Of a stretch of DNA of 64,000 nt, positions 1 through 64,000 are shown one piece after another (within the stretch, counting starts at the first letter, position 1; every line of letters begins with the position of its first letter). The DNA is from Methanomassiliicoccales archaeon (GTDB lineage Archaea > Thermoplasmatota > Thermoplasmata > Methanomassiliicoccales > UBA472). The translations under genes were made by a program, and so were the position numbers. The notes under the pieces are model-generated. The model was given only the letters and a program-made list of their open reading frames with translations, was not told where the DNA came from and did not search any database. The DNA is taken from the NCBI GenBank assembly GCA_026394375.1, contig JAPKYJ010000024.1:35259-99258 (forward strand), read 5' to 3'.

Positions 1-257
1 TGTGCACCATCGGGGTCTTCGACCGCAGCTATACCTACGCCGAGAGCGGGACGATATGCGGAGAGGTGCGCAATTCGCTCTTCTCCCTGGCCAAGGACGT
101 GCACGTCAAGGGATACATCGGCGGTCTGGGTGGTAGAGATATCACCGAAGCTGACCTAGAACGCATCTTCGACGACCTTCTAGCGATATCTCACCAAGGC
201 AAGGTGGACCGAGATATGCAATGGATCGCGCTGCGGGACGGCAGCCTGAGGTGGTGA
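1..257 (+). CDS. 2-oxoacid:ferredoxin oxidoreductase alpha subunit, C-terminal fragment (5' end outside window)
   Basis: Frame 3 is open from the window edge. The translation ...VFDRSYTYAESG...YIGGLGGRDITEADLERIF... looks like the conserved C-terminus of POR/VOR/KOR alpha subunits. Its stop lies 1 nt before the beta-subunit start. Confidence 0.75.
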   Translation, partial: CTIGVFDRSYTYAESGTICGEVRNSLFSLAKDVHVKGYIGGLGGRDITEADLERIFDDLLAISHQGKVDRDMQWIALRDGSLRW

Positions 258-258
258 G

Positions 259-1140
259 ATGCCCAAGTTCACCATTCCCAAGGAAGAGCTGGAGTGCAAG
301 GGCCACAGCGGCTGCGCCGGATGCGGCGCCACCCTTCTGGCCCGCTACACCCTGAAGGCCCTGGGGCCGAGGACCATCATCAACGTCCCCGCCTGCTGCT
401 GGTCGGTGGTGCAGGGCGTATGGCCTCGAGCGGCGCTTAAGGTGCCGGTCATCGACCACGCTTTCGAATGCACGGGGGCGGTGTCATCGGGCATCAGAGC
501 AGCGCTGGACATCAAAGGCATCGAGGACGTCAACGTGGTCGGCTGGGCCGGGGACGGAGGCACGGTGGACATCGGGTTGCAAGCGCTTTCAGGGGCTGTG
601 GACCGGGGCACGGACATGATCTACATCATGTACGACAACGAGGCCTACATGAACACCGGCATCCAGAGGAGCGGCTGCACACCCTTGTACGCCTGGACGA
701 ACACCACTCCCGGCGGTCCGAACGGCGAATGGAACCTGGTGCCCAAGAAACGCATCATGGAGATGCTGGTCGCGAACGGCATAGTCTACGGGGCGACGGT
801 GAGCATCGCCTATCCCGAGGACCTCATCGCCAAGCTGCGCAAAGCTAAGCAGATCAAGGGGCCGAAGTTCATCCACGCCCTTTCTTCTTGTCCGTCCGGC
901 TGGAAGATCGATCCCTCGAAATCCATAGAGATGGCCCGCCTGGCCACGCTCACAGGCATCTTCCCTCTCTACGAGGTCGAGCACGGCAAGTACGCTCTGT
1001 CCAAGGACCTGAAATCGAAGCCGGTGGAGGAATACCTGAAACCTCAGGGAAGGTTCAAACACCTCACCCCCGAGATGATAGCCGAAATCCAGAAGAAGGC
1101 CGACGAGGATTACGCCGCGCTCAAATCGAAGTGCGAGTAG
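259..1140 (+). CDS. 2-oxoacid:ferredoxin oxidoreductase beta subunit (TPP-binding)
   Basis: 293 aa. N-terminal Cys cluster GHSGCAGCG and TPP-binding block GWAGDGGTVDIGLQALSGA. Sits directly after the alpha-subunit fragment. Confidence 0.9.
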   Translation: MPKFTIPKEELECKGHSGCAGCGATLLARYTLKALGPRTIINVPACCWSVVQGVWPRAALKVPVIDHAFECTGAVSSGIRAALDIKGIEDVNVVGWAGDGGTVDIGLQALSGAVDRGTDMIYIMYDNEAYMNTGIQRSGCTPLYAWTNTTPGGPNGEWNLVPKKRIMEMLVANGIVYGATVSIAYPEDLIAKLRKAKQIKGPKFIHALSSCPSGWKIDPSKSIEMARLATLTGIFPLYEVEHGKYALSKDLKSKPVEEYLKPQGRFKHLTPEMIAEIQKKADEDYAALKSKCE

Positions 1141-1162
1141 GGGAGGACGACCGCTGCCGGAT

Positions 1163-2962
1163 ATGAATGAGATAGACCGCAAGCTGCTCCTCGGGAACGA
1201 AGCGATCGCCAGGGGGTGCGTGGAAGCCGGAGTATCGGTGGCCACCACCTATCCGGGAGCGCCATCCTCCGAGATCGGCCTGATCATGGACGAGACCTCT
1301 GAAGAGTTCGGGTTCTACTTCGAATATTCCACCAACGAGAAAGTGGCCATGGAGACCGCGGCCGCCGCGGCAGCTAGCGGACTGCGTTCCTTCGTGTTCA
1401 TGAAGCACGTGGGAGTGAACGTCGCCAGCGATGCTTTGATGAGCCTGGGATACACCGGCGTGCGCGGAGGCATGGTGGTGCTGAGCGCTGACGACCCCTC
1501 GCTCCACTCCAGCCAGAACGAACAGGACAACCGCTACTATGCTCGTCTAGCGAATCTCCCGATGCTTGAGCCTTCCACACCGGCCGAGGCGAAGGAGATG
1601 GCCATTGCGGGTTTCGAGATCTCCGAGGAGCTGGGCTGCCCGGTCTTCCTGCGCACCACCACCAGGGTGAACCACACCCGGGGAGTGGTGCCCATAGGTT
1701 CGGCCGCACCAGTGAAGAGGAAAGGCCATTTCGACAAGGACCCTCAGCGCTTCGTGCCCGTGCCCAGCTTCGCCAGGAAGATGAGATTGCAGCTGCTGGA
1801 ACGGATGGCGCAGGCCCGGCTGCTCACCGAGAGGTGCCGTTTCAACTTCGCTCACGGTTCCGGAAAGGTGGGGGTGGTGGCGAGCGGGATAGCCTATGCC
1901 TACGCCCGCGAGTTCATCTACGGCTCAGAGATCCTCAAGCTGGGCATGACCAACCCGTTGCCGGAGAAGATGATAGCGGAGTTCCTCGGGGGCAAGAAGA
2001 GGGTGATCGTTCTGGAGGAACTGGAACCCCTCTTGGAGAACGATGTGTTGTGCATCGCCAAGGATGCCAATCCAGCCGTCGAGGTCATCGGCAAACGCTC
2101 CGGTCATCTGCCTAAGGCGTTCGAGTATACGCCGGAGACGCTGCTACCCTTGGCCGAGCTGGTGGAGGTGACGAAAGGTCAGAGACCGGTAGAAACGGGT
2201 CAGTTGACCGCTCCCTCTCGACCACCGGTGCTTTGCGCCGGCTGTCCTCACCGAGCTTCTTTCTACGCCGTCAAATGTGCGCTAGGGGGTCAGGAAGCGG
2301 TGGTCAGCACGGACATCGGCTGCTACACCCTCGGCCTCAATCCCCCCATGAACATGGCAGACTACCTGCTGTGCATGGGATCGAGCGTAGGGGCCGCCGG
2401 AGGCTTCGCCGAGGCCACGGACCAGAAGGTGGTGGCGTTCATCGGGGATTCGACCCTATTCCATTCGGGCATACCGGGCATAATCAACGCGGTCTTCAAC
2501 GATCACCGCTACTTGCTCGTCATACTGGACAACCGCACCACCGCCATGACCGGCCACCAACCTAATCCCGGGACGGGAAGGAGCGGCGGGCGGCAGACGC
2601 AACCGCTGGACATCGAGACGTTGGTCCGCGGATGTGGCGTCAAGAGCGTGACGACCGTCGATCCCTACGACATCAGGAGCACCACGGCCGCTGCCAAGGA
2701 GGCCCTGGCCAAGAACGAGCTAACGGTCATCGTGGCCCGCCGGGCGTGTCCTCTGGCCATCAAGAAGAAGGGGAAGGAAGAGAGATCGTCATATCGCGTT
2801 GATAGGGAGAAGTGCGTGTTCTGCAGGACCTGCTTCTCCAAATTCGCCTGCCCGGCCATGCGCGCTGACGGGGACAAGGCGATGATCGATAGTTCTCTCT
2901 GCATCGGTTGCGGCGCCTGCGTGGCCGTCTGTCCCAAGAACGCCATCGGGGTGAGGCAGTGA
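1163..2962 (+). CDS. iorA: indolepyruvate:ferredoxin oxidoreductase alpha subunit
   Basis: 599 aa. TPP motif GDSTLFHSG and two C-terminal ferredoxin-type clusters (CVFCRTCFSKFACP, CIGCGACVAVCP). Followed by an IorB-type gene. Confidence 0.85.
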   Translation: MNEIDRKLLLGNEAIARGCVEAGVSVATTYPGAPSSEIGLIMDETSEEFGFYFEYSTNEKVAMETAAAAAASGLRSFVFMKHVGVNVASDALMSLGYTGVRGGMVVLSADDPSLHSSQNEQDNRYYARLANLPMLEPSTPAEAKEMAIAGFEISEELGCPVFLRTTTRVNHTRGVVPIGSAAPVKRKGHFDKDPQRFVPVPSFARKMRLQLLERMAQARLLTERCRFNFAHGSGKVGVVASGIAYAYAREFIYGSEILKLGMTNPLPEKMIAEFLGGKKRVIVLEELEPLLENDVLCIAKDANPAVEVIGKRSGHLPKAFEYTPETLLPLAELVEVTKGQRPVETGQLTAPSRPPVLCAGCPHRASFYAVKCALGGQEAVVSTDIGCYTLGLNPPMNMADYLLCMGSSVGAAGGFAEATDQKVVAFIGDSTLFHSGIPGIINAVFNDHRYLLVILDNRTTAMTGHQPNPGTGRSGGRQTQPLDIETLVRGCGVKSVTTVDPYDIRSTTAAAKEALAKNELTVIVARRACPLAIKKKGKEERSSYRVDREKCVFCRTCFSKFACPAMRADGDKAMIDSSLCIGCGACVAVCPKNAIGVRQ

Positions 2963-3564
2963 AGTACAATGTGCTCATCGTGGGCGTGGGAGGGCAAGGC
3001 GTGCTGCTCGCCTCTCGCGTGCTGGGTGAAGCAGCTTTGCGTTCTGGAGAAGAGGTCGTCATCAGCGAGGTGCATGGCATGGCGCAAAGGGGAGGGAGCG
3101 TCACGTCCGTGGTACGCTTCGGAGAGGGCGTGATCAGCCCCCTCATACCTTTGGCCGGGGCGGACGTCATCCTGGGCTTCGAGCCCCTGGAGACCTACCG
3201 GGCCATGAACTACGCTCATCAAGGCACGACCGTCATCACCGACCTGGCTCCCATCCTGCCCGCTGGAGTGGTCAGCGGGAAGGAGGTGTACCCGGCCGTG
3301 GAGGACATCATGAGCGCCATCAGACACGCCCAGGTCAAGTTGTATTCCTTCGATGCGAGCGGCGAAGCGCTGCGAGCAGGCAGCAAGCTCGCCACCAACT
3401 CAGTGCTGCTCGGAGCGCTATGCGGTTCTCGCGCTCTGCCTCTGGAGCCAAAGCTGGTAAGGGCGGTCCTGCAGGAGAGCGTGCGTGAGAAGTCCCGCGA
3501 CATGAACGGCGAGGCGTTCGACAAAGGCTTCGAATACGCCCGTGGCGCTTCGAAAGAACGATGA
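2959..3564 (+). CDS. iorB: indolepyruvate:ferredoxin oxidoreductase beta subunit
   Basis: A GTG at 2959 overlaps the iorA stop (GTGA). The product begins VKYNVLIVGVGGQGVLLAS, typical of IorB/gamma-type subunits. The ORF-track start at 2908 lies inside iorA. Confidence 0.8.
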   Translation: MKYNVLIVGVGGQGVLLASRVLGEAALRSGEEVVISEVHGMAQRGGSVTSVVRFGEGVISPLIPLAGADVILGFEPLETYRAMNYAHQGTTVITDLAPILPAGVVSGKEVYPAVEDIMSAIRHAQVKLYSFDASGEALRAGSKLATNSVLLGALCGSRALPLEPKLVRAVLQESVREKSRDMNGEAFDKGFEYARGASKER

Positions 3565-3565
3565 C

Positions 3566-4666
3566 CTATTCGACCCGCATCATCTTCCATCTTCCCCGGC
3601 CTACCAGGACCTTCCGGTGACCGCGAAGAGAAATGTCGAGTTGAGGGTCCCCGGTGTCCACTCTCAACGTCCGAATGGTGGCGAGCTTGCTCGGCGCGGA
3701 GAGCACGACCAAGTTGTCTTGTCCGGTCATCTTGATGACCGCAGGGGAGATCTGTTGGTTCCCCCTTCCTAAGATGAACCCTTGGGAGCCGATCGGCGTG
3801 ACAACTATCTTGCTCTGAGGATGTCTGTCGAGCGCCCGCAGGATGTCCGTTTCTGTGACGTCCTTCGCCAGCATTCGCCTATTCTGGATGAGATCGACAC
3901 CCAGAAGCGTCTTCTCCAGGCCGATGCGCTGCGCCACGGCAGCCAAGGTCGTGCCAGGTCCGAGAACGTAGAGGGCGGAAGGATCAAGCTTTTCGACGAA
4001 ATACTCCGCTATCTCCTCCTTCTCCTCCTCCACGCTGAGCCCTTCCACCTCCCCTTTGATCGGCTGGACCAGTCTGCGGTCATAGGGCATGAGGAGATAC
4101 CCATAGAGCTTGGCGCTCAGCCTTCCCTGACGATAGGCTTCCTCGTCAATGTCCATGACCTCCGCTTCCCGGAGCTGGAGCTTGGTTCTCAGGTGGTTAG
4201 AGAGCAGGGCACCAGCGTCCCTAGCAGAGTTGGCGAAGACCGCGGAATGCATCTTGACCCCGGAAGGCACGCCTATCACCGGCATCGACGTGCCGATAGC
4301 ATCGAGCAGATCTCTGGCCGTGCCATCCCCTCCTGCGAACAGAAGCAACTCCGCCTTTCTATCCAAGAACCGTCCGCAAGCCTGCATCGTGTCCTTGGCA
4401 CTGGGATCATCTGGAGTGATATAGACCACTTCATGACCAATGCCCAGGGAGCTGAGCGCATTCTCCCCCATTGGCCCTCCGCACGTGATGATCTCCGCTT
4501 GCGTTAGGTCCCCGGCGGACGCCAATGCTGTTCGCATACGGTCCTCCGCCATTGGCTTCGCACCTCTATGGACAGCTTCGCGTATGACATCGTCTCCATC
4601 GGTTCCTTTGAGCCCCACGCTCCCGCCCATGCCCGCGATGGGATTGATGAGGACGGCCAAACGCAT
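3566..4666 (-). CDS. ATP-NAD kinase-like protein (AcoX/COG3199 type)
   Basis: 366 aa. N-terminus MRLAVLINPIAGMGGSVGLKGTDG plus the GGDGT motif (LLFAGGDGTARD). Confidence 0.7.
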   Translation of the reverse strand: MRLAVLINPIAGMGGSVGLKGTDGDDVIREAVHRGAKPMAEDRMRTALASAGDLTQAEIITCGGPMGENALSSLGIGHEVVYITPDDPSAKDTMQACGRFLDRKAELLLFAGGDGTARDLLDAIGTSMPVIGVPSGVKMHSAVFANSARDAGALLSNHLRTKLQLREAEVMDIDEEAYRQGRLSAKLYGYLLMPYDRRLVQPIKGEVEGLSVEEEKEEIAEYFVEKLDPSALYVLGPGTTLAAVAQRIGLEKTLLGVDLIQNRRMLAKDVTETDILRALDRHPQSKIVVTPIGSQGFILGRGNQQISPAVIKMTGQDNLVVLSAPSKLATIRTLRVDTGDPQLDISLRGHRKVLVGRGRWKMMRVE

Positions 4667-4753
4667 GCGGCTTGATTCCCTTGGTATGTAATAAGTGTGC
4701 AGCCGCGAAAGCTGTCTCTGTCCGACGTCGTTCAGATCAGAAAAGGTAGGGTG

Positions 4754-4775
4754 CGCGGGCCGGAATGGGCCCGCG
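4754..4775 (-). terminator. GC-rich hairpin followed by a T4 run downstream of the ftsZ-like gene
   Basis: CGCGGGCC (4754-4761) pairs perfectly with GGCCCGCG (4768-4775). On the minus strand the hairpin is followed by CCTTTTC. Confidence 0.3.
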
Positions 4776-4801
4776 GAGGTCTGAAAGGCAGGTGTTTCTC
4801 T

Positions 4802-5611
4802 CTAGCGCAGCATCAACGGATCGCCCAACCCTCCACCCACGTCCTTGTCATCCATCTCACCGATGGAGGCGTGGATGAGCTCTGCTTCGGGGGTGGCGAG
4901 CGGCGATAGTCCGCACATATCCTCCTCGTCGATCTTCTGCACCATCTCCTCGATCTCCGGGGTGATCTGACTGATGAACGACTCACCAATCTGCAGGCAA
5001 AGCGAGTCAATGATCTTGATGATGGAACGCTCCATCACCGCAAAGGCCTCCGAGATCGGACTGTCTCCCGCGAACTGCAGCAGACGATCGTTGTCAAGCA
5101 CCACCGTGGTCTCGGTGACCTCACGCAGCCTGCGAATGCCCTCGCTCGCCTTCTTCAACCTCTCGGTCTCGTATGAGAACGGGTTGATGGCGATCGCGAA
5201 CGTCACCGCATCAAGCTCCTTGGACACCTCGGCGATGATTGGCGCTGCCCCGGTCCCGGTGCCGCCGCCCATCCCTGCCACTATGATGACGATGTCACTG
5301 CCATCCAGGACCTGCTTGAAGGCGTCCCTCGCCCTCTCGGCGCAGTACTCCCCCACCTCGGGGAAGCCGCAAGCGCCCAAGCCTTGAGTGATGTCCTTTC
5401 CTATCAATACCTTCTTGCTCGCTTCGATACTATCCAGCTTCTTCTCGTCGGTATTGACAGCGACGGTCTCCACTCTGGTCCTGCAGTCCTCGTATATCCT
5501 TTGCACCACGTTGTTCCCGGCACCACCGCACCCAACTACCGTAATCTTGGGCTCGATCATGCCCTTGCTGAGCATCGTCACGATCTGCTCAGTTCTTGCG
5601 CTCTTGTCCAT
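4802..5611 (-). CDS. FtsZ/tubulin-family GTPase, N-terminal domain only (short FtsZ paralogue)
   Basis: 269 aa. Contains VVGCGGAGNNVV and the tubulin signature GMGGGTGTGAAP. Homology stops after helix H7. No T7 loop or C-terminal subdomain is present, and the tail is acidic. The gene ends at a TAG. Confidence 0.8.
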   Translation of the reverse strand: MDKSARTEQIVTMLSKGMIEPKITVVGCGGAGNNVVQRIYEDCRTRVETVAVNTDEKKLDSIEASKKVLIGKDITQGLGACGFPEVGEYCAERARDAFKQVLDGSDIVIIVAGMGGGTGTGAAPIIAEVSKELDAVTFAIAINPFSYETERLKKASEGIRRLREVTETTVVLDNDRLLQFAGDSPISEAFAVMERSIIKIIDSLCLQIGESFISQITPEIEEMVQKIDEEDMCGLSPLATPEAELIHASIGEMDDKDVGGGLGDPLMLR

Positions 5612-5731
5612 GTCCCCAGGCCTCCCGGTCTATCTTTCAGGAACAGGTGACCTAACGGTTCGTTGAAACCGTGCACCCCATCCCTTCTGCCCAGCAACCT
5701 GCCAGACAGCCCAACTTTCGTCCTTGCCGCT

Positions 5732-6100
5732 CTAGGGGAGCATCTTGACCGCGTCCCGCGCCTCGAGCACCCTCTTCTTCATCTCTTCCAGGTACTCCGG
5801 CTTGAGGAACTCCTTCCGGACCGTCTCCTCGATCGCCCCACCGACGGAGTTGTAGACGCCTTCTCGCACCATCGCTTGGACGACGAAGAGCGCAGCCCTT
5901 GGCAGCTCCACCGTCACACGGTTGCCCATCTCCTCTGACACCGATGATACTTGTGCCCCTTCAATGAACGCGCGGATCGCCATTCGGGCGAGCTGCGATC
6001 TCGAAGCGAATTCCGGACGCTTCTCTATGAAGCTGTCCAGAAGCTCGAGGTCTTCCGGCTCTAGCCGAAGGGTTATTCTCTCTCCGTCCATTGTTCTCAC
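5732..6100 (-). CDS. ribbon-helix-helix (CopG/CdrS-like) DNA-binding protein with two RHH-like repeats
   Basis: 122 aa. ERITLRLEPEDLELLDSFIEK..RSQLARMAIRAFIE fits a beta-alpha-alpha RHH. A second RHH-like unit is NRVTVELPRAALFVVQAMVREGVYNSVGGAIEETVRKEF. The gene lies immediately upstream of the ftsZ-like gene. Confidence 0.7.
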   Translation of the reverse strand: MRTMDGERITLRLEPEDLELLDSFIEKRPEFASRSQLARMAIRAFIEGAQVSSVSEEMGNRVTVELPRAALFVVQAMVREGVYNSVGGAIEETVRKEFLKPEYLEEMKKRVLEARDAVKMLP

Positions 6101-6140
6101 CAGTGTCCGCAGCGCAGACTGTCATATGAATGTCTTACCC

Positions 6141-6156
6141 GAATATATAAATATTT
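6141..6156. promoter_or_regulatory. TATA-like box in the divergent RHH/leuS intergenic region
   Basis: The sequence GAATATATAAATATTT is an AT island in an otherwise GC-rich region. It is about 45 nt from the RHH start codon and is flanked by four GTCAT repeats. Confidence 0.3.
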
Positions 6157-6293
6157 GCGTCATTGTCATACGAAGTCATACTGAGCCGAACATTAGCCTC
6201 CCGGCACAATCACCAAAATCACGTCACGGGATGAAAAACGACCACCGAAACCCTATTTATCAGCCACCCTCATAACCGGGGAAAGGTAATCTG

Positions 6294-9176
6294 ATGGCTG
6301 ACGACTGGTCTCACATCGAGGCAAAATGGCAGGAGCAATGGTATTCCGCCAAACTCAACGAGTCGAACCCAGACGGTCGCCCCAAGTTCATGATCATCTT
6401 CGCCTATCCAGGCGTGACCGGCTATTTGCACGTCGGCCACATGCGGGGATACACCTATGTGGATTCAATCGCCCGATACAAGCGAATGACCGGATTCAAC
6501 GTGCTCTTCCCGGTTGGCACTCATGCCACAGGCAACGGCGCCATAAGTCTGGCCAAGCGCGTGCGCAACAACGACCGGCAAACCATCGAGTACCTCCTTT
6601 ACAACGGCTGCCCCGAGGACAGACTGGAGGAACTGCAGGACCCCATCAAGGTGGTCAAGTTCTTCAACGAGGTCTACGTGAACGACTACTGGCGTCGCTT
6701 TGGATTCCTGGCCGATTGGCGTCGCTTCACCTCTACCATCTATCCAGAATATGGCAAGTTCATCCAATGGCAGTTCCGCAAGTTGATGGAGAAAGGACTT
6801 CTCATCCAGAAACCGTATTTTGCGCCAGCCTGCGTGTCCTGCGGACCGGTGGCTATCGATGCTTCCGAGACCGACCTTCAACGTGGAGGCAATGCCGAGA
6901 CGCAGGAATACACCCTGCTCAAGTTCAGATGCGGCGACATGTACCTCATGGCGGCCACCCTGCGTCCGGAGACGGTCTACGGACAGACCAACTTCTGGAT
7001 CAATCCGGACGTCTATTACGCCAAAGTGAGGAAAGGGGACGATACCTGGGTCATCAGCCAACCGGCGCTGGACAAGCTTCGCTATCAGATGGACGATCTA
7101 GAACAAGTGGGCACAGTCAATGGCCGTGATCTGGTCGGGATGAAATGCATCGCGCCGGTCATCCACCGCGAGATCATGGTGCTTCCTGCTTCCTTCTGCG
7201 ACCCCAACGTGGGGACGGGACTGGTGACGAGCGTGCCCTCCGACGCACCGGACGATTGGATCGCTCTCAAGAACATCCAGGACGACCCAGAAACCATGGC
7301 CAAGTTCGGACTCGACCCTTCTGAGGTTCGGGCAATCGTTCCCATCGCCATCATCGAGACCAAAGGATGGGAGCCCCTGCCGGCCGTGGAGATCGTGGAG
7401 AGGATGGGCATCAAGAGGTCGGGGGACCTTCAGCTCCTGGAGGCGAAGAAGGAGATATACAAGGCTGGCTTCCACACCGGGAAGATGAATTCCAATTGCC
7501 AGGAGTTCGCGGGCATGCCCGTGGAGACGGCCAAGGAGAAGATCCGTGCGATGATGCTCTCGGCTGGCGAAGCGGCCCTGTTCTACGACCTTTCGGAGGA
7601 GGTCATATGCCGTTGCGGGGGCAAGGTCGTCATCCGTAAAGTCCCTGACCAATGGTTCATCGACTATGCCAATCCCCTGCTTACCTTGGAGAGCAAGGAG
7701 CAGGCCAAGAACATGCACATCATGCCCCAAGAATACTCTCAGAACATCGGCGGGGTGTTGGATTGGTTCCGGGAGAGAGCCTGCGTGAGACAGGGCAACT
7801 GGCTCGGCACACATTTCCCATTCGACGAGAAGTGGATCATCGAGGCCATTTCCGATTCCACGCTATACCCTGCATTCTACCTGATATCCCATTTCGTTTC
7901 CAGGGGCGAGGTGCAAGCGGAACAGCTGACGGAAGAGGTCTTGGACCATGTCTATCTGGGAAGGGGGCTGAGGGAGGAGGTGGCAGAGCGAAGCGGCATC
8001 GCCAGCACCACTCTGGAGGCCATGCGGGCAGAAGTGGAGTACTGGTACCCGCTGGACATCAATCTGGGTGGCAAGGAGCACATGACGGTGCATTTCCCCG
8101 CCTTCCTCATGAATCATGTAGCGATCATGGACAAGAGGCATTGGCCCCAGGGGATACTGGTCCATTGGTACATCGTTGGAAAGGGGGGGAAGATATCCAA
8201 GTCCAAGGGCGGAGCTCAACCGATACCTGGTGCGGCCGAGCGCTTCGGCGTGGACTCCATGCGCTTCTACTACACGCACATCGCCTCTCCCTTCGCGGAT
8301 GTGGAATGGGAGGAGGAGGCGGTCGAGAACTACAAGGGGCGGATCGACCGGATCATGTCCACGGTCGCCGAACTGGATCGCCTTGAGTGCCTGGAGGAGC
8401 TCACGGATGCCGATCGCTGGTTGCTCTCCCGGGCTAACACTCGCATCGTGGAAATCCACGACTGCATGAAGGACTACGACCTGCGCACCCTGGCCAATAC
8501 CATCTATTTCGAGATGTTCAACGACGTGCGCTGGTATTCCCGGCGGGGGGGCTGCAACGGCGAGGTCGCAAAACGCGTCCTGGACATATGGGTGCGCTGC
8601 ATGACCCCGATAACCCCACACCTGGCGGAGGAGCTGTGGTCGAGAATCGGATCGAAAGGACTGGTCTCTGCGGAGGAATTTCCACGAGTTCGTCTAGGTG
8701 AAGTGGATCGCCAGGCGGAGGAGGCGGAGGAGTTCCTTCGTTCGGTCTTAGATGACATCAACGAGATCCTCAAGGTCACGGGCATCAAGCCAAAGATCGT
8801 GCACCTCTACACCTCCCCAGAATGGAAATCAAGGGTATGCCTCAAAGCGCTTGACATGGCCAGAGGGAAGCATCTCAACGTGCCCAATCTCACGAAGGCG
8901 GTCATGAGCGACGAGGAGATCAAGAAGCGGGGCAAGGAGGCGGCAGACTTCGCCCGCCGAAAGGCCGAGGACCTCATGAAGCGTTCTTCGGCAGAGCTGG
9001 AAAGGCTGAGCGTTCTCTTCGACGAGGTACGCTATCTCATGGAGGCGGCCCCATTCCTGGCGGCGGAAATTGGCTGTGACATTCTCGTTCACAGAGCGGA
9101 CGATCCTGAGGCTCCGGACCCGCAGCGCAAGGCCAGGGGAGCGCAGCCCAGACGCCCTGCGATCTACATCGAGTGA
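6294..9176 (+). CDS. leuS: leucyl-tRNA synthetase (archaeal type)
   Basis: 960 aa. HIGH-type motif (YLHVGHMRGY), KMSKS-type motif (KISKSKG), and a CP1 editing domain region. Confidence 0.95.
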   Translation: MADDWSHIEAKWQEQWYSAKLNESNPDGRPKFMIIFAYPGVTGYLHVGHMRGYTYVDSIARYKRMTGFNVLFPVGTHATGNGAISLAKRVRNNDRQTIEYLLYNGCPEDRLEELQDPIKVVKFFNEVYVNDYWRRFGFLADWRRFTSTIYPEYGKFIQWQFRKLMEKGLLIQKPYFAPACVSCGPVAIDASETDLQRGGNAETQEYTLLKFRCGDMYLMAATLRPETVYGQTNFWINPDVYYAKVRKGDDTWVISQPALDKLRYQMDDLEQVGTVNGRDLVGMKCIAPVIHREIMVLPASFCDPNVGTGLVTSVPSDAPDDWIALKNIQDDPETMAKFGLDPSEVRAIVPIAIIETKGWEPLPAVEIVERMGIKRSGDLQLLEAKKEIYKAGFHTGKMNSNCQEFAGMPVETAKEKIRAMMLSAGEAALFYDLSEEVICRCGGKVVIRKVPDQWFIDYANPLLTLESKEQAKNMHIMPQEYSQNIGGVLDWFRERACVRQGNWLGTHFPFDEKWIIEAISDSTLYPAFYLISHFVSRGEVQAEQLTEEVLDHVYLGRGLREEVAERSGIASTTLEAMRAEVEYWYPLDINLGGKEHMTVHFPAFLMNHVAIMDKRHWPQGILVHWYIVGKGGKISKSKGGAQPIPGAAERFGVDSMRFYYTHIASPFADVEWEEEAVENYKGRIDRIMSTVAELDRLECLEELTDADRWLLSRANTRIVEIHDCMKDYDLRTLANTIYFEMFNDVRWYSRRGGCNGEVAKRVLDIWVRCMTPITPHLAEELWSRIGSKGLVSAEEFPRVRLGEVDRQAEEAEEFLRSVLDDINEILKVTGIKPKIVHLYTSPEWKSRVCLKALDMARGKHLNVPNLTKAVMSDEEIKKRGKEAADFARRKAEDLMKRSSAELERLSVLFDEVRYLMEAAPFLAAEIGCDILVHRADDPEAPDPQRKARGAQPRRPAIYIE

Positions 9177-9207
9177 AGTGTCCCTAATCAGAAATCAATG
9201 GCCAAGG

Positions 9208-9213
9208 TTTTTT
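9208..9213 (+). terminator. oligo-T tract after leuS
   Basis: A T6 run lies 32 nt after the leuS stop, preceded by the palindromic TGGCCA. Confidence 0.3.
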
Positions 9214-9324
9214 ATTCCAATCCGCTAGTATTTGCCCAAATCGGTCCGAGGAGACGCGGCGGGAATCGGTCGCGAATGCATCCCCTGCGCGATCGGCGGT
9301 GATCGATTCGAAGGTTGGTCCGGC

Positions 9325-12300
9325 ATGGTCTTCAAGAAGATAGCGAACACGGTCATCAAGCGTTACAAACTGATCATAGCAATATGGATCATCCTGTTGC
9401 TTCCGGCGGCCTATTTCGCCCCGAAGGCCTTCGATGCGGTGCAGTACGAGGAGACGGACATGGCCCCGGCGGATCTGCCTTCCTCCGAAGCCACGGCTTT
9501 CATCAACAAGCATTTCACCAGCGGGGTCGAGTCCGCTTCTACCATCATCGTCATCACCAGCCCGAACGTATTCGACAACGCCACCAAGAAAGCGACCCTG
9601 GATATCCTCAATCGGACCGCTTCTCAGATCAAGTCCCAAATCGGAGCGACAGCCATCGCTTCCTCCATCTACAACGTGACGGCCACGCTCACCGCGCCCT
9701 TGCTCGGGGCCATGAACCAAGGATATCACATCGCCTGGAACACCACCAATCTCACCGCCTTCATGCTCTTCGAGCTGCCCCTGGAATACAGGACGCTGTT
9801 CAACGAGACCAATGTGACGGCCTTCGTGCTCTATGGGATCCCATCGATCCACCTAAGCATCTGGAAGCAGATCAACGCGAGCGCGCCCCTGCCTCCGCAT
9901 GTGGTCGATTCCTTGGCCTATGACCAGACAGTGCTGGCGTTGCAGCCGATATATGCAAGGATGAACGCCACGGAAAGGACGATCGCGCAGACATGGTTCG
10001 GCAACTATACCGAGGCCTGGAACGCGAGCATAGCCACGACCAATCCGGACATCAGAGCGGGCCATTCGATCAGCCAGGCGTTCAACGGCTTCGTCCAGAT
10101 GCCTTTCTTCGACGAAGAGATGCGCATCTTCCTCACCCTGGTCCGGTTCAGCTTCGACCTTGGCGATTTCGCTGACTATCACTTCATCAACCAGGTGGAC
10201 AAGGCATTGTTCTCCGTGGCCATCGACATCCTCCTTCCCAACGTGACCGCGCAGGAGAGACAGTTGGTGCATCTCTACTTCGACATCTTCCACGGCCGTT
10301 GGAACAACACCACCGCTCAAGCGCCGAATGAGGCCGACTTTCGGCTCATGGTCGGTCTCTCGGTCCAAGACTTCGCCACCGCCATCGGCGGCGCGCAAGG
10401 GCAGCTCGTCCTGGCCATCTATCAACAGCTGGGCTGGCAGAGTTTCAGGAATCCGGAGGCCATCAGCCAGTTCGTGACCGGGCTGATCGTCTCTCAGACC
10501 GGCGCCAAAGCCTGGTTGGTGGCCGAGGTAGGGCAGTATCCCACCAACATGCCACAGAAGTTCTGGAATGACATGGCCAGATCTTTGGTGGAGAACTACA
10601 CCATACCCGAGTTCCCCATCCCTCCCATCGAGGCCGTGGTCAGCGGCTTCGTGAACACCCCGCAGAACACCACCATGCTCATCCCCCTGCTTTTCAAGGA
10701 CTCAACCGCCGGGGCCAAGGCGGTGCCGATCGTTCGAGATATCGTGAAACAGGCCACCGCTGGAAAGGTCGGAATAAGGGTGTATGTCACCGGCAACGAT
10801 CCCCTCGGCGTGGATATCCAGAACGCGACCAACGAGGACGTAGGCCGCGTCGACCCCTTCACCATTCTATTGGTCCTGGTCTTGATCGGGGTCTTCTTCC
10901 GTTCCTTTGTCGCCTCCTCCATTCCTCCCATGGTCATCGGAGTGGCACTAGGCATGAGCTACGCGGCGATCTTCTTCCTCTCCTACCTGATGTCGGTGCA
11001 CTACAGCGTGCTCATGCTGCTCATCACCTCGATGATGGGGGCAGGGTGCGACTACTGCATTTTCATCCTCTCGCGCTACCGTGAGGAAAGGTTGAGGGGC
11101 CTGAACAAGGAGGATGCCGTCCGAACCTCAGTCACCTGGGCGGGCGAGTCCATCGCCACTTCCGGCGCAACCGTGATAATCGGATTCGGCGTCCTCGCCA
11201 TCGGCCGCTTCTCCATGCTCAAGTCCATGGGGATCGGGCTGGCGTTCGGGATTACCGTCGCGCTGTTGGCCTCATTGACCCTTCTTCCTTCGGTCCTCAT
11301 GCTCCTGGGCGACAGGATATTCTGGCCTTCGAAGCTCATCCCCAAGATAAAGAGGTCCTTGAAGGATGGCTACTTCGTTAGGGCCGCCAAGGCCTCCATC
11401 AAGCACGCTAAAATCCTCGTAGTGGCAGCGGTGCTCGTCTCCATCCCCACCACCTACATGGTGCTGACGTTGGACACCTCCTACGATTTCATAAGCGCCA
11501 TGCCCGACACGGAGAGCAAGCAGGGCCTGGAGGTCCTGAGTCACGGCTTTGGAGCAGGCAAGACCACCCCCACTCAGGTGGCCCTGAACATGACCTATCC
11601 AGTGGTGGTGAGCAACAACTTCTCGGTCGCCGAGATGCGCTCCATCGACAACGTCACCATGCAACTTGGCAACCTGACGAACGTGCAGAGCGTTCTCAGC
11701 CCTACCCGTCCATTGGGAGATCCGAGCTTCCAATGGTGGAACCTGAGCCACTATCCGCTGCAGCAGCAAGAGGTGTTCAAGGGGATCATGCGGGGCATGG
11801 TGGGCAAGAACGACACTCACGCCGTGCTCATGACCGTGGTCTTCAAGGCCGAGCCATTTGCCAAGGAGTCCATCGACTCCATCAACCAGATCAGGGTCAT
11901 CGCGGCCAACCTGGACAGGCAGGATTCGCGCATCCTAGCAACCTACGTGGGAGGTGCGACCGCCTCCATGTACGACATCTCGAACATGGTGCAGGGCGAC
12001 TTCAACCTCATCGGGGTGGTGGTGGTCGTGGGCATATACCTCGTGCTCATGATCGTCCTGGGATCGATGATCAGTCCCCTGAGGTCCATCATCACCATAT
12101 TGCTGAGCCTTTCCTGGACCATCGCCGCCACCATGGTGGTGTTCCAGTACGGCCAAGGGGTACCGGTTCTTTGGATGATACCCATGATCCTCCTGGTCAT
12201 ATGCCTGGGCATCGGCATGGACTACGACATCTTCATCACCACCCGCATACGGGAAGAGGCGTCCAAGGGCAGGGAGACCAATGACGCCATCGTCCATGCC

Positions 12301-12585
12301 ATGGAGCACACCGGTGGGGTCATCACCGCCTGCGGCCTGATCATGGCCGGAGCTTTCGGCACGTTGATGCTCTCTCAGGGTTCGCTGCTACAAGAGTTCG
12401 GCTTCGCCCTCATGTTCGCTATTCTGGTGGACGCGACCGTCGTCCGCATCTACCTGGTGCCAGCCATAGTCTCGTTGCTGGGCAAGTGGAACTGGTGGGC
12501 GCCCGGTCGGCTGCAGCGCGTAGGCCGCGAGGAGAAGATGTCCGCCAAGGCGAAGGAGAAGGCCGAGGGCAAGAAGAAAGAATAA
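9325..12585 (+). CDS. MMPL/RND-superfamily membrane transporter
   Basis: Two repeats of a large soluble loop followed by a multi-TM bundle, with MMPL-like blocks (GAGCDYCIFILSRYREE and GIGMDYDIFITTRIREE). The start was moved to ATG 9325 (MVFKKIANTV... just before TM1). Confidence 0.8.
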   Translation: MVFKKIANTVIKRYKLIIAIWIILLLPAAYFAPKAFDAVQYEETDMAPADLPSSEATAFINKHFTSGVESASTIIVITSPNVFDNATKKATLDILNRTASQIKSQIGATAIASSIYNVTATLTAPLLGAMNQGYHIAWNTTNLTAFMLFELPLEYRTLFNETNVTAFVLYGIPSIHLSIWKQINASAPLPPHVVDSLAYDQTVLALQPIYARMNATERTIAQTWFGNYTEAWNASIATTNPDIRAGHSISQAFNGFVQMPFFDEEMRIFLTLVRFSFDLGDFADYHFINQVDKALFSVAIDILLPNVTAQERQLVHLYFDIFHGRWNNTTAQAPNEADFRLMVGLSVQDFATAIGGAQGQLVLAIYQQLGWQSFRNPEAISQFVTGLIVSQTGAKAWLVAEVGQYPTNMPQKFWNDMARSLVENYTIPEFPIPPIEAVVSGFVNTPQNTTMLIPLLFKDSTAGAKAVPIVRDIVKQATAGKVGIRVYVTGNDPLGVDIQNATNEDVGRVDPFTILLVLVLIGVFFRSFVASSIPPMVIGVALGMSYAAIFFLSYLMSVHYSVLMLLITSMMGAGCDYCIFILSRYREERLRGLNKEDAVRTSVTWAGESIATSGATVIIGFGVLAIGRFSMLKSMGIGLAFGITVALLASLTLLPSVLMLLGDRIFWPSKLIPKIKRSLKDGYFVRAAKASIKHAKILVVAAVLVSIPTTYMVLTLDTSYDFISAMPDTESKQGLEVLSHGFGAGKTTPTQVALNMTYPVVVSNNFSVAEMRSIDNVTMQLGNLTNVQSVLSPTRPLGDPSFQWWNLSHYPLQQQEVFKGIMRGMVGKNDTHAVLMTVVFKAEPFAKESIDSINQIRVIAANLDRQDSRILATYVGGATASMYDISNMVQGDFNLIGVVVVVGIYLVLMIVLGSMISPLRSIITILLSLSWTIAATMVVFQYGQGVPVLWMIPMILLVICLGIGMDYDIFITTRIREEASKGRETNDAIVHAMEHTGGVITACGLIMAGAFGTLMLSQGSLLQEFGFALMFAILVDATVVRIYLVPAIVSLLGKWNWWAPGRLQRVGREEKMSAKAKEKAEGKKKE

Positions 12586-12634
12586 GCTCTATGATCCGTG
12601 GACCAATGGGGGAACGCCTTCCATCCCTCTTCGT

Positions 12635-13177
12635 TCATTCCCAGCGCTTGAAAAGCTCATGCCCGACACCGAGCCGGTCCAGCACCTTGCCCACCACGAA
12701 ATCGACCATGTCCTCCACGCTCTCTGGGCGAGGATAGAAGCCCGGAGATGCTGGCAGTATGGCGACGCCCAGACGAGCGAGCTTCAGTTCGTTCTCCAAC
12801 ATTATCGCGCTTACTGGTGTCTCGCGAGGCACGAGGATGAACCTCCGCCCTTCCTTGAGAGCCACGGCCGCCGTCCTGGTGATCAAGGTGTCAGCGATCC
12901 CGTTCGCGATCTTGGCCAAGGTGCTCTCCGAACAGGGGATGATGACCATTGAGTCGAACAAGTAGCTGCCCGATGCGGGGGCGGCAAAGAGGTCGGAGTC
13001 CTCATAGGTCCGGTCCGCCAAGGCCACGACCTCCTCCATTCTCAGGTGCGTCTCGTACTCAAGGATCCGCTTACCAGTGTCCGAGACGATGAGCACCTTC
13101 TCTCCGGTCAATGTCCTGAGCAATCTGATCCCATAGATCGAGCCTGAGGAGCCGGTCATGGCGATGATCGTCTTCAC
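12635..13177 (-). CDS. ubiX: flavin prenyltransferase UbiX/Pad1
   Basis: 180 aa. N-terminus MKTIIAMTGSSGSIYGIRLL, with flavoprotein-family length and motifs. Confidence 0.85.
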   Translation of the reverse strand: MKTIIAMTGSSGSIYGIRLLRTLTGEKVLIVSDTGKRILEYETHLRMEEVVALADRTYEDSDLFAAPASGSYLFDSMVIIPCSESTLAKIANGIADTLITRTAAVALKEGRRFILVPRETPVSAIMLENELKLARLGVAILPASPGFYPRPESVEDMVDFVVGKVLDRLGVGHELFKRWE

Positions 13178-13500
13178 GGGTCAAGGAACGACGGAAGGCA
13201 TACTTCAAGACTGCTCCCGCGACCTACCCCTCACGCATTGATGACCATCGCGGCCATGGCGATAATGGCCTTCCTGGTGTCGATGCATCGTTGCAGGAAC
13301 GAATAGGATCGCTCACATCTCGGTCGAGGGCGGCAGACCCCTAGGAACACACAGATGAGGCCGGTTCTCGCACGCCGCACGCACCAGCAGCTCCCGATCA
13401 AGCTCCCTACCAGGAAAACACTTTTATAATGGGACCTAGTTAGGCGGCCTGAGTTGTCCGACGATTGAGACGAGTTACACTCAATCAGAGGTAGGTCAGA

Positions 13501-13929
13501 ATGGTCACAGTCTACGACGTCCCCGCGGATAAGCTGATCGAGAAGACAGCGATAAAGCTGCGGGAGATCGACACGATCAAGCCGCCTGAATGGGCGGAGT
13601 TCGCACGCACGGGAAGGCATACTGAAAAGGCACCGGCACAACGAGACTGGTGGCACACGCGCGCAGCCTCGATTCTGCGCAAGGTGTACATCATGGGGCC
13701 CATCGGAAGCTCCCGTTTGGCCGAGGAATACGGCGGCTTCGCTGATCGCGGTTCGAGACCGAACAAGGCGGTCAAGGGCTCGCGCAACATCGCTCGCAAG
13801 TGCATCATGCAGCTGGAGGCAAGCGGTCTGGTGGCGAAGAACAAGAACAAGGGCCGCGTCATAACGCCCAAAGGGCAGAAGATGCTGGACGCGCTGGCCA
13901 AGGAGATCACGGATTCACAGAAGAAATGA
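13501..13929 (+). CDS. rps19e: 30S ribosomal protein S19e (eS19)
   Basis: 142 aa. Contains MVTVYDVPADKLIEKTAIKLRE... and the WWHTRAASILRKVY block typical of eS19. Confidence 0.95.
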   Translation: MVTVYDVPADKLIEKTAIKLREIDTIKPPEWAEFARTGRHTEKAPAQRDWWHTRAASILRKVYIMGPIGSSRLAEEYGGFADRGSRPNKAVKGSRNIARKCIMQLEASGLVAKNKNKGRVITPKGQKMLDALAKEITDSQKK

Positions 13930-13939
13930 GGGGAGCGAA

Positions 13940-14269
13940 ATGGAAGACAACGAGCTGGAGGGACTGCGGCGCCGCAAGATGGCCCAACTGCAACATCAAC
14001 AGGAGCAGCAGATGATGGCCGCGGAGCAGCAACGCCAGGTCGACCAGCAGAAGCAGGCGATCATGCGTCAGATACTCACCAACGAGGCAAGGGACCGGTT
14101 GGCCACCCTGAAGATGGCCTATCCAGAGATTGCTCGCTCGGTGGAGGACCAGCTCATTGCGCTCGTGCAGGCGGGAAGGATCAGTCAGCAGGTGGACGAT
14201 GCCATGCTTAAGACCATCCTGCGCAAGGTAGCACCCCAGAAGAGAGAGATCAGCATAGAGAGGAAGTGA
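13940..14269 (+). CDS. PDCD5/TFAR19-family DNA-binding protein
   Basis: 109 aa. Gln/Glu-rich N-terminus followed by [19 protein letters not shown]. Occupies the conserved archaeal position between S19e and L39e. Confidence 0.85.
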
Positions 14270-14274
14270 CAGTT

Positions 14275-14430
14275 ATGACTAGGAACAAACCCCCGGCGAT
14301 GAAATCGCGCCTACTTCGAAAGGTCAAGCAGAACCGCAGAGTTCCTGCCTGGGTCATGATGCGTACCAACCGCACCTTCCTCCGCCATCCAAAGCGGAGG
14401 ACCTGGCGGCGCAACAAGCTGAAGGAGTGA
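14275..14430 (+). CDS. rpl39e: 50S ribosomal protein L39e (eL39)
   Basis: My own translation, since it falls below the ORF-track cutoff: [51 protein letters not shown] (51 aa). Highly basic and in the canonical neighbourhood. Confidence 0.9.
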
Positions 14431-14435
14431 TGCGC

Positions 14436-14699
14436 ATGGCCGAAGAAGAGCAGATCATGATCATTCCCTTGCTGACGGCCAAGGCCTCACCCCGCTCCAA
14501 GAAATCGAGGAAGGCGGTGAACGAGATCCGCGTGCATGTGGCCAAGCATATGAAGGCGAAGCCTGAGGACGTTTGGATTGACCAGAAGCTCAACGAGTTG
14601 GTCTGGGCCAGGGGCATACAGAAGCCGCCGGCGAAGGTCAGGGTGAAAGCGGTCAAGTTCGAGGACGGACTGGTCGAGGTCTCCCTGCCCGAAGAGTGA
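14436..14699 (+). CDS. rpl31e: 50S ribosomal protein L31e (eL31)
   Basis: MAEEEQIMIIPL...KAVNEIRVHVAKHMKA...VWARGIQKPPAKVRVKA. Alternative starts are GTG 14427 and ATG 14430. Confidence 0.9.
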   Translation: MAEEEQIMIIPLLTAKASPRSKKSRKAVNEIRVHVAKHMKAKPEDVWIDQKLNELVWARGIQKPPAKVRVKAVKFEDGLVEVSLPEE

Positions 14700-14710
14700 T
14701 GGCATAGCGA

Positions 14711-15370
14711 ATGTTGCGCCTTTCCCATTACCTCGGTAATCCCTACGTCGGGGTTCATTGTGCGGCAAACAACGAGTACGCTTTCGTTCCGCGTGACGCC
14801 CCCGATTCATTGATCAGGGATATCACCGAAGTTCTGCAAGTGAAGGTGGAGCGCGTCACCGTAGGCAGCACTAACCTCATCGGTTCGCTTCTCTCTCTGA
14901 ACTCCTACGGAGCGGTGGTCACGAACATGGCCACCAATGCCGAGGTGGAGCATCTCTCCCGATTCTTCCCGGTGTACCGCATCGCGGACAAGATCAACGC
15001 TTCGGGCAACAACATCCTGGTCAATGACCATGGGGCGCTGGCCAACCCCGATCTGGGACGCAAGACCCTCAAGGCTATCGAGGACACGCTCCAGGTCGAG
15101 CTGCATCAGGGAACGATCGCCGAGCACAAGACGGTCGGTTCGGCCTGTATCGTCACTGACAAAGGAGCGTTGTGCCACCCAGCGAGCACGCCGGCCGAGA
15201 TGGAACTCGTTCGAAGCGTCTTCAAGGTCCCGGCCGCCATCGGCACGCTCAACTATGGAGCGCCCCTGATCGGGGCCTGCATGATCGCCAACTCCAAAGG
15301 GGGGGTGGTAGGCAACAAGAGCACCCCCATCGAGCTCGGCCGGGTCGAGGATGCTCTCTACCTCATCTAG
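14711..15370 (+). CDS. eif6: translation initiation factor 6 (aIF6)
   Basis: 219 aa. Begins MLRLSHYLGNPYVGVHCAANNEYAFVP and shows the repeated eIF6 pentein-like units. Confidence 0.9.
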   Translation: MLRLSHYLGNPYVGVHCAANNEYAFVPRDAPDSLIRDITEVLQVKVERVTVGSTNLIGSLLSLNSYGAVVTNMATNAEVEHLSRFFPVYRIADKINASGNNILVNDHGALANPDLGRKTLKAIEDTLQVELHQGTIAEHKTVGSACIVTDKGALCHPASTPAEMELVRSVFKVPAAIGTLNYGAPLIGACMIANSKGGVVGNKSTPIELGRVEDALYLI

Positions 15371-15408
15371 AAGCCCTCAATAGAACCCTTTGTTGCTGAT
15401 ATTGGCGC

Positions 15409-16044
15409 TCACGGCGAGAAGACCCAATACTCCGTGTCCTCCGGCAGGTCCTCCTTCTCAAGATCGACCTCGTTGCCCACCCGCCTCACTCTATTCTCAG
15501 GAACGCCAGCCAGGAACCCATCCACCGTCTGAATCGAGAGCGAAAGCCCTCCGATGCGGAAGTGCATGGGGACCACCACCTTCGGTTGGAGCCGGTCCAC
15601 GAGCCTTTGCGCCCCTTCCCCATCCAAGGTGAAGACCCCGCCCACCGGAACGAAAAGCACGTCCACCTTCCCCAACGCCTGCACCTGCTGATCACCTAGG
15701 TCTTGCCCAAGATCGCCGCAGTGGCAGAAACGTATGCCTCCGATGTCGAATCTGAATAGGGTGACCTTGCCTCGTTTCGTCCCCTCCGCGTCGTCGTGGT
15801 AGGCCGACAGTCCCAGCACCTTGATCCCTTTCAGCTCCTTCTTTCCCGGCTCCCTCATAGTGACAAAATCGCCTTTCACGATGCGGGAGCAGTTGTGATC
15901 GAAATGATCGTGGCTGATCAACAATACGTCCGCCCTGACCGAGGGTGTCTTGATGCCCAGGGATTTTCCGTCATGGGGGTCGATGACCACCGTGACCTTG
16001 TCGGAGACCTCGAAACAGGAATGGCCATGCCAGATGATCTTCAT
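15409..16044 (-). CDS. metal-dependent hydrolase, beta-lactamase fold (UPF0173 type)
   Basis: 211 aa. Contains MKIIWHGHSCFEV and HDHFDHN. Confidence 0.8.
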   Translation of the reverse strand: MKIIWHGHSCFEVSDKVTVVIDPHDGKSLGIKTPSVRADVLLISHDHFDHNCSRIVKGDFVTMREPGKKELKGIKVLGLSAYHDDAEGTKRGKVTLFRFDIGGIRFCHCGDLGQDLGDQQVQALGKVDVLFVPVGGVFTLDGEGAQRLVDRLQPKVVVPMHFRIGGLSLSIQTVDGFLAGVPENRVRRVGNEVDLEKEDLPEDTEYWVFSP

Positions 16045-16060
16045 TGCACCTACTCCTACC

Positions 16061-16975
16061 TCAGTCCATGTCGTGGAACCTGGCCCCGCAGTTGGGACAG
16101 GAGTCCGCTCTCTCGCTCACCAGTTCGTTACATTTGGGACAGATGACCACCTCGTTGGGGGCACTTTCGACCGTGCCGATGACCGGTTCGATCGGACCCC
16201 TCCCTATTTCCCGAGCTTCGTAAGCGAAGCCCGCCCCCAGGGTGATGGTGAAGGCACTGGCGATGGCCACTCCCCATCCCACAGACGTATCCAAGGCGGT
16301 GATGGAATAGAGCTCCAAGGCGACCAAATACACCACTACGCCCGCAGCCATGATCCCCACTGGCAGCCTCATGCTCTTGCCGAATCTGCTCGCCTTGGCC
16401 ACAGGTAGCTCCGAGCGAAGCTCCCCGATCGGACTGACCGGGGCCTCGACCACCTGCTTCTCGGCCATCAGTGAGGGGGCGGGTGGCTCAGAGACCGGCT
16501 GGCCGATCATGGTGTCTACGAAGGCCTTGACCTCGCGCATCTCCGCCGAAGGCATGTCCACCGGGGTCATGTGGTCCGCCGTCCATTTCTTACCCGCTGA
16601 CTGAAGCTCTTCCTCGCTCACTGGCGAGTCGGTATTCGCCAATCCTCGAGGCTCGGTGCGCTGGGCCGCCACCACTTCCCGACTGGCGTGAACGATGGTA
16701 GACTCGATCTTCTTGGAGAGCTCGTCGCCCAGGACTATGGAATCGGTCTCTCGGTTGAGCGTCTCCAGTACTTTCACATGGGAGGACCATTCATCGGAGG
16801 CGCCCTGGAACTCCCAGCCGCAGAAATCGCACTGGGCAACCGAGGGTTTGTTCCTCAGTCCGCATCGAGGGCACTCCTTGAATCCCGGTTTTCTCTCCAT
16901 CCAATCTATCAAGAACCCCCGTACATGATAATAATCTTTTTCGCCCGGATGGTCCGGATTGAGGATGGCTTCCAT
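16061..16975 (-). CDS. membrane protein with N- and C-terminal zinc ribbons
   Basis: 304 aa. CPRCGLRN..CDFCGWEF at the N-terminus, hydrophobic segments in the centre, and CPKCNELV..CPNCGARF at the C-terminus. Confidence 0.6.
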   Translation of the reverse strand: MEAILNPDHPGEKDYYHVRGFLIDWMERKPGFKECPRCGLRNKPSVAQCDFCGWEFQGASDEWSSHVKVLETLNRETDSIVLGDELSKKIESTIVHASREVVAAQRTEPRGLANTDSPVSEEELQSAGKKWTADHMTPVDMPSAEMREVKAFVDTMIGQPVSEPPAPSLMAEKQVVEAPVSPIGELRSELPVAKASRFGKSMRLPVGIMAAGVVVYLVALELYSITALDTSVGWGVAIASAFTITLGAGFAYEAREIGRGPIEPVIGTVESAPNEVVICPKCNELVSERADSCPNCGARFHDMD

Positions 16976-17142
16976 GCTCCTGGAACAGATCTGGAGGCTT
17001 GGTCGCTGGCTTGCGTCTTCATAGGATGTGTTTCCTATGGGAAAGGGGGATAAAGGGCCTGCACCGAGACGACCTGGATGGGGCCGGGGACATCTTTGGT
17101 AACAAAAAGATTAAAATATGGCAATACTGGATAGAGAAGCGG

Positions 17143-18291
17143 ATGAAGATACTGGTCCTCAGCGTTGATCGGGACGACGATTTCGGGTCCAAAGCCGGTC
17201 TCAACAGCCCGTTCGTGGGCAGGCAGGAGAACCTGGACGCAGCCCTGGGGCTGGGTCTCAAGGACCCCGAGGACTCGGACGTGAACACCATCCTGGCGGC
17301 CATCAGCATCTACGAGGAGATGGTCAAGAAGGGCATCGACGCCGAGATTGCGACCATCTGCGGCGATGTCAAGGTCGGCTACGAATCGGATTTGGTGCTC
17401 GCCACTCAGCTGGAGAACGTGCTCGAGATGATCAAGCCCGACCGAGTGGTGCTGGTCAGCGACGGGGCCGAGGACGAATACATCTTCCCCATGGTCGCCT
17501 CCCGGGTCAAGGTCGACTCGGTCAAGCGGGTCTTCGTGAAACAGGCGCCGACCGTGGAAGGCACCTACTACATCCTCCTGAAGATGTTCCAGGACGACAA
17601 GGTGCGCAAGCGGGTGCTCCCGCCCATTGGTCTGGTGCTGACGGTCCTGGGCATGTTCGCGGTCTTCCCCAAGTTCTTCCAGTACATGGCCACTCCCGCT
17701 TTCGGTTTGATATCGGAAATGGGGCTGGGGGCCATCGCCATAGTGCTTGGCCTGTATCTCATCTTCTACGCCTACAAGGTGGGCGAGAAGATGGAGCAAG
17801 GCTTCCTGCGCACGGGGCGGGCCATCCGTTCAGGCTCGCAGATGATCCCCTTTGCGGTGTTGTCCGTCATCCTCCTCATCGGAGGGATCACCTACGGTCT
17901 GGATGCGGCGCGGAGCGCACAGTCCAACGACCTGACGCTTCAGGTGTTGCTCTTCCTGGGCGCGATGCTATGGCTCGGCATATTCGCCGTTTTCTCCTAT
18001 ACCACCGGCAAGTTCGTCAACCAATATTTCCTCACTGGCAAGGTGCACTGGACATTCATCGTTGTCACTCTCTCGGTGTTTGCCATAGGGTTCATCAGCC
18101 AAGGTGCGATCGACGCCACCATGTACTTCCTGAACTACCGTCACTACAACGAGGCATTCATCGTCCTGGAGATCGTGACCGGTTTCCTACTGGCGACATT
18201 CGGGGGCCTGCTGAACTTCGCCATGCGGGCGCAATCCCCTCAAGCCTTGGCGGAGAGCGAATCGCCGGAGGGCGTGGAGTCCTCCAACTAG
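17143..18291 (+). CDS. DUF373-family archaeal membrane protein
   Basis: ATG 17143 gives MKILVLSVDRDDDFGSKAG..., followed by multiple TM segments. An AT-rich TATA-like box (AAGATTAAAATATGG) lies about 30 nt upstream. Confidence 0.65.
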   Translation: MKILVLSVDRDDDFGSKAGLNSPFVGRQENLDAALGLGLKDPEDSDVNTILAAISIYEEMVKKGIDAEIATICGDVKVGYESDLVLATQLENVLEMIKPDRVVLVSDGAEDEYIFPMVASRVKVDSVKRVFVKQAPTVEGTYYILLKMFQDDKVRKRVLPPIGLVLTVLGMFAVFPKFFQYMATPAFGLISEMGLGAIAIVLGLYLIFYAYKVGEKMEQGFLRTGRAIRSGSQMIPFAVLSVILLIGGITYGLDAARSAQSNDLTLQVLLFLGAMLWLGIFAVFSYTTGKFVNQYFLTGKVHWTFIVVTLSVFAIGFISQGAIDATMYFLNYRHYNEAFIVLEIVTGFLLATFGGLLNFAMRAQSPQALAESESPEGVESSN

Positions 18292-18966
18292 GTGGTTGGA
18301 GTGCAATTCACGGAATGGGAGCCCATTTATCTGGAAATCGTGCGGGAGTTCGGTCTCTCTCGCCAGAAGGATGAGGAATCGGCCGCCATTCTCGACTCCC
18401 TCTTAGCCGGAAAGGAGGAGTGCGACGACATCTGCCTGGAGAGGATCGTTGGCTGGGAGGCGACGGTATGCGGCGACGGTCCGAACCTCGATTCCGACCT
18501 GGACGCGCTCTCACCTCGCGGCACGCTAATCTCGGCTGATGGGGCTACGAGCACTCTGATGCACCGTCGCCTCTGGCCGGACATCATCGTCACCGATCTT
18601 GATGGCGAGGTGGAACCTCAGCTCATGGCCAATGGAGCGGGGGCGGTGGCCGTGATCCTCGCTCATGGAGATAACACAGCGAGGGTGAAGGAGATCGTAC
18701 CGCGTTTCCGAGGGCCGATCGTCGGTACGACGCAATCGACCCCTTTTGGTGGACGGAAGAATTATGGTGGGTTCACGGACGGCGACCGAGCGGTGGAGCT
18801 CGCTCGTCATTTCGGGGCGCGGAGGGTGAACCTCCTGGGGTTCGATTTCGAGAACCCACGCAGGGCGGAGGGCAAGGACCTGGAAAGGAAGAGGCGCAAG
18901 CTCAAGTGGGCCCGGAAGATCATCTTCGATAGAAACCCTACGCATGTCGTTCTGTGGATGCCCTGA
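18292..18966 (+). CDS. mptE: 6-hydroxymethyl-7,8-dihydropterin pyrophosphokinase, MptE-like (DUF115)
   Basis: 224 aa. The block ADGATSTLMHRRLWPDIIVTDLDGE...ILAHGDN matches the MptE/DUF115 signature. Confidence 0.65.
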   Translation: MVGVQFTEWEPIYLEIVREFGLSRQKDEESAAILDSLLAGKEECDDICLERIVGWEATVCGDGPNLDSDLDALSPRGTLISADGATSTLMHRRLWPDIIVTDLDGEVEPQLMANGAGAVAVILAHGDNTARVKEIVPRFRGPIVGTTQSTPFGGRKNYGGFTDGDRAVELARHFGARRVNLLGFDFENPRRAEGKDLERKRRKLKWARKIIFDRNPTHVVLWMP

Positions 18967-19433
18967 TCCAGTCCGGAAATGGGCGAAATCCCTCGAGATA
19001 CCATGTCTCACGATGCAAGGCGCTCCACCCGGATACATGCTGGCCATAGCATTCGTCACTCGGAAGGAATCGGAGGACCATGTTTTTGACAGGACGCTGA
19101 CCTCATCGGTCTGTTCGATATCTTGCTTCCAGCGGTGGAGCGAACGGACGCGGAATCGGTTCGCGCAAGCCGCGACGCGCCTCTTGACTAGGTCGCGGAC
19201 GATCGTCCTTACGACCGATTCATTGGAGGAGGGGTGGTGACCGATATCGTGACGTATCTTCTACCAGCTAGAACCGCCTGCTCTAGAACCTTCGTACTTG
19301 AGCACCCCGTTGGATCATCGCAGGACGTCCGCCCCCAAAGGCCGAACACCACATGAGGAACCAGAGGTTCGTCAAAGGAGTGGCTAGGCAATTGACCTTT
19401 GACCTGCTGGCTAACCATCTGGGTGCCGATAAG

Positions 19434-19442
19434 TTATATATA
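19434..19442 (+). promoter_or_regulatory. TATA-like box upstream of the ABC operon
   Basis: TTATATATA lies in an otherwise GC-rich spacer about 70 nt upstream of ATG 19512. Confidence 0.3.
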
Positions 19443-19511
19443 GCAACAAACCTCTATTCTGGACCAGTTTTCCCTACCGTTTGAGTGTGGGAGAAGAAAG
19501 GAGGAAAGCAA

Positions 19512-21389
19512 ATGGAAGGCAGTTCAAACGCTGGTGCTAAGCCTGCCCGCAGCGGAAGGACGATGATTATCGCCGCCGTTATCGTGATAATCCTCATCGC
19601 CGCCGCAGCAGCAGTGATGCTTACCCAGTCGAGTACCACCGAAAAGAAGCCCAACAACTGGTTGGACAGGGGCTTCAGCTTGGAAATCTATTACAACAGT
19701 GGCAACACTGCAAGACAGACCGGATGTCAACTGATGAAGACGAACCTAGAGAGCCTCAACCCCGGGAAGATCCACATCACGGTCACCGGCCTTGAATGGT
19801 CCCAATACCTAGCGTTGCAGAGGTCAGGCGCCATGCCGCTCTTCTTCCTAGGATGGGCGCCTGACTACGCGGACCCGAACGACTACACTGTGCCGTTCTT
19901 ACTCTCCCAGGGTACGTACCTGCGCAGCCTTGGCTACTCGAGCCCATTCCTGGACTCCATGGTGAGGCAGAGCGCGACCGAACTCAACGAGACGGTGCGT
20001 TCAAACCAGCTGCACGAGATAGCCCTGGCGGTGCAGAAGGAATGCCTGTACGTCTGGATGGCTCAGGGTGCGAACCTGTACGCGGGCAACAAGTGGATCA
20101 CCGGCTTTGAGTTCAACCCAATGTACTCCAACCTGTACTACTACCTGCTCAACAAGACCTCTAGCATACCCGCTAACCCGATCGACACCTTCACCTTTGG
20201 TACGATCGCAGGCAACCCCGACTACCTCGACCCGGCTCAGGACTACGAGACGGCGGGCGGCGAGGTACTCCAGAACGTGTTCGAGACCCTGGTGTTCTAC
20301 AACGGGTCCCACGCTTCGGAGTTCATCCCAATGCTCGCCACTGAAATACCAACGGTGGCGAATGGGGGCATCAGCGCAGACGGCCTGCACTACACGTTCC
20401 ACATCCGGGACGGCGTGAAGTTCCACGACGGCAGCGACCTCATCGCGCAGGACGTGAAGTTCAGCTTCGAAAGGGAGCTGCGCCTGAACGACGGTGCCGG
20501 GCCGGCTTGGATCCTCGGTGAAGTGATGATTCCGGACTACTACGACTACGGCTCAGCGATCTTCGACAGCAGCGGCACTATGACAGGCGGAATCAGCGAC
20601 CAGTCGATCTTCGACAACGCCATGTGGGTCATGGACGACCACACCATCATGATCAACCTGACGGTCAACGACCCGGCGTTTGTCTCCAGGCTGGCGTTCA
20701 ACTCGGCCTCTGTCCTTTCGCTGAACAACACGAAGGCGCACTCGTCGGACCTGCCCTTCTCGGAAGACGCGTTCGACTGGGTCAACACCAACCCGATCGG
20801 CACTGGTGCCTACAAGTTCTTGGAGTTCATATCGAACGATCACGTGGCCATGGACCGCTGGGACGGATACTGGCGCGCGCCTGCTAAGATCAAGAACGTT
20901 CTGGTCCTGCAGGTACCGACCGACAACGCGAGGGCCAGTGGCCTGATCGCGGGCACATTGGACGCGGCGATCATCCCAAGGGCGATCCAGGAGACACTGT
21001 ACAGCCACACTAATATAGAACTGATTAACAGTTCGACGTTCAACGTGAACTTCTTGGGTCTGAACCAGAACATCAACACAACTGGACTCAACAAGGAGCT
21101 GAACAACATCCCGGCTGACTTCTTCCGCGACCTGACCGTCAGGAAGGCGTTCGCGTATGCGTTCGACTTCGACACCTACAACGACCAGGTGATGAAGGGC
21201 ATGGCAATCCAACCGAACGGTGTGGTGCCGAAGGGCATGTTTGGCTACTTCGACGACGTCCCCGCGTACGAGTTCGACCTCGTGAAAGCGGCGGCGATGT
21301 TGAAGGGCACGAAGATTCCGACAGATAGTCAGTTCGAGATCTCGATTCTCGCTGAGCTTATCGCCAGGGACCAAACGCTATCAATTTGA
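19512..21389 (+). CDS. ABC transporter substrate-binding protein, family 5 (peptide/nickel), circularly permuted
   Basis: ATG 19512 is preceded by GGAGG. The protein has an N-terminal TM anchor. The DppA C-lobe-like segment (GFSLEIYY...FLGWAPDYADPNDY...) comes first, and the DppA N-terminal-like segment (TFTFGTIAGNPDYLDPAQDY...YTFHIRDGVKFHDG...) comes second. Confidence 0.8.
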   Translation: MEGSSNAGAKPARSGRTMIIAAVIVIILIAAAAAVMLTQSSTTEKKPNNWLDRGFSLEIYYNSGNTARQTGCQLMKTNLESLNPGKIHITVTGLEWSQYLALQRSGAMPLFFLGWAPDYADPNDYTVPFLLSQGTYLRSLGYSSPFLDSMVRQSATELNETVRSNQLHEIALAVQKECLYVWMAQGANLYAGNKWITGFEFNPMYSNLYYYLLNKTSSIPANPIDTFTFGTIAGNPDYLDPAQDYETAGGEVLQNVFETLVFYNGSHASEFIPMLATEIPTVANGGISADGLHYTFHIRDGVKFHDGSDLIAQDVKFSFERELRLNDGAGPAWILGEVMIPDYYDYGSAIFDSSGTMTGGISDQSIFDNAMWVMDDHTIMINLTVNDPAFVSRLAFNSASVLSLNNTKAHSSDLPFSEDAFDWVNTNPIGTGAYKFLEFISNDHVAMDRWDGYWRAPAKIKNVLVLQVPTDNARASGLIAGTLDAAIIPRAIQETLYSHTNIELINSSTFNVNFLGLNQNINTTGLNKELNNIPADFFRDLTVRKAFAYAFDFDTYNDQVMKGMAIQPNGVVPKGMFGYFDDVPAYEFDLVKAAAMLKGTKIPTDSQFEISILAELIARDQTLSI

Positions 21390-21421
21390 GAGGGCTTCTG
21401 GCCCTCATATCTCATTTTTTT
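21389..21421 (+). terminator. hairpin plus T8 tract after the SBP gene
   Basis: GAGGGC (21389-21394) pairs with GCCCTC (21400-21405). A T8 run follows at 21414-21421. Confidence 0.4.
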
Positions 21422-21877
21422 CTTGCCTCTCGCTTGCTCAACCCATCCGTCCGGGTTCCGCCGATTCCAACCGATGCGAAAGCCTAATTCTAGCCGATTA
21501 TTCCGTTCCTTTAGCGTTCCTCGGATCACAGACCATTTCCGGCGGACTGGCACTGACCACTGAAAGCGGACTACGCCGTGCATTCAGTGGCCGCTCGACG
21601 CCTGCGTGGAAAGGCGAGGCAAAGCCCGAGCCACTGTGATGTCGGTTTCGGCTTCGAGAGCCCGGCTCAACGTATGCAGGGCGGAGCCGCTCGCGGCAAC
21701 GATTCTTCCGTGTGGCGCGCCCGCTGAACGCACATTGTTTAAATAGCGGCGCCGTGTTCAGAAACAGTAAGTCAGGCAGGGTTTGGCTATGGTTTATCTA
21801 GCGGCATCGCGTTCAAGAAATTGCCCTGCATTATCGAAGCGCGATAGGAGTGGGCTCTTCGGAAGGGGGATCTGTAA

Positions 21878-22900
21878 ATGAGGATGTACCAGTTTGTGAT
21901 CAGAAGGCTTTTCCTACTCATTCCGGTGCTGATTGGTGTTTCGATCATCGTTTTCGCGTTGACAAGATTCACTGGCGATCCCGGCGCCGCCTACATCAAC
22001 CCGAAGATGTCAGAGAGCCAGATACAACAGGTCTACGCGAAATACCACTTCGACCAGTCGGCGATAAACCAATATTTTTACTGGCTCAATGGCCTGTTCC
22101 AGGGTGACTGGGGATGGTCCACTTCTGCGGATGAGCCGGTCACCAAGGCGATCGGGGAGAAATTTGCGGCAACATTTGAACTCGCGGCGGTGAGCATGGT
22201 CATCGCGATCGTCGTCGGGATCGCGCTGGGCACCACCGCGGCCGTCAAGAGGAACAAGCCGTTCGATCACGTGACGAGGGTGGTTTCCCTTATCGGCGTT
22301 TCGCTCCCGATATTCGTTCTCGGACTCCTCCTGCTTTACGTGTTCAGTTTCAACCTCGGATGGTTCCCGGACGGCGGAAGGGTCAGCAACACATACATAT
22401 TCGAGGCCGGAGGGGTACCTCGCATGACCGGTTTCGTGCTGATAGACTCGCTCCTGGTCGGCAATTACGGGCTGTTCTCGAACGCGGTATGGCACATGGT
22501 CCTGCCGGCGATAGCGCTGGCATTCGCGTCAATCGCGATCATTACAAGAATGATGAGGAACAGCATGCTCGAGGTGCTTGGCCTGGATTTCGTGAGGACG
22601 GCTAGGGCGAAGGGCGTGCCGGAGTCGGCCGTGATCCGGCGGCATGCCAGGAAGAACGCGCTCATTCCCACTACGACCGTGATCGGGTTGGTGTTCGGAG
22701 GAATGCTAGGGGGAGCGGTCCTCACCGAGAGCATTTTCAGATGGAACGGATTGGGCAGGTGGTCGGCTCAGGCTGTCATGGGGCAGGACATCGCTTCCAT
22801 CATGGGATTCGTGCTGCTCACGGCCATCATCTACGTGATCGTCAACCTAATTGTAGACGTCCTTTACGCGTACCTGGACCCGAGGGTCCGATTGGAGTAA
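21878..22900 (+). CDS. ABC transporter permease (OppB/DppB type)
   Basis: 340 aa. N-terminus MYQFVIRRLFLLIPVLIGVSIIVFAL and an EAA-like loop (ARAKGVPESAVIRRHARKNA). Confidence 0.9.
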   Translation: MRMYQFVIRRLFLLIPVLIGVSIIVFALTRFTGDPGAAYINPKMSESQIQQVYAKYHFDQSAINQYFYWLNGLFQGDWGWSTSADEPVTKAIGEKFAATFELAAVSMVIAIVVGIALGTTAAVKRNKPFDHVTRVVSLIGVSLPIFVLGLLLLYVFSFNLGWFPDGGRVSNTYIFEAGGVPRMTGFVLIDSLLVGNYGLFSNAVWHMVLPAIALAFASIAIITRMMRNSMLEVLGLDFVRTARAKGVPESAVIRRHARKNALIPTTTVIGLVFGGMLGGAVLTESIFRWNGLGRWSAQAVMGQDIASIMGFVLLTAIIYVIVNLIVDVLYAYLDPRVRLE

Positions 22901-22905
22901 TCTAG

Positions 22906-23871
22906 ATGGCGGGAGTACCTATACAGAGCCAGAAGAGCTTCGCCGACTCGCTGATGGCGGAGCTGAGGCCCAGGTTGAGGGAGGCGCGCAAGTCCTGGGA
23001 CCTGATCCGGACCAACTATACCGCAATGGCCGGTCTCTTCATGGTCGTGTTCATGGTCGCCGTGGCCCTGCTCGCCCCCGTTTTGGCGCCGCCCACGCCC
23101 TTCACCGACCCGCTCGAGATCCCCCGCGACTGGAGGTTTGCCAACCCCATCCCCCCCGGAGCTGAGGGGCACGTATTCGGGACCGGCACCAACGGCCTCG
23201 ACATGTTCTACGGCGTCATCTGGGGGGCGCGTACTACTCTAGTAGCATCGCTGTTCGTGGTGCTCACGTCGGCGATCATCGGGTTGGCGATTGGGGCCGT
23301 CGCAGGCTTCTACGGCGGCTGGATCGACGAGGCCTTGATGAGAATAACCGATGTCTTCCTTTCCCTACCAGCGCTGATCCTTGCCATGGCCATCACTTCG
23401 GTGCTTACCCGGAGCCTCAACAATATCATGCTCGCCCTCATCATCGTCTGGTGGCCCGGCTACGCGAGGCTGATGCGGGGGCAAGTGCTCATCATACGAG
23501 AGAGCATCTACGTGGAGGCGGCGCGCTCCATCGGAGCGCGGACGAGCCGCATCCTGTTCCGACACATTGTCCCTAACTCCCTCTCGCCCTTGGTGGTCAA
23601 CGTGACCCTAGACTTGGGAGCGGTGGCCCTGACCATGGCCGGGTTGTCCTTCATCGGGTTCGGCGTGCCCTCGGGCTTCGCGGAATGGGGCCGCATGGTT
23701 TCGGACGGCCAACTGTGGATGCCTCCGATTATGGTAATTTACAATGGCGCCGAGTACAACGCCTGGTGGACCTGGGCGATACCCGGGCTGTTCATATTGA
23801 TATTCACGATGGGCTTCTCCCTGCTTGGGGATGGCCTGAGGGACATTCTCGACCCAAGGACCAGAAGGTGA
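22906..23871 (+). CDS. ABC transporter permease (OppC/DppC type)
   Basis: 321 aa, multi-TM. Contains the EAARSIGARTSRILFRHIVPN loop. Confidence 0.9.
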   Translation: MAGVPIQSQKSFADSLMAELRPRLREARKSWDLIRTNYTAMAGLFMVVFMVAVALLAPVLAPPTPFTDPLEIPRDWRFANPIPPGAEGHVFGTGTNGLDMFYGVIWGARTTLVASLFVVLTSAIIGLAIGAVAGFYGGWIDEALMRITDVFLSLPALILAMAITSVLTRSLNNIMLALIIVWWPGYARLMRGQVLIIRESIYVEAARSIGARTSRILFRHIVPNSLSPLVVNVTLDLGAVALTMAGLSFIGFGVPSGFAEWGRMVSDGQLWMPPIMVIYNGAEYNAWWTWAIPGLFILIFTMGFSLLGDGLRDILDPRTRR

Positions 23872-23878
23872 TGCACTG

Positions 23879-25390
23879 ATGAACGAAGAGAAGATACTGG
23901 AGATCCGGGACCTTTACGTGAATTTCTACACCAAATCGGGTGTCGTCAAGGCTCTGGACGGAATCAGTTTCAGCATCGCCAAAGGGGAGACGTTCGGCCT
24001 GGTGGGCGAGAGCGGGTGCGGCAAGACCGTCACCGCCAACTGCGTGCTCCGCCTCATCGCCGAGCCGCCAGGTAAAATGGAGAGCGGCAGCATCATCTTC
24101 TCTCCGGACCTAAAGGGGATCGAGACCAGGATCGCCACCCTGGAGGTGGAGAAGATCGAGGACGACCACGAGCTGAGCTACCTTCGCAAGCGGGTGGAGG
24201 TGCTCAGGGAACAGAGGGCGAAGGAGGACAGCGTCAAGGCCAAGATCGCCGACCTGGAGAAGGCGGGAGGCTCGGCCGAAGATCTGGCGAAAGCAAAGGA
24301 GGAGCTCCTGGCCCTGGAGTCCGAGAACGACATCCTGAAATTCGACCGCGCCCACCTTCAGAAGCTACGGGGGAAGTCGATCTCCATGATATTCCAGGAG
24401 CCAATGAGCGCTCTCAACCCGGTCTTCACCGCCGCTGACCAGATATCCGAGGTGCTGCTACTGCACGAACGTTCAGACCTCGCCAAGGCGGTCATCAGGG
24501 AGATGGATCGGCGGGTGAAGGAGATCGATTCCTATCATCATAGGGTGAGCCGGGAGAAGACGGTGAAGGGGGAATTCAAGTGCAGCAACTGCGGCGCCCT
24601 CATGGCCGAGGAGGTCGATTGCTGCCCACAGTGCGCCGGCAGCTTTAGCAGCCAGCCGTTGCGGGCCCTTGAGAAGTGGCGTCTGAAGTTCAACCGCCGG
24701 TACTATGTGCTGATGGCGAAGAACCCCGATTCCCGCCGGCTCCGGTACGCGGCCAAAATACCGATCTTGCGTCGCTACATGCACTTCGCCAAGGAGGAGG
24801 CGGGCGCCCGGGCCGAGCGCATGCTCCGGCTGGTGCGCATCCCCGATCCGAGGAACGTGATGAAGTCCTATCCTCACGAGCTGTCGGGAGGGATGCAGCA
24901 GAGGGTCATGATCGCAATGGCCCTAGCCTGTCGCCCGAAACTGCTGATCGCGGACGAGCCCACCACCGCGCTGGACGTCACCGTCCAAGCGCAGATACTC
25001 AAGCTCATGCGGGACCTCCAGTTGGAGACCGGCACCTCGATCATGCTCATCACTCACAACTTGGGGGTGGTGGCGGAGACCTGCGACCGGGTCGGCGTGA
25101 TGTACGCGGGCACCATGGCCGAGATCGCCTCCACTATGGACATCTTCAAGGATCCCTTGCACCCCTACACTCAGGGCCTGATGCATCTCATTCCCAAAAT
25201 CAACGTCGATATCGAGCGGCTGGAGACCATCGAGGGCGTGGTGCCTAATCTAATGGAGCCCCCTCCAGGATGCCGCTTCCATCCCCGCTGTTCATACGCG
25301 ATGGAGGCGTGCAAGCGCATCAAGCCGATAATGCGCGAGGTCCGACCCGGCCACTTCGCCGCCTGTCATCTGTTCGAGGGGGCGAAATGA
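23879..25390 (+). CDS. ABC transporter ATP-binding protein (OppD/DppD type) with two large insertions
   Basis: 503 aa. Walker A GESGCGKT, signature LSGGMQQR, Walker [13 protein letters not shown], and a C-terminal oligopeptide-type tail (CRFHPRC). It also has a coiled-coil insert of about 70 aa and a further insert of about 100 aa that contains CSNCG..CCPQC. Confidence 0.9.
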
Positions 25391-26487
25391 TGGAGCAGCA
25401 GCAGGTGCTGATCGAGGCCAGGCAGCTGAAGAAGCATTTCCCCATCCGCTCCGGGCTGATCCGTAGGAGCGTGGGGGCGGTACGTGCCATCGACGGCATC
25501 GATATCGCGCTCCACAAGGGCGAGACCTTGGGGCTGGTCGGAGAGTCCGGTTGCGGCAAGACCACCACCGGCCGCTGCCTCCTACAGCTCACCCCGCCCA
25601 CGGACGGGAACGTCTACTACAAGATGCCGGTCGAGGTCCGGCAGGAGATGCTCAAGCTCGAGGCGGAGGAGGTAGAACTGGTAAGCAAGAATCCCACCGA
25701 GAAGAAGAAGCTCCGCCCCACCATCGACCGGCTGGAGCAGATCCGAGACCAGTACGCTCTGAACCGCAAGAAGGGCGAGGCCATGCGCGCCATTCGCCGG
25801 GAGATGCAGGTGGTGTTCCAGGACCCCTATTCCTCCCTGAACCCCAGGATGCTCATCAAGGATGTCATCGCCGAACCCCTCCTGGTGCACGGCGTGGCGC
25901 GGCGCGGCGAAACGCTGGCGCGGGTGGATGCCCTCCTGAAAAGGGTCGGCCTCGACTCCGACCATCTGTACCGCTATCCACACGAGTTCAGCGGCGGGCA
26001 GAGACAGAGGATCGGGGTGGCCCGGGCCCTGGCGCTCAACCCGGGCGTGGTGGTGCTGGACGAGCCCACCTCGGCGCTGGACGTGTCGGTGCAGGCTCAG
26101 ATACTGAACATGCTCAACGATCTGCAATCAGAGTTCAACCTGACCTATCTATTCATATCGCACGACCTGAGCACCATCCGCTACATGTGCGACCGCATCG
26201 GGGTCATGTACCTTGGCAAGGTCGTGGAGATGGCGAGCAAGCAGGACCTGTTCTCCAAGCCGCTGCATCCCTACACGGAGGCGCTGCTTTCCGCGATCCC
26301 GATCCCCGACCCGACGATGAAGCGGCACCCGATTCTGCTCAGTGGGGATGTGCCATCGCCGGCGAAGCCGCCCCCGGGATGCCGGTTCCACACCCGGTGC
26401 CGCTACCGGGAAGCGATATGCGAGAAAGTCGAACCGCCGCTGGTCGACAAGGGCAACGGCCATATGGCCGCTTGCCACTTCCGCTGA
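25387..26487 (+). CDS. ABC transporter ATP-binding protein (OppF/DppF type)
   Basis: An ATG at 25387 overlaps the oppD-like stop (ATGA). Walker [10 protein letters not shown], signature FSGGQRQR, Walker B VVLDEPTSALD, and a CRFHTRC tail. Confidence 0.9.
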   Translation: MMEQQQVLIEARQLKKHFPIRSGLIRRSVGAVRAIDGIDIALHKGETLGLVGESGCGKTTTGRCLLQLTPPTDGNVYYKMPVEVRQEMLKLEAEEVELVSKNPTEKKKLRPTIDRLEQIRDQYALNRKKGEAMRAIRREMQVVFQDPYSSLNPRMLIKDVIAEPLLVHGVARRGETLARVDALLKRVGLDSDHLYRYPHEFSGGQRQRIGVARALALNPGVVVLDEPTSALDVSVQAQILNMLNDLQSEFNLTYLFISHDLSTIRYMCDRIGVMYLGKVVEMASKQDLFSKPLHPYTEALLSAIPIPDPTMKRHPILLSGDVPSPAKPPPGCRFHTRCRYREAICEKVEPPLVDKGNGHMAACHFR

Positions 26488-26491
26488 TGGC

Positions 26492-26776
26492 ATGGCCATA
26501 AAGAGAAAGGTCGTGGAGCCGCCGACGGGGACAACCGTCCAGCCTCAGGAACAGGGCGCCCCGCCGCCTCCTCGCAGATCGGAGTGGGTCCGGGAGGAGC
26601 TAGCACGGCGGTACTACTACCTCCTGTGCCTAGCCATAGACGTCTTCGTTCCGCTGCAGATCCTGCAGTGGGTGCCCGGGCTGGCTGGGTTCATTGTGGT
26701 GCTCGTCTTCCTAACAATCGCCATCCTGGCGGAGTTCTACGTGCACCGGCGGTTGTGGCCGCGAGAGATGGAGTAG
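26492..26776 (+). CDS. small membrane protein, last gene of the ABC operon
   Basis: ATG 26492 gives MAIKRKVVEPP..., a Pro-rich stretch followed by two hydrophobic helices. The start lies 5 nt after the oppF-like stop. Confidence 0.5.
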   Translation: MAIKRKVVEPPTGTTVQPQEQGAPPPPRRSEWVREELARRYYYLLCLAIDVFVPLQILQWVPGLAGFIVVLVFLTIAILAEFYVHRRLWPREME

Positions 26777-26879
26777 AGCGGGGAACGATGCTTGGGCCAG
26801 GTCCGCCCAGCGCCGACCTGGCATCAGACTACGGCAAAATACTATTTACCTAAGACGACGATTCGGGCCGGGGAACTAG

Positions 26880-27272
26880 GTGACCGTCGTCAGCATGGAG
26901 GATGTCGTTCTAGCGCTCCATAACACCCTGGGAAAGAAGGGCATGTCGGAGGAGGACATTCAGAAGCTCGCTGAATACCTGATGAGCTTCTTTGGGTACA
27001 CAGACGAGGTCATTGACAACCGACTCACCTCCGAGGACCGGGACGTCTTCTACATGCTCGAGGAGGAGGGGTTCCTCACCACCACTCAAGAGGAAGTGCA
27101 TCTGAAGAAGGGGAAGCTTTGGCGCATCCACTACTGGATCTTGAAGAAGGACCAGATCCTGCGCTTGGTTCAGCGACACGAAGAGGAGCGGCAGAAGAAG
27201 GACGAGTGCTCCGCCGTCTACGATGAAATCTCCGAGGACATGTGGAAGGGTGGTAGGGAAGAGGCGCGATAG
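26880..27272 (+). CDS. hypothetical cytoplasmic protein
   Basis: 130 aa with an acidic, coding-like composition. I recognise no family. An alternative start is ATG 26895. Confidence 0.5.
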   Translation: MTVVSMEDVVLALHNTLGKKGMSEEDIQKLAEYLMSFFGYTDEVIDNRLTSEDRDVFYMLEEEGFLTTTQEEVHLKKGKLWRIHYWILKKDQILRLVQRHEEERQKKDECSAVYDEISEDMWKGGREEAR

Positions 27273-27328
27273 TCCACATCAAGAATCCTTTAATAGTGTT
27301 CTCACATTAGAGCGGTCCAGAAGTTGAT

Positions 27329-28939
27329 ATGGCAGACCTCACGCCGTACATCATATTGGTCGCCATCCTCGCGGTATGGATCGGCATCGTTTACTACGTG
27401 AAGAAGAAGGGGGCGCTCTCCAAGTATGGAGTTGGAACGTACGGCCCCCTGATCATGTGGAAGACGCAGGCGGGCAAGAGATTAATTGATCGCCTGGCCA
27501 AGCCCAAGCGCCTCTGGCTGACGTACGCTGCGGCGGCCAAGGTCATCTGCCTGCTGGTAGGCATCTTCATCATGGCCCTCCTCGTATGGGAGGCGACCAT
27601 CGTCAACCGCATCCCGGCGGACCGGGCCCCGACGCCGGAGATGATGCTGGGGATCCCGGGCATCAACCCTGTCATCCCAGTGGTCTACGGCATCATCGGC
27701 CTGATCGTAGGCATCGTGGTGCATGAGTTCGCTCATGGCATACTGACCAGGGTGGGAAATCTCTCGCTAAAATCGCTGGGTGTGATCTTATTGGTCGTGC
27801 CCCTGGGGGCTTTCGTCGAGCCGGACGAGAAGGAGCTCACCAACTCCGATCGCAAACGGAGGTCCAACGTCTACGCCGCCGGTCCTGCGACCAATATAAT
27901 CGTGGCGATATTATGCGCCCTCCTCTTCTCCTCCGTTCTCATGTCCTCGGTCACGGCGGTAAGGGAGAACCCCGTCGTGGTGGGCATCGGAGATGACAGC
28001 CCAGCGAGAATTGGAGGCATGCAGTTCGGCATGCAACTGGAGGAGGTCGGAGGGAAAAGCATCCGCACCTTGGAGGATTTCCAGAGTTTGGCCGCCGACG
28101 ATCCAGGGACTTCCGTTTCCATCACCTACTATTACAACGGTCAGAACCATACCACCACGTCCATTTCCGGGCTGACCCTCATCGACGTCGTGCATGGAAT
28201 GTCCGCCGACAAGGCGGGCATGAAGGCGGGCATGACATTCGTGTCCCTGAACGGCACGGTCATCCGCAACCAGACCAGCCTGGAGACCGTCCTTTCGCAA
28301 ACGAAGCCCTATCAAGTGGTCAACGCCAACATGCTCGAGTACGACTATTCCGCGAGCATGTACAAAAGTGTGAACCTGACCGTGACGCTCTCCAACCGCA
28401 CCGAGTATCTATTGAGAGTGTCTCCCGATCTGGTGAACGCTTCAACGAAGGACCGCGGCTTCCTGGGCGTGAACACCGCCTACATGGGCCTGATCGTGAA
28501 CTCGCCCGACCGGATCATCAACCGCCTCATGAATCCGTATGCAAACGTGAAAGACCCGGGCCAATTCATTTCTGCCACTCTGTTATTCATCGCCTTGCCC
28601 TTCCAAGGATTGGCACCGATCGAATCGCCCCTCTCGGACCTCTTCCTGCCAACCGGGGCCATGGCCGCCCTTCCCTCGGGAGTGTTCTGGTTCATAGCCA
28701 ACTCCTTGTACTGGATATTCTGGATCAATCTGATGTTGGGCATGACCAACGTGCTGCCGGCGGTGCCTTTGGACGGAGGCTACCTGTTCCGGGACGGAAT
28801 GGAATCGCTCATCTCCCGCCTGAAGAAGAACGCCACGGAGAAGGACAGACAGCGCATCGTCGCCACCGTGACCTACGTACTGGCGATAACGGTCTTCTTC
28901 CTAATTATTTGGCAGCTGATAGGCCCGCGCCTTCTATGA
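27329..28939 (+). CDS. site-2 protease family (M50) membrane metalloprotease with PDZ-like insert
   Basis: 536 aa. HExxH motif in a TM helix (VVHEFAHGILTR), a second conserved block near the C-terminus (NVLPAVPLDGG), and a central soluble domain. Confidence 0.85.
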   Translation: MADLTPYIILVAILAVWIGIVYYVKKKGALSKYGVGTYGPLIMWKTQAGKRLIDRLAKPKRLWLTYAAAAKVICLLVGIFIMALLVWEATIVNRIPADRAPTPEMMLGIPGINPVIPVVYGIIGLIVGIVVHEFAHGILTRVGNLSLKSLGVILLVVPLGAFVEPDEKELTNSDRKRRSNVYAAGPATNIIVAILCALLFSSVLMSSVTAVRENPVVVGIGDDSPARIGGMQFGMQLEEVGGKSIRTLEDFQSLAADDPGTSVSITYYYNGQNHTTTSISGLTLIDVVHGMSADKAGMKAGMTFVSLNGTVIRNQTSLETVLSQTKPYQVVNANMLEYDYSASMYKSVNLTVTLSNRTEYLLRVSPDLVNASTKDRGFLGVNTAYMGLIVNSPDRIINRLMNPYANVKDPGQFISATLLFIALPFQGLAPIESPLSDLFLPTGAMAALPSGVFWFIANSLYWIFWINLMLGMTNVLPAVPLDGGYLFRDGMESLISRLKKNATEKDRQRIVATVTYVLAITVFFLIIWQLIGPRLL

Positions 28940-28958
28940 TCTGCTGGAAGAGGAATGC

Positions 28959-29219
28959 TTAGGAGCGCTCCAGTTCTATTCGCTCTAAATTGCATTCCGG
29001 GCATATCTCGTAGTCCAAGGCAGCGAAGTTGGAGAAGACCTCAAACACCTGGCCGCAGCATGAGCATTTCTTGAACGCGAGAAAGGGAGCGACATGCTCA
29101 GAGCACTCGATGACGCGGCAGCGTCGGAGGTCGACGCAGGACACGACTTGGCAATTGTCGCATAAGCTCCTTCGCTTGATGTTCACAACGACGTGCTTGC
29201 CTACCTGAACTCTCGTCAA
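28959..29219 (-). CDS. Cys-rich small protein (10 Cys) downstream of nrdD
   Basis: 86 aa from a TTG start. Contains CDNCQVVSC...C..IEC...CSCCG...CPEC. An ATAAATATT box sits directly upstream, so the true start may be the internal GTG near 29186. Confidence 0.45.
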   Translation of the reverse strand: MTRVQVGKHVVVNIKRRSLCDNCQVVSCVDLRRCRVIECSEHVAPFLAFKKCSCCGQVFEVFSNFAALDYEICPECNLERIELERS

Positions 29220-29376
29220 ATATTTATCGCTCCGCCTATGTTAGTGTTTGTCACACTTTTTTCCTCGTATTTGAACATTGTCAAGACTGGTTCGAACGGA
29301 GTCTGGGTCAGAGAGAAGCGACAAGATAGAATCAAGAGATGAAGGGGTTTGGACGGGCGCTTTTCGAGAACGACCA

Positions 29377-31500
29377 TCAGATGTTGTTCCTCACCCGGTC
29401 CTTGAGCTCGCCCAGCTTGCCCTTGTTCCAGCTGTTGATCTTGGAGAAGAAGCCCGTGACCCTGGTGATACCCTCAACATTGGGCGATTGGCAGTTGGGA
29501 CAGGTATCCCTCAGGCCCCTGCTGGTCCGGCCACAGTCGAGGCAGGAGGTGAACTCCGGGCTGAACGCCACTTGCGCGTTCTGCGTGCTCTCGAAGGTCT
29601 TCTTCACGAAGGAGGCTATGCTCTCCGCGGGAGGCTTGTGCTCCCCCAGCCAGACATGCGTCAGCGAGCCTGCCTCTATCAGCGGATGGAAGAGGCCTTC
29701 TTCCTTCACCCTCTCGATGGCGCTGGTGGGCGCGCCCACATTGAGGTAGGTGGAGTTGGTGTAGTACACCTCGCCGGTGGACTTGTTGCCTCTGATCACC
29801 GTCGGCGCCTGTAGTGGATAGTATTTCATATCCAACCTGGCGAAGCGATAGGCGGTCGATTCGGCAGGGGTCTGCTCCAGCGGCATCCGCACTCCGTACT
29901 CCTTGCCCAGTTCCTCCGCGTCCTTCTTCATGTTGGAGATGAGCTTGAGGCCGAACTTGAGCGCGTCCTTGGATTCGTGCATCTGCTTGCCGGTGTGGTA
30001 TTGCACCGCCTCGTTCAGACCGACCATGCCCACCAAGAAGGAGGCCTTCTGGAGGCGGTAGTACGGTTCTCCATCCAGGTTCATGGTCAGCAGGGAGAGC
30101 GGACCTTGCTTGCCCATGGAAAGCAGCTTGGTGATGAACTCCTTCTTCTGCACGTGGGCCTGCGCCACGATCTCCAACCGCTCTCGAACGATATCGAACA
30201 TCCGTTTGTCGTCCTGATGTGCCTCGTAGGCAATGCGCGGTAGGTTGATGGTGACGTTCTGCATGGCGGAGTAGCGCATCTTCCATGGCGTCTTGGCGTC
30301 CTCCAGGTCACTGTTGTCCAACTGGAAGGCCAGACGGCAGCACTCGCTGATCTTGGCCGTGTTGCCTCTATCGAATACGAAATAGGTGTTGCCCTTCTCC
30401 GAGGCCACCTGGGATATCTTCTGCAGGAACTCCTCGTGCCCATCGGTGTGGAAGAACTTCTCTGTCATGTGTACGTTGGGCTTGGGGAAGAAGAACGGTC
30501 GCCCGAGGGCGTCGCCTTCCAAGTAGACGTCGAAGAGCGCGCTGACGAACCTCTGGCTTTCATCGAGATAGTCTTCGTAGTTGGCGCCGGTGAACTGTCC
30601 TTTTGGGCCTATGGCGGGAACGCCCATGAAGTGGTTCGGCACCTCCCAATAGAGGTTGAGGTCGCTGAAGATCGACTGCCCTCCACGGGCTACCGCTTGT
30701 TGCGCGAACTCGAATATCAATATCTGCGCTAGCTGTTTCATGCGTTCATCGTCGACGCCTTCGAGGTATGGAGCGAGGAACAAGTTCACCGCGTCCCAGC
30801 CGATCGCCCCGGCGAAATGGCCTTGCAGAGCCGCCGAGAACTTGATGATCTGTTCGATGAGAACCTCTGGGTGCTTGGCCGGTTTGGCGATGGAAATCGC
30901 ATTGGGAAGGTTGAGACCGAATTTCTTGACATACTCGATGCTCTGACCTGAGCAATACGGGCGGTCGATCATTCCCAGGTCGTGAAGGTGAATATCCCCT
31001 CTCATGTGTGCGTCCGCCATATCCTGGGTAAAGACCTCGAGCAACGCGAACTCCTTCTTGATGCGTTCGGAGAGCGTGAGGTTCGTTGCCTCAGGCCCAT
31101 GCGGCACATTGGCGTTCTCCTTGTTCGGATTCATGATGATCTGCCGCGCATCGTAGAGCGGCACCCCAAGACGGGTGTGCTGCTTCCTGACCTTGGCGAG
31201 ACCATATTCCACCAGTTTCGCGTTCGTAAGCTCGCGTATGAGCGGGGCGGTGACGAAATCGAGCTCTAGCTCAAGAATGAGCTTCTCCACCTCTCTCGCT
31301 ACGATGGAGGCGGCATCTTCGCTGATGCTCGTCTCCCGGATTAGCGCGTCGTATATTCGGTTCCTGTCCCACTTCTTTATCTCCTCGTCTGAGGTTCGCA
31401 CGAATAGTGAAAGCTCTGTCGATTCCTTATCGTCGGAATAGATCAGTCCAGGCTCGCCCATTTCGCGAGAGTCAGTCGGAGACTCCGTCATCTTCATCAT
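29377..31500 (-). CDS. nrdD: anaerobic ribonucleoside-triphosphate reductase (class III)
   Basis: 707 aa. N-terminal ATP-cone-like region, a C-terminal zinc site (CLDCG...CPNCQ), and a glycyl-radical-type tail (ITRVTGFFS). Confidence 0.9.
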   Translation of the reverse strand: MMKMTESPTDSREMGEPGLIYSDDKESTELSLFVRTSDEEIKKWDRNRIYDALIRETSISEDAASIVAREVEKLILELELDFVTAPLIRELTNAKLVEYGLAKVRKQHTRLGVPLYDARQIIMNPNKENANVPHGPEATNLTLSERIKKEFALLEVFTQDMADAHMRGDIHLHDLGMIDRPYCSGQSIEYVKKFGLNLPNAISIAKPAKHPEVLIEQIIKFSAALQGHFAGAIGWDAVNLFLAPYLEGVDDERMKQLAQILIFEFAQQAVARGGQSIFSDLNLYWEVPNHFMGVPAIGPKGQFTGANYEDYLDESQRFVSALFDVYLEGDALGRPFFFPKPNVHMTEKFFHTDGHEEFLQKISQVASEKGNTYFVFDRGNTAKISECCRLAFQLDNSDLEDAKTPWKMRYSAMQNVTINLPRIAYEAHQDDKRMFDIVRERLEIVAQAHVQKKEFITKLLSMGKQGPLSLLTMNLDGEPYYRLQKASFLVGMVGLNEAVQYHTGKQMHESKDALKFGLKLISNMKKDAEELGKEYGVRMPLEQTPAESTAYRFARLDMKYYPLQAPTVIRGNKSTGEVYYTNSTYLNVGAPTSAIERVKEEGLFHPLIEAGSLTHVWLGEHKPPAESIASFVKKTFESTQNAQVAFSPEFTSCLDCGRTSRGLRDTCPNCQSPNVEGITRVTGFFSKINSWNKGKLGELKDRVRNNI

Positions 31501-31686
31501 ATCACCTGATTAAATTGAGCTTGAAGTGATTAGGGGCTATTAGTAGAGTTACCCATCCCTATTACTCAAAGCAGAGGGATGTATTGTCCACCTGATGTAA
31601 ACTACTTTTTGGGGAACGACCTGCTAACAGAAACACCGTTAAGAAAGCTTAATACTTACCAAGTTTGTTACCATATCTGTGAGCAT

Positions 31687-32271
31687 GTGTTCCATCCAGA
31701 GCGCGATCTGAGGTTCGCTATCCTCGATATCATCAAGGAAGATGGAAAATCCATAAGTGCCATCTCTAGGGAGCTGGAGGAGAGGGGGTTCGAGCTGCAC
31801 CGTCTGATCCTCACCGGATATCTTCGCGCTATGACCGACCTCAGCGTCCTGCGGGAGAAGCAAGTACCACCTTCGAAAGTGTACGCGCCGATAAAAGGCA
31901 GGGAGAAGGACATCTATGAGGTCGTGGGCGAAGGAGCTCGTTCGATCTGCGGAGATGAGGAGAAGGCGGGGCTCCTCATCCTCTACGCCCTGGGGCGGCT
32001 CTTCCGACGCCCTGTTTTTCAAGAGGAACTTGCGCGCGCCGGTCTATCAGGGCAGTTGCCGGGCAGGCAAGCGACGAAAGAGGAGCGCCTTGAGGCGAAA
32101 CAGATCCTCGTCAAGTCGGGCTTCAAGATACCAGACAGTAGCAAGGCCTATGTTCTTGAGTCGGCGACTTTGGAGGGGGACTACTGCGAGCTTCTCGCAC
32201 GAATCGTGGGTTCGAATTGGGACCTGAGCTATCTCGTTCGGGAAACCAAGCAGACCAAGCTTACTTTCTAG
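31687..32271 (+). CDS. winged-helix DNA-binding protein (hypothetical regulator)
   Basis: An in-frame GTG at 31687 lies about 35 nt after an AT-rich box. The N-terminus RFAILDIIKEDGKSISAISRELEERGFELHRLILTGYLRAMTD looks like a wHTH. The ORF-track start at 31579 is an alternative. Confidence 0.5.
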   Translation: MFHPERDLRFAILDIIKEDGKSISAISRELEERGFELHRLILTGYLRAMTDLSVLREKQVPPSKVYAPIKGREKDIYEVVGEGARSICGDEEKAGLLILYALGRLFRRPVFQEELARAGLSGQLPGRQATKEERLEAKQILVKSGFKIPDSSKAYVLESATLEGDYCELLARIVGSNWDLSYLVRETKQTKLTF

Positions 32272-32328
32272 GCAAGAGGTAACGGGGCAAAGGGGCATCT
32301 ATTTAATGTGCCATTCTATTGCAGTGGC

Positions 32329-33336
32329 ATGGACCTTCAGGCGTTGATCTCGAACATCAGAGCTCACCCTGGCATAACCAGGAAGCGCACCATCGCCGAA
32401 GTCCTCAACTTCTTTCCCAGGACGCAAGGAACGAACATCATCGCGGCCTACGGGGAGGATGCTGCGGTCATCGATTACGGCGAGAGCGTGCTGCTGTTGG
32501 CAGCGGACGGCATCATGGAGACGCTGGTGAAGGCCAATCCGTTCTTCGCTGGCTACTACTCGATCCTGGTCAACATCAACGACATCTCCGCCATGGGCGG
32601 GATACCATTGGCCATTGTAGACGTCATCTCCATGAAAGAGGAGAAGGTCTGCGGCCAAGTGATGAGGGGGATGGAAAGTGCCGTACGTAAGTTCGGAGTG
32701 CCGGTAGTGGGAGGGCATACCCACCCCGACTGCGACTACAACGCTGTGGACGTGGCCATCCTAGGCACGGCCAAGAAGAATGAGGTCTTATACAGTCATA
32801 CAGCGGAGGCAGGCGACGACATCGTCTTCGCCATGGACCTGGATGGTTTCTATCCGGAGAAGTTGAAGTTCGCCTGGGACACCACCAGCAAGAAGGAGAG
32901 CGACATCGTCCGTCGGCAGATGCTCATAATGAATGAGATCGGGAAGAGACATCTCGCGCATGCGGCCAAGGACATGAGCAATCCCGGCTCGCTTGGGACC
33001 TTGGGCATGCTGTTGGAGACCAGTGGCATGGGTGGTTCGGTGGACCTGGACAAGATCCCTTCGCCCAAGAGAGTGGATTATCTCCAGTGGCTAAAGTCCT
33101 ATCAAGGCTGCGGCTTCGTGCTCACCTGCCCACCGAAGTGCTCGAAGAAGGTGATGGGGACGTTCGAGTCGGTGGGCGTGACCGCCGCAGTGGTGGGGAA
33201 GGTCACAGAGGAGAACAAGCTTCGCCTCAAGCAGGGCTCGGAAGAAGGCGTGCTTTTCGATTTCTCCAAGGAAATCATCACCGGCTGCGACCGCTCGAGG
33301 GTGCCCGTCTCAGAGCGATGTGACAGATGCGAATGA
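32329..33336 (+). CDS. AIR synthase-related protein (PurM/ThiL/HypE superfamily)
   Basis: ATG 32329 gives MDLQALISNIRAHPG.... Contains GEDAAVIDYG and NDISAMGGIPLA blocks typical of the PurM-like fold. Confidence 0.7.
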   Translation: MDLQALISNIRAHPGITRKRTIAEVLNFFPRTQGTNIIAAYGEDAAVIDYGESVLLLAADGIMETLVKANPFFAGYYSILVNINDISAMGGIPLAIVDVISMKEEKVCGQVMRGMESAVRKFGVPVVGGHTHPDCDYNAVDVAILGTAKKNEVLYSHTAEAGDDIVFAMDLDGFYPEKLKFAWDTTSKKESDIVRRQMLIMNEIGKRHLAHAAKDMSNPGSLGTLGMLLETSGMGGSVDLDKIPSPKRVDYLQWLKSYQGCGFVLTCPPKCSKKVMGTFESVGVTAAVVGKVTEENKLRLKQGSEEGVLFDFSKEIITGCDRSRVPVSERCDRCE

Positions 33337-33350
33337 AGAACACAGGAAGT

Positions 33351-33660
33351 GCTAGGCCGCAGAGGTTGCCGCCTGGTCCCGCGCATGTGATCCAGCCACC
33401 TTCTCAGCCCCGCCCCCCTTCGAGCGCCGGTAGTCCAGGGTAAGGCTGCTCCCGTCAGGGCCTGACCCGTTCTCCCTGATCAGGGCCAGGGGCGCCGCCC
33501 TCCAGCTGCGCCACGAGACCGCCACCGGCCCCGAAGGACAGAGCCTCATAGTCGGCAGCTGGGCATGAACGGTTCCAGTTACGTCGCCCCCTGCTGTCAC
33601 CCCCGTTGTCGACGGTTTACGGTGTACAAGGACACGCCGAACGTCCCGGTCAAGCCTAGC
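33351..33660 (+). ncRNA. signal recognition particle RNA (7S/SRP RNA)
   Basis: About 310 nt and GC-rich, with no credible ORF. The 5' GCUAGGC pairs with the 3' GCCUAGC. There is an Alu-like UGUGAUCCAGCCAC (compare human UGUAGUCCCAGCUAC). A helix-8-like CCGAAGGACAGAGCC (compare 4.5S CCGGAAGGAAGCAGCC) is closed by CCAGCUGC/GCAGCUGG. The ends are approximate. Confidence 0.7.
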
Positions 33661-33772
33661 GAGTCCCGATTGCGCTACCATGCTATTAATACCTATGTCG
33701 CCTGGGCCATCTGGCCCTTGACCTTCCGCTCCACGCACAATCGGTCCATGTGATTAAAAAGGAGGCGAACGG

Positions 33773-34072
33773 CTACTGGCCGCTGGCCCATTTCGCGAGC
33801 CTCTCGGCGTTGATCCGCGCCCCGCAGATGGCCTTGCCGCTCTTCTCGTTGTAGAACGCCGGCACTCCCAGACCTCCGCCGCAGGCCTCGGTGATGACGG
33901 TGGCATGCTTGCGCATTAGCTGAGCGTTGCTCTCATCGTGCCATACTTCTAGCTTGGTGATCTCCGTCCCGGTGCCCTCGCAGAACTTGTCCACTAGGGG
34001 ATGCAAGGCTTTGCAATGAGGGCATTCCCTTCCGTAGAACCAGATGAGCCGCTGTCCTTGGCCCGCCATCAA
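33773..34072 (-). CDS. thioredoxin/glutaredoxin-like protein
   Basis: 99 aa with the active-site motif CPHC (FYGRECPHCKAL). The start codon lies 1 nt after the stop of the FTR-like gene. Confidence 0.8.
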   Translation of the reverse strand: MMAGQGQRLIWFYGRECPHCKALHPLVDKFCEGTGTEITKLEVWHDESNAQLMRKHATVITEACGGGLGVPAFYNEKSGKAICGARINAERLAKWASGQ

Positions 34073-34073
34073 A

Positions 34074-34502
34074 TCACCTCTTCACGAACAGACCGCACCA
34101 GCATTCCCCATACTCCTTCCAGGTCTTCTGGGCCTTGAAGTTGCAGGGACATATGAGCTGCAGGTCCTTCTCCCTTTCGCCGGTGGTGATGCGGCAGGGG
34201 CAATATTTCGCACCGTTGCTGCGCATGTTCTCCAGCACTCCATTGGAAAGGTCGCTCACCGCTTGCTTGTCATCCCAAAGGAGGAAGTCGGCTTTGGCGG
34301 CTAGGTCCTCCCAGGCTTGGACTACCTTCTCCGGGGTGTCGATGGCGTATTCTACGTCCTTCATGACGTTCAATGCCTCGGCTCGATCGCAGAGCACGAA
34401 AGCGTTCTTGAACCCGCAGGTGGGACAAACCTCCGGTGGCTTGACGCCAAAGTGAATGTCCCCGCAGATATGGCAGCGCCAGAACCTCTTTTGCTGTACC
34501 AT
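34074..34502 (-). CDS. ferredoxin:thioredoxin-reductase-like catalytic protein with N-terminal rubredoxin-like zinc ribbon
   Basis: ATG 34502 gives MVQQKRFWRCHICGD...CPTCG, followed by the FTR catalytic pattern KYCPCR...LICPCNF...ECWCGLF. Confidence 0.75.
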   Translation of the reverse strand: MVQQKRFWRCHICGDIHFGVKPPEVCPTCGFKNAFVLCDRAEALNVMKDVEYAIDTPEKVVQAWEDLAAKADFLLWDDKQAVSDLSNGVLENMRSNGAKYCPCRITTGEREKDLQLICPCNFKAQKTWKEYGECWCGLFVKR

Positions 34503-34651
34503 GGTCTCGACAATTGCTCCTACGAATCCGCGCGGATATAATGTTTTTGAGGAACGACCATTGGTTCCGGGCCAGAGCATGTGTGCATCTTGGTAGCACA
34601 GCGCGCACAACCATTAATACCCTCAGGCGAATTCGCATGCTGGAGGTAGGC

Positions 34652-35284
34652 ATGTCGGACCTGGATACCCTGATCTATGCGGTGGCGCTGCTGTTCTTCA
34701 TCTTCGATCCGTTCGCCAGCCTGCCGATCTTCATCAGCATGACCAAGAACTTCGACGACAAAGAGAAGGAGATGTCCGCCAACCGGGCGATCTTCGTGGC
34801 GGCCGTGCTCTTCGTCATCTTCACTCTCATCGGCACGAACCTCCTGGGCATCTTCGGGGTGAGCACGGACAGCTTCCGCGTGGCCGGGGGCATAATTCTC
34901 ATCCTCATGGCGGTGGAGATCATATTCGGGTTCAACCTCACCAAGCAGAGCGACGTCAACGTCGCCTGGGTGATCATAGCCACGCCCATCTTGACCGGCC
35001 CGGGCGTCATAACCACCGCCATCCTCCTCACCTCGACCATCGGCATATTTCCAACGCTGATCGCTGGCGTCATCTCCCTAGCTGTGACATGGGGCCTGCT
35101 GCGCAACGCCATCTACATCGTCCGTCGGGTCGGCAACAACGTCATCGAGATCTTCTCCAAGATCATCGGACTGCTCATCGCCGCCATGGCGGTGGAGTTC
35201 ATCCTCCGGGGGGTGGCGGACTGGTTCGCCAAGTACGATCCCCAACTGATAGGGGCGGCCCTCCATCTACTCGCTCCTTGGTGA
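34652..35284 (+). CDS. MarC-family (UPF0056) integral membrane protein
   Basis: ATG 34652 gives MSDLDTLIYAVALLFFIFDPFASLPIF..., with six hydrophobic segments. Confidence 0.8.
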   Translation: MSDLDTLIYAVALLFFIFDPFASLPIFISMTKNFDDKEKEMSANRAIFVAAVLFVIFTLIGTNLLGIFGVSTDSFRVAGGIILILMAVEIIFGFNLTKQSDVNVAWVIIATPILTGPGVITTAILLTSTIGIFPTLIAGVISLAVTWGLLRNAIYIVRRVGNNVIEIFSKIIGLLIAAMAVEFILRGVADWFAKYDPQLIGAALHLLAPW

Positions 35285-35374
35285 GCTTTCTTTTCACCGG
35301 CGCATACGCATGATCAAGCGCCGGTTACTAGTAGGAGAAGCTGGCAATCAGTTCTCACGGAAGGAACGCAAGAT

Positions 35375-35602
35375 ATGAGCGACAAGGAGACGGTGGTCAA
35401 GGAGCTGCGTGCCATTCCCGGAGTGAGCGAGAAGGCTGCCGAGGGACTTTACTCGTTGGGCATCAGGTCGGCAGAGGAATTGAAGGGCAAGGACCCGGTC
35501 CAGCTATATGAGGAATTGAGGAATCAGCCGGGCTCCTATGCAGAGCCGTGCATGCTCAACCAGCTCAAGATAGCGGTGAAGTCTGCCCAGACAAAGAAGT
35601 GA
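35375..35602 (+). CDS. helix-hairpin-helix domain protein (Cdd1-like)
   Basis: 75 aa with an HhH-type pattern: LRAIPGVSEKAAEGLYSLGIRSAEELKGKDPVQLY. Confidence 0.6.
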   Translation: MSDKETVVKELRAIPGVSEKAAEGLYSLGIRSAEELKGKDPVQLYEELRNQPGSYAEPCMLNQLKIAVKSAQTKK

Positions 35603-35682
35603 GAGTTGATTCGCCTCGGCGGCCGGGCGAATGAAAAGACATAAATCTCCTTGTCCTCAAGTAGCAAAGGAGAGGGAAGAAA

Positions 35683-35946
35683 ATGCCAGAAGCGGAAAGG
35701 ACGCAGAGCGGCTCGTGCGGTTCGGCCTCGGTCGACGAATCGAAGAAGATCTGGATCTCAGGAGCGAACGTAGGCATCAGCGGCTGGAGCAAGATGGTGG
35801 AGGAGATCAAGGCCCTGAAGCTCAAGGACGACGAGAAGATCGCGGACGAGCTGCTGAAGCGGGTCAAGAAGAACGATTTCGTGCCGTCCAGCAAGGAGAA
35901 GGAGTTCCGTAAGGTTCTGCTCGAGGAGTACAAGAAATCGGCCTGA
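35683..35946 (+). CDS. hypothetical small protein
   Basis: 87 aa with a Lys/Glu-rich C-terminus. No family recognised. Confidence 0.4.
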   Translation: MPEAERTQSGSCGSASVDESKKIWISGANVGISGWSKMVEEIKALKLKDDEKIADELLKRVKKNDFVPSSKEKEFRKVLLEEYKKSA

Positions 35947-35949
35947 GCA

Positions 35950-36612
35950 TCAGTAGATGTAGGGAATGAGGCGGTAACGTACTCTGTTCATGTAAGCCCG
36001 GTACTCACACTCCTGGCCGAGCTTCTTCTCTTCAATGCCGATCCGGATCGCTAGTAGGATCATCGCCACGGCGAAAAGTGCCAAGGCCAACAAGTTGAAA
36101 CGCAGCATCATCAGTCCGAAGAGGAAGAGGGCCTCTCCCAAATAGACCGGATGCCTCACCATCGAGTAGGGACCAGAGGTGACGATGTTACGCACCGATG
36201 GCAGAATGGCAAAAGACCTCCGGAGATAGAGCAGCCCTGCCACGCTCAAAATGGCACCAGGTATTGCGATCAGCCCGAGTATTGGTTCGGCGTACTGGGG
36301 AGGTGTAAGGATGGAAGCGTTGAGGACCGCGGTGGGAAAGATGAAGGATGCGGAAGGCACGACCATCTCGCGTACATATGTCGGACCCTTTGGCGGTGAG
36401 CGAACGAGGAAGGAGAACGCCGCGGCGAGGTTGATCGGGATCGAAGCGAGAGCCTGCAGGCGAATGAAGTTCTCGCTTGCTAGATAGGCAGAATACACCG
36501 AGGCGCCGCACAGAACAAGGAAGAGCAGGGCCAAGGCCCGATCAATGTCCTTGTCTCCCAGGTACATCGAGGCTGGCATCCGTGCTTCCTCCGGTTCGCT
36601 AGAACGATACAT
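35950..36612 (-). CDS. isoprenylcysteine carboxyl / phospholipid methyltransferase-family membrane protein
   Basis: 220 aa, multi-TM. Contains the conserved block GPYSMVRHPVYLGEALFLFG. Confidence 0.75.
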   Translation of the reverse strand: MYRSSEPEEARMPASMYLGDKDIDRALALLFLVLCGASVYSAYLASENFIRLQALASIPINLAAAFSFLVRSPPKGPTYVREMVVPSASFIFPTAVLNASILTPPQYAEPILGLIAIPGAILSVAGLLYLRRSFAILPSVRNIVTSGPYSMVRHPVYLGEALFLFGLMMLRFNLLALALFAVAMILLAIRIGIEEKKLGQECEYRAYMNRVRYRLIPYIY

Positions 36613-36635
36613 AGGTAAAATGGTTCCTCACTGCA

Positions 36636-37331
36636 TCAATCGTTCACGAGCCCGCTCGTGATCAGGTGACCGAGCCAAAGAAGTGCGATGATCACGAATT
36701 CCGTGATGGTGGCCGCCAACAGCAGTCGGCGACGCTGTCTGCCTGGAGCTAGGGTAAACCCCCTGGTCGCCCCCCAGGCCAGCATTGCCAGCAGTAGGAA
36801 GAAGCCCAGAAATCCGATTGAGATAACGGTGGCAAGAACGTACCATCCGATGACGCCGGGGTCAGTCCATACCAAGAGGGCCCAGAGGAAGGCCGCGGGA
36901 AAGTAGAAGAAGGAGAGGTCCAGCCAGGTGAAGACGCGTTCCTTCGGATCGCCCTTGGTCAGCAATACGGAAGCGGCTGTGCAGAGCAATAAGCCTGCCG
37001 AGATGCCGAACAATAGCCCGGTGGCCAGGCGCATAGGGTTGTTGGTGCTCAACAGCCCAAGGTATGAAGAGGCGGCGTCGAACAAGTAGAGCGCCATCCC
37101 GAAGATCGCCGCTATCATAGTGGGGCGGTCGAAGATCTTCGCCTTTCTGTACCTTTTAGTGAGGATGTAAAATAGGACCACTGTCAGGAAGCCCAAATAG
37201 ATGCCAGTGTCGCGCGCGCACATCGGCATCTGGTATCCACCCAGAACGAAGGAGCGCTCTGGCAGTTGATGACAGATGGCGAACCCTAGGTTCCAAAGTA
37301 TGGAAGAGAACGGATCGGACGGGATAGCCAT
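36636..37331 (-). CDS. DUF2085-family membrane protein
   Basis: 231 aa. Contains CHQLPERSF...MPMCARDTGIYLG, followed by TM helices. Confidence 0.7.
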   Translation of the reverse strand: MAIPSDPFSSILWNLGFAICHQLPERSFVLGGYQMPMCARDTGIYLGFLTVVLFYILTKRYRKAKIFDRPTMIAAIFGMALYLFDAASSYLGLLSTNNPMRLATGLLFGISAGLLLCTAASVLLTKGDPKERVFTWLDLSFFYFPAAFLWALLVWTDPGVIGWYVLATVISIGFLGFFLLLAMLAWGATRGFTLAPGRQRRRLLLAATITEFVIIALLWLGHLITSGLVND

Positions 37332-37370
37332 CGACTGTGGAAAGGAAAAGAAGGATAAAAAGGGAAGTGT

Positions 37371-37736
37371 TTAGTACCAGAACATCGAAGAGGCGAAGAC
37401 CACGAATAATACGACCCAGCAAAGCACGTACAACACGATACCGGCGATGCTCAAGAGCAGGCAGTTCTTGCCCACATGACGCTTCTCCGGGTTGGGGTCG
37501 TTGTTCCAGACCAGGAACATGATGAACCCGATCACGACGCTGAAGAGCGATACCAGGTAGAGTATGTACTTCAGCGCTCCGAGAGACTCCTGTGGGACTG
37601 GTTGTCCATATCCTGGTGCGGGCTGGCCCATTGGCACGCCCTGCGGCCTTCCGCAGTGCGGGCAGACGTTGTACTCGAGCGGGATCTGCCGACCGCATCC
37701 GGTACACATCCTTGTTCCTTGTGGACTTGTTGCCAC
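37371..37736 (-). CDS. zinc-ribbon protein with two C-terminal TM helices
   Basis: 121 aa. CTGCGRQIPLEYNVCPHCGRP, then a Pro/Gly-rich linker, then two hydrophobic helices. Confidence 0.6.
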   Translation of the reverse strand: MATSPQGTRMCTGCGRQIPLEYNVCPHCGRPQGVPMGQPAPGYGQPVPQESLGALKYILYLVSLFSVVIGFIMFLVWNNDPNPEKRHVGKNCLLLSIAGIVLYVLCWVVLFVVFASSMFWY

Positions 37737-37905
37737 TTTAGTTTCCCTCCTTGATCATACATCTGGCCCAATAGACCAGACCTATTTGGCCACATTATGG
37801 CCTTTTTCTATATTAAAGGTTGCCAGCGTTTGGAAAGCGAGTGCTCGTTGTGAATACAAAAGAGCGAAACGGCCAGGTCCTTACTCTAGCCTGGTCATCG
37901 GAGAA

Positions 37906-39378
37906 CTACCTCCTGTCCTTAGGGGCACCGCACTCCGGGCAGAACTTGGAGTTCGCCGGAACCTCGGCAGAGCAGGAGGGACAGAAGCGCATTCCTTCCT
38001 TAGGCACAGGTGCAGGCGGCGCTGCGACCGGTACCGGTGCTGGCGGAGCGGGCTCAAGCGCCGGAGGCGCGGGAGCGGGAATATCCATCGGTGGACCGAC
38101 CGGGCCCGGTCGGCCGCAGTAAGGGCAGTATCTCAGCCCTTCTGGCACATCCCTGCCACAGCTAGGGCAAAGCCTGGTCTTCTGCAGTGCTGGAGCTGAA
38201 GGCGCGGGAGCTCCTCCGCCGACGTTCGGCTTGCCGCAGAACGGGCAGAAATTGAGGTTCATCGGGAATTCGCGGCCGCAGCCCATGCACCTGATGTTCT
38301 GCTTCGCCTGATCAGGTGGAGGTGCTGTCGGTGGAGGTCCAGCAGGAGCCGGCTTGCCGCAGAAAGGGCAGAAGGCAAGGCCTTCCGGTGCATCCCTGCC
38401 GCATCCAGGGCAGAGCCGAGTAGTTGGTGCCGCTGGCGCTTGAGCAGGTGTCGTTGGCGCGGCCTGAATCGGTTGCGGTCCGGTGTCCGGCATCCCGCAA
38501 TAGGGGCAGAAGTTGAGCCCTTTGGGCGCATCGCGTCCACAGCCCATGCACTTGCGCATCTCCCTCGTCGCCGGGGGTGGAATGGGGACGAGTGGCTGTG
38601 ATGGAGGAACGGGCGCAGGCTGAGGCATTGCGCTTTGATCGTATGGCGCGGGCTTTCCGCATGACGGACAGAAGTTCAATCTCTCTGGGACCTCTTTCGC
38701 GCAACCAGCGCAGCGCACCATCTTCTTGGGCGGTTCGGGCGCGGGCAGTGGGGGCGGGGGCAACTGATCGTAAGGGGCGGGCTTGCCGCAACCGGGGCAG
38801 AAGCTCAGGCCAGCGGGGACTTCGCGACCACAACCGACGCATTTGACCATCGGCTTTGGTGGCGGCGAAGGTGCTGGCGTCGGCGGCGCAGCACTTGCCG
38901 AATAGGGTGCTTGCTTGCCGCATGAAGGGCAGAAGTTGAGACCGTCTGGAACGTCCTTGGCACAGGAGATGCAACGCGTCATTGGTTTGGGCGCTTGGAC
39001 GGGTTCTGGGGCAGGGACCAGCGGAGCTCCCGCCGGTCCAGGCCTTCCACAGTAGGGGCAATAGCTCAATCCCTCGGGCACCTGTCGTCCGCAGCCAGGG
39101 CAGAGGCGGGTTTGTTTCTGTGCTCCCGTCTGCGCTCCAACGGCCACGGGCGGGCCGGATGGACCCTCGCGACCGCAGTAAGGGCAGAACTTGAGTCCCT
39201 CCTGGACCTCGCGCCCGCAGCCGGGACATAGTCTTTTGGCAGGAGCACCCGGTGCTTGAGCCCCAGCATAGTCGCTCGGCGCTTCGGAGCCTCTGGGCCT
39301 GCCGCAGTACGGGCAGTAAGACAGCGCTCCCGAGATCTCCCTTCCACAACCTGGACAAAGCCTCATACCTTCCTTCAT
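37906..39378 (-). CDS. protein of 11 tandem zinc-ribbon units joined by Pro/Ala-rich linkers
   Basis: 490 aa. I count eleven units of the form (R/K)xCxxC(G/A)(R/K)(D/E)xPxGLxFCPxCGxP, each followed by a 15-35 aa Pro/Ala-rich linker. GGGAGG lies 8 nt upstream of the ATG. No TM segment or signal peptide. Confidence 0.75.
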   Translation of the reverse strand: MKEGMRLCPGCGREISGALSYCPYCGRPRGSEAPSDYAGAQAPGAPAKRLCPGCGREVQEGLKFCPYCGREGPSGPPVAVGAQTGAQKQTRLCPGCGRQVPEGLSYCPYCGRPGPAGAPLVPAPEPVQAPKPMTRCISCAKDVPDGLNFCPSCGKQAPYSASAAPPTPAPSPPPKPMVKCVGCGREVPAGLSFCPGCGKPAPYDQLPPPPLPAPEPPKKMVRCAGCAKEVPERLNFCPSCGKPAPYDQSAMPQPAPVPPSQPLVPIPPPATREMRKCMGCGRDAPKGLNFCPYCGMPDTGPQPIQAAPTTPAQAPAAPTTRLCPGCGRDAPEGLAFCPFCGKPAPAGPPPTAPPPDQAKQNIRCMGCGREFPMNLNFCPFCGKPNVGGGAPAPSAPALQKTRLCPSCGRDVPEGLRYCPYCGRPGPVGPPMDIPAPAPPALEPAPPAPVPVAAPPAPVPKEGMRFCPSCSAEVPANSKFCPECGAPKDRR

Positions 39379-39545
39379 GAAATGAACCTCCCAAGACGGT
39401 GCGCAGAATGCGCCGCTCTGGATATTCCGCAGTAGAGGTTAATAAGATTGTGGCTTCCAGATTGCTAAATGAGAGCACCATCTCTTCTTGGATGGAGAAG
39501 AGGTTTTGCGCCGGCCGTCACCGACGCCTGCGAAAGTTGCTGAAT

Positions 39546-39827
39546 TCACTTCTGGTCGTTGATCTTGATCAGGTGCCAGCCGAACTGCGTCTTTACCGGA
39601 CCGACGATCTTGCCCTTCTCCCCCTCGAAAGCGGCCTTATCGAACTCCGCCACCATCTGGCCCTTCCCGAACCAGCCGAGCTCCCCTCCCTTCTTACCGG
39701 AGGGGCATTTGGACCATTTCTTCGCCAGGTTCGGGAAGCTCTGCCCGGAGCTGAGCTTGGCCATCAGGTCCTTGGCTTCTTTCTCGCTGCTGACCAGGAT
39801 GTGCGAACAGTTCACCTGCTTTGGCAT
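39546..39827 (-). CDS. parvulin-type peptidyl-prolyl cis-trans isomerase
   Basis: 93 aa. Contains CSHILV...GGELGWFGKGQMVAEFDKAAF...KTQFGWHLIK. Confidence 0.9.
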   Translation of the reverse strand: MPKQVNCSHILVSSEKEAKDLMAKLSSGQSFPNLAKKWSKCPSGKKGGELGWFGKGQMVAEFDKAAFEGEKGKIVGPVKTQFGWHLIKINDQK

Positions 39828-39947
39828 GCGCGAGCGAATTGCTTGGAGGGCGATATAATTTACCGTTGCGAAGTCGCAGGCTCGCTCGCATTTGAACGAT
39901 GGGGAGCGCCAGAAACTTAAAAGCGGGCAGCCGCGATACTGCGATGC

Positions 39948-41210
39948 ATGTGGCGGCCGCTTGACCTGGAAGCCTGGAGCTCTAAACGTCGAGAGAATCT
40001 GGACAGCGTCAAGCCTTCCGTCTCAGAGATTATCGATTACGTTAGGAACGAAGGCGACAAAGCGCTTTTCGACCTGGCCGAGCGCTTCGATAAGGTGAAG
40101 CTGAAAGCCCTGAGAGTGGACGAAGAGCAGTTGAAGGCCGCCCGCGAAAGCATCGAGCCAGCACTTGTCAGCACCCTGCAGGAGGCAAGAAAGCGGATCG
40201 AGCGCTTCCACCGCATGCAGCTGAAGGACCAGACCTGGCTGAAGGAAGTGGAGCCGGGCGTATCCCTCGGAGTAAGGGTAACGCCTTTGGAACGGATCGG
40301 TGCCTACATACCTGGTGGCAGAGCATCGTATCCAAGCACCGCCCTGATGTGCGTGATCCCCGCCAAAGTGGCAGGAGTGAAGGAGATCGTCTGTTGCACG
40401 CCTCCCCCCGCCAACCCATTGACGTTGGCCGCCCTGGAGATCGTAGGGGCGGACGAGGTGTACCTGGTCGGGGGGGCGCAGGCGGTAGCGGCCATGGCCC
40501 TCGGAACGAAGACGATCAGGCGGGTGCAGAAGATCGTCGGTCCAGGCAACGTCTACGTCACCGCGGCCAAGATGATGCTGCGCGATCGCGTTGAGATAGA
40601 TTTTCCTGCCGGTCCGAGCGAGATCGTCATCGTTGCGGATTCGAGCGCGAACCCGGAGTTCATAGCCGCCGATATCCTGGCCCAGGCGGAGCACGATCCG
40701 AGGTCCCCCTGTGCCCTGGTGACCACCGATCCCGATCTGCCGAGGAAGGTGGGAGATGCTCTGAGACGGCAGCTGAAGGGATCGAAGCGCCAGGAGATAC
40801 TCCTCAAATCAATGGACAACGCCGGCTATCTGGTGATTAAAGGCATCCATGAGGCCGGGGAAGTGGTCAACCGCATCGCGCCCGAGCACTTGTCCGTTCA
40901 ATGCTCCAACCCTCTGCGTTTCCTGGATGAAGTGCAGAACGCCGGCTCCATCTTCCTCGGACACTATGCGGCGGTGGCTTGTGGCGATTACGCCTCGGGC
41001 ACGAACCACGTACTGCCCACCGCCGGCTTCGCCTCGCTCTACTCCGGACTGGACGTCTGGCACTTCTGCAAGCGCACGTCGGTGCAGATGATCGAGCGCG
41101 AAGGTCTGGAGGAGATCGGTGATGTGGTGGAGCGGCTTGCCAAAGCGGAAGGGCTGGAAGCTCATGCAAGATCGGTGAGTCTGCGGAGAAAGAGCAAGCA
41201 GGGCAGCTGA
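39948..41210 (+). CDS. hisD: histidinol dehydrogenase
   Basis: 420 aa. Contains YIPGGRASYPSTALM and the AQAEHDP and GDYASGTNHVLPT blocks. Confidence 0.9.
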   Translation: MWRPLDLEAWSSKRRENLDSVKPSVSEIIDYVRNEGDKALFDLAERFDKVKLKALRVDEEQLKAARESIEPALVSTLQEARKRIERFHRMQLKDQTWLKEVEPGVSLGVRVTPLERIGAYIPGGRASYPSTALMCVIPAKVAGVKEIVCCTPPPANPLTLAALEIVGADEVYLVGGAQAVAAMALGTKTIRRVQKIVGPGNVYVTAAKMMLRDRVEIDFPAGPSEIVIVADSSANPEFIAADILAQAEHDPRSPCALVTTDPDLPRKVGDALRRQLKGSKRQEILLKSMDNAGYLVIKGIHEAGEVVNRIAPEHLSVQCSNPLRFLDEVQNAGSIFLGHYAAVACGDYASGTNHVLPTAGFASLYSGLDVWHFCKRTSVQMIEREGLEEIGDVVERLAKAEGLEAHARSVSLRRKSKQGS

Positions 41211-41260
41211 CGGCAAAGGGTAATTGGCCGGTCGGAGCATTACCATCGGAGAGGTGTCGC

Positions 41261-41896
41261 TTGCCCGCTGGCGGTCAGAGCACGAAAAGCGCCTGGGAAC
41301 GGCAATACGAACGCAACAAGCGCTTGTGGCGCGGTCCTGGTGAAACGGAGTTCGATCTTCCTCCGAAAGCTCTCGTGCTGGAGATTGGATGCGGTTCGGG
41401 CAAGACCCTGAGCGCCCTGGCCGGCAAGGAAGCGGAGATCGTGGCTTTGGATATTTCCCGAGCGGCCCTGAGATTTTGCGCATCGGCCAACTTTGGAGGT
41501 GCGATCCACTTCCTCGAGGCTAAGGTCGAGAGGCTGCCGTTGAGGGACGCTCGATTCGATGCTGTGATCGTTCATCACATTCTTGGTCATCTGGTCGAGA
41601 ATGAAAGGAAGGAAGCGGTCGATGAGATCGCCCGAGTCTTGAAACCTGGAGGCATGGTACATGTTCGGGTCTTCTCCACTTCGGACATGCGTTATGGCAA
41701 AGGAGAGGAGATGGAAGCGAACACCTTCCGAAAGGGAACGGGGGTGTTCTGCCATTTCTTCTCCGAGCTTGAGCTGAAGGAGCTTTTCTCAGGATTTGAA
41801 ACGATGGGCGTGAAAAAGGTCGAGGCATCGAAGCGATTTGAAGGAGCGGAACAACGAAGAAGCGAGATCGTCGCCGCCTATCGCTCTGCTCGGTGA
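41261..41896 (+). CDS. class I SAM-dependent methyltransferase
   Basis: 211 aa from a TTG start. SAM motif I VLEIGCGSGKT and post-I ALDIS. Confidence 0.75.
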   Translation: MPAGGQSTKSAWERQYERNKRLWRGPGETEFDLPPKALVLEIGCGSGKTLSALAGKEAEIVALDISRAALRFCASANFGGAIHFLEAKVERLPLRDARFDAVIVHHILGHLVENERKEAVDEIARVLKPGGMVHVRVFSTSDMRYGKGEEMEANTFRKGTGVFCHFFSELELKELFSGFETMGVKKVEASKRFEGAEQRRSEIVAAYRSAR

Positions 41897-41954
41897 ACGC
41901 CCGCGATGACCGAAACGCATCTAAACCTAGAAGACCGATTACGCCGCAGAAGAG

Positions 41955-42344
41955 GTGGGCGAGTTGTCCAAACCCAGGTCTGGAAAGACAGCGAGAGAAG
42001 AGAAGGAGGTCCAGCGCAGGTTGAAGGAGATCGAAAAGGTCTTCGGAGAGGTCCCATTTGTGCCCAAGATGCTCTCCGAGCACCCGGACATGTTCCTTCC
42101 TTATGCTGAAATGTCCGACCGAGTGATGCTGAACCCTCGCTTCATGGACAGGAAGTCGCTGGAGCTGGCCGCGGTGGCAGCCGGCTCCGCCTTGGCGAGC
42201 GAACATTGCCTGGCCGTGCATATCCGCCAGGCCAAGACGGATGGAGCGAGCGAAGGCGAGCTGATGGAGGCCATCATGGTGGGCGCTTTCATGGCCTCGA
42301 CCCGAAGCCAATCGGTGGCGTTGCGCAAGCTGAAAGAGCTTTGA
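41955..42344 (+). CDS. carboxymuconolactone decarboxylase (AhpD-like) family protein
   Basis: 129 aa. Contains LELAAVAAGSALASEHCLAVHIRQAK. Confidence 0.65.
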   Translation: MGELSKPRSGKTAREEKEVQRRLKEIEKVFGEVPFVPKMLSEHPDMFLPYAEMSDRVMLNPRFMDRKSLELAAVAAGSALASEHCLAVHIRQAKTDGASEGELMEAIMVGAFMASTRSQSVALRKLKEL

Positions 42345-42353
42345 GCCGGGTTC

Positions 42354-43559
42354 TCAGACGATCCCCAGCTCCTTTCCCACCTTGAGGAACTTCTCGATGG
42401 CGAAGTCCACGTCCTTCCGGGCCATGGCCGCGTTCATGATGGTGCGGATGCGCGCCTTGTCCTTGGCCACCATCGGAAAGACGATCGGCAGGGCGAACAC
42501 ACCTTCCTGGAAGAGCCTTTCGCTCAACTTCTTGGCCACGCCGCTCTCTCCGACCATTATGGGTATGATGGGCGTTTCGCTTCGGCCCGTGTTGAAACCG
42601 AGGTCCTGCATGGCCTTCTTGAAGTAGCGCGTATGGTCCCAGAGCCTCCTGACATGCTCTGGTTCCGTCTCCAGCACGTCTACGGCCGCAATGCACGCCG
42701 CCGCCACCGCCGGAGGATGCGAACCGCTCAGCAGCCAGGTGCGCGATCTGTTGTAGGCGAAGTTCACCAGGTCTCGCGATCCTGAGATATGTCCTCCTAC
42801 CACTCCGAAGGCCTTGGAGAACGTCCCCATCTCCACCTGCACCTTCTCCCGGGGAAGATGGAAGTGATGCACGATGCCCCTTCCTCCCTCACCAAGAACG
42901 CCCTCGCCATGGGCATCGTCCACGTAGAGCATGGCTCCATGTTCTTCCGCCGCCTTCGCGACCTCCGGCAGAGGCGCGATGTCCCCGTCCATGGAGAACA
43001 CTCCGTCGGTGATGATCAGGATCCGTCTTGGTGCGGGCGTTTTCTTTTCCATCTCTTGCAGAACGCGGTGCAGGTCCGCCACGTCGCAGTGCTTGTAGAC
43101 CGCACGCTCCGCATAGGACAGTCGAACGCCATCGATGATGCTCCCGTGGTTGAGCTCGTCGCTGATGATGATGTCCCCTTTTCCAGCAAGCTGCGGGATT
43201 AGGCCGGCGTTGGCAGCGAAGCCGGTCTGGTAGACCAGGGACGCTTCCGCTTCCTTGAACCTGGCAAGTCTTCTTTCCAGCTCGAAGTGCAGGTCCATGC
43301 TGCCGGCGATGGGACGGACGGAACCTGATCCAGCTCCGTGAGTCTTGATCGCCTCGATGGCGGCATCTTTCAGCTTCTGGTGATTGCTCAGCCCCAGATA
43401 GTTGTTGGAGCAGAACATGAGGACCTTCTTGCCGTCGACCACGCACCAAGGACTGCTCGGTCCCTGCAACTCGCGCAGCCTCCAGTCCAACTCATCTTTG
43501 ACCAGGGCTTCATACTCTTCCTTCAGGAACGATGTGGGATCGCGCTTCAAATGCCTCAC
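42354..43559 (-). CDS. kbl: 2-amino-3-ketobutyrate CoA ligase (glycine C-acetyltransferase)
   Basis: Alpha-oxoamine synthase family with a PLP-lysine region (GTFSKAFGVVGG). A GTG at 43559 overlaps the tdh stop (GTGA) and gives about 401 aa. The ORF-track start at 43646 would overlap tdh by 91 nt. Confidence 0.85.
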   Translation of the reverse strand: MRHLKRDPTSFLKEEYEALVKDELDWRLRELQGPSSPWCVVDGKKVLMFCSNNYLGLSNHQKLKDAAIEAIKTHGAGSGSVRPIAGSMDLHFELERRLARFKEAEASLVYQTGFAANAGLIPQLAGKGDIIISDELNHGSIIDGVRLSYAERAVYKHCDVADLHRVLQEMEKKTPAPRRILIITDGVFSMDGDIAPLPEVAKAAEEHGAMLYVDDAHGEGVLGEGGRGIVHHFHLPREKVQVEMGTFSKAFGVVGGHISGSRDLVNFAYNRSRTWLLSGSHPPAVAAACIAAVDVLETEPEHVRRLWDHTRYFKKAMQDLGFNTGRSETPIIPIMVGESGVAKKLSERLFQEGVFALPIVFPMVAKDKARIRTIMNAAMARKDVDFAIEKFLKVGKELGIV

Positions 43560-44530
43560 CTTCTCTTGTTTATCAAGCGTTTGCTGAGCCTTGTGATCAT
43601 GTCCTCGGTCATCGAGCTCAGATCGTAGGATGGCTGCCAGCCCCAATCTCTCCTCGCCCCTCGGTCGTCGATGGACATGGGCCAGGAGTCAGCGATCTTC
43701 TGTCTGTGATCAGGTCTGTATTCGATCTCGAAGTCCGGGATGTGCTTCCTGACCTCAGCGGCCAGTTCGCCAGCGGTGAAGCTCGCCCCGGCCACGTTAT
43801 AGCCGTCGTGGTGCTTGATCTTGTTCCGGGGAACGCCCATGATCTGCAAAGTGCAATTGATGCAATCAGGCATGTACATCAACGGGAGGATGGTGTCCTC
43901 GCGTACGAAGCATGTGTATCTTCCTTTCTGAATGGCCTCGTAGAACATCTCCACCGAGTAGTCGGTCGTGCCCCCGCCGGGCGGCGTCTCTGAGGATACG
44001 ATGCCAGGATAGCGCACCGAGCGAACGTCCAGACCGTACTTGACGAAGTAGTAGTTGCAGAGAAGCTCGCCCGCCACCTTCGTCACTCCATACATTGAGG
44101 TCGGCACAAGCACGGTATCTTGAGGCGTTTCGATGCGAGGCGAGGTCGGTCCGAAGACGGCGATGGAAGAGGGCCAGAATACCTTCTCCAGCTTGAGCTT
44201 GCGCGCCACCTCTAGGACGTTGCAGAGGGAGCTCATGTTCACTTTCCAGGCGGCCTGAGGATCTTCCTCTCCAGTGACTGAAAGGATGGCAGCGAGATGC
44301 CATATCTCAGTGATCTTCATCTCTCTCACTAGGTCGTAGATCGCCTGTTCACTGGCCAGATCCGCCTTCACCACCGGCCCCGATTCCATGACCTCTTTGC
44401 TCGGTTGGCGGGTGTGCACAACGGCTATGACATTCTCTCCACCGTATCGTTTCCTCATCTCCAGAACGAGCTCCGAACCGATCTGACCCGTGGCGCCGGT
44501 GAGCAGTATCCGCCTCCCTTGCTTGGCCAT
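43556..44530 (-). CDS. tdh: L-threonine 3-dehydrogenase, NAD-dependent epimerase/dehydratase type
   Basis: 324 aa. Contains ILLTGATGQIGSEL and a YxxxK region. Coupled to kbl. Confidence 0.8.
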   Translation of the reverse strand: MAKQGRRILLTGATGQIGSELVLEMRKRYGGENVIAVVHTRQPSKEVMESGPVVKADLASEQAIYDLVREMKITEIWHLAAILSVTGEEDPQAAWKVNMSSLCNVLEVARKLKLEKVFWPSSIAVFGPTSPRIETPQDTVLVPTSMYGVTKVAGELLCNYYFVKYGLDVRSVRYPGIVSSETPPGGGTTDYSVEMFYEAIQKGRYTCFVREDTILPLMYMPDCINCTLQIMGVPRNKIKHHDGYNVAGASFTAGELAAEVRKHIPDFEIEYRPDHRQKIADSWPMSIDDRGARRDWGWQPSYDLSSMTEDMITRLSKRLINKRR

Positions 44531-44603
44531 TCTCCCCCTCTTCGGAGAATGATGAGCACCGGGGGCTTATATCGCTTGGCAATGCCTCGCTCTGGCATGG
44601 CAC

Positions 44604-45014
44604 GTGGAGCGAAAGGTATTCTTGGTGGGAGATGCCCTAGCATGGTTGACGGTGCAAATGCAGAAGTTCTCATGCAGCTGGGGATGGCTGGAGGTAGAAG
44701 GCAAGCGCCACGAGAAGGATGTTGTCGTCCACGTCGATGGCTCCGTCACCTCCAGGAACGTGGAAGTTTCGAAACCCTACTTGGGGGAGTACTTCCACAT
44801 CCCGCTGTCGGAGCTTGAACTGGATTTCCTCGCGGCGGAGGATCCGGAAGTTGTGATCGTCGGTGGCGGGTACAAAGGTATGATGACCATTACTCCTAGG
44901 GCGAAGGAGATACTGGCGAGGTATGAAGTGCAGGCGGTTACGACCCCTAGAGCCATCGAGCTGATGGATATGGAGAAGCGCAGGTTCGTGGCCATTCTGC
45001 ACTCAACTTGCTAG
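44604..45014 (+). CDS. Mth938-like domain protein (DUF498)
   Basis: Contains WLEVEGKRHEKDVVVHVDG...VVIVGGGYKGMM. The probable true start is ATG 44658. Confidence 0.65.
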   Translation: MERKVFLVGDALAWLTVQMQKFSCSWGWLEVEGKRHEKDVVVHVDGSVTSRNVEVSKPYLGEYFHIPLSELELDFLAAEDPEVVIVGGGYKGMMTITPRAKEILARYEVQAVTTPRAIELMDMEKRRFVAILHSTC

Positions 45015-45140
45015 GACCATCGGATGTCCGTTCTAAGCCCTATTGCATCATAAACTGAGAAGAGCATCATTTTGAGGCGTGCTCATTCAGTCTCTTTCTA
45101 CGGGTTGATTTGGCGGCCCTGCACCTTTCGTATCCCTGGC

Positions 45141-45347
45141 CTATTTCTTCTCCTCATCAACTTTCGCTCTAAAAATGTCTATATTCTTATTATGACCAAT
45201 CGTCGGGGGACAGTCCGGCGTACGACAGCCTATGTAATCCGCGGTCTTGCCCAGCAGGCAAACGGCCATCTTCTGACACTTCATCTTCACTCGCGCTCCG
45301 TCTCTGCATGGCGATATGCATTTTCCCGGTATATGAGCAACCGCCAT
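45141..45347 (-). CDS. Cys-rich small hypothetical protein
   Basis: 68 aa with 6 Cys (KCISPC...KCQKMAVC...GCRTPDC). Lies in an AT-richer stretch left of the island. Confidence 0.3.
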   Translation of the reverse strand: MAVAHIPGKCISPCRDGARVKMKCQKMAVCLLGKTADYIGCRTPDCPPTIGHNKNIDIFRAKVDEEKK

Positions 45348-45430
45348 CTTTCGTTAACTGAATTCCGTAGGATATCGCTTTTGAGGATTGGGTTTGGCAA
45401 AGCGTAGTCGACATGATTGTGGAACTAAGA

Positions 45431-45450
45431 GTGGACAAGGGGAGATTCGA
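45431..45450. repeat. degenerate copy of the tRNA-Ala 3' end (att-like, outermost)
   Basis: GTGGACAAGGGGAGATTCGA differs at 1 of 20 positions from 51423-51442 within the tRNA-Ala gene. Confidence 0.7.
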
Positions 45451-45915
45451 TCGTCACCTCATCCAGACCTTCATTTATTGAAGGGGCTCAAGACAATTAT
45501 TCGAGATAGGGAGGTGAGACCTTTTCTCTTGGAGGGTTCGAACCCCATCGAGCCCGCCTCTTTTAGCGCAGCCAATGGTCCACTGCACTATGATTCCCGG
45601 AAGGTGAGGTTGATGGGATTTGTGTTTCCGATCGATGTAGACGATGTCATTATGTTTTCGGAGCCAATTCCCACACTCAATTCAGTAACCATACATTTGG
45701 AGGGGCGCGGACACATGAACGTAGAGAGCATGATGACTTTGGCAATGAGCTTAGCTGTCAGGCATTTCTCGCGTTGAATGGCCAGGTGTCGTAACTATTG
45801 GAGGCCCATGAGCGAACATACCATAAAAGGGGAGGAATCGATGAGGAGAAAGGGTCGAACTAGTAATAAGGAGATAGATATTCTTCCTCCGACCCCGAGG
45901 ATAGGCGATTGAGAC

Positions 45916-46707
45916 ATGGCTGTAATCGAAGCCAAGGCACTGACGAAGAAATTCGGCAAGTTCGTGGCTGTCGATAGCCTCAGTCTCACGGTCGAAGAAG
46001 GGGAGATATTTGGACTACTTGGTCCGAACGGAGCAGGGAAGACCACCACCATAAAGATGCTCACTACCTTGCTGATTCCGACCTCTGGACGAGCCATTGT
46101 GGCGGGGTTCGATGTTGTGAAGAGGCCAGAGGAGGTGCAAGCCATCATCGGCTATGTCCCCCAACTTCTATCTGCCGAAGGTTCAATAACCGGGTACGAG
46201 AACCTGCTCATTTTCGCGAAGCTTTACGATGTTCCGAAGGCGGAGCGCCAGGAACGCGTGCGGCATGCTCTCCAGATAATGGGGTTGACCGATGCAGCGG
46301 ACAAGTTGGTCCGCCAATACTCGGGTGGAATGGTTCGCAGGTTGGAGATCGCTCAATCCGCTCTCCACAAGCCGAAGGTGATGTTCATGGACGAGCCGAC
46401 GGTGGGGCTCGACCCATTGGCAAGAAGGACCGTATGGGAACTGGTTAGGGAGCTGAGAAGGGAGAGCAACGCCACCATCGTGCTCACCACGCATATCATG
46501 GAGGAGGCGCAGAGCCTGTGCGACCGCGTAGGCATCATGCACAGAGGGAAGCTGGTGGCAATAGGCACGCCCGATGAATTGATTGCATCCACGGGAGAAA
46601 AGGATCTGGATGAGGTTTTCATCCATTTCACCGGTGACATGATCGAAGAGTCGGGCAACCTGCGGCAGATCGAGGCCGAACGCAAAACCGCCAGGAGACT
46701 GGGGTGA
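45916..46707 (+). CDS. ABC transporter ATP-binding protein (ABC-2/DrrA type)
   Basis: 263 aa. Walker A GPNGAGKTT, signature YSGGMVRR, Walker B MFMDEPTVGLD. Confidence 0.9.
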   Translation: MAVIEAKALTKKFGKFVAVDSLSLTVEEGEIFGLLGPNGAGKTTTIKMLTTLLIPTSGRAIVAGFDVVKRPEEVQAIIGYVPQLLSAEGSITGYENLLIFAKLYDVPKAERQERVRHALQIMGLTDAADKLVRQYSGGMVRRLEIAQSALHKPKVMFMDEPTVGLDPLARRTVWELVRELRRESNATIVLTTHIMEEAQSLCDRVGIMHRGKLVAIGTPDELIASTGEKDLDEVFIHFTGDMIEESGNLRQIEAERKTARRLG

Positions 46708-46711
46708 TCGA

Positions 46712-47509
46712 GTGGCTCCGCGGACCCCACTGGAGACGGCAATCAGGTTCTTCACCAAATCCGGGGTGATCGCTGAGCTGGAGATCAGGAAGCTGGCTCA
46801 TGATCCTACGGAACTTCTGACCAGGGCGGTACAGCCAGTCCTCTGGCTCCTGGTCTTCGGCACGGTCTTCACCCAAGCTCGGATCATTCCGACTGGCAAC
46901 CTGCCCTACATTGATTTTATGACACCAGGCGTCTTGGCGCAAAGCGTTCTCTTCATCTCCATTTTCTATGGGCTGTCGATCATATGGGAGCGCGACCTCG
47001 GAATTGTGCAGAAGTTCCTCACCAGTCCTACACCCAGGACCGCCCTCGTCACCGGCAAGGCGCTTTCCGCCGGAGTAAGGGGGCTGGCCCAGGGGGTTAT
47101 CATCTATCTTCTGGCCATTGGCATAGGGGTGAAGGTGAACCTCGATCCACTTTCGATCCTTGTGGTGATTGCCCTCATCCTGCTAGGCGCAGCGATTTTC
47201 TCCACCCTATCGCTCATCATCGCGTGCCTGGTCAAAACCCGGGAGAGATTCATGGGTATCGGTCAGATGATCACCATGCCCCTATTCCTGGCAAGCAATG
47301 CCATCTACCCCATCTCGCTGATGCCGGATTGGCTCAGGGTCATCGCCCATGGCAACCCACTAACCTACCAGGTCGATGCCATGCGCGGACTGATGATAGT
47401 CGGAGGCGTTAGCGAGTACGGCGTGCTGTTCGACCTTGCGCTTCTATTCGTGATCGCCGCGGTGCTCATTTGGATTGGAGGTAAACTCTATGCAAGGGTG
47501 GCCAGGTGA
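46712..47509 (+). CDS. ABC-2 type transporter permease
   Basis: 265 aa from a GTG start 5 nt after the ATPase stop. Six hydrophobic segments typical of ABC-2 permeases. Confidence 0.85.
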   Translation: MAPRTPLETAIRFFTKSGVIAELEIRKLAHDPTELLTRAVQPVLWLLVFGTVFTQARIIPTGNLPYIDFMTPGVLAQSVLFISIFYGLSIIWERDLGIVQKFLTSPTPRTALVTGKALSAGVRGLAQGVIIYLLAIGIGVKVNLDPLSILVVIALILLGAAIFSTLSLIIACLVKTRERFMGIGQMITMPLFLASNAIYPISLMPDWLRVIAHGNPLTYQVDAMRGLMIVGGVSEYGVLFDLALLFVIAAVLIWIGGKLYARVAR

Positions 47510-47827
47510 CAAGGGGGAGGGCATCACTTCGAGGCAATATGGCTTCTTCTATGGCCTGTCATGAAGAAGAACAATTGCACCACGTTCTTGCCTTCTGCCT
47601 TACTCTGCAATATGGCAGCCTTTACCTTTTCCTCGTCCCACTTACGAGGGGGCATCTTAGCAATGATTAGACGTGGTCGGGGATGTTAAGGTTGCTCCGC
47701 CTTCAACTTGTCCACGTTCATACTCTGCCTCTTGCTGCGAGAATCGGTTACCGATATGTTTATATCATAAAGTATTTCAATCACCACAGCCCAAGATAGT
47801 CTTGGGGGTGAATACCTGATTTTCATA

Positions 47828-48082
47828 ATGTTGGTTAAGAACAAGGAGAAACCCTCCAAACAAATGATCGCCAATACGGACAAATTAAAGGAAAAACTGT
47901 CGAAGGAGGGCATCAAGGTCCTCAGCCATTATTGGACGCTTGGAAGGTACGACGATGTCGCGATTATCGAAGCCCCTGATGAGAAAGCAATGCTGAAAGT
48001 GGGACTTGCATTGGCGGGCACCGTCGCGACCGAGACTCTTGTTGCCATTCCGAGAAAAGAAGCGATCAAGCTCCTCGGTTGA
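47828..48082 (+). CDS. GYD-domain protein
   Basis: 84 aa. Contains SHYWTLGRYDDVAIIEAPDEKAMLKVGLAL (GRYD core). Confidence 0.75.
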   Translation: MLVKNKEKPSKQMIANTDKLKEKLSKEGIKVLSHYWTLGRYDDVAIIEAPDEKAMLKVGLALAGTVATETLVAIPRKEAIKLLG

Positions 48083-48173
48083 AACCATTTCCCTTCCTTT
48101 CCTTATCACAGACCAATCGGGATGCGGTGAGGTTCGGGGCTCAGAGTCCTAATTGGCTCGATGACGAGAAAAA

Positions 48174-48193
48174 TGGACAAGGGGGGATTCGAA
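48174..48193. repeat. exact 20-nt copy of the tRNA-Ala 3' end (att-like, internal)
   Basis: TGGACAAGGGGGGATTCGAA is identical to 51424-51443. Confidence 0.8.
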
Positions 48194-48448
48194 TATCCTC
48201 CGAGCCAGATGTTCATTTCCTGAAGGGAATCAAAATGGAAATTCGAGTCTAAGGACGGAAAACCCTTTACTTCTTCTTTATTCACTAGACTTCATACTTC
48301 TTGATCCATCTGGCACTCTTCATTCGATGTCTAGCATCAGAATACTAGAGGTACTAGAGCTGATCATCCAGCATTACAACCCATGTCTAGTAGTGAGAAC
48401 TAGACTTGAGAAGGACCGTGAACTGTCGTAATCTAGGGGAGAACATGA

Positions 48449-49326
48449 CAAACGAAGCTGAAATGTGGCGATGTCCGCTTCGTAATCGCCTGCCCCGACC
48501 GGCACGAAAAGCACCTGGTCCACCAGGTCTGCCATCGTCTCCAATGCCCGACCTGCTACCAGGACGCGTCCGGCAGGTCGGCCCATCGCATCGAGGAACG
48601 CCTGAAAGGGTTGCGCAACGCCTACGGGCGGAATGGCGTCCGCCTGGGCAAGCCGAAGCACATTGTTTTCTCGCCGCCCCAGGAGGACTGGCCTGTGGAA
48701 AAGCTGGCCATGGATGGTGGCCGCGGCCTACGCGAGGAGCTCTACCGTCTCCTCCGCGGATACGCCAAGGACCGCGTCTATGGCGGTGCAGCCATCCTCC
48801 ATGATGAACGCCGCAAGCATCTGGACGACACCAATTGCGATACCAGGTGGTGCCGCCGGCGGCATAAGTGGGTGTGGGGGCCGCACATCCACTTCATCGG
48901 CTACGGGTTCTTCGAGAACTCCGCTCTGGTCTACGCCGAGACCGGCTGGGTCTACAAACGAATCGAGGATGACGGCGAACGGGACATCTTCGGCACCGCC
49001 AAGTACCAGCTCACCCACGCCGCCCTGTTCGTGGGTGCCGACGGCGAGCAGGTCGGCACCGCTTACCAGTTCGTCGGTACCATGGCGAACTGCAAGGGGG
49101 TCGGAAGGTGTTGGAGAAGTGGCAGGAGCCAGTGCCCTGCGGCACCTGCAAGAAGGAAATGCATGAGTATGGCGCCTTGGCCGGCGGGGGCGAGCCAGAC
49201 CTGACCGACGACCGTGGCGAGCATCTGGTCTGGCGGGTCGAGGTCGAGTGGTACATCAACGGACGGACCAGGGTGTTCGTTCAGAAGCTGCTCGCTGAGT
49301 GGCTTGAGGACGACGGGGGCGGCTGA
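48449..49326 (+). pseudogene. HUH-endonuclease gene (IS91-like transposase / rolling-circle Rep-like), disrupted
   Basis: The main frame reads KCGDVRFVIACPDRHEKHLVHQVCHRLQCPTC (Zn-binding) ... KHIVFSPP ... WGPHIHFIGYGFF (HUH) ... AKYQLTHAAL (Tyr motif). It has no canonical start after the upstream stop. It shifts frame at the G5 run at 49096-49100 into ...LEKWQEPVPCGTCKKEMHEYG... (ORF 49108-49326). Confidence 0.55.
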
Positions 49327-49367
49327 TGGGAGAAAGCGCGCCGGCCCGCAAGCTATCCTCTCGCAGG

Positions 49368-49397
49368 GCGGGCCTGCGATCGCTTAGGCAGGCCCGC
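49368..49397. repeat. perfect 10-bp inverted repeat (hairpin) downstream of the HUH gene
   Basis: GCGGGCCTGC (49368-49377) pairs with GCAGGCCCGC (49388-49397) across a 10-nt loop. The hairpin is 42 nt after the stop. Confidence 0.7.
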
Positions 49398-49407
49398 CGA
49401 GGCCACC

Positions 49408-49465
49408 TAGAAGGTCTTCTAGAGGGTCTTGTAGAAGGTCTCTAGAAGGTATCCTGGAAGGTCTT
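49408..49465. repeat. five tandem 11-12-nt iterons, TAGAAGGTCTT-like
   Basis: The units are TAGAAGGTCTT, TAGAGGGTCTT, TAGAAGGTCTC, TAGAAGGTATCC and TGGAAGGTCTT, starting at 49408, 49420, 49432, 49443 and 49455. Confidence 0.75.
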
Positions 49466-49519
49466 GTCGGTCTCGCGCGTAGCGCGTAGGGCCTGAGTTC
49501 GAAAAGGACAAGTGAGTAA

Positions 49520-49771
49520 ATGGCTGTTAAGAGAATCGGTGACTCATTGAAGTCCGAGGAGCGGCGGCGGCGGTATGACTTGACACTAGAATCGATACAG
49601 TTAAAATACATCTTCTGTCCGGCCTGTCACAAATCAATGTTGCGATGCAAGAAATGCCTTAACTGCGGATGGGGTACGGTCACCGTCACGCCGAAGGCGA
49701 CGGAGAGCATTGCGGCCAGCGCTGGCTTCGTCTACCATGTCACTGTTGCCTACACGCTTGCTCAGACCTAG
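49520..49771 (+). CDS. small zinc-ribbon protein (island-encoded)
   Basis: 83 aa. Contains CPACHKSMLRCKKCLNCG. Confidence 0.4.
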   Translation: MAVKRIGDSLKSEERRRRYDLTLESIQLKYIFCPACHKSMLRCKKCLNCGWGTVTVTPKATESIAASAGFVYHVTVAYTLAQT

Positions 49772-49851
49772 AGGGCGTGCGCTGAGAGCTGACGGAGTCG
49801 AAAGGACCGGAGGCCAAACCTCTTCCGTTCTTTCTTTGATGGTGACAGGCT

Positions 49852-50064
49852 GTGTGGACCTGGATTGAATGGCTGATGATGATTGGCAGTGGCCTGTTCC
49901 TGGCCGGGGCCTTCGTCGCCGTCGGCGGCAGCTCCGCCCTGTTGCCAGGCGTTGCTCTCATCGCCGGAGGGGTTCTGCTGATCCTGCTCGGAGCGTGGTC
50001 GTTCCGGAAGGCGCGGGAGAGCGGGGGAGAGAACGGGATAGTTTCTGACGGTCATCAGCGATGA
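49852..50064 (+). CDS. small two-TM membrane protein (island-encoded)
   Basis: 70 aa with two hydrophobic helices (WLMMIGSGLFLAGAFVAVGG and GVALIAGGVLLILLGAW). Confidence 0.4.
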   Translation: MWTWIEWLMMIGSGLFLAGAFVAVGGSSALLPGVALIAGGVLLILLGAWSFRKARESGGENGIVSDGHQR

Positions 50065-50082
50065 CACTATAGACAAAAGGGG

Positions 50083-50187
50083 GTGAAAAACGAAATGACA
50101 GCGGAAGTGAAGAAAGAGGAAGTGAAGAAACCGGAAGTGAAGAAAGAGGAAGTGAGCCGGTGGAAGAGGAAGTGAAAAACGAAATGA
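50083..50187. repeat. GGAAGTGA array (15-nt spacing) bracketed by a 16-nt direct repeat
   Basis: GAAGTGA starts at 50104, 50119, 50134, 50149 and 50169. GTGAAAAACGAAATGA occurs at 50083-50098 and 50172-50187. The array overlaps a 26-codon mini-ORF (50095-50175, MTAEVKKEEVKKPEVKKEEVSRWKRK). Confidence 0.7.
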
Positions 50188-50189
50188 AA

Positions 50190-50259
50190 GTAACGAAGGC
50201 TTTGACGCTAAACCCCAGTAATCCGTAACGAAGGCTTTGACGCTAAACCCCAGTAATCC
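50190..50259. repeat. perfect 35-bp tandem duplication
   Basis: GTAACGAAGGCTTTGACGCTAAACCCCAGTAATCC occurs at 50190-50224 and again at 50225-50259. An inverted near-copy of the core (TTAGCGTCAGAGCC) lies at 50321-50334. Confidence 0.85.
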
Positions 50260-50439
50260 TTCCTATGAGTAATAAGAATGAAACGACTGGCTAACCATCA
50301 TATCCGATGGAATAAGTAGTTTAGCGTCAGAGCCAACATTAATTCACCTTTATTTGACAGTCGTTGGCATTTCTTCCTCTACGATCTTTATCTCATCATT
50401 TGTCAGTTGATATAGTTCGTAGGCCCTGTTGCAAAAGTC

Positions 50440-50928
50440 TCAGGACCAGAATTCCTTTCGCATGGTCAGCTGAATTAGATTGAAGAGAGCGAGCTTGACC
50501 CGAACCTCATTTCTTCGACCGTTTTCCGACCGACATCGAAGAGGATATCCGAGCAGCGCTCCAATCATGCTGAAGACCGTCTCGGCATGTGCGCGCTTCG
50601 CGTACAGCGAAGCGAAACGGTTCGGCCAGTGATGCGCGAAGTTGACCAGCTTTTGATAGAAGTTCTTCGGCCGTTCAAAGTCACGAGCGTTCTTCCTGAT
50701 GCCATGGAGCGGCGTAGCTCCATGCTGGCGAGCTGCCAGCAGGCAGTCCTCCCCGTGATAAGCGGAGTCGGCCAGACTCCGCTTCACTTGCACGTTCGAG
50801 GGCAGACCGCTCCACACCTGCCTGAACATCTGGCTGTCGTGCACGTTCGAGCGCGTGAGCTCGAACGATAGAACGATGAACTCATCGACCTCGACACGGA
50901 CGACTGGGTCGTCTACGTGATCTCCCTG
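50440..50928 (-). pseudogene. IS4/IS5-superfamily DDE transposase, 5'-truncated remnant
   Basis: Only the C-terminal catalytic part is present: ...FELTRSNVHDSQMF...LADSAYHGED...YAKRAHAETVFSMI. The frame is open upstream only to 50928, with no start codon and no N-terminal domain. Confidence 0.7.
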
Positions 50929-51242
50929 TTATCGGGCTTTTTCAGCTGGGGAAGTTTCCTCAACCTCGCAGGCGACCTTATGCTGAACTGGACATTCGGC
51001 TCAAAGTGGTAAGCCGGTTCGCCGGACATGGGGTTGTTCTCATTGAGGATTCGGTACGCCCTCATGAGCGTAATCCGCATCCTGACCTCGGTTCCGTCGC
51101 TTAGATTGGCGACAATCCATGGGTCGTTCTTCTGCTCCACCAATACCTCAACAGCATCCTTGATGACACCTTTCACAATTAGCTGGATGACGTCCTCAGC
51201 CGGTTCTTGCTGTTTCTCCTGGGGTTTTTCTGCCATAGGCAT
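50913..51242 (-). CDS. hypothetical protein (island-encoded)
   Basis: 109 aa with coding-like composition. No family recognised. A 16-bp palindrome and a TATA-like box lie just upstream. Confidence 0.4.
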   Translation of the reverse strand: MPMAEKPQEKQQEPAEDVIQLIVKGVIKDAVEVLVEQKNDPWIVANLSDGTEVRMRITLMRAYRILNENNPMSGEPAYHFEPNVQFSIRSPARLRKLPQLKKPDNREIT

Positions 51243-51420
51243 CGTGATATAGAATGGATGTGGCCTAAAAAGGATATCCTTTTAACGCATGATTTCCCCG
51301 CTTCACGCCAACATAGCTGGTTTCTAACAAAGGGAGGGGGGTCTATCACCCCCATCCTTTTGCTTTGCCGTTGAAGATCTCGAGAACGCGGTCGGGCAGT
51401 CTTGGCGTGAGCCAGGAAAA

Positions 51421-51495
51421 TGGTGGACAAGGGGGGATTCGAACCCCCGGCTTCCGCCTTGCGAAGGCGGCGATCTTCCGCTGATCTACTTGCCC
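51421..51495 (-). tRNA. tRNA-Ala (anticodon CGC), CCA encoded
   Basis: Manual cloverleaf: GGGCAAG-TA-GATC-AGCGGAA-GATC-G-CCGCC-TTCGCAA-GGCGG-AAGCC-GGGGG-TTCGAAT-CCCCC-CTTGTCC-A-CCA. It has the G3:U70 alanine identity pair. Confidence 0.9.
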
Positions 51496-51589
51496 GTTGG
51501 CGTGGGGAATGAACGAGCGGGATATAACCTTTTGTCCGATTGGCCCTGGCTCTTGCCGTGACTCCAGTGAACCCTATGGAGAGCCATTC

Positions 51590-52945
51590 TTACTTTGTCT
51601 TCAATGAGGAGCGGACCCGCCTCACCACTTTCATGGTCATCTCCGGCGCCTTGCCGAGGTAAGATGCAGGGTCCATGACCTCCTCCAATTCCGCGCGCAT
51701 GAAAAGCTTGGCCACCTTCTTGTCCACTAGGAGCACGTCCATCAGATGAGCGCCCTCCATCTCCGCTTTCAGAGAGGCTTTGCGCACGATGGCATGAGCA
51801 TCCTGCCTTCCGAGGCCCTTACCCACCATGGCGATCATCACCGCCTCGGCCATGATCAGGCCGTTGGCGCTCTCGATGTTCTCCCTCATCTTTCCTTCGT
51901 GCACTTCCAGGCCGGAGAAGACCTCGTCCATCTTGATCAGGATGTCGTCCGTGAGCACGAACAAATGAGGCAGGATGAAACGCTCTGCGCTCGAGTTCGT
52001 GAGATCGCGCTCGTGCCACAGGTTCATATCCTCGATAGCCGGAATGGCGAATCCTCTAGCGATCCTAGCCAAGCCGCAGACGTTCTCCGAGAGCATGGGG
52101 TTGCGCTTCTGCGCCATGGTCGAGCTGCCCACCTGCTTCTCTCTGTCGAAACCCTCGGCCACCTCGTTGATCTCCGAGCGTTGCAGGTTGCGGACCTCGG
52201 TGGCGTATCTTTCGCAGGCTGAAGCGATGAGCGCAAGCAGGCATGCCAGTTCTGCATAACGATCGCGGCACACGATCTGGGTGGCCACCTCCTCCACGCC
52301 CAGGCCGAGCTGCTTCATGACATCGTCCTGCACCTTGAGGAAGTTCCGGCCAAGGGCGGCCCCGGTGCCCACTGCTCCGGACATCTTGCCCACGCACGCC
52401 CGCTTCCTGACCTCCTTCAGACGCTCCTGGAAACGCAGCATCTCCGCCACATAGCCGGCGATCTTGAAGCCGAAGGTCGTGGGGATGGCGAATTGGCCGT
52501 GGGTGCGGGCCACCATGATCGTGTTCTTGTGCCTCTCCGCCAGAGAGGCGAGGGTGAACGTGAACTGGGTCAGATCCCTCTCGATCAACGCCATCGCTCT
52601 TTTGATCTCCAGGGCCATGGCCGTGTCCACTATGTCGTTGGAGGTGGCGCCCAGATGAACATATCGTCCTGCTGGGCCGCTCTTCTCCGTGATGGCTTGG
52701 ACCATGGCCATGACGTCGTGCTTGGTGTCCGCCTCGATCCTCTTCACTCGTTCCAGCGTCACCAGTTTGGAGTGGCAGACCTTGGCGATGGCCTTGGCAT
52801 CTTTCAGAGGGATATCCCCTACCTTCGCAAGAGCGAGCGCCAGAGCTCCCTCCACCTTCAGTTGGGCGCGCAGGCGGCTCTCCTCGCTCAGGATGGCCTT
52901 CATCTCTTCTCGACCATAGCGGAAGTCCAGGGGACAGACGACCAT
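51590..52945 (-). CDS. purB: adenylosuccinate lyase
   Basis: 451 aa of the fumarate-lyase family. Contains HLGATSNDIVDTA and the GSSTMAQKRNP signature. Confidence 0.9.
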   Translation of the reverse strand: MVVCPLDFRYGREEMKAILSEESRLRAQLKVEGALALALAKVGDIPLKDAKAIAKVCHSKLVTLERVKRIEADTKHDVMAMVQAITEKSGPAGRYVHLGATSNDIVDTAMALEIKRAMALIERDLTQFTFTLASLAERHKNTIMVARTHGQFAIPTTFGFKIAGYVAEMLRFQERLKEVRKRACVGKMSGAVGTGAALGRNFLKVQDDVMKQLGLGVEEVATQIVCRDRYAELACLLALIASACERYATEVRNLQRSEINEVAEGFDREKQVGSSTMAQKRNPMLSENVCGLARIARGFAIPAIEDMNLWHERDLTNSSAERFILPHLFVLTDDILIKMDEVFSGLEVHEGKMRENIESANGLIMAEAVMIAMVGKGLGRQDAHAIVRKASLKAEMEGAHLMDVLLVDKKVAKLFMRAELEEVMDPASYLGKAPEMTMKVVRRVRSSLKTK

Positions 52946-53100
52946 AGGTTCACTGCCAAACGAATCAGGCTCTCTCGCCTTAAGTCTATCCTCTTTCCCC
53001 TCGAAGAGGGCGCCAGCACCTTTGCGACAAGGCCAACGGATGATAATGAACGAGAAAGGATTAAGAACAGTGCGGCGTCATATTCTGCCAAGGTAAGCAG

Positions 53101-54702
53101 ATGGTTGATGATTATAGAGGGAGGACACCAGTCGAACTGCTAAACTTCTTCCGTTCGCCTGGCGGGCACTCCCTTCTCATCAAGGGAGACGCCGGCACGG
53201 GAAAGACCACCTTGGCGCTCCAGCTCATAGAGGAGCTAGCAGAGGAGATGCCGGACTACTACATGTCCATGCGAGTCTCGGATGAAGCGCTATACCGTCA
53301 ATTCCCCTGGCTGGAGGAGAAGTCCCGGCGCAACAACGTGCTGCGTATGGGACGGGCGTTCCTCACCCGGACCAAGAAGACGTTCCCTAGGGACGCTCAG
53401 ACGATACAAGACGAGGGCAAGCTACGGGTGGCCAAGGATCTGCTCAAAGTGCTATCCGGACCAGAGGGCAGCAAGACGGTCACACGCACGGAGCTGCTCA
53501 AGCTAGAGGGCCAGATCGAGAGCGGGGAGATAGGCAGAGAGGAAGTAGCCACATTCTCCGCCGAGGTGAGCGAGGAATCCATCGTTTTCGACGTGGGAGC
53601 GATCCTGCCGGAGCTGGAGCTTGCCTACGACCTGGTCGAGGCTAACCTGCCCAAGAGGACGTTCCTAGTAGTGGATAGCATCGACGCGCTGGCTGAGCAT
53701 TATGGCATCGAACGGCAGCGCATAATGAATACCTTGCAGAAGGACCTGGTCGAGCAATCGGGCACGAACATCGCCTACGTCATGGAGACGTCGGAGAAGA
53801 GCCTCTTCGACTATCTGGGCGATGGCTTGGTGCGACTTTACAATGAACAGAGGGGCGGCAGGCGCATCCGGGAGCTGGTACTGGAGAAGCTGCGCGGCCT
53901 ACGGGTGGACCGTTGGAAGTATCCTTTCACACTGCTTGATGGAAGATTGAGGGTGCTAGAGAGCTTGCAGCTGCGGATCCCGGAGGACCTGGAGAAGCAT
54001 CTCCCGGTCAAGGATCCGAACGAGGAGAGCATCTCCACCGGCAACATCAGCATGGATGGCGTCCTTGGAGGCTTGCCTCGAGGCGGAGTGGTCCTGCTGG
54101 AAGTGGGCGAGGACGTCTCGCAGGAGTTCTTGAAGGCCATGGAGCACGTTCTCATCGCCGATCAACTGAGCAAGCGGCGGGGAGTGGTCTGGTTCCCGCT
54201 TTTTGCCATCAACTACGCCGTCCTGGAGAAACAGATGCGGAAGTTGGCCGGGAAGGAGGCACTCTCCAGTGGGCTACGAATCTTGGACGCGGAGGCTGAC
54301 CTGGAGAGCCGCTACGATTTCGTTTCCATGGTGGAGGGGAGCGATGCCACCCAGGACCTCCGCTTCAACACCGTGCGATACGCGCTTTCCTCAGCGCAAG
54401 AGCCCTATCTATCCTTGCTCGGATTCGACTCCCTGCAGGCGACATACGGGATGGATGCGCTGACGGATGTCCTGGTGCACGTGGAGGCGATGAAGCGCAA
54501 CGGTCATGTGGTCGTGATCGAAGCAACATCCTCCTCAGGAGCGCTCAAGCAGCTGGCGCACCAGGCGCAGCTTCACATCCGGTTGGAGAGCCTGGCCGGG
54601 ACGGTGGTTCTGTGCGGGATCAAGCCTTATACGCAGTACTACTACCTGGACTTCGAGCGGAGCACGGGCAAGATCGCACCGGACCTCGTAGCCATGGTAT
54701 GA
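53101..54702 (+). CDS. GvpD/KaiC-like RecA-superfamily ATPase with degenerate second domain
   Basis: 533 aa. Domain 1 has LLNFFRSPGGHSLLIKGDAGTGKTTLALQLIEEL (Walker A) and FLVVDSIDAL (Walker B). Domain 2 begins ISTGNISMDGVLGGLPRGGVVLLEVGEDVSQEF, so the P-loop position is not a Walker A. Confidence 0.65.
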   Translation: MVDDYRGRTPVELLNFFRSPGGHSLLIKGDAGTGKTTLALQLIEELAEEMPDYYMSMRVSDEALYRQFPWLEEKSRRNNVLRMGRAFLTRTKKTFPRDAQTIQDEGKLRVAKDLLKVLSGPEGSKTVTRTELLKLEGQIESGEIGREEVATFSAEVSEESIVFDVGAILPELELAYDLVEANLPKRTFLVVDSIDALAEHYGIERQRIMNTLQKDLVEQSGTNIAYVMETSEKSLFDYLGDGLVRLYNEQRGGRRIRELVLEKLRGLRVDRWKYPFTLLDGRLRVLESLQLRIPEDLEKHLPVKDPNEESISTGNISMDGVLGGLPRGGVVLLEVGEDVSQEFLKAMEHVLIADQLSKRRGVVWFPLFAINYAVLEKQMRKLAGKEALSSGLRILDAEADLESRYDFVSMVEGSDATQDLRFNTVRYALSSAQEPYLSLLGFDSLQATYGMDALTDVLVHVEAMKRNGHVVVIEATSSSGALKQLAHQAQLHIRLESLAGTVVLCGIKPYTQYYYLDFERSTGKIAPDLVAMV

Positions 54703-54777
54703 TCAGGACCTGGGTCAAGTATCAGTTTTGATAGTCCGGCGAGAAATGCTTTATCAGTCCACCTCCTAGAAGGGAAC

Positions 54778-55089
54778 ATGCCTGGGGAGCAAGCTCGGCG
54801 GACTGCGGCCAAGCTCTTGGCGGATGACTACGCCGGGCGCATTTTGTCGGCCACGTATAAAAGCCCGAGGTCCATCCAACAGCTGAGCCGTTTGTGCGAC
54901 ATCCCCATCGCCGTGGCGTACCGTCGAGTGGCGCTGATGGAGAGGCTCGGCCTGGTCCGATGCGTGCGGCAGGACGAATCCTACCGGGGGAAGAAGGTGA
55001 AGTACTATTCCTGCGCCGTTCGCTCCCTCGAGCTGTCGTTCAGGAACGGCGAGTTCTCGGTCAGTTTGGACCCGTTGCGACCGGAGTGA
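54778..55089 (+). CDS. ArsR-like winged-helix transcriptional regulator
   Basis: 103 aa. Contains LLADDYAGRILSATYKSPRSIQQLSRLCDIPIAVAYRRVALMERLGLV...GKKVKYY. Confidence 0.65.
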   Translation: MPGEQARRTAAKLLADDYAGRILSATYKSPRSIQQLSRLCDIPIAVAYRRVALMERLGLVRCVRQDESYRGKKVKYYSCAVRSLELSFRNGEFSVSLDPLRPE

Positions 55090-55199
55090 GGAGGATTCTC
55101 GGTCATCATGTATCCAGGTGGCCATTGCTAGAGGTTAAGTATTGCGGACGATGATTCTGGACGCAGAGGAGCTCCGAACCCTGACGAGGGGCGGAGGGG

Positions 55200-55595
55200 G
55201 TGATTACCAGGGTCGACCTATTGCGAACATCGCAGCTGCTCACGGACGAGTATTCGGTCAAGATCCTGGTGGCCACCATCCGCATCCCCAAGTGCGCTCA
55301 GGAGATCGCGGACTCGTTCGGCATACCCATCGCCGCCTGCTACCGGCGCATTCGGGACCTGGAGAAGGAAGGGCTGCTAACCTGTACGGAACGGAGGCTC
55401 TCCCGCCAGGGCAAGCGCGTTTCCTACTACATTTCAATGCTCAAATCGGCCTACGTCTTCTTCGAGAACGGCCGTCTGAAGGTCAAGTTCGAGCTCAAGA
55501 CCGGGGGCGCGGACCAGTATGGCACCGACTGGCATGACATCCCGTTGGAGAACAGTGGGAAAGGGAATGAGGATGATCGAGGGAGCAAGGACTGA
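55200..55595 (+). CDS. ArsR-like winged-helix transcriptional regulator (paralogue of the preceding gene)
   Basis: 131 aa from a GTG start. LLTDEYSVKILVATIRIPKCAQEIADSFGIPIAACYRRIRDLEKEGLL...GKRVSYY is colinear with the 54778 product. Confidence 0.65.
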   Translation: MITRVDLLRTSQLLTDEYSVKILVATIRIPKCAQEIADSFGIPIAACYRRIRDLEKEGLLTCTERRLSRQGKRVSYYISMLKSAYVFFENGRLKVKFELKTGGADQYGTDWHDIPLENSGKGNEDDRGSKD

Positions 55596-55717
55596 GCCGT
55601 TCGGCGAGCACCTGGCTTGAACGGCTTCCCACCGCATCCACCCGAAAGGGTTATAAACGGAGGTCATTATGTGGTTGCTGCTTTACTGGTGTCTTATAGG
55701 CGATTGAGCGTGAACTT

Positions 55718-56587
55718 ATGACGGAATTGTTGGAGGAACTAGACCAAAAACGACAATTCAACAACAACGAGGCGGAGAAGCACAGACGACTTCGTGATGA
55801 ATTGAACGAGCAGACGAAGCAGTGGGTACAGAAGCGGGACGAGCTGAACGCCAAAGTGCGTTCATTGGTGGAAGAGGCCGCGAAGAAGCGCGAGACCCGA
55901 GACTCCTTGAACGTGCATGTGCGCCAGGTCAAAGCCGAGCGCGACGTTTGGAACAAGAAGGTCAACGAGCTTAACGACAAGGTGGGAGAGCTCAAGAAGA
56001 CTCAGCTGCCGCGGGAAGGCCCCCCTGTTTCTAAGATGAAGAAGGACCTGAAGGCGCTTGAGTTCCGACAGATGACTTCCACCCTGACGGTGGAGAAGGA
56101 AAGGGAACTGATCGAGGAGATGCAGGACCTTGACAAGCTGATAAAGGAGCGGGAGAAGCAGCTAGAAGCGAATGACTCGATCCGCTCCGTCATCAAGGAG
56201 CTCCGCGAGGCCAAAGAGAAAGCCGAGTCGAACCACCGAGCGGTGGGCGAGCTCGCTGAGAAGGCGCAGACGGAGCATGATGAGATGATCAAGCTCTACG
56301 AGCAGGCGGACGCCATGAGGAAGGAGGCGGACGAGGCTCAGGAGAAGTTCATCGAGACCAAGCTCAAAGCGGACGATGAGCACAAGAGGCACATCGACAG
56401 CATCCGCCAAGTGCATGATTTCGACAAAATCCTCACCGGTCTTAAGCAGAAGGCGCGCAAGGCACGGAAGAGGAAGGAAGAGACGCAGGCCATGAAGGAG
56501 GCTGAGGACATCTTCGACAAGTTCAAGAAGGGAGAGAAGCTCAGCACCGATGACCTCATGTCATTGCAGAGGTCTGGCTACCTATAG
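55718..56587 (+). CDS. archaeal coiled-coil protein (COG1340-like)
   Basis: 289 aa. Heptad-rich Glu/Lys/Arg composition along almost the whole length. Confidence 0.7.
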   Translation: MTELLEELDQKRQFNNNEAEKHRRLRDELNEQTKQWVQKRDELNAKVRSLVEEAAKKRETRDSLNVHVRQVKAERDVWNKKVNELNDKVGELKKTQLPREGPPVSKMKKDLKALEFRQMTSTLTVEKERELIEEMQDLDKLIKEREKQLEANDSIRSVIKELREAKEKAESNHRAVGELAEKAQTEHDEMIKLYEQADAMRKEADEAQEKFIETKLKADDEHKRHIDSIRQVHDFDKILTGLKQKARKARKRKEETQAMKEAEDIFDKFKKGEKLSTDDLMSLQRSGYL

Positions 56588-56627
56588 ACGAAACCCATTA
56601 CCCAAACCCTTTCCGTATCCTGATTTG

Positions 56628-56680
56628 AACAAATGTTGCCTATTGGCCAGCATTTGTTTTCATTCTTTAAGCTCTTTTTT
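56628..56680 (+). terminator. hairpin plus T-tracts after the coiled-coil gene
   Basis: AACAAATG (56628-56635) pairs with CATTTGTT (56651-56658). It is followed by TTTT and then a T6 run at 56675-56680. Confidence 0.35.
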
Positions 56681-56718
56681 CGGCAATCTTTAAATAGCTC
56701 AATATAGATAATTGGCTC

Positions 56719-56792
56719 GGGAAGGTCTGGGCTAGTTTTCAGAGTGCATCCCATCCCTTCTGATCAGGCTAGCCCTTCCCACCCCTTTTTTC
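56719..56792 (+). ncRNA. candidate small structured RNA (promoter-to-T7 unit)
   Basis: TTTAAATA (56689-56696) lies about 25 nt upstream. The bipartite outer stem is GGGAA/TTCCC (56719-23 / 56776-80) plus GGGCTAG/CTAGCCC (56729-35 / 56769-75). The inner stem is TCAGA/TCTGA (56739-43 / 56759-63). The unit ends in a T7 run at 56786-56792. There is no ORF. Confidence 0.3.
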
Positions 56793-56853
56793 TTATTCAT
56801 TAGGAACAAAGGTTATCTATTGTCGTTGTGGTTGCCGTGGCAGGTGAACGATA

Positions 56854-58194
56854 GTGGTGCTTGAAGGCCTGGGGCGATCTCTGCGGGACGCGCTGAAGAA
56901 GGTCGCCAACGCCAGCAGCGTGGACGAGAAGCTGGTGAAGGAGGTCACCAAGGATATCCAGAGGGCGCTGCTGCAGGCCGATGTGAACGTGAAGCTCGTG
57001 CTCGAAATGACCAAGGAGGTCGAGCGCCGCGCGTTGACGGAAAAGCCACCGGCGGGCATGGCGGCCAGGGAGCACGTGGTGCGGATCATCTACGAGGAGC
57101 TGGTGAAGGTGTTGGGCGAGAAAAAGGCTCTGCCCCTCTCCAAACAGACCATCATGATGGTCGGTCTCTACGGCCAAGGCAAGACGACCACCTCCGGCAA
57201 GTTGGCCCGATACTTCCATAAGAAGGGATTGAAGGTCGGCCTGGTGGCCGCGGACGTGCACCGGCCGGCGGCCTATGAGCAGCTGAGGCAGATCGGGGAG
57301 CAGATCGGGGTGCCGGTCTTCGGGAACCAAGAGGAGAAGGACGCTGCCCGGATAGTGACGGAGGGCATAAGGCACTTCGAAGGCAGCGACGTCATCATAA
57401 TCGATACTTCGGGACGGCACGCGCTAGAGAAAGACCTTATCGATGAGGTCAAGAAGGTGGCGGAGATCGCCAAACCGAACGAGCGCATATTGGTGCTCGA
57501 TGCTTCGACCGGTCAGCAGGCCGGTCCGCAGGCCCAGGCGTTCCACGATGCGATCGGGGTGACGAGCGTGATACTCACCAAGCTCGACGGCACGGCCAAG
57601 GGCGGTGGGGCTTTGAGCGCGGTCGCCCGGACGAAGGCGCCCATCGTTTTCATCGGGGTCGGGGAGCACTTGGAGGACCTGGACCCTTTCAATCCTGAGC
57701 GCTTCATATCTCGGTTGTTAGGAATGGGCGACATCCAGACCTTGCTGGAGAAGGCCAAGGAACAGATGACCGAGGAGGAAGCCTTGGAGACGACCAAGAA
57801 GATCATGTCCGGGCGCTTCACCCTCAAGGAGATGTACGAGCAGATGGAGATGCTCACCAACATGGGACCGCTGAAGAAGCTGCTCTCCATGCTGCCCGGC
57901 ATGCCGGGCATGTCTGACAAGATCGACATCGAGGAGTCGCAGAAGCGCCTCGGCACCTACCGCATCATCATGGACTCCATGACCGACGAGGAGATGGAGA
58001 ACCCCCGCCTCATCAAGTCCTCCCGCGTTCTTCGCATAGCCAAGGGGGCAGGGGTGGACCCTAAGGAAGTCCGCTCCCTTCTGCACCAATACAATGACAG
58101 CAAGAAGGCGGTCAAGGGGCTCATGGGCAACCGCAAGCTCCGCCGGCAGCTGATGAAGCAGTTCGAGTCTGGGGAGATGGGGCTGAAGCCATGA
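56854..58194 (+). CDS. srp54: signal recognition particle protein SRP54
   Basis: 446 aa. Contains GLYGQGKTTTSGKLA, DTSGRH and TKLDGTAKGG, plus a Met-rich M domain. Confidence 0.95.
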   Translation: MVLEGLGRSLRDALKKVANASSVDEKLVKEVTKDIQRALLQADVNVKLVLEMTKEVERRALTEKPPAGMAAREHVVRIIYEELVKVLGEKKALPLSKQTIMMVGLYGQGKTTTSGKLARYFHKKGLKVGLVAADVHRPAAYEQLRQIGEQIGVPVFGNQEEKDAARIVTEGIRHFEGSDVIIIDTSGRHALEKDLIDEVKKVAEIAKPNERILVLDASTGQQAGPQAQAFHDAIGVTSVILTKLDGTAKGGGALSAVARTKAPIVFIGVGEHLEDLDPFNPERFISRLLGMGDIQTLLEKAKEQMTEEEALETTKKIMSGRFTLKEMYEQMEMLTNMGPLKKLLSMLPGMPGMSDKIDIEESQKRLGTYRIIMDSMTDEEMENPRLIKSSRVLRIAKGAGVDPKEVRSLLHQYNDSKKAVKGLMGNRKLRRQLMKQFESGEMGLKP

Positions 58195-58790
58195 GGCGCT
58201 TCGTGGTCATAGGACATCGGGCGGTGACGTCGGGCGACTTCAAACTAGACGACCTCGCCGGGGGAACGGGGCGCTTGGATGTCCTGCTCCGCTGCATCAA
58301 TTCCGCTTTCTTCCTTTCCCACAACATCCGCCGAGATACGGAGATCCATCTGATATTGCAGGGACCGCCGCATCCTCCCAAGACCGTTCGCTTGGTCGGA
58401 TCGGAGCTGAAGTATCTGAACCCGGACGAGCGCAGCACGGCCGCCTTGGTCCGGAACGCTTTGCTGCAGAAGGTGGCCGCGGAGGAGCGATCGTCTCCGG
58501 GCATCTACGTCTCCAACCGCTCTTATCGCGACGTGCTCTCCCTCGTCCCGAAAGGCGAGCAGATCGTGTACCTGCGCGAGGACGGGACCGATGTACGGGA
58601 GTTCCAGTTCGAGCAGGACGTGACCTTCGTCCTAGGCGACGACCAGGACCTGACGCTGGAGGAGGAGGGCATGCTGCTCAAGTACGAACCGAAGATCATC
58701 TCCCTCGGTCCGGCCTCCTACCACGCCGATCACTGCATCAGCACTGTCAACAACGAACTGGACAGACGCTGGCTGTCGAAGAGCGACTAG
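58191..58790 (+). CDS. trmY: tRNA (pseudouridine54-N1)-methyltransferase TrmY (SPOUT, DUF358)
   Basis: 199 aa. Begins MRRFVVIGHRAVTSGDFKLDDLAGGTGRLDVLLRCINSAFFLSH. The start overlaps the srp54 stop (ATGA). Confidence 0.8.
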   Translation: MRRFVVIGHRAVTSGDFKLDDLAGGTGRLDVLLRCINSAFFLSHNIRRDTEIHLILQGPPHPPKTVRLVGSELKYLNPDERSTAALVRNALLQKVAAEERSSPGIYVSNRSYRDVLSLVPKGEQIVYLREDGTDVREFQFEQDVTFVLGDDQDLTLEEEGMLLKYEPKIISLGPASYHADHCISTVNNELDRRWLSKSD

Positions 58791-59971
58791 GTCAGAGGCC
58801 GCTCCTTGACCTTGGACGCCATGAGCTTGCCCAGCTCCGCGGCCTTCTGCAGGTCCGTTTCCATCGGCCTGCCGTTCACTTCTACCGCACCCAACAGCTC
58901 GATCTTCGTCGGACCGAGGATATCGAGGGCTTGCTTCACCGCCCCCCCACCCCAGCCGAAGGATGAGAGAACGGCGGCGTACTTCGCTGGAGGCTTGAAC
59001 GCCTTAACCAAGGCTGCGGCATAGAGCCCCTGCGGATGCAACCCTCCCAGCACCGTCGGGGCGCCGAGCACGATGCCTTCGGCGTCGACCAGCTCTCCGG
59101 CGAGGGAAGCGACCTCCGACTCGGCCAAGTTGAAGACCCGGACGTCGACGCCTTGGTCCAGCATGGCCTGCACCATAGCCTCCACTAGTTGTTGAGTGGA
59201 ACGCCACATGGAGACGTAGGCCACGACCACCTTGCGCACCGTCCGTCCGTTGGTCCAGTTGCGGTACAGCCCCATGATGTGTCCGGGATCGTCATGCATC
59301 GGTCCGTGGCTGGGCGCGATGAGCTTGATCTCCAGCTTATCCAGCTTATCCATGGCGTTGCGGCCGCTCTTGGCGAAGGGCATCATGATCTCACCGAAAT
59401 ACGTCTTCGCCAGCCAGTCGTAGTCTACTATCTCTTGGGACACGTCCCCGGCCGCGGTGTGCGCACCGAAGAAGTCGCAGGGGAAGAGAATCTTATCTTC
59501 TTCCAGGTAGGTGAACATCGTCTCCGGCCAGTGCAGGAACGGAGCATCGATGAAACGCAATGTCTTGCCACCCAGGTCGATGCGGTCGCCCTCCTTGACC
59601 ACCATGACGCGGTCGACCGGGGGATGGTAGAGGGCCGTCGCCAGCTTCGCCCCCTTCTCCGTCAGCACCAGCTTGGCCCTAGGGCTCCTTTCCAGAATGA
59701 AAGGAATGGCGCTGGCGTGGTCCGGCTCGGCGTGGTTCATTATCAAGTAGTCGATCTTGTCCAAAGGGGTGAGGGTCTCCACCTTGGCCTTCAACTGCTC
59801 CTCGAAGCCCGGGTTGACGGTGTCGATGAGCGCTATTGCCTTCTCCCCTTTCACCAGATAGGAGTTGTAAGTGGTGCCGTGGGGCAGTGGTATCAGACCG
59901 TCGAAAAGCCTCCGGTCCCAATCCCTCGCTCCCACCCAATGCACGCCCTTGGCTAGTTCCCTGACCTCCAT
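58787..59971 (-). CDS. fprA: flavodiiron protein (FprA type: metallo-beta-lactamase plus flavodoxin domains)
   Basis: ATG 59971 gives MEVRELAKGVHWVGARDWDRRLFD.... It has the di-iron motif NHAEPDH and a C-terminal flavodoxin-like domain (KVVVAYVSMWRST). About 394 aa. Confidence 0.85.
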   Translation of the reverse strand: MEVRELAKGVHWVGARDWDRRLFDGLIPLPHGTTYNSYLVKGEKAIALIDTVNPGFEEQLKAKVETLTPLDKIDYLIMNHAEPDHASAIPFILERSPRAKLVLTEKGAKLATALYHPPVDRVMVVKEGDRIDLGGKTLRFIDAPFLHWPETMFTYLEEDKILFPCDFFGAHTAAGDVSQEIVDYDWLAKTYFGEIMMPFAKSGRNAMDKLDKLEIKLIAPSHGPMHDDPGHIMGLYRNWTNGRTVRKVVVAYVSMWRSTQQLVEAMVQAMLDQGVDVRVFNLAESEVASLAGELVDAEGIVLGAPTVLGGLHPQGLYAAALVKAFKPPAKYAAVLSSFGWGGGAVKQALDILGPTKIELLGAVEVNGRPMETDLQKAAELGKLMASKVKERPLT

Positions 59972-60088
59972 AGCTATAGCACCTGAGAGAAGCATTGGCA
60001 GCTCCAAGGATAAAAACCGTGCGGAGGTCCGAAGCTCCGATGCTGGAGAAAGAAGCCTTTTATGGCCTGAAGCGATTAGGCGTCTCGG

Positions 60089-60286
60089 ATGACGGAGAAG
60101 ATACCGCAGCACAAACATTGTCGCCAGTGTGGCAAGGCCTTCATCGGCAAGGAGAACTTCTGTTCCGTTGAGTGCACGGGCACCTCGGACGCCCAGATGA
60201 AGAAGAAGAAACGGCAGCTGCTCATGCTCTATGTCTTCAGCTTCATGATCCTGATCCTCATGATAGTCTTCATAGGGCTCAGATGA
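60089..60286 (+). CDS. DUF2116-like zinc-ribbon protein with C-terminal TM helix
   Basis: 65 aa. CRQCGKAF...FCSVEC, followed by LLMLYVFSFMILILMIVFIGL. Confidence 0.6.
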   Translation: MTEKIPQHKHCRQCGKAFIGKENFCSVECTGTSDAQMKKKKRQLLMLYVFSFMILILMIVFIGLR

Positions 60287-61257
60287 TCTATATGAAAGTG
60301 GGCGTTGGCGGCACGTTCGATGTCCTGCACCGCGGGCATAGGGCGCTGCTGGACAAGGCTTTCGAGGTTGGCGACGAGGTGGCGATCGGGCTTACGTCCG
60401 ATGCCTATACCTCCCGGCACAAGGCCAGGTCATCACCGCTGGAGAAGCGCATGCTGGCGGTGCAGGAGTACGCTGCCACAAAAGGCAAGCCTTTCACCGT
60501 GCAACCGATAGACGAACCTCAAGGCACGCTGCTCTCCGATCCCACATTGCAGGGCTTGGTGGTCTCGCCCGAAACATATAAAGAGGCTGACCGGCTGGCA
60601 AAGGAAAGGACGGCATTGGGAATGCCCCCTCTGCGCGTCTTCCGGGTGGAGTACGTCCTGGCCGATGATTGCGTGCCGATATCTTCCACTCGCATCCTCG
60701 AGGGAGAGGTGGACGAGAACGGGAGGATGCTGCGGCCGATGCGCATCGCCGTTGGATCGGAGAACCCCGTCAAAGTGCATGCGGTGGAGAACGTCATGCG
60801 CCGCATCTACGGCGAGGTGAAGATGTATCCGTTGCGCGTTTCTGCCTCCGTTCCAGCTGAGCCCTGGGGGGAAGAGGTCGAAAGAGGAGCGGTGGAGAGA
60901 GCTCGTCGCTGCCTAGGCCGGAACGACTACGGAGTAGGCGTGGAAGCGGGCATTTTCGAGCATGAGGGAGAGCTGTATGACGTGCAGTTCTGCGCCGTGG
61001 CCGACAAGATGGATAGGGTGACGATCGGCCATGGGTCGGGATTCTGCTATCCTCCAAAGGTCGCCGCGCTCCTGCGCCATGGAAGCACGATAGGCGAGGC
61101 GTTCCAAAACCTCTATGGCCAGGAACGCACTGGGCGAGGGGTAGGGGCGATAGGCTACCTCACTCACGGCCTTCTGCCGAGGTCAGAACTCACCGAGCAG
61201 GCGGTGGTGGCCGCCATGGTCCCCCGGATAAGAAAGGAGCTCTATTTCGAAGGCTGA
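60283..61257 (+). CDS. fusion protein: archaeal-type phosphopantetheine adenylyltransferase domain plus YjjX/DUF84-type NTPase domain
   Basis: An ATG at 60283 overlaps the preceding stop (alternative ATG 60292). The N-terminus VGVGGTFDVLHRGHRALL is a cytidylyltransferase HxGH motif. The C-terminal half begins MRIAVGSENPVKVHAVENV and resembles inosine/xanthosine triphosphatase. Confidence 0.7.
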   Translation: MIYMKVGVGGTFDVLHRGHRALLDKAFEVGDEVAIGLTSDAYTSRHKARSSPLEKRMLAVQEYAATKGKPFTVQPIDEPQGTLLSDPTLQGLVVSPETYKEADRLAKERTALGMPPLRVFRVEYVLADDCVPISSTRILEGEVDENGRMLRPMRIAVGSENPVKVHAVENVMRRIYGEVKMYPLRVSASVPAEPWGEEVERGAVERARRCLGRNDYGVGVEAGIFEHEGELYDVQFCAVADKMDRVTIGHGSGFCYPPKVAALLRHGSTIGEAFQNLYGQERTGRGVGAIGYLTHGLLPRSELTEQAVVAAMVPRIRKELYFEG

Positions 61258-61478
61258 GCGCCCTTCTGTCTCCGATCGACGAACTGCATGTAGTCCTCGA
61301 ACGACCCACAGTTGCCGATCCCGATGCATTCGAAGCGACGGAACTTGCGACAGTAGAAGCCTTGCTCGTTGAACTCGCATACCGTCGTCTTCTCCGCCGT
61401 GCACATCTCCTTGATGCATCCGAATCCGTTGTAGGGGCCTTTGCACTTGCCTTCCAAATCCAGGTAGGTGCATTCCAT
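61242..61478 (-). CDS. 8-Cys small protein (paralogue A)
   Basis: ATG 61478 gives MECTYLDLEGKCKGPYNGFGCIKEMCTAEKTTVCEFNEQGFYCRKFRRFECIGIGNCGSFEDYMQFV... (78 aa). The upstream part of the ORF-track call is low-complexity and overlaps the next gene. Confidence 0.55.
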   Translation of the reverse strand: MECTYLDLEGKCKGPYNGFGCIKEMCTAEKTTVCEFNEQGFYCRKFRRFECIGIGNCGSFEDYMQFVDRRQKGAQPSK

Positions 61479-61479
61479 G

Positions 61480-61794
61480 CTAAGGCCTCCATTGCGACTG
61501 CTTGTAGTTGGTGAGGTGCTGCATGTATCCCTCCACCGTGGTGCAGTTCTCCTTTCCCGCGCAGTAGAAGCGCTGGTACTTGGCACAATATAGACCGAAC
61601 CACTGCTCCCGGTCGCAGTCATGGTGGTGTCGGCGCTCACCTGGCTCGTGAGAGATCATCGAGCAAGATTCCTCGCCCACGCAATGCTTCGCGTCCACGG
61701 ACCTATGCGCGCAATAGACCCCACGGTAACGGTACCTGCACGTGACGACCCCATCCCAGCCAGCTAAGGCAGATGAGTATTGGGCCGACCGCAT
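61480..61794 (-). CDS. 8-Cys small protein (paralogue B)
   Basis: 104 aa: ...CRYRYRGVYCAHRSVDAKHCVGEESC...CDREQWFGLYCAKYQRFYCAGKENCTTVEGYMQHL. All 8 Cys and the E.YM tail are colinear with paralogue A. Confidence 0.55.
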   Translation of the reverse strand: MRSAQYSSALAGWDGVVTCRYRYRGVYCAHRSVDAKHCVGEESCSMISHEPGERRHHHDCDREQWFGLYCAKYQRFYCAGKENCTTVEGYMQHLTNYKQSQWRP

Positions 61795-61816
61795 ATAAAT
61801 CTAGCGAAGGAAATGC

Positions 61817-61906
61817 TGGCGCCGAGGGGGAGATTCGAACTCCCGTGGTGCAGAGCACCACCGGCTCTCAAGGCCGGCGCCGTGATCCGGGCTTAGCTAC
61901 CTCGGC
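61817..61906 (-). tRNA. tRNA-Ser (anticodon TGA), CCA encoded
   Basis: Manual fold: acceptor GCCGAGG/CCTCGGC, anticodon arm CCGGC-CTTGAGA-GCCGG, long variable arm TGGTGCTCTGCACCAC, T arm GGGAG-TTCGAAT-CTCCC, discriminator G, then CCA. Confidence 0.9.
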
Positions 61907-61946
61907 TCGAGCGCACGATGTGCTTCTCGGTATAAGAGAGAAGCGC

Positions 61947-63602
61947 TCACACGATCCTTTCCAGCTTCCCTTCCAGGGCCTTCTCCAGGTCCAGCTCGAA
62001 TCCCACGATGGGGTATCCAAGCTCCGCGCGGACGATGACCTCGGGATGCAGTTCTCCGAAATGCCCGATCGGTTCTCCGCGGACGTATACCTGGGCTGCC
62101 CTCCCCTCGATGTACGTCGGCAGGCTGCAAGGTTCCAAAGAGAACTCCAGCGCCATATCTCTCATGATGCCCTCCAGCAGGGATTTCATCTCCGTGAACG
62201 AGGCCTTGGAATGAATGGCCACGGCGGCCAGCTTGCGCCTTCTGGCCGTTCCTACGAGAACATCGCCCACCTCGAAGATGCGCTGCGGCAGGTCCCGGTG
62301 CTTGCTCTTCCTCAGCACCGCCAGCAGCGAAGGCATGAGGTTGATCCTCAGGCAGGTGTGGTCCTCGCTGATGGGGTTGAGCACTTCCACCACTTCCGCC
62401 CTGGGCAGGCGCATGCCCTCGAACTGCTCTTTTTCGCTCGATAATGTCAGGGTGGTGACCTCGTAGTAGCCATAGCCGACCATCATCTGGCGCACCAGGT
62501 CGGAGATGCGCTCTATCCTTCGCTCAGCGCCAAGGGAGTGCACCTCCGGTCGCTTGCTGCCGAACTTGGCGTAGCCGTAGCCCTTGGCCACGTCCTCGAC
62601 CAGGTCCACGGGATGCAGGATGTCCGTGCGAGTGGCGGGGACCTGCACCTTCAGCTTCTTCTTCAATGGCTTGGCGGCGTATCCCATGCGCTCCAGGCAG
62701 GCGGCCGTCTCTTGGGTGGTGAGGTTCAATCCCAGCCATTGATTGCAGTAGCTCTGTTCCAGGTCCCACTTCGCCGGTTTCAGGTTGGGCGTGGTGATGC
62801 GCGTCATGCCCGTCAAACGGACGCTCTGGATGATCCCTCCCCGCTCGGCCAACATCGTGGCCACGATATTCAAGGCACCCGAGACGGCATTGTGGTCGGT
62901 GCCAGTCACGTCGATGAAGAAGTTCTGCGTCTTTTCGGTCACGGCCGTGAGCGTGCCGTTGATGATGGGCGGGAAGGAGAGCACGTTCTTGTTCTTGTCC
63001 AGGATGATCGGGTACTTGTCCTTCCCTTCCAGGATGAAGGCGTAGTCGATGCCTTTCTCGTGCTTCTGCAGGATCTCCCGCAAATTCATCCTTTCCTCCT
63101 TGGCCAGAGGCACGAAGGAGATGGATTCTGGGATCACAGCCTTGTAAACGAACGGCGGGGTGACCCTGTCCAGGTCGTGGATGCCGATGGATACCTTCTC
63201 CCTTTTCCTTCCCATGGTCAGATGCAGCTTCTCCTGCACCTCCATCAGGGAGCGGATTAGGTAATCGTTCATCGTCACGCCACGTACCACGCCCGCAACG
63301 GCGAACGGGCGCACTTCTCGCACGGACGGATCGATGCGCATGCTGATGCCAGACTTCTCCACTGGGTAGGTCTTCAGTCCTCGTTCGAAGCCCAGGAACG
63401 TTCGCAGAGCGCGCGCCACCCCTTCCACCGAGAAAAGGTCCGGCCGGTCGGGGAAGAACTCGATGCCCATCTCCTCCCCCACCTCGTCGTAATGGTGGAA
63501 GTCCGCGCCCATCATGGGAATGGTGTCGATGAGCTCCTGCGGAGGCACCTCCTTTCCTAGGAGGGAGACCAGGTCCCGGTAGTTGAAAGTGATGACTGGC
63601 AT
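61947..63602 (-). CDS. pheT: phenylalanyl-tRNA synthetase beta subunit (archaeal type)
   Basis: 551 aa. Begins MPVITFNYRDLVSLLGKEVPPQELIDTIPMMGADF.... Has B3/4 and B5 domains and a C-terminal catalytic-like domain. Confidence 0.9.
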   Translation of the reverse strand: MPVITFNYRDLVSLLGKEVPPQELIDTIPMMGADFHHYDEVGEEMGIEFFPDRPDLFSVEGVARALRTFLGFERGLKTYPVEKSGISMRIDPSVREVRPFAVAGVVRGVTMNDYLIRSLMEVQEKLHLTMGRKREKVSIGIHDLDRVTPPFVYKAVIPESISFVPLAKEERMNLREILQKHEKGIDYAFILEGKDKYPIILDKNKNVLSFPPIINGTLTAVTEKTQNFFIDVTGTDHNAVSGALNIVATMLAERGGIIQSVRLTGMTRITTPNLKPAKWDLEQSYCNQWLGLNLTTQETAACLERMGYAAKPLKKKLKVQVPATRTDILHPVDLVEDVAKGYGYAKFGSKRPEVHSLGAERRIERISDLVRQMMVGYGYYEVTTLTLSSEKEQFEGMRLPRAEVVEVLNPISEDHTCLRINLMPSLLAVLRKSKHRDLPQRIFEVGDVLVGTARRRKLAAVAIHSKASFTEMKSLLEGIMRDMALEFSLEPCSLPTYIEGRAAQVYVRGEPIGHFGELHPEVIVRAELGYPIVGFELDLEKALEGKLERIV

Positions 63603-63634
63603 GGTTTCACGCCATCCCCTTGAGCGTATTTATA

Positions 63635-64000
63635 TTATCTGCCAAGTGCCTGGTGCGCACTGGCCAGCTGACCGGTGGCTTGAGCGGCAAGCGTGGAAAG
63701 CTCGCCTGCCAGGACCACGGCGGCCACGATCTCCGCGAATTTCTTCGCTTTGCCGGTTCCCAGGCAATTCATGATGGAGAGCGCTTCGCTCTGGCATGGC
63801 AGCTTCGTTCCTCCTCCCACCGTTCCCACTTCTAGGGAGGGAAGCCGGACCGAGATGTACAGGTCGCCGTCCACGACCTCGGCGCTGGTCAAGCCCATGC
63901 TCCCTTCGACCACCTGGGCCGGATCTTGCCCGGTGGCGATGTATACTGCCGCCAGCATGTTCGCCACGTGAGCGTTGAAGCCGTAGGCGAGGGACATGGC
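63635..64000 (-). CDS. hmgA: HMG-CoA reductase, C-terminal fragment (5' end outside window)
   Basis: The frame is open to the window edge. Contains ...[22 protein letters not shown]...[10 protein letters not shown]...HQALGR, typical of the class I HMGR C-terminus. Confidence 0.85.

Follow-up and report, generated by a model that had tools for sequence, protein, structure and literature searches.

We examined a broken gene at positions 48449 to 49326 of a 64-kb stretch of archaeal DNA (64,000 nucleotides, referred to below as the window), together with the segment that surrounds it. A 197-aa ORF of the window corresponds to the NCBI entry "Methanomassiliicoccales archaeon NT137_06770," in agreement with the Thermoplasmata-like archaeal host that an initial annotation of this DNA had proposed. 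From left to right, the segment contains the following features.

48174 to 48193, no strand assigned: attL-like repeat TGGACAAGGGGGGATTCGAA, the last 20 nt of tRNA-Ala and an exact direct repeat of 51424 to 51443
48260 to 48444, plus strand: leader, non-coding and GC-poorer, closed in all three frames and without homology in the relatives
48449 to 49099, plus strand: Rep remnant part 1, with homology from 48458, carrying the Zn module, KHIVFSPP, PHIH (HUH-like) and YQLTH
49096 to 49100, plus strand: G5 run, one nucleotide shorter than the G6 run aligned with it in the DNA of the intact relative L001; the deletion moves the frame by -1
49099 to 49326, plus strand: Rep remnant part 2, which encodes the C-terminal Zn ribbon (CGTCKKEMH) and the last helix and closes with the stop codon 49324 to 49326
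49367 to 49398, plus strand: hairpin GGCGGGCCTGC / GCAGGCCCGCC, folding into a perfect 11-bp GC-rich stem with a 10-nt loop; candidate origin/nick-site hairpin or terminator
49407 to 49465, plus strand: five tandem 12-nt iterons CTAGAAGGTCTT (TRF score 76)
49520 to 49771, plus strand: 83-aa Zn-ribbon ORF with a weak DZR match (E 0.012)
49852 to 50064, plus strand: 70-aa two-TM ORF (ORF list and domain scan)
50103 to 50259, plus strand: tandem repeats, 15-nt x3.5 (GGAAGTGAAGAAAGA) and 35-nt x2 (repeat search and TRF)
50440 to 50844, minus strand: DDE_Tnp_1 transposase of the IS4/IS5 type, C-terminal fragment only (positions 60 to 198 of the 200-position profile; Pfam E 2.7e-12)
50897 to 51363, minus strand: 467-nt block with a 109-aa ORF (50913 to 51242) that has no Pfam match
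51421 to 51495, minus strand: tRNA-Ala(CGC) (ARAGORN; Rfam 67.9 bits), whose 3' 20 nt (51424 to 51443) form the attR-like repeat

Reading frames and lesions of the rep remnant

The frame that opens at 48449 translates, in order, into QTKLKCGDVRFVIACPDRHEKHLVHQVCHRLQCPTC, KHIVFSPP, WGPHIHFIGYGFF, AKYQLTHAAL and ANCKG, and it includes an insertion of the form H..R..H..C..C..H. The frame of 49108 to 49326 yields VLEKWQEPVPCGTCKKEMHEYG and ends in DDGGG before the stop. A TGA (48446 to 48448) lies upstream of the remnant frame, and the codons from there to the first Cys read CAA ACG AAG CTG AAA, with no ATG, GTG or TTG among them. The first canonical in-frame start is a TTG at 48611, 3' of the Zn motif; the ATG at 48445 is out of frame and is preceded, 4 nt to its 5' side, by a Shine-Dalgarno (SD)-like GGGGAG in the leader. 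The leader also holds seven CTAG sites within 150 nt (48285 to 48433), compared with 1.6 per kb over the whole window. Checking the sequence against the initial annotation, we found each of its five motifs, its G5 run and the lack of a start codon at the positions that it had given.

Comparison with intact relatives shows what each end has lost. Part 1 matches residues 92 to 305 of the family protein P0001 at 80% identity and part 2 matches residues 301 to 378 at 74%. The two closest intact relatives of the remnant (79% and 68% identity) both read through a G6 run at the place of the window's G5. At this 3' break, L001 has CAAGGGGGGCCGG and the window has CAAGGGGGTCGG, which is G6 versus G5 in the DNA alignment, and the intact proteins continue across it as ANCKGGR(K/T)VL. 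At the 5' end, the alignments with the two closest relatives both break off sharply at 48458 to 48461. Both of them possess about 90 additional N-terminal codons with LYPAYSPSS...Y.R..G motifs that the window lacks, and a search for P0001 residues 1 to 91 throughout the window gave no match. The missing stretch includes the pGxG motif, which is kept even in the haloarchaeal and Bathyarchaeia members of the family. Because these codons are absent, the 5' problem is better called a truncation than a simple frameshift. Of the two frame repairs that had been called for, the one at the G run recovers the frame of the intact relatives.

Having lost its start codon and about 90 codons, and carrying a 1-nt deletion in the G6 run, the window copy would be unable to make Rep. 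Its dN/dS against L001 is 0.22, versus 0.19 for a pair of intact copies; in the comparison of window and L001, changes specific to one lineage number 18 versus 14. The copy is probably a molecular fossil that decayed recently. Long intact ORFs cover 84% of the remaining window, and therefore the assembly is not indel-ridden. Among the options first considered for this locus (a pseudogene, a sequencing error at a homopolymer, or frameshifting), the one that the analysis supports is a pseudogene-like remnant of a mobile-element gene with an HUH-like signature.

The element at tRNA-Ala(CGC)

The rep remnant appears to lie within a 3.25-kb element inserted at the 3' end of tRNA-Ala(CGC), with boundaries that rest on the 20-nt repeat. 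The hairpin and the five iterons sit 40 to 140 nt 3' of the rep stop, and circle L001 retains every base of the hairpin stem between flanks that have diverged. The gene order of Rep, Zn-ribbon ORF and small TM ORF is common to the window and an integrated Bathyarchaeia element (L059). Further along, the DDE_Tnp_1 fragment is a sign of element decay. Copies of the 467-nt block, 91 to 92% identical, occur on five metagenome contigs whose flanking sequences are unrelated, and a homologue search with the 109-aa ORF of the block, which lies beside the tRNA, returned one cluster and no function.

A domain scan of the ORFs between 48194 and 51423 matched no integrase. No att-like sequence with four or fewer mismatches occurred in the free circles described below, and no tRNA was found in any related locus. 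A GYD protein gene flanks the element. We also considered, and rejected, a rep gene split by integration and restored on circularization as in SNJ2: an in-frame TGA stands directly upstream, the frames of 48194 to 48457 are all closed, and an N-terminal remnant is absent at both element ends.

A protein family of small circular replicons

Homology searches recovered 11 homologues (E 8e-158 to 3e-44), and a profile search extended the family to 1,407 cluster representatives at 50% identity. Given these numbers and the invariant His and Tyr residues described below, the motifs are not a product of chance. When the repaired protein and 128 relatives were compared with Pfam, NCBIfam and PHROGs, the family was found in none of them, and only sub-threshold Zn_Tnp_IS91 matches appeared. 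Profile comparison with hhalign linked the family to the large ORFs of two haloarchaeal plasmids, pSCM201 (probability 98.6%, E 4.8e-16) and pZMX101 (98.3%, E 1.7e-14), each over about 200 columns. Both Reps are annotated as "hypothetical protein," and neither is in Pfam.

The family resides mostly on circles of 1.6 to 2.7 kb, several or many of which carry this gene alone (1.6 to 2.2 kb). We distinguished 12 circles of 1,599 to 2,735 bp, all backed by exact k-mer terminal overlaps; circles of 2,149 bp and 2,067 bp were each recovered from two or three assemblies, and head-to-tail contigs were found as well (for example, a 2,623-bp unit x2.5). Of 54 metagenome loci, 52 lie on contigs no longer than 3.9 kb, and many of these contigs are circles or head-to-tail arrays; the clade is linked to metagenomes of anoxic sediment, peat and digesters. 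Where accessory ORFs are present on the circles, they encode RHH-like regulators. Hairpins are common 3' of rep on the 12 circles, and no loop motif is shared by all of them. Since one protein is the sole gene on the circles of 1.6 to 2.2 kb, it would be the initiator of the element.

A single 1.2-kb contig among 185,579 GTDB species genomes carries a family member, and a Bathyarchaeia genome holds one in an 8.8-kb element with 42-nt direct repeats and a tyrosine integrase. A tblastn search of PLSDB and INPHARED with P0001 gave no match, and the haloarchaeal plasmids were reached by tblastn only from a divergent member (P0140). IMG/VR likewise returned no match to the family.

Protein architecture and HUH-like residues

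Intact proteins of the family consist of a variable, disordered N-terminal tail that ends in the conserved pGxG strand, a Cys-rich Zn module, a core with His-x-His on a beta-strand and Tyr-x3-His on the following helix, a second His/Cys insertion and a C-terminal Zn ribbon. Five residues (H206, H234, H236, Y274 and H278) are invariant across 128 diverse sequences with 21 to 69% identity. In a predicted model whose core has pLDDT above 90, H234 and H236, which correspond to the PHIH of the window (48882 to 48893), fall in strand 227 to 243, and Y274, the putative catalytic residue, falls in helix 268 to 276. The invariant H278 (Tyr+4) and H206 are candidate third metal ligands. These observations uphold the signature that the initial annotation had pointed out, both in the element order of a rolling-circle protein (Zn module, motif I, H-x-H, Tyr) and in the very His and Tyr residues that it had singled out.

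The predicted fold is ferredoxin-like alpha/beta. Foldseek against predicted viral structures (BFVD) gave seven matches below 1e-3 (E 3e-6 to 1e-3, probability about 1.0), with low TM-scores of 0.28 to 0.5, and the named ones are microvirus "replication initiator" or ORF2/G2P proteins. Against solved structures, nothing was significant; the best matches were generic ferredoxin-like folds, with uS10 and CutA1 as the top PDB neighbors, and a circovirus Rep domain reached an E of only 0.37. Pfam, NCBIfam, PHROGs and PDB sequences gave no match to an HUH family, and a sequence profile search of the PDB gave 0 matches. Comparisons by hhalign with a 31-sequence gokushovirus VP4 profile (E 0.037) and with HRPV-1 ORF1 (E 0.13) aligned PHxH alone, without significance. 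An absence of significant hits to any HUH family had been named in advance as an argument against the HUH reading, and this is what we found at the sequence level; on the other side stand the invariant residues, their secondary-structure placement and the fold matches to modeled microvirus Reps. Taken together, the H-x-H and Y-x3-H residues and the matches of the modeled fold suggest HUH-type nicking.

Discussion

We conclude that the sequence from 48449 to 49326 is probably what is left of an inactivated rep gene from a small, plasmid-like archaeal element, that this gene would have encoded an HUH-type initiator, and that it probably belongs to a tRNA-integrated element. The family protein would act as the initiator of its element, most likely by an HUH-type mechanism in which a divalent metal is held by His residues and the Tyr nicks a single strand of the origin beside the gene, where the window has the hairpin and iterons. 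The free 3'-OH would then prime unidirectional replication. The 3.25-kb element would have integrated at the 3' end of tRNA-Ala(CGC) and would later have lost its integrase and gained an IS fragment, and its rep would have lost the first ~90 codons with the start codon and one nucleotide of the G6 run.

Against this mechanism stands pSCM201, an experimentally studied relative whose rep ORF matches the family profile at 98.6%: it is reported as a unidirectional theta replicon and not a rolling-circle one, the phrase "unidirectional theta replication" standing in a title in the reference list of PMC3528665. The family Rep could accordingly be a theta-type initiator that binds iterons and opens the adjacent AT-rich origin without cutting, with the window copy still a dead rep; the conserved His, Cys and Tyr residues of the family would then be needed for metal-dependent folding or for contacts with DNA. 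The window gene does adjoin five iterons and a leader that is GC-poorer and rich in repeats, and neither solved HUH structures nor HUH sequence families gave a significant match. We nevertheless regard this as somewhat unlikely, given that the H-x-H on its strand and the Tyr-x3-His on its helix are the sole invariant residues in 128 sequences, a pattern expected of a catalytic center and not of a surface that binds DNA, and that the fold matches point to rolling-circle initiators; moreover, a nick-primed start at a fixed site in one direction would look "unidirectional" too. The same microvirus fold matches raise the thought that the circles are ssDNA satellite or virus genomes packaged by a helper, which would make the window copy a provirus remnant. 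The one-gene circles look like alphasatellites and some have very high coverage (1,174x and 584x, from contig names), but no circle has a capsid-like gene, IMG/VR and INPHARED contain no matches, the accessory ORFs are RHH-like regulators typical of plasmids, and the characterized relatives are plasmids. We judge this explanation improbable.

Two further alternatives concern the window gene itself. The initial annotation had likened it to IS91-family transposases and to some rolling-circle Rep proteins. On an IS91 reading, the locus would be a pseudogene of a Y2, rolling-circle transposase and the small circles would be transposition intermediates. A Zn-binding module does lie 5' of the HUH-like motif, as in IS91, and Zn_Tnp_IS91 similarity is detectable below threshold, both in the window protein (E 0.044, 14.2 bits versus a cut-off of 26.3) and in 7 of 128 relatives at E of 0.01 or less (best 5e-4). 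In contrast, the catalytic-domain model Y2_Tnp matched none of 128 members, and no IS91 transposase model was matched either; NF033538 aligned over the Zn region only and below its cut-off (E 0.16, 11 bits versus 125). IS91-family transposases use a pair of catalytic Tyr residues, whereas the present family has one invariant Tyr with an invariant His, not a Tyr, at +4. IS91 elements sit in chromosomes, with ends of their own and no long target duplication. The genomic habit of the present family differs, being that of free circles or integrase-type insertions: nearly all metagenome loci are on the short contigs counted above, the species genomes yielded one small contig, the homologues of the family include rep genes of plasmids, and the window copy sits in a tRNA-flanked element bounded by a 20-nt repeat. 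Membership in IS91 is thus rejected, and a transposase origin seems to us extremely improbable. It could also be argued that the gene is intact in the organism, either with the G5 run and the 5' end as sequencing or assembly errors, or with programmed slippage by -1 at G GGG G and a start at ATG 48445 after a second shift. The frame break falls in a homopolymer, tRNA-Gly slipping by -1 on GGG-G would yield exactly the CKGGRKV reading of the relatives, the catalytic residues are all present and dN/dS is low. However, the intact relative has a plain G6, known transcriptional slippage needs a run longer than G5, the rest of the 64-kb window is free of broken genes, and even with both repairs the protein lacks the family-wide pGxG strand. 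The SD-like motif 5' of ATG 48445 is weak evidence, as such motifs precede 53% of window genes versus 27% of background. An intact gene is, in our estimation, quite unlikely, and we retain the reading of an inactivated rep.

The dead gene is ordinary in itself and matters for what it points to and anchors. It exposes more than 1,400 protein clusters that are unnamed in curated libraries and whose sole characterized members are two haloarchaeal plasmid Reps still called "hypothetical." It also gives otherwise hostless metagenomic circles of 1.6 to 2.7 kb a link to the chromosome of a Methanomassiliicoccales archaeon; another integrated copy does the same for Bathyarchaeia. On this basis we tentatively propose that Rep201-like proteins could be a large, archaea-wide and so far unrecognized branch of HUH-type nicking initiators that runs the smallest archaeal replicons to date (one-gene, about 1.6 kb; methanogenic sediments, peat and digesters), and whose hosts span three lineages or more (Halobacteria, Methanomassiliicoccales and Bathyarchaeia). 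In that case, the "unidirectional theta" of pSCM201 would be nick-primed. The H-x-H / Y-x3-H signature offers a testable hypothesis for the start of replication, pSCM201 included. The one-gene replicons of methanogen-related archaea would also be candidate minimal cloning vectors, which methanogens and Bathyarchaeia currently lack.

Comparison with known systems

The best fold matches of the family are to Microviridae initiators (VP4 / phiX174 gpA type; PF23343 REP_ORF2-G2P). The module order is the same, starting with a Cys cluster and a helix at the N-terminus and continuing through motif I and PHxH to the Tyr helix; the corresponding motifs of phiMH2K VP4 are CRKCIPCRLNMAREKA, FLTLTY, RPHWHVLIF and YVARYAAKK. 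VP4 has a Tyr pair (Y-x3-Y) where the present family has Y-x3-H, and the present family is not accompanied by capsid genes. The PF23343 HMM matched 0 of 128 members, and control VP4 homologues all carried it. Rep-Arvir (DUF7845; RepSNJ2 of the pleolipovirus SNJ2) is a recently recognized group of archaeal initiators carried by plasmids, viruses and integrated elements; its hairpin origin lies 3' of rep, its fold is TBP-like and akin to Rep_trans, and its Tyr motif is KHYYM (PMC13107129). The likeness lies in being an archaeal initiator on plasmids and integrated elements; the present family differs in its H-x-H motif, Zn modules and predicted ferredoxin-like fold, and membership was rejected because DUF7845 matched none of the 128 members in Pfam.

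The window element resembles the tRNA-targeting integrative archaeal plasmids of the tyrosine-integrase type in its direct repeat, which copies the tRNA 3' end in 20 of 20 nt, and differs from them in its size of 3.25 kb and the absence of an integrase. The 8.8-kb Bathyarchaeia element that holds a related Rep does have a tyrosine integrase and 42-nt repeats, and is not at a tRNA.

The nearest characterized systems are pSCM201 of Haloarcula sp. AS7094 (3,463 bp) and pZMX101 of Halorubrum saccharovorum (3,918 bp). In studies of the two plasmids, the minimal replicon is said to consist of rep and an adjacent non-coding origin. Their Reps share motifs in register with the family (pGxG, C..CP, xHIVxSPP, the H206 strand, PHxH and YxLTH) at about 22% identity; the His/Cys insertion (KHxDGxxC...C...H) is missing from the proteins of the halophiles. 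A repeat analysis of pSCM201 revealed nothing comparable to the window iterons. The minimal replicons of both plasmids have been mapped experimentally, according to titles in the reference list of PMC3528665, and for these two plasmids rep is reported to be required for autonomous replication. Their hosts are Halobacteria; the links of the present clade are to Methanomassiliicoccales and Bathyarchaeia, and its circles are smaller (1.6 to 2.7 kb). The window copy differs from Rep201-like initiators in not being an intact, translatable gene, but its relatives, like the Rep201-like plasmids, keep this gene beside a non-coding origin region on small circular replicons (n = 12).

Reading frame and lesions of the window copy

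The feature at 48449-49326 is real. Translation from 48449 yields the motifs that the initial annotation had described (QTKLKCGDVRFVIACPDRHEKHLVHQVCHRLQCPTC, KHIVFSPP, WGPHIHFIGYGFF, and AKYQLTHAAL), and a C-terminal zinc ribbon lies in a second frame (49108-49326, VLEKWQEPVPCGTCKKEMHEYG...DDGGG and a stop). The landmarks around these frames, namely the G5 run at 49096-49100, the TGA at 48446-48448, and the out-of-frame ATG at 48445, had also been placed correctly, and no ATG, GTG, or TTG occurs between that TGA and the first Cys. The earliest canonical in-frame start is a TTG at 48611, which opens a 197-aa ORF present at NCBI as hypothetical protein NT137_06770 of a “Methanomassiliicoccales archaeon” MAG, a match that fixes the lineage of the host.

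Two frame repairs had been proposed, and one of them stood. We found 11 homologues, of which the two nearest are intact: P0001, a 378-aa protein (79% identity) encoded on the circle L001, and a true ORF on the related locus L064 (394 aa, 68%). Intact relatives read through the 3' break site as ANCKGGR(K/T)VL, and a -1 correction at the G run gives back this family reading. The DNA alignment at the break (L001 CAAGGGGGGCCGG versus window CAAGGGGGTCGG) points to a 1-nt deletion in the G6 run of the window copy. The 5' defect, however, is a truncation and not a second simple frameshift, because DNA homology to both close relatives starts abruptly at 48458-48461, residues 1-91 of P0001 match nothing anywhere in the window, every frame is closed upstream of the homology start, and a strand with a pGxG motif is missing. 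That strand ends the lost N-terminal part, which is mostly a disordered tail (pLDDT of <50 in the AlphaFold model of P0001), and its motif is kept family-wide, including in Bathyarchaeia and haloarchaeal members. Met92 of L001 is an in-frame ATG, and the window has CTG at exactly that place. A weaker alternative to truncation is that the ATG at 48445 once headed a variant with a short N terminus and was put out of frame by a 1-nt indel; a Shine-Dalgarno-like GGGGAG does lie upstream of it, but such motifs precede 53% of the genes in the window, where the background rate is 27%, and are therefore weak evidence.

The truncated copy decayed recently: it keeps all the invariant family residues, its dN/dS is 0.22 in comparison with L001 and that between two intact copies is 0.19, and lineage-specific substitutions number 18 versus 14. 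Long intact ORFs cover 84% of the rest of the window, and homopolymer errors are therefore not pervasive there. We regard the window gene as a fossil that was inactivated recently and is itself of modest interest, and the family it reveals as being of clear interest to the archaeal mobile-element field.

A probable degraded element beside a tRNA gene

The remnant lies in the sole gene-poor stretch of the window, 3.25 kb between two direct repeats.

Features of the 3.25-kb stretch
48174-48193: 20-nt repeat (attL-like), exact copy in the same orientation of the tRNA 3' end
48260-48444: GC-poorer leader; its seven CTAG sites fall within 150 nt (48285-48433), upstream of rep
48449-49326: rep remnant, between leader and hairpin
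49367-49398: perfect 11-bp hairpin, after the rep remnant
49407-49465: five 12-nt iterons, CTAGAAGGTCTT
3' of the iterons: 83-aa Zn-ribbon ORF, then 70-aa membrane ORF
3' of the membrane ORF: two more tandem repeats
50440-50844, minus strand: DDE_Tnp_1 (IS4/IS5-type) transposase, C-terminal fragment (Pfam, 2.7e-12)
50897-51363: 467-nt block containing a 109-aa ORF of no known function
51421-51495, minus strand: tRNA-Ala(CGC)
51424-51443: tRNA 3' end (attR-like)

We read this stretch as a degraded integrated plasmid-like element whose proposed boundaries are those of the 20-nt repeat; it holds no integrase gene between the repeats. CTAG averages 1.6 per kb across the window. A CTAGA core is common to the leader CTAG sites and the start of the downstream iterons, which suggests that predicted Rep-binding sites may flank the rep gene on both sides. 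The hairpin stem is 100% conserved in L001, while its flanks have diverged.

Dense repeats fill 50075-50344, where 3.5 copies of the 15-nt GGAAGTGAAGAAAGA are bracketed by a 27-nt repeat, an exact 35-nt tandem duplication spans 50190-50259, and an inverted partial copy occupies 50319-50344; this region may form a second structure resembling an origin or an IS end. The transposase fragment has no N-terminal half, and we identified no IS ends for it. A perfect 13-nt inverted repeat (AGCCAGATGTTCA/TGAACATCTGGCT) has one arm just inside attL (48203-48215) and the other within that fragment (50823-50835); chance would yield about 0.1 such pairs in this stretch. Five metagenome contigs carry the 467-nt block at 91-92% identity amid flanks unrelated to the window, a distribution like that of a small mobile cassette.

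A protein family on small circles

A profile of ten homologues, searched against 1.84 billion proteins, recovered 1,407 cluster representatives at E values up to 1e-3, 806 of them up to 1e-10. Scans of Pfam, NCBIfam, and PHROGs found no model for the family, and the sole recurrent library signal was a sub-threshold Zn_Tnp_IS91 match (7/128 members). Across 128 aligned members (20-69% identity), H206, H234, H236, Y274, and H278 (P0001 numbering) are invariant; five N-terminal Cys, H159, S163, R209, P233, and the C-terminal C319 and C322 are almost so. The gene is not an IS91 transposase, the kind with which the initial annotation had compared it: the catalytic model is unmatched, only one Tyr is present, and the genomic habit does not fit. 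We also ruled out Rep-Arvir/DUF7845, to which a TBP-like fold belongs, and CRESS-type Reps, given the lack of a helicase domain.

Contigs of at most 3.9 kb account for 52 of the 54 metagenome loci. Contig ends that overlap exactly over an assembler k-mer length (30, 55, 87, 93, 123, 127, or 141 nt) defined 12 distinct circles of 1,599-2,735 bp; one of 2,149 bp was recovered identically in three assemblies, and one of 2,067 bp in two with one mismatch. No second plausible gene is found on circles of 1,599, 1,611, 1,611, 2,067, and 2,187 bp, and L001 bears two RHH-like small ORFs besides rep. These metagenome loci contain no capsid gene and no tRNA or att-like sequence, and the family has no matches in IMG/VR or INPHARED. 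Searches of the open-access literature returned no description of the clade outside the halophiles, which has an additional His/Cys insertion, of its 1.6-2.7-kb circles, of its Methanomassiliicoccales and Bathyarchaeia links, or of its HUH-like signature.

In longer contigs, units of 1.9-2.6 kb are repeated head to tail; L060 holds a 2,623-bp unit 2.5 times at 100% identity. Successive units in L022, L028, L030, L020, and L031 are only 65-94% identical, with differing Rep variants; these contigs are assembly chimeras or else heteromultimers of circles that reside together. Three different members from sample ERZ791558 (L060, L055, and L056) have coverages of 1,174x, 584x, and 368x in their contig names, a sign of either a bloom or a very high copy number. 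The 2,070-bp circle L014 pairs rep with a 179-aa protein of near-exact repeats (MLHDVTEELHRCNVTLQ...) and bears a 15-bp palindromic hairpin, TGTAACGTAACGTTAC. The single match in 185,579 species-representative genomes, a 1,226-bp contig in an Armatimonadota MAG (L008, JAKORR010000658.1), is probably a mis-binned circle fragment and therefore gives no evidence for a bacterial host.

A distant member (L058 and L059) resides in an 8.8-kb element that is bounded by 42-nt direct repeats and also encodes a tyrosine integrase, an Eco57I-like enzyme, and DUF3800; the flanking genes belong to a “Candidatus Bathyarchaeia archaeon” MAG. Its Rep homologue (L059 2404-3641; also L058 6933-8170) consists of two ORFs with an ATGA overlap, a catalytic one of 311 aa, which stops after a GGTGGGGGTT run, and a separate one of 101 aa for the C-terminal Zn ribbon. 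Perhaps this C-terminal domain can stand as a module by itself; perhaps, instead, the gene tends to break at this point in integrated copies. L059 shares with the window the local order of Rep, Zn-ribbon ORF, and small membrane ORF.

Mechanism and known relatives

In the AlphaFold model of P0001 (mean pLDDT of 76; core of >90), H234 and H236 sit midway along a long strand, Y274 lies on the next helix, and H278 follows one turn on, an arrangement that, as modeled, corresponds to that of Rep-class HUH enzymes. The candidate ligand at Tyr+4 is reminiscent of Tyr-x3-Gln in IS608 TnpA and Tyr-x3-Tyr in phiX174 gpA. Against predicted viral structures, Foldseek gave seven matches below 1e-3 with a probability of ~1.0, those named being microvirus “replication initiator,” ORF2/G2P, and VP4 proteins; HRPV-1 protein 1 scored an E value of 0.049. 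The module order of phiMH2K VP4 is the same as in the family protein.

We think it somewhat probable, and hold with moderate confidence, that the family Rep would act as an HUH-type nickase whose nick primes unidirectional replication. The main rival is a theta initiator that does not nick. Two results count against the nickase: Foldseek found nothing significant among solved structures (generic ferredoxin-like folds were best, and a circovirus Rep had an E value of 0.37), and profile comparison with VP4 and HRPV-1 ORF1 aligned PHxH alone, without significance. The former may arise because no gpA/VP4-type structure has, to our knowledge, been solved. A third point against the nickase is that the haloarchaeal plasmid pSCM201 is published as a unidirectional theta replicon (title cited in PMC3528665).

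On either mechanism, we are highly confident that the family protein is a replication initiator. We strongly infer that an autonomous one-gene circle must encode its own, and on such circles that gene is the family gene. Direct support comes from haloarchaeal plasmids, which the divergent member P0140 matches by tblastn. The family profile matches the large ORFs of pSCM201 (98.6% probability, E value of 5e-16) and pZMX101 (98.3%, 2e-14) with all motifs in register; both ORFs bear the annotation “hypothetical protein,” and Pfam offers no family for either. The pSCM201 minimal replicon reportedly consists of rep201 and an adjoining repeat-bearing, AT-rich origin. Minimal replicons of both plasmids were determined in two papers, one of them in J Bacteriol 2006 (titles cited in PMC3528665). 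The window gene belongs to the same superfamily as the pSCM201 and pZMX101 Reps.
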